This document shows, one piece after another, positions 1 through 53,850 of a stretch of DNA of 53,850 bases. This stretch comes from Atractiella rhizophila (taxonomy: Eukaryota). The DNA lies in contig MU271488.1 in the NCBI GenBank assembly GCA_021432655.1, positions 1-53,850 of the forward strand. Direction: 5' to 3'. The position numbers and the translations under genes are program-made. Under the pieces are notes generated by a model. That model ran no database searches. It was not told where the DNA came from and saw only the letters and a list, made by a program, of their open reading frames with translations. Each line of letters starts with the position of its first letter. Positions within the stretch are counted from its first letter, which is position 1.

Positions 1-1080
1 CTCAATGAAATGTTGGCGTGGAAAATCACGTCTATCAACACGGATCATGCATCAAAGCTTCTCTGCAATCTGCAAGCATGTCTGAGGGGAGCATTGATCG
101 ATTGACAGGATCACGCTCAGCAGCGATCCGTTCTACTGGCACTATCCGATCTCAGCAGAGTATTTCCGCACCACATATTAAAGCTTAATCCTATTAACCA
201 TGAACACCCCAAATCCAGCTCCATAATTCCAAACTCTACTCGATTCCCACCATCCTGCTTCATTTTTATGATCCTGAGACCTGAATGTTTGGTTCTTCGG
301 GTGGCTGGCGTCCGAAAGAGCAATGGTGACAATCGAGGAGATTGGCAGCTCGTTGACGGGGATTGGGGCGAAAATTTGAATGGTACAACTCGGTCGAACT
401 CCAAGTAGGAATCAATGTATTAATTGATTGACTGCGCTTGGACCTGCATTGCAGCGGAGTGCAGACCCCTCCGGATTCGATTCGGAAGATTCTCGCCAAA
501 GCAAGCAAGGTGCAAGCCAAACCAAAGATCGCGATATCGGCATTTCACCTTTCCTTGCTAACCGAAGCAATCAGGAAGCAGTACTGTTCCTGTACTATTG
601 TCAGTGAAGATAGGATCGAGCACTGATGCAGCCGAATGCAGTGTGATGCGAGGAGGGTTTATTTCTGATTCGTCTTTTGCTGATGTGCTGATATCTCATA
701 ATGTCATATCCGATTAGCTTCCGTCCTCTTGCAGCGCCGATTGCTGCAACATCGTGGATGTCCGTGTCCGCCATTGATAGCAGTTTTGGGAACTGTTCAG
801 TAATTTACAGCAATGATGTGGAGCCCAGGTACGGTTTAAGAAATAGACTTATTAATGACTGTTGCAGCCGGTGACAAATTATATCATGGACGCTGGATAT
901 CATGAAAATGATCCCGGCCAGAGCCAGAGTGCTCCGTCCTTAGTTCTCTCATGGGCAGGCTAGAATAGGCCGTGTAACAAGGTTTTTATCGATGGTGTCC
1001 AATAAACACAACAAACATCCTTACCGCCCTCCTAACATAATGAACAGCAAGAAATCTTGTACCAAGTTTTGCTACTGAGC

Positions 1081-4000
1081 TCACATGAAATACAACTTTT
1101 GTCCCTGGGTGCAGATATTCAGTGATCAATCTGTTATGAAAAAGACACATACTCGTCGAATGTCGTCGTGAACTTGTTTCAGTTTCCCACGGTATTGTTG
1201 CAGCATCCGTCCCTCCTCCAAGCTCCTATCCCCCGACGTGGCCACGGATTCAGTGTCTCCGGTTCCCGTTGCGTGGGAAAGCAGCAGCTATTAAGGCAGT
1301 GCATGAGGAAAGAAATGATTTATGAAGGGCGAACCTTCGCTCTGGTGCAGACATGATGTGCATACTGATGTTGCATCAGGCCGATTGTGCTAGCAGTTGA
1401 ATGCACTCACGTATGCCGGGGGAGCTGAAAACACTGTTAGTCTGCTTCTGATTGGGGCAGGAAATGCTTACGGATCGACACTGAGCGGGTGGATCGCGCG
1501 TAAGAGTAGGTGAGGTTGTAAGACAGTCCTTCCACATCATCTGCCGAAAGATTGTTTTCGTCGACAAGAATTGTGTAATGAGAGGACTGCTCTGCGGTTA
1601 GAGGTGACATTGATAAGACTTGAAGCGCACCTTTGATGTTCCAAGAAGACCAGCATGACTAAATAAACAAAAATGAGCGATGGCCTGTGACGGAAAAGAT
1701 AAATGTACCTGTTCAGATAAAAGTCCCATTCGCTGGTGGAAATCACACCCTGATCAACAACGGTGCCTGGTTTGAGATTGCCGCTCCTATCTCCATCAGG
1801 GGCTTGAGCAGAGAAACGAAAATTGTGTCGCTTTCCAACAACAATGAAAGTGATCTAGAATATCGACATCAACTATCTAGCCTCCTAGGATTCAGTGAAA
1901 GTGAACAGACCCGAGGTCGACAAGCAGGATCAGCAAGTTGGCACCCAACTAGATATCGTATAAGCTTGCCCTTCAGGAATCAGAAAGCACTCACGAACTA
2001 CCTTTGGGATCTCTTGCTCGAAGCAGATCGGGAACTAGGAACAATAAGGGCAATTCTAACAAGTGGAAAAGGTGCACACCTGTCCTTCCGAAATGCCATC
2101 ACGATAGAAGAGTAATCGCTTAGGAAAGATATTTAACTTGGCCTTGAACTGCAGTACAAGATCCTATACCCCCGTTGTTTACGTTTATTTGAAAGTGGAA
2201 CCTGCCATACTTTGACGAAGGTGGCGAGATCTTCCATCATCTCAACTCGACCTGTCAAGAGGTGTCGGAAGGGTTAGTTCCTTAACGAGAACACAGGTAA
2301 TTGCTGACTTGTCTGGACGCCAATGGCAGTGGAGTATTGGCTAAAGGTTTTGTCCATTGTAGCGACAACACCAACAATCGAAGGGGCTGACGAGTCCGGA
2401 CTGGGGTGATTAACGTCTATAATTCACTTCAACCTCTTGACAGTCCTGAAGCTAAATATGAGACTCACCCGCACCAAAGATTATTGTAGGCTCTTTCTGA
2501 AAGACTTGAGGCAAGGATGAAGAATGAACCGAATGATTTCTCCCGCCAAGCTTCACATTTATCTTCAAAGCTAGACTTTGAGGTCTGTTCCACAAGAATT
2601 CACAAGGATGTGCAAGTAAACTCACTTCTCCCAATATTGCCTGCCCCACTTCTTACTTTTTTTCATATCGAGACATTGGGAGGCAATCCCGAGATCAATG
2701 TCCGTCATCCATTTGATCCTGTGATAAATTAGGTCAATGTCACCGTAGCCACCGGTGGAAAAGTGGGCCATGATGAATCTTACGCAGCGTAGGTGGAATC
2801 TGGTGTACCTGGCCCCAGAAAGCAGACGATGAGGTCCGTCTTCTGCCCTGGAGAAGCCTTCATCAAAAACTGTTTCAGTGTCACTGGATTGATTTGCTGT
2901 CTGTCACTGAAGTGAACCAAAGCTGGTGCTGCTGGGCTGTGAAACTGGATGCCTGATTCACTTCGTTAAATTGATCCACACGAGATCAAGAGCCTTACCA
3001 CAGTCAGCACAGGCTCTACGAAGGTCAGCCAAGGCAGTCGATTGCTGGATCTCCACCATTTGTCGTGGACCTCCGAAAACAATTGCGAGCCAATGTTTGA
3101 TGGCTGATCCTACCTCGAACTTCTTCCCTTTGATTTCCCATGCTCCAGGCGTCGGCTTGAAAGGTCGGTTACCAGAAGTCTGATTCAAGGTCGGCGGAGG
3201 CAGAACTCTCGCTTGAACCTTCATGAGGTCCCTAGATTCAACGTCCATACCCCAGCTTCTCGGACTAGTGATCGTATCAGATTTCGAAAATCTTTTGGTA
3301 CGGAAAGCTCACCTAGGTCCGGTGGTTGGGAACAGGAACTGGAGACCACCTTTGATGTCACCCATCCTGACATTAGGGGCCTTCTTGATGAAATTCAAGG
3401 CGTCCTTTGTCTGTTCAGGTGTAAGCTTCTTTCCCCACTTTTGCTTCTACTCATCACTGACGTTAGGTCATGCCTTGTGATTCAGAGAGAAGAGGACAAA
3501 CCGGCTGGATCTGGCAAACTTCCATAGGAAGAAAAGCTGCAGCCGACACTTTGACACAAGGCTAGAAAACACTTTAGAAAGGTTAGGTCTAAAAAGTGGG
3601 AGTAAGCGTGCCAAGTTGGGTTGTTGCAAATTGAGCTGATAGTTCTGTCGAAAGTAAGTCTGTTTCACATCTCAGCTATACTAATTAATGCGAAAATCGA
3701 AGGAACTGACTTGGACATTGATTTTTCTCCCGTTATGCTCAAACAATATTTTACTAGCACTGTCTCCCAACCCCTTTATCGTGTAGGACCTTGTTTGGAC
3801 CTGCCCTCGCATGCTCAGAAACTTTCAGCTCATCGAGAGAGGAACTCACATAACCGGAAGTTCGAATCTTGACACCTCTCAAGAACCTCCCCAGTTCCAC
3901 CTTCTGGGGACCAGTCATGTTGTCCAATCGCGGTGCTGCATTCCGATATTTTTCCTGGAGATATGCTTGACAAACTTGTGATAAATTGCCTTGGCGTAAA

Positions 4001-4901
4001 AGAGGGATGCTCGTCGTGTCGACGTTAAGAATAAGTCCGCCAGGAGTGGGACGGAGGGAACTGTTGTTTGCTTCAGCGATTGTATGAGCTACAGAGGGGC
4101 GGCCCACACTGAATACCCTCTCCAGATCTCAAGACAACCTCCAAGGCTCCCAGTACTCTCGCTGGAAACAGGATCGGGAAAGAACTTAGTGCGTACACTG
4201 ACGTATTTCATCATTGGCTAAACAAATGGAATCAACATTTGTGTGTTGGGGACAGGTTAGACGAACACTGTGCAGAATGACCATTTGCAGAGCGTTTATC
4301 GCCCTCTGCATGTCAGCTGGTTGAACGCCTTGAGTTTGTACGAGGACTCGAAGGTCTATCGGGGCCACATATTGGAACTGAATTGGAAGCAGGCATATCA
4401 GGACATTATTCCATGAGATCCGAACGGGGAAGTTTTACCTTGACTTTGAAACGTTTTGTCCTGCCATCTTCGTTCAAATCGACCTCTCTCTAATCATGTT
4501 GGTGCATCAATACACATCCATATCTTTCCAAAAGTGAGAGCAGATCAGGGACATACAGCGCTTCCCGCACCAGCCAACTCCCCAATCTCCTTATTCGCAT
4601 ACATATTTTTCTTTCCATCAAACGCCACCGCGGCGTTCCCAAACGCTCTTCCTGCCTCCAACTCTCCGAAAAGTCTTCTCCCTAAAGCAGCCGGGAGATC
4701 TCCTCGTCCTCTATCATCGACAATCGTGACCTTCAAGAGCTTATTGGTGTGTTATGAAAAGAGCAGAGTGGGACAGACGTCATAGTGGTGGACTGTCCCC
4801 GTAGGTCTCTTCACTTTGAACGCGTTCACAGTAACATTATTTATCCTCGTTCCTTTGACCCCAAGTCCAGGACGTCTGGCTAGCTGAAGCTGGTGCGACA
4901 T
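1081..4901 (-). CDS. AGO: Argonaute (PAZ/MID/PIWI), multi-exon
   Basis: Manual splicing gives MSHQLQLARRPGLG..., SLRPTPGGLILNVD, ARVLPPP, LKINVKLGGRN, PTIIFGADVNHP, RVEMMEDL, FYRDGISEG, YARSTRSVSIP, YAHHVCTRA and C-terminal LYFM* (stop at 1081). Confidence 0.95.
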
Positions 4902-5495
4902 CTTGCAATATTGAACTCTCCCACCTCTTACAGCTTGATTTCAGACCGCTTCAGCAGGGAAGGGAAGCGGCGAGTCCGAGTCACAAGATGTGGGCTTGCT
5001 TTCTCATCTGAACTTGAGGGGAGAGTCAGGTTTGAAATACCAAAGATGCGTCTTTCGCGTCTACCGTCTGTCTGAAGTGTTGTATTGCAGGTGCTGAACG
5101 CGTTGAGGAACGCATTATGACTAGCCACATCTCCAACTTATGTGATAGGGACCCCCCAGACGATGCCACGGTGTGCGCATCCCCAGATTCCTCACTCATG
5201 AAGGATGCCATCGGGGAACTCCACTTGGGAAATACACGTCTCAAGAACACGGAGTTCATCTACAGAGCTAGCTCACCAGATGCACAATGAATCTAATACA
5301 CGATATGCCAACTCTTCCAGCCACTAGCCTGTTCAAGTTCCTCTTGCTACTTTGTCGATTCAGTAGATGAAGCACTACAAACTAGAGCCTGACTAGAAAG
5401 GTCCAGCGCGAGTGAAGGAGTTGCTTGGCTCTGGAGTTATTGGCTACAGGGAGCAAGACGGACACAAATAGAGGGGCTACAAGAGCGAGGCAGAC

Positions 5496-6864
5496 ATGCT
5501 TCCCCTTCACGCATCAATCTCAGGACGGCGTCGTCCTCCCTCAGTGTCAGCGAATTCTCGGTTTCGACAATTTTCTTTTCCACCTCAAGGAAGGGATTAT
5601 GAGACCTCTTCTTATCGAGTATGTAGCTTGTTTTGTGATTCAGGGCCTAGGATGGTGATGAATATTTGTGTGGAAGGTTTGGTTGCGCCAAAGGAGCAGA
5701 ATTACAAATCTTGCTCTCCTTGGGCTTCTTGCACTTTGCACGGTTGCAGTTCTAATGCATATACGACATTGGGTCGCGTACTCAAATCCATCTTGCGACA
5801 TTGTAAGCTTTCCCTCTATCGAAATCAACTAGATGGGCTGAGTTGAAGCTCAGAAAGAACCACCGTTGACGCCGACTCGAGAGACAGAAAAACACCTCTC
5901 ACATCTCATCCTCGTACCAGGTGCGCAGCTTGCTAACTCTTTAATTGTCGAGGAACTTACGCTGTGTGGTGTTTAGGTCACGCAATATACCACGGACCGC
6001 TCAGCGAGTCCAACCGCACCGCGCTACTCGATCCCTCCAACTGGGCATTGGAGTCGTTCCAGTCGCGTACATCACCACACACCTTCCTCTCACATATCTC
6101 AAAAGGGTTTGTCTGTCCCTGTTCAAAACGCTGGATCTCATTGGCAACAAGTTAGCGTGGAGCTGCTAGCTCAGGACCGGAACGCTCTACTAGTCTTTTC
6201 GGGGGGTCAGACCCGCGAAGAGTTTCCAAATCTCAGCGAGGGTGGCAGTTACTGGCTCATAGCTAAGACTTTGGAGTTACATAAGCTTGCCTGGGAGATG
6301 AGGCACGCAGAAGAAGGACAAGAGAGGGAGGAACGTGGATTGGCGGATTTACTAGAGAGAACAACAAGCGTCCGTCCTCTCCCTATTCACAAAAGGAATC
6401 GTATATTCAAACTATTTTCGTTTCATGTGCAGGAAGAATACGCACTAGATTCATTGACCAACCTCCTATATTCCCTCTGTCGCTTCTACGAATACACCTC
6501 GCACTATCCCTCAAAAATCACCATAGTCGGGTACAGCTTCAAATCCACTCGCTTCCTTTCTCTCCACGCTCACGCCCTCCGTTTTCCTTCTTCCCGAATA
6601 CACTACATTGGGATAGACGACGACGATCTTCCGCCCACCTCTCAGCAGGTGAATGGAGAGTCGAGGACGAGAGATATGTTCGCGGCGGACATGTATGGGT
6701 GTCATGGGACGCTGGTGGAAAAGAAGAGGCGCAGGAACCCATGGAGACGATTTAGTGGGTATTGGGAGAGCAATCCTCCTCTTAGGGACGTTCTCAATTG
6801 GTGTCCTTATGGTGGGGATCATGTTTTTAGAGGATACTTACCTTGGGATTTGGATACACATTGA
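5496..6864 (+). CDS. YOR238W-like / DUF218 Rossmann-like protein with an N-terminal TM segment
   Basis: Motifs HLILVPGHAIY, LLVFSGGQT, EEYALDSLTNLLYSLCRF, ITIVGYSFK, DMYGCHGTLVEKKRRRNP. Upstream exon RITNLALLGLLALCTVAVL is hydrophobic. Start exon is less certain. Confidence 0.8.
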
Positions 6865-7038
6865 GGGTAATCTATTGGTTAGACAGCGTCACATCGATGA
6901 GTTGGGATTGATTGCGTGAACTCTCTCTGAATTAACCCCTCGTTGGATAAGCAAGCAAGTGCAGCGCAACCTATTTACGACGACATTGGTCCATTATTCC
7001 ATGACCTTCTTTGATACATTTGTGAACACATTGTCTGA

Positions 7039-8748
7039 TTAAAAGAAAGCTCCGGCGTTCGGAGGGCTGGCAATTCCGCCAACAACTATCCCTAGAATTA
7101 GACGAAACAAAACAAGGTGGAAAAAAATCCTAACCATTCAATGGCTGCATCATGAAAGGTAAGTTTTTTGAACTGTTAAAAATGAAAGAAGACATACCCA
7201 GCTCGTAAAAAAGAACGACCACCTCTTCTCCTCCGAGCATACCTTCAAAAACGAGTCTATCAGCTCTGATTTCCATTTCATTCCAATACCCCAAACCCTC
7301 ACCTTCGATAACTCTTCCAAGTCGAACATTTCTCCAATTGGACAGCCCCAGAGACCGAGAATAGTCTCGTGGAGGTACTTCTGTCCCTCCGGCGGTGGCC
7401 ACCTTTCGAGAGAGGGTTGATCTGATGCCACTAGTGACAAGCGCCTGAGCAGCATCGGATGACGTAGAAAGAGGGGACGAACATGCAGCAAAGTGATTAT
7501 TCCACAAGAAGGCCTTCATTTCCTCGCTCTGCTCAATTCCTGCACTGTTCCCAACAGCAACCGCCAATTAATCGCCAAGCAGTGGAAAGAAAGAGAGAAG
7601 GAGGATTGGGGTAAGCGAACAATTCTTCTTTCAACGGATTAGCCTTCACGTTGTCGTCCAGCTCGCCATAAGCTTTGATGAAGCCAACGCGGATGAGCAA
7701 TATGTCTCCTCTGCGAAATGTAACGCCGGCCCACTTCGCACAGTCCTCGAGGTCCTTTACAGGGATAGCGGTCGAGGTCAGTGGCTTGATGGGTTCTCTG
7801 GGCGGATTGAGGGAGGCGAAATAACGTGGAAGGTCGAGGAGGACACCTCTGCCATTGACACCGTGTTTCGCAAGATCTTTCCCGTTGTATGTGAGGAAAA
7901 GCAGCAAAAATATGAAGAGACGCACTATGGATACCCAGTTTCGTGTCATCCGCTGAAGAAGCGGTATGTGCTTTGAACTCCCCAACTTTGATCGCATCCT
8001 CTTTCAGACCGTTGTAGAATACTCCAGTAGCAAGAACGCCAAAGTGTCGGAGTCCTATAGTTTGAACGTTCAATGGAGACCTTGAGTGTTATCTCCAGAA
8101 AGGACATACCATCTTAAAAAAATGCGTTTTGTTTCATTACTACGTTCCAGCTTGCGATAAATGCTTACCCCATTGCGTACCTGCGCCGTCTTCAGTTATA
8201 CACTCTCAGGAAGTGTGCAAAAGCTCACCAGCTTGGGAGTTAATGGTGAGATGGTCATCCCTTACAGCCATACCAGGATAGTTGATGATGAACTTGTGCG
8301 TCAAGCCCTCACGATGGAACGAAGGCTATGATCACGATTTGAGGATTCACTGCTCCAGTAGTCAAGATAGAAAAGCTGACAGCAAGTGGGAGGTGGAATG
8401 CCCTTTCCAGAAGTCAGAAGTGATTCTTCTGACTGTCCAGCAAGGGAAGACGAACCAATTGAGAGACACAGCTCGTCCCTTCTTAATTTCTTGCGCTGCT
8501 TCCTTCACAACATCGTCAGTAAGAAGGTTCACAGTGCCCAGTTCGTCATCCTTCCCAAAGAGTCCCCCTGTCAGGAGGTGTTCAGTGAAATAGCAGGGAG
8601 AGAGTTGAAATATCGGTCGCTTACAGGCACATCCAGGGTACTCAGGATGATCTGAACCAGTACCGTCAACTACCAACCAGTCAAATGAGGGAAAGAGCGT
8701 ACCAGGAAGATGAGGCAAGTCTTTATAGTCAGGTAATTCGAGTGGCAT
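7039..8748 (-). CDS. Putative cyclase / kynurenine formamidase-like metal-dependent hydrolase
   Basis: DDELGTVNLLT...IKKGRAVSLN, GRGVLLD, GDILLIRVG, LHETILGLWGCPIGEMFDLEELS, C-terminal GIASPPNAGAFF*. Confidence 0.88.
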
Positions 8749-9364
8749 TATGGCTTTCTGAGGCTCGCGCGCTTTCGACGAAATGCTCAAAGTCAGGCTC
8801 AAAGGGAGGGGGGAAATTGAGAAGGGGGGAGAAAGGAGATGGATGGTCTTTTATCCGCTTCTTCCCCCTCTGCTAAATCCGGTGACCACAGTCGTTTTGA
8901 CATCCTGAATCTGAATAGCCCCGCACGCTCACTCAGGCACAGAACTGACCAATAGCCGGATGGACTGTCCGACCTAACGACGACGCCGGAGGGCGGCCAA
9001 GAATCCAGATTGGCTAGGGGCTGAAGTGGTAAAGGTGAAGCGTTTGAGAGTGCACGGGAACAGGGAAGGAAGCGGAGGAGGCGCGAGAGGAACACGGAAT
9101 GTTCGACGAGAATCACAGGTCTGGTAGGAGCATCAATCATTCCGTGATGGGAATATAATTACGAGCGAATTGTAGGTCGACTAGCTACTGTGGAAAGAAC
9201 ATCATCGTCAACATCGACCTTCAATGACAGGGCAAGAAATCGTCCGAGTCCAAAAAATGCAACACAACAGATCAATAAAGATACTCATCTCTTATCGTGA
9301 TGTCGTATCAATCGTTCACCGTTCAACCGTAAGGGTCATCACTGGAGAGACGTAAAAAGAAGAG

Positions 9365-10738
9365 CTAAACATCCCAAGCTCTCGGGACGATAGCCACGGG
9401 GAGCACCCAAGTAGCGGCGAGGATGACACCATTTCCTTTATCCTGACTTGTTATCGCCTATGCCCAGGGTTATAGCAAAGTCATACATCACGTTCGCTTC
9501 TGGGAATTCGGAACGCACCTTCCACTCCATGTCCGCCCACATACTCAGGTACCTTATGAACGGCGTGAGTTCCGCTGCTCCTCCTGCCGTCGCAAAGGTC
9601 GAGAGAAAGGTGAAGAACGTTCCAGAGACGGAGTGGACCGTAGATAGGTAGCGTATGGTCGGAGGCGGGAGGAAAAGTTCATATCCCCACCAATCTATTG
9701 AGTCACAATGTCCATTGAGCATTCTGCAATAATAAAGGGGGAACGAGAGATGGATAGAAGTGGAAAGGTAGAGGACTCACAAATAAAAACGCTCATACGA
9801 TCCACTGGTACATCTCCTACCTCTCTCCCCGTCGCGTTGACCAAAGTGGCTGACACATCAGCCATCACGCTGTAGGCACCAGAGGATGTGCCGGCTTGTC
9901 CAACAATGTCACCGGGGGATGGAATAAAGCCTGGGAGGGCGAGAAGGTTCTGAAAGCCAGTGTCTGGGGGAGGAGCAGAGTTGGCACGTTGGGGAGGATG
10001 GACGTGAGGCTGTGAATCCTTCGCGTCTCCATCGAGCTTCTTTGATGACAGCTTCACGACATCCTCCTCCCCGCATTCAAGACATATCTTCTTCGCATTC
10101 TTCAACAAAGCATCTTCCTCCTCATCCCTCTCCTTTCCGGCCACGCCGACTCCAACACCCTTCTTTCTTCCATCCGCCTCCTTCGTAGGAGGTTTCTGTA
10201 TTCGCTTGAGCTCTCCCACGATTCGTCTAGCCTTGTCCGGTTTCGTCAATTGGCTTTTGACTTTATTTAAATCTGCTTTGTTCTTCCCAGGGTCGGGAGA
10301 AGTACCGGAAATGAATGAGTAGATGGCGAGAGCGGAGGCTGCAGCGCTGTTGGACTGAGATTGTGGAGATCGTTTCAATTTGAGACCCGCGCGTGCGTTC
10401 ACGCCCTGCACGAGGGGTGTAGAGACGTTTGTGGTGGAGGAACCGAATTTCTTCATTCCCCAAAACGGGGCCTTCGCGTTCTCTTTCGAATTCGAGGGAG
10501 CTTCGGCGGAAGGAGACAGGGGAGATAAGGGTGTAGGCGGAGTGGATTCTGATTCTGGCTCGCTGACGATAAGAGCGGGTACTCCTTGTTCTGGATCTTC
10601 TGAGTCTTCTAGGGACAGGGATTGGGAGGGACTTTCCGTGGAAGGTTGAGACTTTGAGCGGAAGACTGCAACGGGAAGGGGAGGGAGGGAGAGAATCCGT
10701 CGACGTTTAGAGATTGCAGGCGCTGTAGATGTAGCCAT
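9365..10738 (-). CDS. Conserved fungal hypothetical protein (disordered N-terminus, conserved-looking C-terminal domain)
   Basis: Long S/P/K-rich exon 1, then spliced DRMSVF..WWGYELFLPPPT...PFIRYLSMWADMEW...GVILAATWVLPVAIVPRAWDV*. Confidence 0.75.
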
Positions 10739-10757
10739 CTTGTGTTGCTGGATATAT

Positions 10758-12076
10758 TCTAGATTGAGCTACGTTAGGTAGATATGGAGACAAAATGCTG
10801 AATTGGGCGTCGAACTCGAGGATAGGGGTCGATTCGCTCGCCGACTGCTAATTTTGTGTCAGGGGCTGCGTGGTGGGACTCAGAGACTGCCAGTAAGTGA
10901 TGGAACACACCAATGCAAGGTCTCCTCGCACAGAACACGAGCCAAAGGTGGCTCTCTCAACCAGAAATTGTTCAAATTGTCGATCGGTCCGGAGCCGAGA
11001 GGGTAGGTCGGGTAGTGTTCTAATCTGCTTTTATTTCGACCAACACCAAACGAGAAGTGACTCTGTAGGGAAGGAACTGTGAGGGAGAGATAGCTTAAAG
11101 ATATAATAGGTCATTGCAAGCTAGGTATTGTGTATAGTGAAGTTGGACTTGATGTGCGTGTTTGCTCTACCAGCGCTGGGTGCACGAGCTTGGAGGCAAC
11201 TTGCTTTAGGGCTGCCTCCGTGTATGCAAAAGAGCAAAGCAGTCTTCGTTATGGTAGTAGGCGCAGCGCGTTTTTAGTCCCGAACATACAGAACGACGTG
11301 GAATAGCCTTGAGACCTAATACTCAGGCTGTCCAGTCTTGCTCGTTCCTCTAGCATCGCTCACTCACACATAATCAGAATGTGCCATTACTGAGCTTTAT
11401 ATTATTGCTAGTTCTAAGCGATGGGTCAGAATCTCTCCACCCTCGCTCGTCCAAGCATCGTTCTTCCCACCTCCTACCTATCTGAGCTCGGCGGCGACCT
11501 CGAATACGACAAATCGTAAGTATCGTCTCCTTCATGCACCTCTACTTCCATTCTCGTCGTCTGAAGCTTACTGTCCTTTACCTGTTCCCAGACTTTCAAG
11601 CTCACGCTTTCTCAAGACTATCAAAGGTCGTCATCGATCAGGTGCCCTCGTAATAAAGGTCTTTCTTAAACCTGACACCTCTCTTTCTCTCCGTACTTTG
11701 GTTCGGAAGCTCAAATGTGTGTTATTTCGATACCCGTATAGGAAGAGGACGAGAAATAACCCTAGATGAGGAACAGCAGAGAAAGAAGAGCTCGCTCTCA
11801 TACCCAATGTCTTGCCTTACGATCGAATACTCGAGACTGAGAAAGCAGGATACCTCATTCGTTCGTGGAAACATATCAGCCTTTACGATCGAATTTCGAC
11901 CCGTCCGTTTCTCAAGGAGGTGGAGAAGAAATGGATCGTCTTTCAGCTTCTGACTGCCCTAAGGGATTGTCGAGAGGCGAAGGTATTTTCTTGTTCCTTC
12001 TGAGTTTGTGGGTCTGCCACTGAGAGAGGTGCAGATTTCTCACGGCGACATCAAGAGCGAGAACATCCTCCTCACA
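10758..12076 (+). repeat. Copy A of a ~1.3-kb direct repeat (VPS15 promoter plus 5' exons)
   Basis: Aligns by eye to 12468-13768 with scattered SNPs and a 17-nt indel near 11095. Confidence 0.95.
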
Positions 12077-12435
12077 ACCTCTCTCCATCTGTACCTCTCC
12101 GACTTTGCCCCCTTCAAACCTACCTACTTGCCCATCGACAACCCATCAGACTTCTCCTACTTCTTCGACACCTCCTCTCGTCGTGCCTGCTACATTGCCC
12201 CCGAAAGGTTCTACGCCGCAGGGAGCGAGGTGGCGAAGAAGAAGGCGGAATTGGAGATGGGAAAGAGGGATGGAAAAGTGACGGAGGCTATGGATGTGTT
12301 CAGTGCGGGGTGTGTAGTTATGGAACTGTGGAGGGAGGGGAGGATTGGTTGGACTTTGAGTGGACTTTTCAAATATAAGGATGGGGGAGAGGAAGGAGAG
12401 AAGGACCGGGAAACTATGCTCAAGGAGATTGAGGA

Positions 12436-12438
<3 letters not shown>
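11421..12438 (+). pseudogene. VPS15: VPS15 5' fragment (kinase-like domain), truncated at a poly-A run; probably an assembly fragment
   Basis: MGQNLS myristoylation motif, LYDRISTRPFL, HGDIKSENIL, DFAPFKP, YIAPERF, MDVFSAGCV. Introns retained. Ends at A29. Confidence 0.8.

Positions 12439-12467
<29 letters not shown>
12439..12467 (+). repeat. A29 homopolymer at the duplication junction
   Basis: Seen directly between VPS15 copy A and repeat copy B. Confidence 0.98.
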
Positions 12468-12470
<3 letters not shown>

Positions 12471-13768
12471 AGATTGAGCTCCGTTTGGGTAGATATCGGG
12501 AGACAAATGCTGAAGTGGGCGCCGAACTCGAGGATAGGGGCCAATTCGCTGGCTAACTGCCAATTTTGTATCAGCGGCTGCGTGGTGGGACTCAGAGACT
12601 GCCAGTAAGTGATGGAACACACCAATGCAAGGTCTCCTCGCATAAAACACGAGCCAAAGGTGGCTCTCTCAACCAGGAATTGCTCAAATTGTCGATCAGT
12701 CCGGAGCCGAGAGGGTAGGTCGGGTAGTGTTCTAATCTGCTTTTATTTCGACCAACACCAAACGAAAGGTGACTCTGTAGGGAAGGAACTGTGAGGGAGA
12801 GATAGCCATTGCAAGCTAGGTATTGTGTATAGTGAAGTTGGACTTGATGTACGTGTTTGCTCTACCAGCGCTGGGTGCACGAGCTTGGAGGCAACCTGCT
12901 TCAGGCTGCCTCCTTGTGGGCAAAAGAGCAAAGCAGTCTGCGTTATAGTAATGGGAGCAGCGCGTTTTAGTCCCGAACATACAGAACGACGTGGAATAGC
13001 CATGAGACTTAATACTCAGGCTGTCCAGTCTTGCTCGTTCCTCTAGCATCGTTCACTCTCACATAATCACAATGTGCCATTACTGAGCTTTATATTATTG
13101 CTAGTTCCAAGCGATGGGTCAAAATCTCTCCACCCTCGCTCGTCCAAGCATCGTTCTTCCCACCTCCTACCTATCTGAGCTCGGCGGTGACCTCGAATAC
13201 GACAAATCGTAGGTTTCGTCTCCTTCATCCACTTCTGCTTTATTCTCGTTCTCTGAAGCTTATTGTACTTTACGTGTTCCCAGACTTTCAAGCTCGCGCT
13301 TTCTCAAGACTATCAAAGGTCGCCATCGATCAGGTGCCCTCGTAATAAAGGTCTTTCTTAAACCTGACACCTCTCTTTCTCTCCGTACTTTGGTCCGGAA
13401 GCTCAAATGTGTGTTATTTCGATACCCGTATGGGAAGAGGACGATAAATAACCCTAGATGAGGAACAGCAGAGAAAGAAGAGCTCGCGCTCATACCCAAT
13501 GTCTTGCCTTACGATCGAATACTCGAGACTGAGAAAGCAGGATACCTCATTCGTTCGTGGAAACATATCAGCCTTTATGATCGAATTTCGACCCGTCCGT
13601 TTCTCAAAGAGGTGGAGAAGAAGTGGATCGTATTTCAGCTTTTGACTGCCCTAAGAGATTGTCGAGAGGCGAAGGTATTTTCTTGTTCCTTCTGAGTTTG
13701 TGGGTCTGCGACTGAGAGAGGTGCAGATTTCTCACGGCGACATCAAGAGCGAGAACATCCTCCTCACA
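12468..13768 (+). repeat. Copy B of the ~1.3-kb direct repeat
   Basis: Begins TCTAGATTGAGCT, as does 10758. Identity ends at ...CTCCTCACA (13768). Confidence 0.95.
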
Positions 13769-16700
13769 GTTCATTTCCACCAGATAGAAGGTGTAATTCA
13801 GCTGAAAGAGATGTAGGAGGGACACGATGCGATGCTTTCGGAGCTGCAAGCCATGTTTCAAGAACCTGTTGTTCAGCTTTTAACCGATCCTTCAAGCGCT
13901 GTCAAACGAGCACTTCTATTTAATATTGAAAAATTGTGTCGTTTCTTTGGACGAGGTAAGAGCAACGACGTGCTCCTGTCACATATCATCACCTACCTAA
14001 ATGAGAGGGAGGATTGGATGCTCCGGGCGGCATTCTTCGAAAGTCTTGTCGGCGTTGCGAGATGTGTGGGAGGGAGGAGCATGGAGGATTATGTCCTCCC
14101 CTTACTCGCACAGGCCTTGTCTGGTATGACAACATTCCTCCGACCTATTTTCCGATTCTCCTGACCTCTGCGCGGCTTAGACGTGGAGGATTTCGTTGTA
14201 ACACGAGCGATCGCCGCCCTCAACGAGCTCGCAGAACTCAAGCTGTTTCAAAAAGCGAAAATTTGGGAGCTTGTCGGCATGCTCCTTGGCTTCCTCTGCC
14301 ATCCTAACCTCTGGATACGACAAGGCACGATCAGCTTCCTATCTTCTGTTACATCACTTACACGGTGTTGTAGGAGCTTCCAGATTTATTGCAACGGTAG
14401 CCAGCCTTCTTCCGGAAACAGATGCGTGGTGCATCCTTTACCCTGCACTACGAAGGCTGCTACGAGCCGATGTGAAGACATTGAGCTACGAAAGCATACT
14501 TTCGACGTTGCAACGACCCGTACGCTGAATCTTTGCCATATTCCCAAACACTCAACACAGGTATGACAGGTTCCTCGAATCGTGTTTGAGGCGGCGGTCG
14601 CATGGTCGGCAAGGTCCCCAAAGTCTACTTTCTGGAAAGGCTCGAAAGGGCAGAAAAAGGTGGCATCCAATTATTCAGATGCAGCAAAATCAGATGAGTA
14701 AGTGCAGCTTTCTTACTTGATTAGTCTTTGAAACTTGGGGAACCAGTGATCGTCAACTGGACAAATTGCGACAATTAGGCATGGAACCTCAGGATGAGTT
14801 GAAGATAATGGCAATGCGCGACTACATTAACAAGCTCGCCGCTGCTCGTCAAAGGTGCTTGCTCCCCTTCTCCAATACCCCCACTAACCGCGAATAGTGT
14901 GTCGCGTGATTCCTTGAATGAAGCGGATAACGCTGGCTCGTTCAACCTTCAAGACTTAGGTGTAACACTGGAAACTATTTTCTTCAATGTCGGAGGAACG
15001 CAAGATGGTGGATCAGGACGCTCGAAACTTCATTCCGTGGATTCGTGGCCTCGGCGTTTTGCACCAGATGTTCCTCGCTCACCTGCTTCTGTTGATTTTA
15101 GTCGAAGCAGAGCGTCTTTCTCTGAGGGCCCTTCCGCGGTTGAAGACCTACGCCGAAAACTTGCAAGAGTAGGAGGTTCTTCGAGTTCCCTTTCCGGGAC
15201 CCCTACTCTGCATGCAATTTCAGATCCTGTCTCTCCCTCCAACGTCAGCGAGCGAGCCATTTCCCCTGCCCTCACCCCTCGCGCAGATTTCAACCCCATT
15301 CTGTCTCCAACAACATCGACTCCAGATAATCCATCGGACTCGACTTCCACGATCAGACCAGAAGTCAAGAAAGAAGCAGGAACCAGTTTGGAACGGCAAA
15401 AGAGCAAGTTAACAGCCAATGGTGTGGAGATCGGAAGAGGAGCTCCCGCTGTTGCGTCTGACCTCTCGAATGCGATGGGAATGATGGACATCGAGGGACG
15501 CTACGCTGGCAGCGCACTCGACGACGACGCTATGTCTGGAATCACTACCCCTGGCTCCCTCTTGATCAACCGACGACAATCGACAAAGGCCGCTGATTTG
15601 CAACGCTTTGTCAGCACCTATGGTAAGACAATGTCTCCTGCTATTGGCATCAATTGATTGCTTATGTGCAGAGGGTTCTGATCCTGGAATCAATCATCTC
15701 CTTGAACGCATCTACCTTGAAAGCTACCGGGAACCGCTACCCGAGTTTGGTAGCTATGTCAAGGAAGGGATTCCTCGTCGACGAGCGCTTAGGGCGAGTT
15801 TCCCCATTCGAGAGCGAGCGCCAAAACGACCTGAAGGGACGCTTATCGCTCATCTCAGCGAGCATACCGATGCAGTCAATGCCATTTCTGTGTCTCCAGA
15901 CCATCTTTTCTTTGCCACAAGTTCGGATGATGGTAGTGTGAAGGTATGGGATACTACGAGATTGGAACGCAATGTCACGAGTCGATCGAGACATACCTAT
16001 AATCAGGGAGGAAAAGTCGTCAATGTCTGCGTGCTGGAGAATAGCCATTGCATTGCAAGCTGCTCAACAAATGGAACCATTTGGGTGCACAGAGTCGACG
16101 TCAGCCTCAGCGGTGCAATGCCCAAGTATGGGAAGCACCGGTTGATCCGTCAACACAAGCTCGATGATGGAGACTTTGCTACTTGTTTGTTACACTATAA
16201 TACAGGTAAATTGCTTCGATATTCGACGTGGTGAACACTGATTTGACTATGTGTTCAGATACGACTTCGAATCTAGTTTACGGCACCTCTAATTCTCTCA
16301 TCCAAACCATCGATCTCCGTACCATGCGGATTCTTTCCACTCTCGAGAATCCACTGCACTTGGGCCCGATAACATGTCTTTGTATTGACAAGAAGCGAAG
16401 TTGGCTCCTCGTTGGGACGATTGGAGGATGCTTAACGCTTTGGGATTTACGTTTCGGGCTCCGTTTACGCTCGTGGTATGTAGGTGGAGGACAGAAGCAT
16501 TCTCTTGGCCGAATACACCAGATATCAATCCACCCAACCAGGGGGAAGGGGCGATGGGTCATTGTTGCTTTTGAGAGTTGGCCCGGGAGACATAGGAAGG
16601 CAAGCGAGGGACTGGAAGTATGGGACATTGAACATGGACGTAAAGTGGAGATGTTCCAAGTGGTGGAAAAAGAGACTTCTCAAGCCTCGCCGGCCGAATA

Positions 16701-17432
16701 CGCGGTTGATGCTAGCGTTGTCAATCTCACTGCGGCGGCAGCGATTGAGAAGTTCCTAGCCCAACTCGACCCAAGGACAGCATCATTCTCGTCCATGTCA
16801 GCCCATCGAGGCTCGGATGCCGATGAAGAATCTGACGAAGAGCAAGAGGCGTTGTTTTCTGCCGCAAGGAATCGTCAAGTTGGGCCCGGAATGCAGACCT
16901 TCTTGGTTGGAAGCGACTACTCTGGCCGAGGGCTCTCGTCAGGTCTAGCTTCCTCCGCCTCTGCCGCTCCAGCAAGGAAAACAGTAGTTCCTCTTGAGAC
17001 AGTTGCAGAATCAGGGGATTCTTCAGCCTCGACTTCTTCATCACATGGTTTCATCGTCACTGCCGGACAAGACCGTAAAGTGAGATATTGGGATCTAGGA
17101 AATGTGGAACATAGTGCCATTATCAGTGGACTAGACCTTGAGGAGGAAAAGCCGAGTTATACGTACAGTTTACCCTTCTGATGCATGGTTGATACTAACA
17201 GCGGTATCGTAGCGTCCTCCGTTCCACCCCGACCATCTATACTGAAATCACCAATCCTGCGAAGAAATCCTCGAATCCATCGCGACCTCACCGTGCAACT
17301 TTGATAGCACAAAATCAAAACAGCATATTGAAGGGCCACCAGGATGTTGTGTCCGCACTTGCTATCATTGACCTTCCTTTCAGATGTCTCGTTTCGTGCA
17401 GTAGGGATGGAGTTATCAAGGTATTTGAGTAA
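13114..17432 (+). CDS. VPS15: Vps15 / PIK3R4 (kinase N-part, HEAT repeats, WD40) with a large internal segment missing
   Basis: Same 5' exons as copy A, then HEAT (VKRALL...NDVLLSHIITYLN...DWMLRAAFF, CHPNLWIR) and WD40 (HLSEHTDAVN, SDDGSVKVWD, AGQDRKVRYWD). Ends DGVIKVFE*. Confidence 0.88.
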
Positions 17433-17681
17433 TATGTCGCTTTTGCTTCCATACTAGATCGGTTGTGCCCCATATTGTAATGTCAACCAAAAAGTCTAAA
17501 GGGTCGTACGGTAGCTTCTTTCGAAAGCTTGCGCTGACAAGTTCAACATTTCTCATATACAGTTGAATTGAGGTTGGAAAAATGCCGAATTTGATGCCCG
17601 AATGCAATACACGACAAGACACAGCAAATGTAGATGTCTGTACGAAAGCTGCACGTTCCTATGTCATCTGTCTAAAAGCAC

Positions 17682-19586
17682 TCAATACCGAAGCCTCCAA
17701 GCTCCATCCTGCACATCTTCCATATCGAACTCGTTGACAAACCCGTAGCCACCGGGCTCGGGAGCATCCTTTCGATGAGGAACAGGGGCAGGTGGGGATT
17801 CGTACAACTTCGGTTTCCTAAGATTATATCTGGTCAATATTGTCCAAAGAGGCAGGAAGAATCGTACTTCTCCCCCGCCGCAATAGAAGGAAAAGAGGCG
17901 AACAGGTTCGGGTTCTTTGGTAGAGGGGCTTCTCTAAATTATGATGACCACAGTGAGATTCGCTTTCACCTGTCATAGAGAGAAAGAGGGCGGGAGCTGA
18001 CTTACGAAAAATAGGGATCCTTCACGGCTTCAGCAGCCGTGATGCGTGTCTCTGGATTGTAGGTCAAGAAGGAGGATAGGAGATCGAGCCCTGAGGAATT
18101 GAGGAACTTAAATGTCGATCGTAAGGAAGAGTACCTAGTTACACGCTTCAGTTTCTCATCCAGCCAATCAACATGGTGTATAAACGCACGGAGGGTATGA
18201 AGACGTGTTCAATGCCTTGTATCCTTTCAGTTCTTTTACCTCAGGCCATGCCTCAGTTGATGGAGCACCAAGGAGTTTTAGGATCTATTGCCATTCAGCA
18301 GCAGAATGGAGTTGGTCCCTAAGCTTTGACGAAAAAAATCATAAAGGAAACGAACGCGATTGATCTGGTCAATCTCTCCCTTTCCCTGCATCACAGGTTC
18401 TCCCAGGACGAGTTCGCCAAAAATGCAGCCTACGGACCAGAGGTCTATCGCTGTCGTGTACTCCTGCGCTCCCAGAAGGAGCTCTGGTGCTCTACAACAG
18501 GATAGTATCAGCAGCTCGAAACGGAGCGGGGGATGAGAGGAAGCACACCGATACCATAGGGTCACAACGAGAGGGGTCATGGGTCTCATTGGATCCCCAA
18601 ATGTTCTTGCAAGCCCGAAATCCGCAAGCTTCAGCTGTCCGCTTTCAAACCCATACTCGTCAGCAGTTCCTTGAAGCATAAGCATGGGATGACCCAACCG
18701 GTTGTTCAGAAGCAGATTAGACGTTTTTAGGTCTCGATGGATGATCCAATTGGCATGCAAATGCGCGAGAGCGGAGAGGAGCTGGGAGAGAAGAGTCTTG
18801 ATTTCGGATATGAGGAAAGGTTGGGGGTTGAGCGTGAGCAGCGACTTGAGGTCGTGCTCAATGAAATCAAACACCAGATACACCCTTTAGAGAAATTGTT
18901 AGCCATCAAGTTCAACAAGGGGAGAGCGAGACGACTCACTGCGTTAATGTGTCCCCCACGACCACCTCACGTAGCCGCACAATGTTTTCGTGATCGGTAG
19001 CCTGATCATCTACTAATTCAGTGATAGGAGACGTTGATGATGTGGAACGCACCTTGAGTAAACACTCTATCTCTCTCAACGACGTGATTGGAAATCCATT
19101 CCTCGCCCCTTCCATCTTCAGCTTCTTCAGGGCCACAATCTCGCCTGTTTCTTTAACCCTTGCTCTCGAAACGATCCCATAACTTCCTGTCACCAGAGCA
19201 AATCGATTTGATTCTCAGCGAAGTAAATTGATTTAGAACAGTACCTTCCTCGATATGGTTAAGCTTCTCATAAGCATAAACGCTCCTACAACCCACAAGT
19301 GGCGGATGTAAAGCTCTGAGGTCTCGCTTTGGCAAGTTTCTTGTCCTGCCTCTTTCCTCCCGGGCAGAAGCAGAAGGAGACGCAGCGGCAGAAACGGTCA
19401 AGCGAGCAGGCGTCGCTGTTGCGCTCGTGCTTGCACTCATGCTGGACTTATGTCGTTTTCGTGGTGGTGGTACGCGGTCATCTACATCTTCGTCTGCTTC
19501 CCACCGTGACTTCTTGCGACCTGTCTCGACTGGTCAGCCGTGGAAAAACATCTTTGAATAGGAAAGGACTCACTTTCGCTATACAT
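17682..19586 (-). CDS. CDK11: PITSLRE-type cyclin-dependent kinase (CDK11/CDK10 family)
   Basis: [59 protein letters not shown]. Confidence 0.92.
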
Positions 19587-19911
19587 GCCTGTCAGTTCAA
19601 GCTGCTTTTCACTGAACTAGGCGTAGGTAGTACGTACAACAATCGTGTTGCTTCCCAAGTCACGTTTTTTTCTGACCTCAGCTCGAGTTCGAGTGAAAGG
19701 AATTTTCGCGGCTCAGGGCGAAGGCTAAGAAAGAGTGGAACGAAGGGAAGGAGCTATTTATCTGCTCAATTTGTTTGTGATTTGTATCTTCGGTTTTCGT
19801 CAACGTCTGCTCCGCGCCACCTTTTTGCAACTCAACTCCATCTTCTCAGCCCTAAGCTAGCCAACGATCTCCACGATATATATAACGTTCCCGCCATAAT
19901 ATTTTACAAAA

Positions 19912-25538
<5,627 letters not shown>

Positions 25539-25953
25539 CATTGTACCAGTCGCTGTTCCACGCCCATTTCGCATATGATTCACAACAACATTGACCACCC
25601 CTTTGAACTTTCCCTTCGTTCTCGGCCTATTGTTCCTGCGATGTGCCCTGCATACAGACCTGAATTATCGCATAGGGAAGGAACTAAAGCAGCTGGCTAA
25701 CGTGAGTGCATGAAGAGAAAAGGAAACCAAACCCGTCTTCCTGCGTTTTGTCCCATTTGCCCAAAGAAATTATAGGAGATTGGGATTGGAGATGCGATAG
25801 AGGCCTTGAAATGTGTGGGCTAAACGAGTTCGGGAGCGCTGAGACTGGGAAAAAGACGATTTAAGTGTGATTTTTGCAAGATAGAAGATCTGAAAACTCC
25901 GGGTACAAGCTGTAAACCATCGGTTGCGAGTTCTTCCTGCCGCCGTTGGAAGC

Positions 25954-25960
25954 TATAAAA
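25954..25960 (+). promoter_or_regulatory. TATA box of INO1
   Basis: TATAAAA followed by a pyrimidine-rich tract, about 340 nt upstream of the INO1 ATG. Confidence 0.6.
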
Positions 25961-26093
25961 GCCCCAGAGCTTTCCATTTCCCTTTTTCCTAAGACAACTC
26001 TGAAACAACTCTCGAGTTCTCATTGCCTTTCAAGCGCCCAACAACCCACCAAACCACCAGCATACTTGTCTCAGCCGGAAGGCAATAGTCAAG

Positions 26094-26243
26094 CTGTTCG
26101 CCAATTTGCTCTCAAGCACGCACAATACACACGCCGGGTTCGTATCTTCCCTTACTTGGTCTTGCCTGAGATGCTTATGCTACAATGGATGTAACAGAGC
26201 TCGCAAAATCACTGCACCCGGCATAGAACGTATCTCGCACTAG
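26094..26243 (+). promoter_or_regulatory. Candidate CUG-initiated spliced uORF in the INO1 leader
   Basis: tcaagCTG (A at -3). Intron 26138-26197 (GTTCGT...CAG). Peptide (M)FANLLSSTHNTHAGARKITAPGIERISH*. Confidence 0.5.
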
Positions 26244-26297
26244 ATCCAAAGTTCAAATTTCGGGAATCAACTCTATAACTCTAAAAAAAAATAAATC

Positions 26298-28318
26298 ATG
26301 GCACCATCAATCGATGTCCCCAGCTACACCAACGGCCACGCCAACGGGGTCTCCGACAAATCGACCCACGTACCAGAGTATGGCTTCACCCCTGTCGACC
26401 CTACTGCAGCGCGCAGGGTGCCAGAGCCTATCTCCATCACTTCGCCCAATACGACCTACGATGGAGATTTCATCTTCTCAAAATACGTCCACCATTCCGC
26501 CGAGGTGAACGTTATCGAGGACGAATCCTCTGGCGTTAAGGTGAACAGGTACGAAGTTAGGCCAACCGAAAGTGTCTGGGAGTTCAAGACGGAGAGGAAG
26601 GTGCCAAAGACTGGGTTCGTCTCTTTCTCTCATTTCCTTATTCCTCATTCTGACTTTGAACCTTTTAGGTTGATGATGGTGGGATGGGGAGGAAATAACG
26701 GGTCCACTTTGACAGCTACGCTCCTTGCCAATAAGCACAACCTCTCCTGGAAAACGAAGGAGGGTTTGAAGACCCCGAACTACCTCGGCTCTCTCGTTCG
26801 TGCCTCCACCATTCGCATTGGAGTCAACCCAGCCACTGGGAAGGATGTTTATGTACCCTTCTCCGATCTTCTCCCCATGGTCCACCCGAACGATCTCGTG
26901 ATTGGTGGATGGGACATCAGCGGCTTCAACCTCGACAAGGCTATGGAGAGGGCTGAGGTCCTCGATTGGGATCTCCAGCGCCAAGTTGCCCCCATGATGA
27001 AGGATATGAAGCCTCTTCCCTCAATCTATTATCCTGACTTCATCAATGCCAACCAGGAAGGGAGAGCGGATAACATTATAGCTGGTAATGACAAGTGGGA
27101 GCATGTCCTGAAGATCCAGAAGGACATTGAGGAATTCAAAGCGAAGAACCAGTGCGCTCGCTCCATTTCCTTGCTGCCCATATTAACGAGGTTGGATGCA
27201 GGTTGGATAAAGTCATCGTTCTCTGGACCGCCAACACGGAACGTTACTCCGAGATCATCCCAGGAGTGAACGACACGGCTGCGAACCTGCTCGAGTCCAT
27301 TAAGACCTCGCATGATGAGGTTTCTCCATCGACCATCTTTGCCGTCGCTTGTATCCTCGCGAAAGTGCCCTACATCAACGGTGCTCCTCAGAACACCTTC
27401 GTCCCTGGTGCGATCGACCTTGCCGAGCAGCACAAAGCTTTGATCGGAGGAGACGACTTCAAGTCCGGACAGACCAAGATCAAATCCGTCCTGGCTGAGT
27501 TCCTCGTCAATGCTGGTATCAAGCCCAAGTCCATTGCTTCCTACAACCATCTGGGCAACAACGATGGATGGAATCTCAGCGCCCAGAAACAGTTTAGGAG
27601 CAAGGAAATCTCTAAGAGCTCCGTCGTCGATGACATGGTCGCTTCCAACAACTTGTACGTATCGTTACTTTCTTCGCGCACATTTGCTGATGCCAAACGG
27701 ATAGATTATACAAGGAAGTCAAGGACCCTAACGTCACTGAGAAGGCGATCGCTGCTGGTGCGAAGGGAACCAAGACTGAGCACCCCGATCAGTACGTTGT
27801 GCTCCGCCATAACCCTGAAGCTTGGTCTAACAAGTTCTGCAGCATCATCGTCATCAAATATGTCCCTGCTGTCGGTGACACTAAGAAGGCGATCGACGAG
27901 TACAACAGCGAGATCATGATGCATGGCTCGAACGTGATCAATATCTTCAACCAATGCGAGGTTGGTCTTCGCCCATTCCTCCCTCCACCTCCTTGGCTGA
28001 CCTTCTGTTAAGGACTCTCTCCTTGCCTCCCCCTTGATCCTCGACCTGACCATCCTTGCCGAGCTCTTGACGAGGGTGAACTACCGCGCCAACGGGACTG
28101 GCGAGTTTGACACGCTCCATTCCGTCCTTGGTCTCCTCTCCTACATGCTCAAGGCACCTCTCACGAAGCCCGGAGAAGATGTTATCAACTCGCTTGGAAG
28201 GCAGAGGAACGCTCTCGAAGCCTTCTTGAAGGCTTGCATTGGTCTTCAACCCGGAAGCGACTTGATGAACTTCACCTATTTGGAGAGGTTGGAGTTGGAG
28301 AAAGCCCAAAAGGCTTGA
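26298..28318 (+). CDS. INO1: myo-inositol-1-phosphate synthase
   Basis: [59 protein letters not shown]. Confidence 0.98.
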
Positions 28319-28801
28319 TGGTGTCTCAATGACACGGTTTCTGCTCTCAAATCAAATCCCTCACAAAGAGGATGAATGTCTCCTGATCGAATAACCTCAT
28401 AAAGAGGATGAATCTTGAATGAAGCGATTAGATTTTATACGTATTGTCTCTTGCTCCGCGGTGCTCAGCGCTCTCGGTTGAATTCAGAAAAACGAAGTGG
28501 ATTGCAACGTAAAGGGGTGATGTACACGTAAAATAACATGGACCCAACGTGAGCATTGTAACACAGACCGTCAATAAGCTCAAATGTTCACTCAATAATG
28601 CGAAATAATGGTTCGAGAGAGAGAGAGCGACGGAAATGAGGGCACAGAGGTTCTTGAAGACGCGAAATACACTATTTGGGAGACAGTACGCGTGACAAGG
28701 TAAGGATAGAGATCCAGGACACGAACCGCAAACGCATTCAAGTCTGCCTCCTGTCATCGTGAGAACGGTTCGAACCGGAGGAGGAGCAACAAACGGACGC
28801 A

Positions 28802-31694
28802 TCACTCCTTTCCCTTCCGCCCTTTGTCTTTCTCCCTCTCCGCCTTGTTGATAACCTCGATCGCCCTCCTCTTCTTAGCCTCTCTTTTCTCCTCCGCATA
28901 TTTATACAACGCCGTCCTCAACGCCATGAGCTTCCGAAACTCGACATTATTCCACAATGTCTCCGCCACGGCTGCCAAGTTGTCCCCGTCATGACGCTTG
29001 AACACAGACGTGTCTCTCCATCCTTCCTTCGGGATGAACTTGGCCGGTAAACTTTCGCTGAGTTCCGTATTCTTCTCATCCGTCTCCAGCGCCATGGCGT
29101 CCTCCCCCCTCGCCTTTCTTTCCTCACACTCAGCATCCATGCTCTCCAGCTCCTTCTTCATCTCCACAGCCCAATTGAAGATGAGCTTCCAGTCCTTGTC
29201 GTAGCGTGCATATTCGGTGTCGTATTTTGCCTTGAACCGCTTGTAGTCGTTCTCGCTGTTGATTACGTAGGAATCTGGATCATGGGAACCGGAACCTGGC
29301 TTCCTCCTGGTTGGAGGAGGGCGCGCCGCACCGTCTTCGACGGACTTGAGGATTGGAGTGGAAGAGGATGAAGCTCGAGACTTTCCAATCTTGGATCTCT
29401 TCGGTACTTCTTCGCCATCCGAAGGCTGCACAAACCGCCTCTGCTTCTTCGACGTTAGCTGCTGTCCTTCGCCTTCATCACCGGACCAGTCTGGGGCGGC
29501 TCGCTTTTTTCCTTTCTCTTGTACCTTCTTGAGCTGCACCTTTTCCTTCTGAAGGTCTGCGCTCTCCTCGCTCTCCCCATGAGAGATCTTCTGCTTCTTC
29601 TTCCCCTTCTCAGCTTTCTCCATAGGAGTCGTGACTTCGCTATCGCGTGACCGTTTCTTATCTTTCGTGGATTTACCGCTTGGAAACGAGGAGAGAGAGG
29701 AAGCACTGGTACTCGGATTGGAGGAGGATGCTGCATTTGTCATCGGAACCGAAGCGATAGAAGCTGTAGCTGGAGAACCGGAGGACGCTTGTTGCATCGG
29801 TTTGGCGGTCGGATTGCGGTTTGAAGCTCTGGGTTTCGCGCCCGGAAGCTTGGAGAGATCTGAAGTACTGGGGAGAGGTAACTGCTTATTCTCAGCTCCC
29901 TTCTCCTTCTGATCCTCTCTCGATTCCTTCCCTTTCTTTTCCTTTTTTTCCTGTTCCCTCTCCACCTTCTCTCTCTCCTTCTCCTTCCTCCTCTCCCTCA
30001 TCTTCCTATCATTCTCCTCCAACTTGATCTCCGCTTCAGACATCACCCTCTGTTTCTCCTCCAACTCAAACTTCCTCCTCCTCAACTCTTCCTCCTTCTT
30101 TTCCTTCTCCCTTTTCTCAACCACAGCCTTCTCCTTCCTCTCAGCAACAGTAGCAGGCTTCTCCTTCTCTTGCTTCTCCTTCTTCTCAGCTACAGTCTTC
30201 TCTTTCTTTTCCTTTTCCTTTTCCTTCTCTTCCTTCTCTTCCTTCTCCTTCCCTCCACCACCCTTCGCCTTCCCAACCCCCTTCTTCGTCGCACCCTTGG
30301 GCAAAATATAATTCCTCCCTGCCGGCGCGGACCCAGCCTGGACGTTCGACCCACCAGCTTGTTTGCTGGAAGCAGAAGGGGTGGCAGTGGAAGTAGAAGT
30401 GTTCTTCATCTTCGAAACATCCTTCTGCACAGGGATCGCAGTCTGCATCGTGGTGTGCGGAGGTTCTGAAGTAGAGGAAAGGGGATGAGGAGGAGCTTCC
30501 GAATTCGGATTAGCAGAAGGAGGACGATGAATGGTGGTGTTGGAAGCAGGTAGTGATGGCTGTTTGTTGACGGGTGGAGTATTCGATTGTGGTCGGCGCG
30601 GAGGAGGATTCTGGGTTGAAGGAAGTGGAGCTTTAGAATTGAGTGTGGGAGTATTCGACTTCGATACGGCGTCTGGCCCTGCGTGAGAGTGAGAAGGAGT
30701 CGAGCGTCCGCTGCCCGACGCGTTCGAAGCGGTGGAGCCGCTCCTGGGTCGAGAGAGGGCGTGGGAGGCGAGTTGGTGTTGGTGTTGATCTTTGAGGGAT
30801 CGGGAAGGATTGTCGAATACGGATGGGAGGGACGAGCGGGGTTTTGCCCCGCCTTCGTGCGAGTGGATGATCTTGGATTGATGCGCCGCCGTCTTCGCTA
30901 CCATCTTCATTCCCTTGCTCTGAAACACGGATTTGGCGCCTCGTCGACTTTCGAGATGAGTGAGAGGGCGATCGAGGACTTGGATTCTACCCACTCATGA
31001 TATTAGTCCAACCGACATCCTCGGCGGCCGAGAAAAAGGTGAATGAGGAGAAGACGGACCTGTGACTCTCTTTCTCCTCCTTCAGCTTCTCATTCGCTGC
31101 CCGCGTTTGTGCTGCCGTCCGCTCATAATGTTCGGTGTTGAAATCCCTCTTGACTTGAAATGACTCCAGAGCCTTTCCTTCCCTGTATGCTTCTCCACTT
31201 AACGTCTCTGTCTCAGAGTCGGCGGGCCGGTAAAAGACGAGATGGTGCTGTTGGGCGCCGTTGGAGAGAAGTGCATGCGGCCCAGCAGTGGTGGAAGTTG
31301 GGATGTAAAGGTTGTTCTACCAGAAGAGGGAGGGTTAGAAACTGTTAGCATTGAGTGCCAGCAGGAAAGAGAGTATCAGGCGGTAAGCGAGATGATGTTT
31401 ATATATTCGTTTCTCAGCGCATTCTTTCAACAAGAATTCACACTCCCGAGCAGGACAGCTCTCCGCTCTCCAGAATCCCCCGTCGTACGTAACACGAGAG
31501 GAGTGGAAAGAACTTACCTCTCCCAAATCGACACCCATTCCTCTCATCGTGCCATCCTCCATAATCTCCCCATTCTTCATAGCCAGCGCCATGCTATCCA
31601 ACACGTCCAGGGTGAGAGAAAGATGGACCATAGGCGGCGGAGAGGCATTGCCGCCAGCCAAAGGGGTCGGGTTCAGGACTATCGTTTCTTCCAT
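28802..31694 (-). CDS. Low-complexity nuclear protein with a C-terminal occludin/ELL-like domain (putative ELL elongation factor)
   Basis: Short N-terminal exons (MEETIVL...), a 730-aa exon with P/S and K/E tracts, then INSENDYKRFKAKYDTEYARY, which resembles the ELL/occludin domain pattern. Confidence 0.6.
29900..30260 (-). repeat. Low-complexity K/E-coding purine tract
   Basis: Pyrimidine-only-like run on the plus strand encoding KEKEEKEEKEKEKEKK... on the minus strand. Confidence 0.85.
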
Positions 31695-32112
31695 CGCTAT
31701 TTGCACAGAATATCAGCGCTATATTATGCAGAGAGGCAAACAACGCACTGGAAGACATGTCATGGAACTGAGCTCAGAGAGCTGAGTACTGGATGGTTCA
31801 CAGTGATCGGAGATGCGGGTTCCGCTGTGCAAATTCGCCTCCTTTCCAAAAGAGAAATAAAGGTTGGGAACTGTGTTGCGAGTGGAATTGCGATGTGGGC
31901 GACTGCAGGTAATGCACAAAGTTGGCGAAAGTGAGTCTGTCGTGGATGTGTTTGTGCTCGGGTATATCATGTACAACAAGGGACATGGCGTTTGCCTGTT
32001 GTGGAAGTTAAATTTCGCACGTGATCTTCCTACAGAAGTGGTTTCCTGTTTGAACCGTTTACACACACTGTCAAGCGAGAGGCTCAATTGTATATTGAGG
32101 TGGAGGATTAAT

Positions 32113-34267
32113 ATGGCAACTGCAAGCCGTCGAGAAAAGGCGAGTCTCTTCTCTTCATAACATAGTATTGTTTTCGCGTTACTGTTTGCATCTGTGAGCA
32201 TTGCAGATGCCACAATATACAACATAACACTCTAACGCACGAACTGTATTCTTACCCAGCATTTTCTAGTTCAGGACAGAAACAGAATTTAATTTGCTGC
32301 TACTGTTTCTTCAAACCATCTTTCAGAACATCAGAACTATTATCCGTATTACTGTTTTAGCTGCATGTTCTACATCCCGACTAATCGACGCACACATGTT
32401 GAGAATAGTATACGGACGATGTATTTTGATTCATTCATTGGTAAATAAAGATATGTTTAAACACCAGAACTGAGGCGAATTCTTTCGTAGTTATGTCAGA
32501 AGATGAAGCGAAGTCTTAAAAGGATGTCAAGGTGTTAAATGGGAAAGTCTGATTTGTCGCAGAAACTGTTTTTTAATTTCGCGAATCTGAGAGTGTGTAT
32601 GAGCAACATAATGTTCTTCTGACTGGAAATCAATATTGCTCAACCTGACACGCTTCCCGCTCTTTGACAGGAGGGATGCCACACTCCTTATGAGAGCATG
32701 ATTAAGAGATACATTGCGAACATATCGCAATCATACATTCCACCTCCGTATCCTTCTATTCCTTCCAGCCTGGTGAACCTACGTTGTTAAGAGCTTTCAG
32801 TTTTAGACGTCTGCTGAATATCATTATCAAACCCCCACTTGCTTCGTGCTCCAATTTTTGTTAAAGTAGCTCAAATACCGATGGGTGCCTTTGGGCGTTT
32901 AATAATACAAATTTCTATCTTTCTCAGGTACATTCTGTTGATGTGCCCAGAAAGTTCCATTCTGAAAATCGCTTTCTTCCTTGCCCTTTCACGGACATCT
33001 TGTGCCTTTTACCAGATTTCTCCCTCTTATCTCCCTCACTCCTGTCGATAGATTTATCACAATGACTTTCACTCGACGAGCATTAGCAAAAAGACATATT
33101 GTCTTACAACTCCCTCTTCCCAATGGATCTATCTTCTCATTCGTGATGTTTTTTATAGGGCCTCCAAATCCACCGTCCTATCATTTACGGCAACACAGCC
33201 GTTCTCATCACTCCTGACGAGAAGCACTTATACGCACTTGACCACACACACAAATGGACTGTGGCCGTTCGAAGTGCAGCCTCGCCACCAGCACAAGCTG
33301 GCGAAGAGAGGGATCCGAGACATGAGGTTGGAGGGTACGACGACATTAGCCATTTCATCAAGCGGGTGACCTTCAAATTACACGACACCTACACCCAGCC
33401 TAATCGGCGTATGTCACTTCGTTCAATTTTCGTATTCGGAGACCAAGAATCCAGGAACTGACTGACGCTAATGGCAGACGTCGATAAACCCCCTTTTGAG
33501 GTAACGGAGACCGGATGGGGCGAGTTCGATATCCAGATTCGGATCCAGTTCACGCAAGAGAGCGGAGAGAAACCGATATCGTTCATGCATCACCTCAAAT
33601 TGCACGCCTGGAACTGGGATGCATTGACCATCAAGCCCTTACCTCTTACCCCTCCACCATCAGCAAAAGCGTTGGACGCCCCACCACCTGCAGAGGAACA
33701 GGAGACAAAACAGAATATAGAGGGAGAGACGAAAGAGGAAGAGAAACAAAAGGAAGGCGCGGACCCTAACCTCAGTTACCCTCCACCAGTTCAAACGCCA
33801 GTGCAGTACTCTTTTCTTTCATCTCGTTTCACGCTGCCTATATTTATTGATCCTATGTTAAGTTCCTGGCAATACGACGAGATTGTCTTCACTGACCCCA
33901 CCACTGCATTCTATCAAACACTCCTCGCAAATCAGCCAACACCACTCCCACGGCGCGTATGTCTCCTTTCCACCTTTTAGTCACAAAGATGCTAAGTCAA
34001 ACAATTGTTCAGGCACGCCATCCATGGCGGAAAACAGACCCTCCAATGGGCGCAGGTGGGAATATAGGTGAATTATCGATCGAAACCGAAGAAGAGGAGG
34101 CGGATAGACTCGATGAGGCGAGAGTGAAGATGAGGATCGAAATTGAGCGATTGAGAGAGAAGGTGATGGCGGTTGAGAAAGAGCTTGAATGTGCGTCACC
34201 TTCTACTGTACACGATGAGCAATACGCTGATAAACGGTTTGCAGCGCATGGATGGGGGGCAAAGTAG
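32113..34267 (+). CDS. YAF9: YEATS-domain protein Yaf9
   Basis: Exon 1 [13 protein letters not shown] intron 32140-33158, then [58 protein letters not shown] and a C-terminal coiled coil. Confidence 0.92.
32165..32333 (+). ncRNA. Candidate intronic H/ACA RNA with snR30/U17-like motifs
   Basis: Hairpin 32165-32218, H-box ACAACA at 32219, GTATTCTTA at 32246, AAACCAT at 32313, ACA at 32328. Imperfect match to the family. Confidence 0.3.
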
Positions 34268-34386
34268 AACTTGGCTTGTTACAGATTGTGTCAAATGTAC
34301 CATAGTATTACAGTATGCAAGTCGTGGAATGTTTTCATTAATTGACGCAAGCTAGACACGCCACTTTTGTCACTGAATCTAGACAG

Positions 34387-35672
34387 TTACATCTTTGCCA
34401 GACCACTTAAACTCCCCTTCTCAACCTCCAAGTACTCCTCGACTTTGGTGACAGCCTCCTTTGCTTGATTCGGGTACACACCTGCAGAATCCATCCGTTG
34501 TCAGGTACAGTTACGAGTCATAGCGAACATTTGAATGGCTCACGAATAACATTCCATCCCAGCTCTTGGGCAGCCTTCAGATTGCTACGATGTTTCGTTA
34601 ACCACAAAACATGAACCTGAGAATGAAACACACCCGCCAATATCATCGAGGAACAACATTTCGTTGCCTTCAACGCCAGCTACTTTCTGGGTGTGTTCAT
34701 AAATCCTCTTCTCAGGCTTTCTATAATCACACTCTCGTTAGCACGACGGACTTGGAAACAAATGCGGACGAGACATACCTCATTCCTACTTTCCAGCTTT
34801 CGACCATGAAATCAAACATCGCCTTCAAAGTTTCTCCCCTGACGTAGTTGTGCTCCATGAGGCTTTTGTCCAGGGATGGAGTCGATGAAGGGAGATGAAA
34901 GTTGTTTGTAAGCGCGGCGATTGTTACTTTCTTGTGCGATGGTAAACGTCTCAAAGATTGAAGCAGGTGTACGATCTCAGGAGAGGTGCTTGTCGTCGCA
35001 GAAAGGATGAGACCGAACAGCTGTTCTGTTCTCCATCAGCTTCGTATCCAATGGGTCTCCTCACGGCACACGAAAGGCAACACAAACCTTGCGTGAATCT
35101 ACCCTCGGAGCAGAAGCAGGAAGCGAGCCAGCATCACTGTTCCAGTTGTAAGCGACCATCCTAAAGGGATAGAGAACAAACAAACGGCGATGACTTTTGG
35201 TACGAAGTCCACACTTTTTGACCCCACAGCCAATCGTTCAGTTCGACCTGCCAGCCATCTAAAAAGTCTTCTAGCTCAATCTCGCCGCGTTCGAGCTTCT
35301 GCCAAACGCCAGTTGCACCTATACCCAAAGCAGTATGTCAATGACAGAAACTCCACAATGTGCCTAGTACACCAAAACAGTCTCTGTATATAAGCAGCAT
35401 ATTTGTAATAACCTCATCCACTACCAGGAGCTTTCTATGCAACGGCATATCATAAGAGCCTGTTAACCAATCACAGTTGTTGCTCGAGTGGCTTTCAAGC
35501 GGCAACATTTACAATACCCTAGCAAATTTCCAAAATACATACCTCTAGAACTGATCATGACATTCAGATACTGAGCTGGCATTCCCAGCTCCTTCGAATA
35601 TTGCACGATCGCGACAAGAGGCGAGCCAACAACCACACCTCCTACATCAAAAATCACAGCTTTAATCACCAT
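34387..35672 (-). CDS. HAD-superfamily hydrolase (epoxide hydrolase N-terminal / ACAD10-like), PTS1-like C-terminus
   Basis: IKAVIFDVGGVV, WQKLERGEI, AALTNNF, GMRKPE, LFLDDIG.NLKAAQELGW. Ends ...LAKM*. Confidence 0.9.
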
Positions 35673-36819
35673 TTTCTCGAGTCCCAGATAGAACGTTTTG
35701 CTTGAGAGCGCGATGCAATCCAGGGAAGTTCGCTTGAGTGATTATGAAGGTGTTGGGATGTTGCCTAGCCGGTTGAGAGACCGGATGCTGGCTGAGAATG
35801 CGGTAGAACTTCGATCAACCCAATTCGATCAACCACAAACAAGGGCTATTAATGTCTGATGCACTGTTTTAATGAAGGGAATAAACAGCAAAAGCTGGTA
35901 AATGGGAGGGAAGACGAACGCTTTTATGTGGAAGTGAGGGAATGGTGAATAACCGGACCTGTAAGGAGAATACAAGTGGCAATGTGAGTTACGATCCCGT
36001 TTGTGGGTATCAATCGTGGGTTTTGAAGGAGAGGGAGGAACGTGTCCATCATCTCCTTCGAGTGAGAGGAAGTTAACCGGCCTAGCTTAAAGCGAGATAC
36101 CGGTTGATTCGCTTGACCTAGCTGTTCCAATAGCTGGCTTCTCGTTTACCGGCTACTTAAGTAGCCTGCAAGCTGTTGCAAGGAAACGCGAGGGTTCAGG
36201 AAACTTGGGTCGAGGTGTGAGCTCAGCGTGTGGTGGAGAAGAAACGTTGAACTGCTGACTCAAGGGAGACCTGGTTCAGCTCAACAGTGGATGTGCTTGA
36301 ATGCGTTTGACTAAAAATACAGCGCTGGAGGTCCAAGATGTTAAAGATCGCTAGGAGAGCCTGCAGTAGAGCTTTGTTTGGCATCCAATGCCTCAAGGTT
36401 CTTGTTTGTAGTAAAATTACATGTCGTACATGTAGTGATCTAAGTTTGGCTGACAGGAGAAACAAGTTACCTCTGAGTGTGCTAAGTGGGATCACAAAAG
36501 TTGAGCACCAGGATAGCATGATCCTTCCATCTTGCAGGCATCCGTTGTTTGCGTTAGCGAAACGCAGAAGAAAATTTGCCTTGCAGGAGTGACCCGATGT
36601 CAATTTCGCTTTGACGATTAATTGCACAAAGTAATACAAGCTGCTCACTAGACGCTTGACTTTACAGCAGTCTAGATAAACAAAGCGAAATTTTATAAGC
36701 CTGGTGTACAGCAAACGTTCTTCTTCAAACGACAAAGTCAGCCTAAATCAATGATAATTCATTTTTTTGCTCCCGTTGACAACACTTGTTCAGCACGGAT
36801 GCTTTATGTTCGCGTCCAC

Positions 36820-39061
36820 TTCGAATCAGTCCAACGCAACGGTACTACGGTTGCCTATCGCTTGGCTCAAATCAAAAGTTCGCGGTCTGTTAATCTCGTC
36901 TCACATGCTATCTTAACCCTGCGAATGAATAGCGCCGTTTCGCTGGCCGGGACTCGATGAGCACAGATCCATCGATTGTAATACCACTCGAGTACCACTC
37001 CACTCCAGCGAAGTGGTGCTTTACGCCCGATCGATGCGAGTTAGATAATGCCAGCTATCTGGAGTTGCAGCTTCCATTTTTCTATAAATTTTCTCCCAAG
37101 GCATCGTAGAGTCAATGCTGTGTGGGGTACGACTGTGTGGTTCGAGGCATTTTGTTCTCTGTCAAGACAAAACGGTTCCAGGATTGTTTTGGTAAATACA
37201 TAAGCCCGACATGGGATGGGATAGGATAGGATGACAAGACAGTGGATGTGGTGGGTAAGTCAGTCTATGGCTGGCTTGCACGACGGATAGTGGGAGCACA
37301 GATCCTACGGAAATACATATGGTGGCACGTAATGGAATAGAGGAAAGAAACGGATCCCAAAAACTAATCAAGATGAACCGGCCCAACGTGAGCGTGTTTT
37401 ATTTTGCCCCTGAAAGGGAACTCCATTAAAGTGAAGAAACGATAACTCGCGACGTTAATGCTTGGTCAGGCGACTACGACAGGCTCCGTGGTGACCTATG
37501 ATGTGAATGTTAAAACAAGGCATGAAAGATGGTAGGAAAAAGACTGACAAGCGACGTCAGGAGAAACAGAAGTGACGATCAGGAATCCACTGTCCTTCCA
37601 CTTCGGAAGGTCCCTAACGTTTGGCCGCCCAAAGCGGGTTATGTCTACCATAGTGGGTATTTGGCAGTCGATGACATGTGCCTGGACGGCGGAAGGGAGG
37701 CAAGGTTTGAGGTGAGGATTGAGGGGTAAGATGCGCTGGGTCACCACTTCGCTCGTCCCGTCCGCATAGGTCAAGTACTGGAACGCATTTCCGAGTAAAA
37801 GTTCCTTAGCGTGGGTTCCCCAGTCGTTCCTGCAACAACACCCATGCCATCCCATCAGCCAGATCGAACGATAAATAGACGACGCAGGGTGGACTCGGAC
37901 GAAAGGAAGGAAGGGAGACGAACCGACTGTGGATCGTGATGCTAGCTCTCGAAGGGTCGGCAGCAAGTTTGTTAGCGTGCTCGATATCTCGGTGTCTGTC
38001 GTGCACGTATCCGTGGCGCTATACACATCATCCGGGACGCGCCGATGAGCCCAGAAAACATCTGTGCATGGACAATTGAGACGACGTACGCTAACTGCGA
38101 CCCACTACATCCAAATTCCAAAATCAGGACGATGGAATCGAGAATTGAGGGGAAGAAAGGAAGCATACGTGAGCAGTCTCATGTACGATGCAAGCGAAAG
38201 CGAAATAAGCCGCGAAACACCTCGTTTCCTCATCGTCTCCAGCCTCTATCGCATCCTTCAAAATTTGGTGAATCGTCCAGGGGACGAAGACAGAATCGTA
38301 AGGGTCGACTGGAGAATTGGAAGCTGTCGTCGTGATGCTCTTTCCGGCAGAATGGATGCTATTTCCGTCCGAATCTACCCTGGCAAACAGTCCATACGGC
38401 TTCATGGTGCCTGTCAAGGAGATGCGATGTGCGAGAACGCGACAGAAGAGAGGATAACATTCAGATATCAAACTTGATTCGGGGAGTAGGAGACTCACCT
38501 TGAGCGAGCACTACCTTCGGTGGTGATTGAAACATGTTCTTCACCGCTGCATCGAGCTGATTATCCATCAAATAATCCGACATCCCGCCAGCAGGCTCTT
38601 GGCCCATGAACGCAGTCGCGTAGGCATAGCGTGCTTCAACAGCAGAGGAGTGATCCGACCCAAGGAAAGAGTAGAAACGTTGCTGTCAACTCTGTCAACA
38701 AACTTGAAAAGCAAGACTGTTAGGACGATTGGACTTACAGCGATGCCTGCGACGGGACTGTCCACCCACCGAAAGTTGACGAAGTCTCGGGAAGCAAGAA
38801 GCTTTCCTGGTCTTGGAGCGGAGCTGATCATACTGCTTGGGGCTTGGAAGCTTGAAGTGATGAGGAATAGAGTGATTGGAGAGATCTCGAGAGGGAGCGC
38901 GCAGGAAGCGTTGGGTTAAATAAGGGGCAGATCCCGAAACCCTGGAGGAAGGGATTTTGAAAGAGAACCATGAGGGTTACGGGATCAAACTTAGGGGCTT
39001 TCAACGCCCATTTAAGGATCTGGAAACCAGAGCGCTGAACTGAGGAGCACCACTGAGCATG
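36820..39061 (+). repeat. Copy 1 of a 2.24-kb tandem duplication
   Basis: Nearly identical to 39063-41303. Confidence 0.97.
37455..38831 (-). CDS. HExxH-motif protein (putative zincin-like metallopeptidase), copy 1
   Basis: Spliced model MISSAPRPG...QRFYSFLG...FAFACIVHETAHW...NDWGTHAKELLLGN. Coding differences to copy 2 are synonymous in this frame. 3' end is uncertain. Confidence 0.7.
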
Positions 39062-39062
39062 A

Positions 39063-41303
39063 TTCGAATCAGTCCAACGCAACGGTACTACGGTTGCCTA
39101 TCGCTTGGCTCAAATCAAAAGTTCGCGGTCTGTTAATCTCGTCTCACATGCTATCTTAACCCTGCGAATGAATAGCGCCGTTTCGCTGGCCGGGACTCGA
39201 TGAGCACAGATCCATCGATTGTAATACCACTCGAGTACCACTCCACTCCAGCGAAGTGGTGCTTTACGCCCGATCGATGCGAGTTAGATAATGCCAGCTA
39301 TCTGGAGTTGCAGCTTCCATTTTTCTATAAATTTTCTCCCAAGGCATCGTAGAGTCAATGCTGTGTGGGGTACGACTGTGTGGTTCGAGGCATTTTGTTC
39401 TCTGTCAAGACAAAACGGTTCCAGGATTGTTTTGGTAAATACATAAGCCCGACATGGGACGGGATAGGATAGGATGACAAGACAGTGGATGTGGTGGGTA
39501 AGTCAGTCTATGGCTGGCTTGCACGACGGATAGTGGGAGCACAGATCCTACGGAAATACATATGGTGGCACGTAATGGAATAGAGGAAAGAAACGGATCC
39601 CAAAAACTAATCAAGATGAACCGGCCCAACGTGAGCGTGTTTTATTTTGCCCCTGAAAGGGAACTCCATTAAAGTGAAGAAACGATAACTCGCGACGTTA
39701 ATGCTTGGTCAGGCGACTACGACAGGCTCCGTGGTGACCTATGATGTGACTGTTAAACAAGGCACGAAGGATGGTAGGAGAAAGACTGACAAGCGACGTC
39801 AGGAGAAACAGAAGTGACGATCAGGAATCCACTGTCCTTCCACTTCGGAAGGTCCCTAACGTTTGGCCGCCCAAAGCGGGTTATGTCTACCATAGTGGGT
39901 ATTTGGCAGTCGATGACATGTGCCTGGACGGCGGAAGGGAGGCAAGGTTTGAGGTGAGGATTGAGGGGTAAGATGCGCTGGGTCACCACTTCGCTCGTCC
40001 CGTCCGCATAGGTCAAGTACTGGAACGCATTTCCGAGTAAAAGTTCCTTAGCGTGGGTTCCCCAGTCGTTCCTGCAACAACACCCATGCCATCCCATCAG
40101 CCAGATCGAACGATAAATAGACGACGCAGGGTGGACTCGGACGAAAGGAAGGAAGGGAGACGAACCGACTGTGGATCGTGATGCTAGCTCTCGAAGGGTC
40201 GGCAGCAAGTTTGTTAGCGTGCTCGATATCTCGGTGTCTGTCGTGCACGTATCCGTGGCGCTATACACATCATCCGGGACGCGCCGATGAGCCCAGAAAA
40301 CATCTGTGCATGGACAATTGAGACGACGTACGCTAACTGCGACCCACTACATCCAAATTCCAAAATCAGGACGATGGAATCGAGAATTGAGGGGAAGAAA
40401 GGAAGCATACGTGAGCAGTCTCATGTACGATGCAAGCGAAAGCGAAATAAGCCGCGAAACACCTCGTTTCCTCATCGTCTCCAGCCTCTATTGCATCCTT
40501 CAAAATTTGGTGAATCGTCCAGGGGACGAAGACAGAATCGTAAGGGTCGACTGGAGAATTGGAGGCTGTCGTCGTGATGCTCTTTCCGGCAGAATGGATG
40601 CTATTTCCGTCCGAATCTACCCTGGCAAACAGTCCATACGGCTTCATGGTGCCTGTCAATGAGATGCGATGTACGAGAACGCGACAGAAGAGAGGATAAT
40701 ATTCAGATATCAAACTTGATTCGGGGAGTAGGAGACTCACCTTGAGCGAGCACTACCTTCGGTGGTGATTGAAACATGTTCTTCACCGCTGCATCGAGCT
40801 GATTATCCATCAAATAATCCGACATCCCGCCAGCAGGCTCTTGGCCCATGAACGCAGTCGCGTAGGCGTAACGTGCTTCAACAGCAGAGGAGTGATCCGA
40901 CCCAAGGAAAGAGTAGAAACGTTGCTATCAACTCTGTCAACAAACTTGAAAAGCAAGACTGTTAGGACGATTGGACTCACAGCGATGCCTGCGACGGGAC
41001 TGTCCACCCACCGAAAGTTGACGAAGTCTCGGGAAGCAAGAAGCTTTCCTGGTCTTGGAGCGGAGCTGATCATACTGCTTGGGGCTTGGAAGCTTGAAGT
41101 GATGAGGAATAGAGTGATTGGAGAGATCTCGAGAGGGAGCGCGCAGGAAGCGTTGGGTTAAATAAGGGGCAGATCCCGAAACCCTGGAGGAAGGGATTTT
41201 GAAAGAGAACCATGAGGGTTACGGGATCAAACTTAGGGGCTTTCAACGCCCATTTAAGGATCTGGAAACCAGAGCGCTGAACTGAGGAGCACCACTGAGC
41301 ATG
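39063..41303 (+). repeat. Copy 2 of the 2.24-kb tandem duplication
   Basis: Starts TTCGAATCAG (as 36820) and ends CACTGAGCATG (as 39061). Confidence 0.97.
39698..41073 (-). CDS. HExxH-motif protein, copy 2
   Basis: Same exon structure as copy 1. Splice sites are preserved despite SNPs (GTAAGT/GTGAGT, CAG/TAG). Confidence 0.7.
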
Positions 41304-42440
41304 GCAGGGTCCAGGGGCAGAGGAGAGCATGTGTTTGCGGTTCTGCTGAGTAGTGACTGTCAGGTGGAGGCAGGGACGAGGCAGAGAACCATTGCGGTGG
41401 ATGGGCTGAGCTGAGTTTGCGAACAATGCCAATCTGGGGTACCCTTTGTTTGGGTCAATATGTTGAGATAGCCATGGAGGATTGAGATTGAATAATGGTT
41501 CGCAGTGTTGCACATGCTCGTGCTTTTCATTTGCTTTCACAAGCTCAATAATTTCATCTTTCGGGGAAAGAAGTCAGCTTCTGTTCCGAAGAGGAAAGGG
41601 AAAGGAAGATCCAAGAGGACGTCAGACAGGGTCAAAACAATTTTCTTGAACGCCAGAAGTCGTCCTCGTGTCAACCAAACAGCTTATGAATCCACAAACC
41701 TCTCACGAATCAGCTGCTCTGATCGAGATGCGTTCTCGATCTCAGTTGGATCTCAGTCAAGTCAAAGGACTTCGACGGCCAAACAGCGGGGGACAGAATT
41801 CAGAATATTCAGAAGGTGGGAGCTTTCGGCGGAAACGATTGGAGTTGAGCACCACCGACTCCACGATGTGTTGTTCCCGGACGAGTCTCAGGATCAGTCT
41901 CAGGATGTCCGGCTGACGCTCAAGCTCACGCTTTATCCTCAGAATTGCTAAGAGACACGCTCAAGCCTCGTTGGCCAGGCTGAGAGCTCTCATGTCAGAA
42001 TCAGCATTGATTCATTCAGCATGCTCTCCCACTTGATGCCATCGTTGCGCAGGAGTGATAACCAGTGCGAGCCTCGGTGATCGAAAGCCAAAAAGGAAGC
42101 TTCCGCTGCTCGGGTCGTTGAGACAGCAATATTATAAGTGGACGTTCGAATACGTTGGAAGTCGGTTGAACCTGAAGCGAATCAAGTGATGAAGAAGGGC
42201 AAATGGCGGTCTTAATTTCCCCCACGCAGAACGCCGGGGCACGTGATCTCACTCTCCCCACGGCTGCAGAACTTCAATGGCTGTTGCTCAATTTGCAAAA
42301 GATTTCTCAAGCGGGAAGATCGAAATCATCTAATCGCTGCATAAAAGGCGACGCGCCATCCTCCAATATTAATATTCACATTCAAAGAATAATATCACGG
42401 ACGGGTTGCAGTGACGCTGCGATTTCTGTGATCTCGCACG

Positions 42441-45400
42441 ATGGAAGGGAAGACGATCCCGATCGCCCAAGGTTGGAAGTGGAGAGCCGCGAATAAGGGC
42501 CCTGAGGAAGAATGGAGGGACTGCTTGCACTTCCCTTCTGAGGTCCATGTCGAGCTTTTGGAGAGGGGATTGATCCCCGATCCTTTTCGAGGTTTCAAAG
42601 AACATGAGGTTCAGTGTCAGTCTCTCCCAACAGCCGTCAGCGCTCCAAGGGTAAGAAGGACAGGCTGATGTAGACATCAATAGGGATATCTCATACCCCT
42701 TTCTCATATCGAACCACCCTCTCCCCTCCTCAGTTGAAAGCCGGAGAGAGGGCAGAGCTTGAGTTCGAGGGCCTTGATACGTTCGCTACCGTCTATTGGG
42801 ATGGCAATAAAATTCTGGACGCCAACAATATGTTCAGGACGTGGAAGGTCGACATCACGTCCTTGCTTCAAGCAGCGAGGAAGGATGTAGAGCTTAGATT
42901 GGAGTTCGAGAGCGCATGGGAGGTCGGGAAGGCGCTTGACGGAGAATACGGCAAGGTGCGCCATCACGCTATCGTAGCTCGAGTTTGTTCAACCTGCTAA
43001 TTGACGAATGTGGTGTCTGCGATCGAATCGATATAGGTCAGAGCTGGAAGCACCAATTTGGGCGATCCGTCACGAGTTTACGTGAGAAAAGCCCAATACG
43101 GTTGGAGGTCCGTCTTCCTCTCCGCCGTCTGCATTCGTTCGCGCTGAAGAAAACAAAATAGGTGGGATTGGGGTCCCGAACTCATGACGGCCGGTCCCTA
43201 CCGCCCTATCTCCCTTCGCATCTACCATTCCCGTCTCTCCGACGTGCACGTCCAAGCTCTCGGCGATCGGCAGCTCAATGTCTCCTTCTCCATCGATGGT
43301 GCTCACTCCGACCTCAAATCCCAAATCGCCGTGTCCTCCGTTGTGGCCTCGAAGGCGAAACAGCTCTTCAAGTCCTTCGATCTCCCCGTCGTAAACGGAG
43401 AGGGGAAACTCAAACATTCTTTCACCAAGGACGAGGTCGACCTTTGGTTCCCTTTCGGATACGGCGAACAGGCCTTGTATAACGTGCAAGTCGTGCTCCT
43501 CTCCAAAGATGGTGAAAGGATCCATGAAATCACTAAGACCGTTGGATTCCGAGATGTCAAGCTCATCCAGGAGCCTTTAGAGGAAGCCGATCAGTATGGG
43601 AAAGGCACGACTTTCTTGTTCGAAGTCAACGGAACCCGCATCTTCTGTGGTGGCTCTAATTGGATACCGGGAGATAATTTCTTGACAAGGATGACCGCGG
43701 AGAGGTACAGGGATTGGCTGGAATTGATGAAGAGAGGCAGTCAGAATATGGTGCGCTGTCCATTCAATCCGTATTTTCTCTCTCTTTAGCCACAACTGAC
43801 GGAGCTGTGAATAGGTCAGGATTTGGGGTGGTGGGATCTACGAACCTGACATCTTCTTTGACATTTGTGATGGTACGTCGCTACCTCTTCCTTAGATACG
43901 CAAACCTCATGATTCTTGAACCTGCGACGTGTAGAACTCGGTATAATGGTCTGGCATGATTTCCAATTTGCCTGCGGAGTCTACCCGAAATATGAAACGC
44001 GAGTGTATCCCCAATCCCACTCTCTCGCTTCCTCCGATGCCCAGTCGACCTTCGGCGAGAACGTGAGACAAGAAGTCATCGATAACGTCAAGAGGCTGAG
44101 GCATCATGCCTCGCTCGCTATTTGGTGCGGCAACAACGAGGTACGTCCGCCTACAACCCTCTAACTAACATGGCTGAATGGCTAACTGAATCTCCCCCAC
44201 TAGGACTACCAAATGATCCTTCAGTGGGACCTGTCTAAGGCTAAGGACCCAGAAGACTTACTACCTGCGAGGAAACTGTATGAGCACGTCTTCCCGGAGC
44301 TGGTTGAGAAGTATATGGGCAAACAAGGAGAAGGAGGCGTGCCTTATTGGTTTGGATCGCCTTACGGTGGGAAGGGATGGGACACGGCAGACCCTACCGT
44401 TGGAGACGTGCATCAGTGGGATATCTGGGGTGGAAAGGAAAGGCCGTATCAGGATTACGACAAGATGGGTGGGAGATTCGTTAGGTTCGTCCTTTTCGTT
44501 ACAAACAGAAAAAACTATTGGCTGATATCACCTGGTAAATTAATTTGTATTTTTCTGGAGGACAGCGAGTTTGGAATGCCGTCTTTCCCTGTCATGCGCA
44601 CCATCGACTGGTGGATGGATGGCGCTCCAGCGAAGGAGTACTACGCCCAGTCGCCATGGATTCAGCAGCATGTTCGTGCTGGAGCTTTCGAGAGGAGGTT
44701 TGCGATCGCCATGTGTGAGAATTTCAGGGTGACAGAAGACCTCGAATCGTAAGTCATCCTCTTGGATTCTCGCGTTATCTTGAGGAATGGGCGGCACACG
44801 AGCTGACCAAAATCGGTGTGGTGTCGACGGACAGATATACCTTTCATACGCAAGTTATGCAGAGTGATGCCGTGGGACACGCCTACGCGAGTTGGAGGAG
44901 AGCCTGGAAAGGAAAAGGGAAGGAATTCGTAAGTCCCTTATCTCAATCGGAACGAGGGTAATAGAGCAACATCTAGACGTCTGGGGTGCTTGTATGGCAA
45001 TTGAATGATTGTTGGCCTGTCGCTTCTTGGGCTCTCGTAGATAGCTTTGTATGTCCTTTATTCCGATTTATCGCGAGCGAAAAACTGAAATCGGCGCAGT
45101 TGAGGCCGAAGCCTGCATTTTACACTATCGCGAGGAGCCTTGCGCCAGTCGCAGTAGGGATTCTCAGAGAGGTTGAACAAAATCGACCGCATGATCGTCC
45201 ACGCCAGGTGCGTTCTCCTTTCGTCAACTTGGGTAGAGCTTTAACATTGTGGACTCAGTACTATGAATTTGGGGCAATGCGGTCCGTTAGTGCGACCGTT
45301 GGGATTTGGGGCACCACTTCTCTTCCCATCTCACAGGACGTGACACTCTCCCTGTCGTTTTACGATCTGCAGTCCTCCTGGCATCACTCTGTTACGCAGG

Positions 45401-45831
45401 CGGTCACTCTACATCCTAATCAAAGCACCGAGATCATCTCCCTTCCGTGTCCCTCTCCCTCTCGCAAGAATCCCACGGACGTCGATCCCTCTGCCACAGT
45501 CGTTGTGAGCGCAAAACTTGTTGCCAGGGATGGAACCGTCCTAGCACGCTACACCGACTTCCCTCAACCCTACCGATATCTTGAGTTCCCGGACCCTGGA
45601 GCGAAGATTACTGTCGATTACGATAATGGGACAATCGAAGTTGACGTGCAGAAACCGGTCAAGGCACTGTTTTTGGAGGCAGAAGGAGTGGATGGTCGGG
45701 AGGTAGAATGGAGCGATAATGCTATAGATGTCGTACCTGGCGATAAACAGACGCTTAAGGTGAAAGGTCTTAGGAAAGGTGGATGGGTGAAAGCTCAGTG
45801 GATGGGGAAGCCAAAAAGCTCAAAAATTTGA
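42441..45831 (+). CDS. Glycoside hydrolase family 2 beta-mannosidase
   Basis: FEGLDTFA, RKAQY, WDWGPELMTAGP, FCGGSNWIP, VWHDFQFACG, LRHHASLAIWCGNNE, GDVHQW, SEFGMPS, LVWQLNDCWPVASW. Confidence 0.95.
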
Positions 45832-46218
45832 TTCCTGTCCTGTTCTAACATGTTGTGACAAATAAAGAAATAAGACATCTCAACACCTGTATTCCGTTTA
45901 TTGAACTTAGACCGCAAGATCGCCGTCCGCTTTCTGAATTCTGTCAGGTACAGCTGCAGTCCCAAAGTGGTTCCACTTTCATTCGTTTGTTGGGGTTGTG
46001 TTGTGACCTTGCGCTTGTTTTGTCTGCTCCGCGAAGGAGGATAGGCACCACGAAGTAGCAAGGAACGGAGAGGCTTAGTGGGGAGTACGCTTGGGCGGTG
46101 ATAGCGCAACGGACAGGAAAGAAGGGATTCATTACATCGTAAGGGGTATCGTTCAGAACACCTGCCCCATTGCACATTCAACAAGCGTTAGGATGTTGAA
46201 AGCGGACTTCCTTACCAA

Positions 46219-46875
46219 CTACCATCCTAATCCTAGGTACACCTTGAAGCCGACTCCTCTCAAAGAGACATCTATCTCTTCGGGTATCCTCTCCCTCCAG
46301 CTCCGTGAGCGGAGACCTCTCATACCGCGACCATTTTCCGCGTCCGAATGCGAATGCGGCCGCTGCGACGTTTCAGAAGGAGGGGATGGCATCAAGGCTC
46401 GGGTCGTAGATTTGAACAATCGCACTAGCGGAATCTGGGAGATTATGGAGGAGGACTGTTCTCGGGCGACGGGATCGTCAGCAGGGGGATGTTCGGATGA
46501 GCTGGTGTAAGTGGCGTTGCGGGATAGAGAAGAAGAAGGATTGAAGCTGAATGAGGCATTATTGGCCGACGGTGGGAAGAACTCCTGCAGCGAAGACGAG
46601 CTTCCAAACCAGCATCGCTGAATTCTCTCTTGGGATGGTGATGATGAAATATTCATGCTTGAGTTTGAGACAGCCAATGAGAGGGAGGAACATGGGGAGG
46701 AGGAGCCTATGTCGAGCCAGCATGTGCTTGAGAATATTCCAATGAGGAGGAATGAGCAATAAATGCAGGGTTTGTGTTGGAGGCAAAGCGAGATTAGGAA
46801 GAGGAGGACGAAATAATGCGGATACTGAGGGAAGGGCAGGAGCAGAAGCAGGAGGAAGTAGCGGAGGCAATACAT
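46219..46875 (-). CDS. BC10/BLCAP-family membrane protein with a Ser-rich extension
   Basis: MYCLRYFLLLLLLP...HKPCIYCSFLL resembles BLCAP (MYCLQWLLP...RKPCTIC). Single coding exon. Confidence 0.8.
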   Translation of the reverse strand: MYCLRYFLLLLLLPFPQYPHYFVLLFLISLCLQHKPCIYCSFLLIGIFSSTCWLDIGSSSPCSSLSLAVSNSSMNISSSPSQERIQRCWFGSSSSLQEFFPPSANNASFSFNPSSSLSRNATYTSSSEHPPADDPVAREQSSSIISQIPLVRLFKSTTRALMPSPPSETSQRPHSHSDAENGRGMRGLRSRSWRERIPEEIDVSLRGVGFKVYLGLGW

Positions 46876-47560
46876 CCTACACTCGAGAATATCAGCACAT
46901 CATTCTTGGCTTAAAAACTCTGAAACCAGCCTGGTTAAATCTGATGTTGGTACGAGAAGACAATCACAAAGCTTTTCAGTCCGAACAGAACCAAAGAATT
47001 ACCACACACAAGAACGGCGGTTTAAACGCAGCCCATGGGATACATACGGGATAGATTGTGATACACCAGAAAAGTTGGTAGGAGGAACTGGGGCTTCCTT
47101 ACATAGCGCATACGTACAGTGGACTGTCAACCCCAACTCTGCTATAGGGCAGACGGAAATGAGACTGAGGATTAGGCATTTTACGGGTGAACGTCAGTTT
47201 CATCGTCTGAATGACTTCGATTACTAGTATTGACGACAAGAAAAGTCTGAGAGAGAAGGAACAGAAGGCTCTGGTACGCTTGAATGATGAGACTGAGAAA
47301 AAGCTCACTTGTTAGTCCACAAATCGTTTAAATAGAAGGGCGGGAAGGCTGTCTTATATGCCTCTGGCTCTGTACGTGATTGGAGAAATGAGAGCGCAAG
47401 GTCGTAGTTGTAATAAGATACGTAACAGTGGCGGTGCAAATGTGCCCATGTCTGGTAACTCACGTGATATAAGGACGTGGGTCATTCTTTATTCTTATTT
47501 CATTTTCAACAAGTGCTGCTACATCTTGTAGTAGTACACATCGCCAATAACCTTAGCAAG

Positions 47561-49091
47561 TTAGTGCGTTTGTTTCATAGAAGCAACCTCTGCAACCTGG
47601 GTTCCCAACTCCTTCTTCACCTCTCCCCACGTAAACTCGCTCTCTTCCATCAACTGTTCTTTATCCATCTCAAACCCAATCAACGTCTCGAGGCATACGC
47701 GTCCGCATCCAGGTTCGAGCTCCTTCACCTTTTCGGGAGAGATCTATGCCAATGTTTAGCGATCCATGATGGGAGGGAAGGCGTAGCGGGAGAGGCGCAC
47801 AAAAGATCCTCCCGTCCGGCCAGCGAATACCATGTGCACTCCAGCGGCAGATATGGTGCCGTTCCTGCAGCTACGGGCGAGGTGGAAGAGGTGTTGGGTC
47901 TCCATCTACGTCGCCGGGATAAACACCGTTTCATTAGCAAGTTTTTTGATACTCAGGCAGGAGGAAACATTCTGAAGGAAGCATACCTCGAGCGTGGAGA
48001 CAGAAGGATGCTTCGCTTTCAGTTTGTTGAGGAGGTCTTGGTTGGAGTCGTTGAAAGATGCGTCTTAAGACAATTATCATTCCAAGCAGTGAATGGAACG
48101 GGGAGACCTACCAATCCGTCCTCCCCAAAGACAAGACTGTAAGTAAGGAAGTTTCCGGTTCAACGTGAACACATACCCTGAGATGAATAAAAGGAATCTG
48201 CAGAGGCGTGCGTAGCTCCGATCTGCACAATCTGATCTTTTCCCTCTCCAGTGAATTCAGCTTTCACGTTCTTCCCCAGCTGAGAACCAATCAGCACAGT
48301 ATCAACCAAACAGAACACACTAACCAGTTCCGTCAGCTGGGGATCTGCATCCACCTGTTCCCAGTTTTAGAAGTCTGCTTTGACCAAGAGGGAAACCAAT
48401 TGGACTCACAGTCCCGCTGATCAAATAAGGGTCTCCCTCCGAGTTCGAGGAAGAGAAGTAATCATAGTTCCTCGTCACCGCGAACGCGCTCTTCGGTACG
48501 CTGAGTGCTCCAGGAGGAACTTCGTCAGTGAGTCCTCCACAGCTTCCGAACCTGTTCTGATACTCATTAATTGTGTATACGATTGAGCAACGTGGAGAGA
48601 TGAAACGAACCGAATGATAGCCATGTCCCCATTGACCACTGCTCGCGCTTCGCGGACGAAGAAGTCTGTCATCGGGAAGCCCTGAGAAAGTTGGTTCAGA
48701 AAATGTGGGGCAAAATGAAAGAGACAGGTGATGTACCATCCCTGTTGCACAGATAGAGATTGGGACTCCTTTATACTTCCCAGTGAAGGTAAGGAACCCT
48801 CTCTGAGAAAGCACTTCGATCGGCTTGGGATCCTTGTCCAGATGGACTGAGATTCGTCGGGCTCGCACAAGATCTCCTGCAGCGCAACACATCAATCGCT
48901 TTGAAAGAGGACATCAGTATGGAATGAACGACGTACCAACTATCAGAATTCGGTTGGCGAGCTCACCCGTCTTCAGGGACAGGTGGTAGACTCGTCCTTC
49001 GCCATCGCGAGCTTGATCGCAAGGTTAGTGAAGTTTGGAGCATCGATGAACTTCACATACGAAAGTTGGCGTCTGCAATTTGGTGTTTCAT
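47561..49091 (-). CDS. Purine/uridine phosphorylase family protein
   Basis: MKHQIADANFPRDGEGRVYHL, ANRILIVGD, SQRGFLTFTG, GMGFPMTDFFVRE, RFGSCG, ADSFYSSQG. Confidence 0.9.
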
Positions 49092-49094
49092 ACT

Positions 49095-50879
49095 GTGTTC
49101 CCCCTCTTCATGGCGAGAGTCAAACTGTCAGAATGGGTGCGACATAGCCGAGTACTTCTTTTCTTATGGTCGGAACCGGTTATGGGTCTCTCGAAGGAAC
49201 TGCGCCTCTCTTTACAATTCTTTTCTCTTCCGCTTTGGTAACTGCATCTGCCACTCCTTCTTCCTTTGCCGCGGGTTCTATTTCTCCTGAGGTGCGAAGC
49301 GTGCCAGGTAAAATTTCCTTTAGCGCCAAATAGTCCTAACTTGACCTACGACTGCCCTCGGTCCACGTTCTCCCGTCATCACTAGACATCGTTGTCAATC
49401 AGCACCAGAAACTCAACAAATCGTTTTCTTTACCCAGACCTGACCGTAGTCCCACACCGCGCTTCCTCGTGCTAGTGCACGGTTTACGCGTTCAGTTTGC
49501 ATTGTTGACTATTTCTTATCCTCGCTCATTGGTTTTCGCTATACCTAGTAATCCCGTTAGTGTCTAACCCGTAGAAATTAAAACATGTTGTAGACACAAA
49601 ATCATTGGATCCTTAGTAAAGATACGTATTCGTCGCAGCCCTTCTCCTTTACGGTAAACAAATCAACGTTTCCGACGGGTGTACGTCCGTGTTTATGAAA
49701 CGAACATGATACCCGTAGAGGGTGTTCTAACTCCCTAAAGTATTCCAAAAGTGCCTTTGCGTCTTGGTCGTCTCCTTATTTGTCTTTGGAGCATAATGGT
49801 TTCGTTGTTTCACATTCAAAATTTAACCTAGTTTCCTCTTTCTAACCCTGTCGGTTGTCGGTAGGTACGGCTTGCCAGACAGGCAGACAACTTTTACATG
49901 ATTCACGAGGTTTAATAGTTCGGGTCCTCTTTTCACATCTTTAGTATTGGGAATATACGAATAGTAGTTAAAACCCCGAAGTTCCCAACTCTGTCGAACG
50001 TACGCCTACGATCGGGTTGTGGAGAGGACTTTACATTAGTTTGGAACACTGCTTTACTTTCCCCTGAGCCTAAAGCTTCAAATATAACTCCAAGGTAGGC
50101 GTTTCCCGTCCTGCTACTCAGTGAATAGTCTGAGACCTTCCGGGACGTTAATAGAAGGTCGAAGACTCGAAGTGGATACGCCGAGTACAGAAGGAGAGTC
50201 CTGTTATCGGAGGCAGCAGAGAAGCGGCACACTTTCCGTGTCTTGGAGAGGGTTTTTTCTTTCTCTCTGAGTGTCATCAGTCTGGGTACTTACATTTCTG
50301 TGGTAATTTGGTCCGAGGTTGCTTTAGCTATCAGAGACGTAGCCGCAAGGTAGGTCGCATTTAAAGGTTTGACTACTTCTGCTAGTACGTATCGTGCTTC
50401 CTCTGGTCAGCAGAGCAGGCGGAAAAGCCGCAAACAAGAAGAAAAAAGCGGAGTTGACGGATCTATTATATTTCTCCTTCGTATAGGGTTTATGTAGTCA
50501 AAGAAATCGCTACACTCATTTCTTACTTTCCTGCTTGCCCACCTAACTCGAACATCATTCGGGATCGCCTCCAATACCGTAGCACGTGCGCTCTCGCAAC
50601 TCCCGTTACTAACCCTCCCGCTACCGCAACCTGTCAACCAACCTATCTATACCTAAGTAAAACACCGTTAAAACTAACTCGCAAAACACTTTCCTTCCCT
50701 CCCTCCCAGCAGCAAAGAGCCGTCCCTATGCATGCATTGCCATAAATATTTCATGCCCCGCCTGCTAAAGTTCTCAGTTCAATAGCAATAAAATGGCGGG
50801 CGGCTTTGTTGCTGCGAAACACGAGGGCTAAATAGCTGATCAGGAACGCTATTCAGGGACCTATTCCTAATTCATTTGC
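49095..50879. other. Mirror segment: sequence reversed without complementation (probable assembly/gap-fill artefact)
   Basis: No coherent gene in the six normal frames. Plain reverse and plain complement readings give ORFs with canonical introns, an ATG in good context and a TATA box. Confidence 0.9.
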
Positions 50880-51452
50880 NNNNNNNNNNNNNNNNNNNNN
50901 NNNNNNNNNNNNNNNNNNNNNNNNNNNNNNNNNNNNNNNNNNNNNNNNNNNNNNNNNNNNNNNNNNNNNNNNNNNNNNNNNNNNNNNNNNNNNNNNNNNN
51001 NNNNNNNNNNNNNNNNNNNNNNNNNNNNNNNNNNNNNNNNNNNNNNNNNNNNNNNNNNNNNNNNNNNNNNNNNNNNNNNNNNNNNNNNNNNNNNNNNNNN
51101 NNNNNNNNNNNNNNNNNNNNNNNNNNNNNNNNNNNNNNNNNNNNNNNNNNNNNNNNNNNNNNNNNNNNNNNNNNNNNNNNNNNNNNNNNNNNNNNNNNNN
51201 NNNNNNNNNNNNNNNNNNNNNNNNNNNNNNNNNNNNNNNNNNNNNNNNNNNNNNNNNNNNNNNNNNNNNNNNNNNNNNNNNNNNNNNNNNNNNNNNNNNN
51301 NNNNNNNNNNNNNNNNNNNNNNNNNNNNNNNNNNNNNNNNNNNNNNNNNNNNNNNNNNNNNNNNNNNNNNNNNNNNNNNNNNNNNNNNNNNNNNNNNNNN
51401 NNNNNNNNNNNNNNNNNNNNNNNNNNNNNNNNNNNNNNNNNNNNNNNNNNNN
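50880..51452. other. Scaffold gap (573 N)
   Basis: Run of N. Confidence 1.
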
Positions 51453-51563
51453 AGGGGCGAGATCGCCACTGTTTTCTCTTACGAAGAGAAGTGGGCCCTC
51501 GTTGAGGAGCAGAAGGTTGTCGAGGAGGATGTCGATGTCGAAAGAGCGGATGAGAAGAACTGA
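51453..51563 (+). CDS. C-terminal fragment of a gene whose body lies in the gap
   Basis: RGEIATVFSYEEKWALVEEQKVVEEDVDVERADEKN* followed by UTR-like sequence. Confidence 0.6.
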   Translation, partial: RGEIATVFSYEEKWALVEEQKVVEEDVDVERADEKN

Positions 51564-51957
51564 ACGAGGACTAGCAACATTTTCGATGGACAGTGGATAG
51601 TCACTCCTTACCATTTTGTTGTCTGAACCGAAGAGCTTCTGATACGTGGTTACTTCCCAGAAATCAATAGCTAGTTGTACAATATTGCGTTTGAGCTCTG
51701 CTTGAAATGAAGCTTATATCTCCCTATCATCTTGATTGTGGTTGCGAAGGTTGAAGGAATGAATTTGAGTAGAACTCAGGATGCTGCTGACTGTTTTACA
51801 GTTGATGGATTAAGAGTAATCTTGGCCGAAATTGGGACGACAGTGGCTTAAAGCGGGTATGTGAATAGCACTGCCAGGACTGAAGAAAGATGTGATAAAC
51901 AAAGATAAGCTAAGCACAACACAACAGCACCAAGCACGATTCTACTGTAATAGCGAT

Positions 51958-53524
51958 CTACAGAATACGCCGCTCAAAAGGTTCATATTCATCTGGCCGA
52001 CTTAAGCTAAGACTGTTATGCCCTTCCTGTTGTTGTCCTTGTGGTTCACCGTAAAGTTGTTCGATCTGCGCCAAACTACCTCTATTTATACCTCTTTCAG
52101 CTTCTGAAGTGATTGAAAGTTCTGGCAGTCGCGGGACGGAGGCGCTCATTCGATTCCCGTGATGTACGATGTCAAGCGAGACCTTTCGACGGTGTTCTCC
52201 GTCGTAAGACGTGACGTCTATGGGTCGGGCGACGATAGATTCACGCGAACGGTTGATGGAATCTTGAGGATAACTGGTAGAATCTCGATCGCGAGTCTGT
52301 GGATAAATGATGGACTCTCGTCGATGGAGGGTTTCCTGAATATTGTCGGGCTCTTGAGTCTCCGGGAGCTGCCTGTCCCAATAAGCCTCTTTCGAACTCG
52401 TAGCGGCGGTCGACGGGGGTGAGTGGCCATAGGAAGCATTCCGAGCGTCGTAGCTTGTGCTTGGGGGGTACGAGATGGCGTAGGTGGTGCTTTGAGGTAG
52501 GAGAGAGTTTACCCCAGAGGCTGGGGCAGGGATAACGATTCGATTCGAGACAGATGCAACTGCTGTCGATTAGCTAGCGATCCTGGTTGAAGCATTGCGA
52601 ATTCACCTCCATCTTTCTCCACGAATACTGAGCCGGTTTGCGTCACATAGCTCATACCCCGACCCCTAACAGCTCCCTCGCCTTCTTCTTCGGTCAGGGT
52701 TCTTCGCCGTCGTCGTAGGTACCACCAAGCGATGCCACCAATCAACAGGGCTGTATGCACGTAGTTAAAAGATAGTTTGGTTTTAATGGCCAGCTGTGAC
52801 CCACCTGACAGTGCACCAACAATCCCGCCAGCAATAGCTCCTGCATTACTCCCTCCTTCGCTCTGTGGAGCAGCAACCATGACGAGTTTGACATCGTCCA
52901 GTCGAAGACCGCCTACGGCGTCCCAAGTGAAGCTGAGGACATCGTTCTCACCACTCACGAAAGAGTGAGCAAAAGGTGTATAAGGGCCCGAGTCCACACT
53001 CCCTTTCGGTACAGCTCCTGTTAGCGTCTCCTGCCCGAGCTTGACAACCATGCCATTCGGCACAGGATCGTCGGCACAATCCCAGCAGTAAGCAGAGAGG
53101 CTAAGCTGGTATTGGCCTTTTGGAAGAGTACTTGTGTTCTGTGAAAGGGTGCAGGATTCGAAAATGTAGGCGTAGCCAGAGCCGGACGAGGCGAAGTGAT
53201 CCTTAATGCCTGGTCCTACGAGATCGACGCCTGCATTGCAAAACATCTTAGCATTAACTCCTCTACCGTTGAGCGGATTCCAGTCCGAAGATAGCATCAG
53301 CGGCGCTGGTGACAACAACGCACTACCCCTCTGAAAGTCGACAAGTCGAGAAGCTCACCACAACATGAAGCGTCCACCACACCATTCTTTGTGCACACCC
53401 ACGGCGCCATGGCAGTCCCATTATTCTCGAACCCGCCATTAAGAATTATACTTGTTCCTTCCTGTGATGAGACGACGGCGAGGAAAGAAAAAGATAAGAT
53501 GTTGAGGAGGAGGAAGGGTATCAT
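51958..53524 (-). CDS. Single-pass type I membrane protein with an extracellular NGGFE (CBM4/9-like, galactose-binding-like) domain
   Basis: Signal peptide MIPFLLLNILSFSFLAVVSS, IILNGGFE...W, LRLDDVKL, TM GAIAGGIVG...WWYLRRRRR, disordered tail. Tail splicing is uncertain. Confidence 0.75.
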
Positions 53525-53850
53525 GTCGACTCCTGAGATTCGAGATTCAGGAGGACATCCAATGTGGGTATCGTTTAAGACTGACTGCAGGAGAACGTGT
53601 GGGTATTAGCCTATTAGGTCCTTTCGGCACTCTGCTCTGACGGGATGCGCTATCAAGCGATTCAATCATTGAGGTAAACATGACAGCTATGGGCATGTGG
53701 ACTCACAGCAAATACCAACTAATCCTCCGAGGGTGATGAGTCTGAGTTAAGGAGAGTGAAAGAGAGTGTGGGTTCTGTCTAAGTGCAAAGTGGAGGCAAC
53801 CTGGAGAGGAGCAACTACATAAATAATCGTCGTCGAATACTTGTCCGCAA

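Follow-up and report, generated by a model that had tools for sequence, protein, structure and literature searches.

A 1.8-kb block beside a scaffold gap of Atractiella rhizophila is written in reverse without complementing

The final contig bases before a gap of 573 N on contig MU271488.1 of the Atractiella rhizophila assembly are plain-reversed, i.e., written backwards without being complemented. The window, by which we mean the whole stretch of 53,850 nucleotides that was analysed (positions 1 to 53,850 of the contig), carries this gap at 50880..51452 (unstranded) as its sole run of N. The mirrored block comprises 1772 bases (49108..50879, unstranded) and is supported by k-mer ratios, by the loose ends of sequencing-read contigs and by a protein alignment that becomes possible after reversal. 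It is legible only in plain reverse, which equals the plain complement of the opposite strand. The data below demonstrate that the block is mirrored, where it begins and ends, and which gene lies hidden in it; it is a verified artefact of the data and no real feature. We consider it almost certain that the text at 49108-50879 is absent from the organism and consists of the true letters of the locus, reversed and uncomplemented, at the correct place and with the correct length beside the gap. The DNA of the organism is ordinary here, and biologically there is nothing new.

On the true plus strand, 50879 would directly follow 49107, and 49108 would abut the gap. Letter-by-letter agreement with this order covers about 30 letters at the near end, where contigs reach up to 122 letters, and 203 nt at the far end; for the intervening 1.5 kb the evidence is k-mer statistics alone. 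Both ends of the block are therefore anchored where one reversal of the whole block would place them, and the middle is supported by the k-mer test. The original prediction, made from the letters of the window, was that 1.8 kb of mirror-image DNA is present at this site, and this was borne out by the k-mer test, by codon usage, by the read contigs of three sequencing runs (X1, X2 and X3) and by the alignment of a protein, P0002. The start of the block had been placed at 49095, which is wrong; the read contigs follow the written text to 49107/49108 and the block starts at 49108. Reads spanning the junction as written had been named as the outcome that would speak against a mirror image, and the read contigs went against the written text.

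K-mer and codon-usage signature of the block

In real DNA, k-mer counts are nearly equal between the two strands, a symmetry that does not extend to plain reversal. The remainder of the window served as the training set for strand-symmetric Markov models (k = 2-6), and a log-likelihood ratio was calculated as the written minus the reversed reading. The block gave ratios of -24 to -35, so that the plain-reversed reading is favoured, and control blocks of equal size gave +8 to +113, with all 26 in favour of the written reading. Each quarter of 49108-50879 scored between -5.3 and -9.6, and all four were below the minimum of controls of the same size (n = 113, four of them negative, the lowest at -1.4). 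When 400-bp windows were used, all 16 that start between 49101 and 50601 were negative; elsewhere in the window no comparable negative run was found, just scattered singles or short groups. The right flank of the gap scored normally in six out of six windows of 200 bp.

Codon usage pointed in the same direction. With a first, cruder model, real frames scored higher than mirrored ones in each of the 27 control blocks, and this order was inverted in the mirrored block (12.9 for real versus 23.2 for mirrored frames). A second model was fitted to 16 ORFs that are supported by Pfam or RNA, and it ranked the sense frame first in all 16 leave-one-out tests. In the block, the best segments of this model were located in mirrored frames, with scores of 9.4, 6.4, 6.3 and 6.2, against 4.6 at most in the written frames. 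The lengths of open reading frames did not discriminate between the four readings of the block.

There is hardly any chance that the block is real as written, i.e., that it is an unusual, gene-poor or foreign segment whose k-mer composition is odd by chance or due to a different origin. Nothing speaks positively for this reading, although ORFs in the written frames reach a length of 118 aa; the three written ORFs that were tested all lack a Pfam match, and the ratio of every quarter lies below all controls. Furthermore, we know of no product of replication or recombination that is reversed without complementing, which the antiparallel arrangement of DNA strands does not permit. The same reading of the block is contradicted by the read contigs and by the alignment of P0002, as described in the following sections.

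Read contigs at the left junction and the phosphorylase gene

A run search with 47310-50879 listed 18 public runs, none of which contains half of the query words; the best were X1 with a share of 0.35 and X2 with 0.34. The low word share is compatible with absence of the written block and was not weighed as evidence. Contigs of four public runs (X1-X4) were aligned to 45000-50879. X1 and X2 are DNA-type runs from one sample, and X3, with spliced contigs, belongs to a different study and carries a different organism label. The sample of X1 and X2 is possibly that of the assembly itself, and the two runs are still independent of the assembly software.

At the left junction between correct text and mirrored block (49107..49108, unstranded), where the read contigs clip, five loose ends were found, two each in X1 and X2 and one in X3. 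Clipping occurred at both 49107 and 49108 in X1 and X2, and at 49108 in X3. No loose-end contig of X1, X2 or X3 runs on into the written text beyond 49107/49108. The loose ends continue for 51-122 letters that do not fit the written text. Their 30-letter consensuses reproduce the block in backward order, beginning at 50879, or at 50878 where the contig was clipped at 49108. The match to the reversed block was 30/30 in at least three loose ends and 29/30 in one variant that is present in both X1 and X2. A block that is real as written is contradicted by these contigs from three runs, which depart from the text at 49107/49108 and then follow it in reverse. Read depth was zero in nine out of nine bins of 49116-50879 in all four runs, which was not weighed as evidence; the bins left of the block were covered in 21 out of 21 cases in X1, X2 and X4.

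In the part of the window from 45000 to 49107, X1 and X2 each have two variant contigs at the junction and many differences of 1-5% from the window. Together with the copy of P0002 on another contig, these read variants suggest the presence of two haplotypes or of a duplicated region represented as separate scaffolds.

The gene to the left of the junction encodes a purine/uridine phosphorylase on the minus strand (47561..49107; P0001, 318 aa, PNP_UDP_1), as indicated by an identical annotated protein, by Pfam and by spliced contigs of X3 and X4. The 46-aa exon beside the block is 100% identical to the annotated P0001, for which NCBI gives the name purine and uridine phosphorylase (Atractiella rhizophila) and which matches PF01048 (PNP_UDP_1) with an E value of 1.8e-28 and 100 bits, compared to a curated cut-off of 25.1. 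The gene is composed of many short exons, and its minus-strand ATG is located at 49091-49089. The X3 and X4 contigs lack nine to eleven short segments bounded by CT..AC, which shows that these contigs represent spliced minus-strand RNA.

Positions 49092-49107 are the genuine 5' leader of the phosphorylase gene and are correctly written. The spliced X3 contig reaches 51 letters into the reversed text and, because this contig is spliced, the reversed text beside 49107 is transcribed 5' leader of the phosphorylase. It had been predicted that reversal brings a promoter side to the phosphorylase ATG, which agrees with the entry of the spliced X3 contig into the reversed text. After reversal, 1585 nt separate two divergent ATGs. 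The remainder of the reversed block between the two divergent start codons (49311..50879, unstranded) measures 1.57 kb, and its part nearest to 50879 is the 5' leader and promoter of the phosphorylase.

Within the phosphorylase gene, the spliced contigs of X3 and X4 skip 48065-48175 yet retain seven letters in between. These correspond to 48113-48119 with one difference, and imply a 7-nt micro-exon between two short introns on the minus strand. Together with two leftover bases of the preceding exon, the micro-exon adds three codons that are absent from the annotated P0001. A search for DNA of relatives gave 56 pattern matches of P0001 in metagenome contigs, with no relative among them, and an exact 31-base pattern from the first exon gave 0 matches.

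The hidden membrane-protein gene and the gap

The plus-strand frame to the right of the gap (51453-51560, 36 codons followed by a stop) gave one match, P0002, among 1.84 billion representatives. P0002 (KAH8920845.1 at NCBI) is a 271-aa hypothetical protein of Atractiella rhizophila whose gene lies on another contig, 72409 bases long. When the window as written was compared with P0002 by local tblastn, the match was confined to residues 236-271 (35/36), and the N-terminus of the protein had no match on either strand. With 49108-50879 reversed in place, residues 1-68 also matched (66/68, E 6e-38). This second match is on the plus strand, ends exactly at the edge of the gap and is colinear with residues 236-271.

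Because residues 1-68 of P0002 align only after reversal, a real gene is present that is read from right to left, uncomplemented, from 49310 to 49108; a block that is real as written would not give this result. The first coding exon of the hidden gene (49108..49310, unstranded, found by tblastn with P0002) has 67 codons plus 2 bases, with the start codon at 49310-49308, and it is the top codon-usage segment of the block. The last 36 codons and the stop (51453..51563, plus strand) are correctly written and correspond to residues 236-271 of P0002, with 35 of 36 identical. The window's copy of the gene and P0002 are 97% identical. A further expectation, that reversal puts a mid-exon at the gap, was likewise confirmed, since residues 1-68 are flush with it.

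P0002 has five 19-residue hydropathy peaks of at least 1.6, from which we conclude that it spans the membrane several times. No Pfam family matches it (0 families at E values up to 1), and it has no detectable relatives: a search gave nothing beyond P0002 itself, which is also the single one of the 1.84 billion representatives matched by the frame right of the gap. Residues 69-235 of P0002 (167 residues) take up 501 nt of the 572 nt available at the gap, which gives a surplus of about 71 nt, the size of one local intron. The gap would thus contain P0002-like residues 69-235 plus about 71 nt of intron size. Neither the right flank nor any other sequence in the window overlaps the reversed block, so that the window does not allow the gap to be closed. 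When exons were chained ab initio on the mirrored strands, the result was weak single-exon models (scores of about 4) and no convincing gene, and the top model missed the P0002-like exon. The reversed 49311-50879 may contain a further small gene.

From left to right, the true plus strand would first carry the phosphorylase gene on the minus strand with its ATG at 49091, and then the leader and promoter of this gene, represented by the block from 50879 downwards. About 1.5 kb of intergenic sequence would follow, and after that a plus-strand gene for the 271-aa multi-pass membrane protein, with exon 1 at 49310-49108 running into the gap, its middle part in the gap and its end at 51453-51563.

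An ordinary misassembly, for example one that inverts the segment (reverse complement) or joins it chimerically to a different locus, has a vanishingly small probability here. Misjoins and inversions are frequent at contig ends next to gaps, and the two haplotype-like read variants complicate assembly. Against this, strand-symmetric k-mer statistics are insensitive to reverse complementing, so that an inverted block would pass the test that this block fails. Furthermore, tblastn on both real strands did not detect the N-terminus of P0002 in the text as written, and no sequence of the reversed block recurs elsewhere in the window.

The original prediction also contained a gene read from left to right on the plain complement, with an ORF at 49095-49304, a 59-nt intron and a short last exon. 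The complement peptide is present in the text as proposed, with complement frame 0 open from 49095, and the gene model itself is the antisense of the real exon 49310-49108. A second spliced gene had been proposed on the plain reverse, and in that reading one real exon, 49310-49108, is demonstrated. The complement ORF is open for four further codons to the left of 49108, and 49092-49094 is a stop in that frame. The 59-nt intron at 49305-49363 was rejected, since it covers the genuine start codon in antisense and its 5' site is atypical. Its length, branch site and 3' end are plausible; the 5' site has a C at +3, which occurs in none of the 11 RNA-supported introns of the window.

Ten out of the 11 RNA-supported introns measure 45-81 nt. 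The eleventh, an intron of 432 nt on the minus strand at 46877-47308, is far longer than these ten and is supported by an X4 contig. It adjoins an ORF with a BC10 domain (46222-46899).

Another reading is that the true sequence was complemented in place with its order preserved, so that the true plus strand would be the plain complement read from left to right. Complement frame 0 is open for 101 codons from 49095 and has a moderate codon score of 6.3, both of which fit such a change. The reads after 49107 carry the letters from 50879 downwards and not the complement of 49108 and upwards. In addition, complementing in place would put the P0002-like exon on the minus strand beside the phosphorylase ATG, facing away from the exon at 51453-51563. 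We therefore give next to no credence to complementation in place, and the plain reversal of the block is retained.

Origin of the reversal and other content of the window

The reversal lies inside one contig, which excludes a scaffold-level orientation error and also any DNA transaction. That the artefact arose at the gap is suggested by the contact of the block with the gap, by its right length and place, and by the lack of a DNA transaction that reverses without complementing. A software error rather than biology had been proposed as the explanation, and this is supported by the reads and by P0002, which fit the block only when it is reversed. The error would stem from a string-handling slip in a program that extends or patches a contig end towards a gap. 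Possible slips would be the use of a complement in place of a reverse complement, or bases that were prepended when they should have been appended. Most likely, a slip of this type during contig-end extension is the cause. The block adjoins the sole N run of the window, and it is only this position that favours an extension or gap-closing step.

The block may also have been reversed after assembly, during finishing, format conversion, submission or copying, and not by an extension or gap-closing program; we regard this as distinctly improbable. The right length and place of the block, and a gap size that fits the missing coding sequence, would be expected of any later reversal of a segment. 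On the other hand, there seems to be little reason why such a step should single out precisely the 1772 bases in front of the N run, whereas a contig-end extension would naturally be a unit of this kind.

To place the artefact, we compared it with known categories. Like orientation misassemblies, it is found at a contig end by a scaffold gap, breaks a gene across the gap and causes sharp clipping of reads. It differs in that an inversion is a reverse complement and therefore real on the other strand, whereas here neither strand of the record exists in the organism. A biological inversion does not describe it either: the N-terminus of P0002 is absent from the written strands, and a reverse complement would leave the k-mer statistic unchanged.

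A closer formal parallel is swinger DNA of the rule A<->T + C<->G, which has reportedly been detected in deposited records, among them the Kamimuria wangi mitogenome (Seligmann; PMC4942731). In that source, it is interpreted as the product of an unusual polymerase mode and is said to be found for the A<->T + C<->G rule only, for reasons that are unknown (PMC4942731). As far as this description goes, both cases concern a sharp-bordered segment of a record that matches expectation only after plain complementing, so that the transformation is formally the same. The difference is that the DNA-type contigs of X1 and X2 and the spliced contig of X3 here carry ordinary, untransformed sequence at the junction. 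As the organism's reads show normal sequence, the block is an artefact of the record and belongs to no biological class.

Deliberately reversed decoys and null models, to the extent that the material consulted describes them, use the same transformation, which keeps composition and length and destroys biological signal. In contrast to the block, they are intentional and do not enter the databases as genome sequence. In the sources that a literature search made available, in part only, we found no description of this artefact class in genome assemblies.

The case means that 1.8 kb of a public fungal scaffold corresponds to no molecule. Six-frame searches, read mapping and synteny analysis all miss exon 1 of the hidden gene, as well as the promoter and leader of the neighbouring gene. 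Comparing the likelihoods of the written and reversed readings under a strand-symmetric k-mer model provides a simple, reference-free detector that could be applied to every gap flank in draft assemblies. In addition, the block is a counter-example, tested with reads, to the interpretation of plain-complemented database segments as products of unusual polymerisation. We tentatively raise the possibility, which seems somewhat unlikely at present, that a systematic bug in contig extension has produced mirror-written flanks at many gaps and that the 'swinger DNA' of deposited records has the same trivial origin. If this were true, many other gap flanks of this assembly, and of public assemblies made alike, would hide genes from every standard search, and the k-mer statistic would find mirrored blocks without reads.

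The window as a whole is eukaryotic and intron-rich. Its longest open frame, of 730 aa (28805-30994, minus strand), has no Pfam match at an E value of 0.001. When ORFs of at least 130 aa were searched, 14 out of 62 had a Pfam match, and these represent ordinary housekeeping content between 11963 and 45828. Among the Pfam assignments are protein kinases (11963-12469 and 18281-18886), a WD40 protein (15566-17178), the largest subunit of RNA polymerase (20694-23959), myo-inositol-1-phosphate synthase (26295-27916), a YEATS protein (33462-33977) and a GH2 beta-mannosidase (43148-45828).
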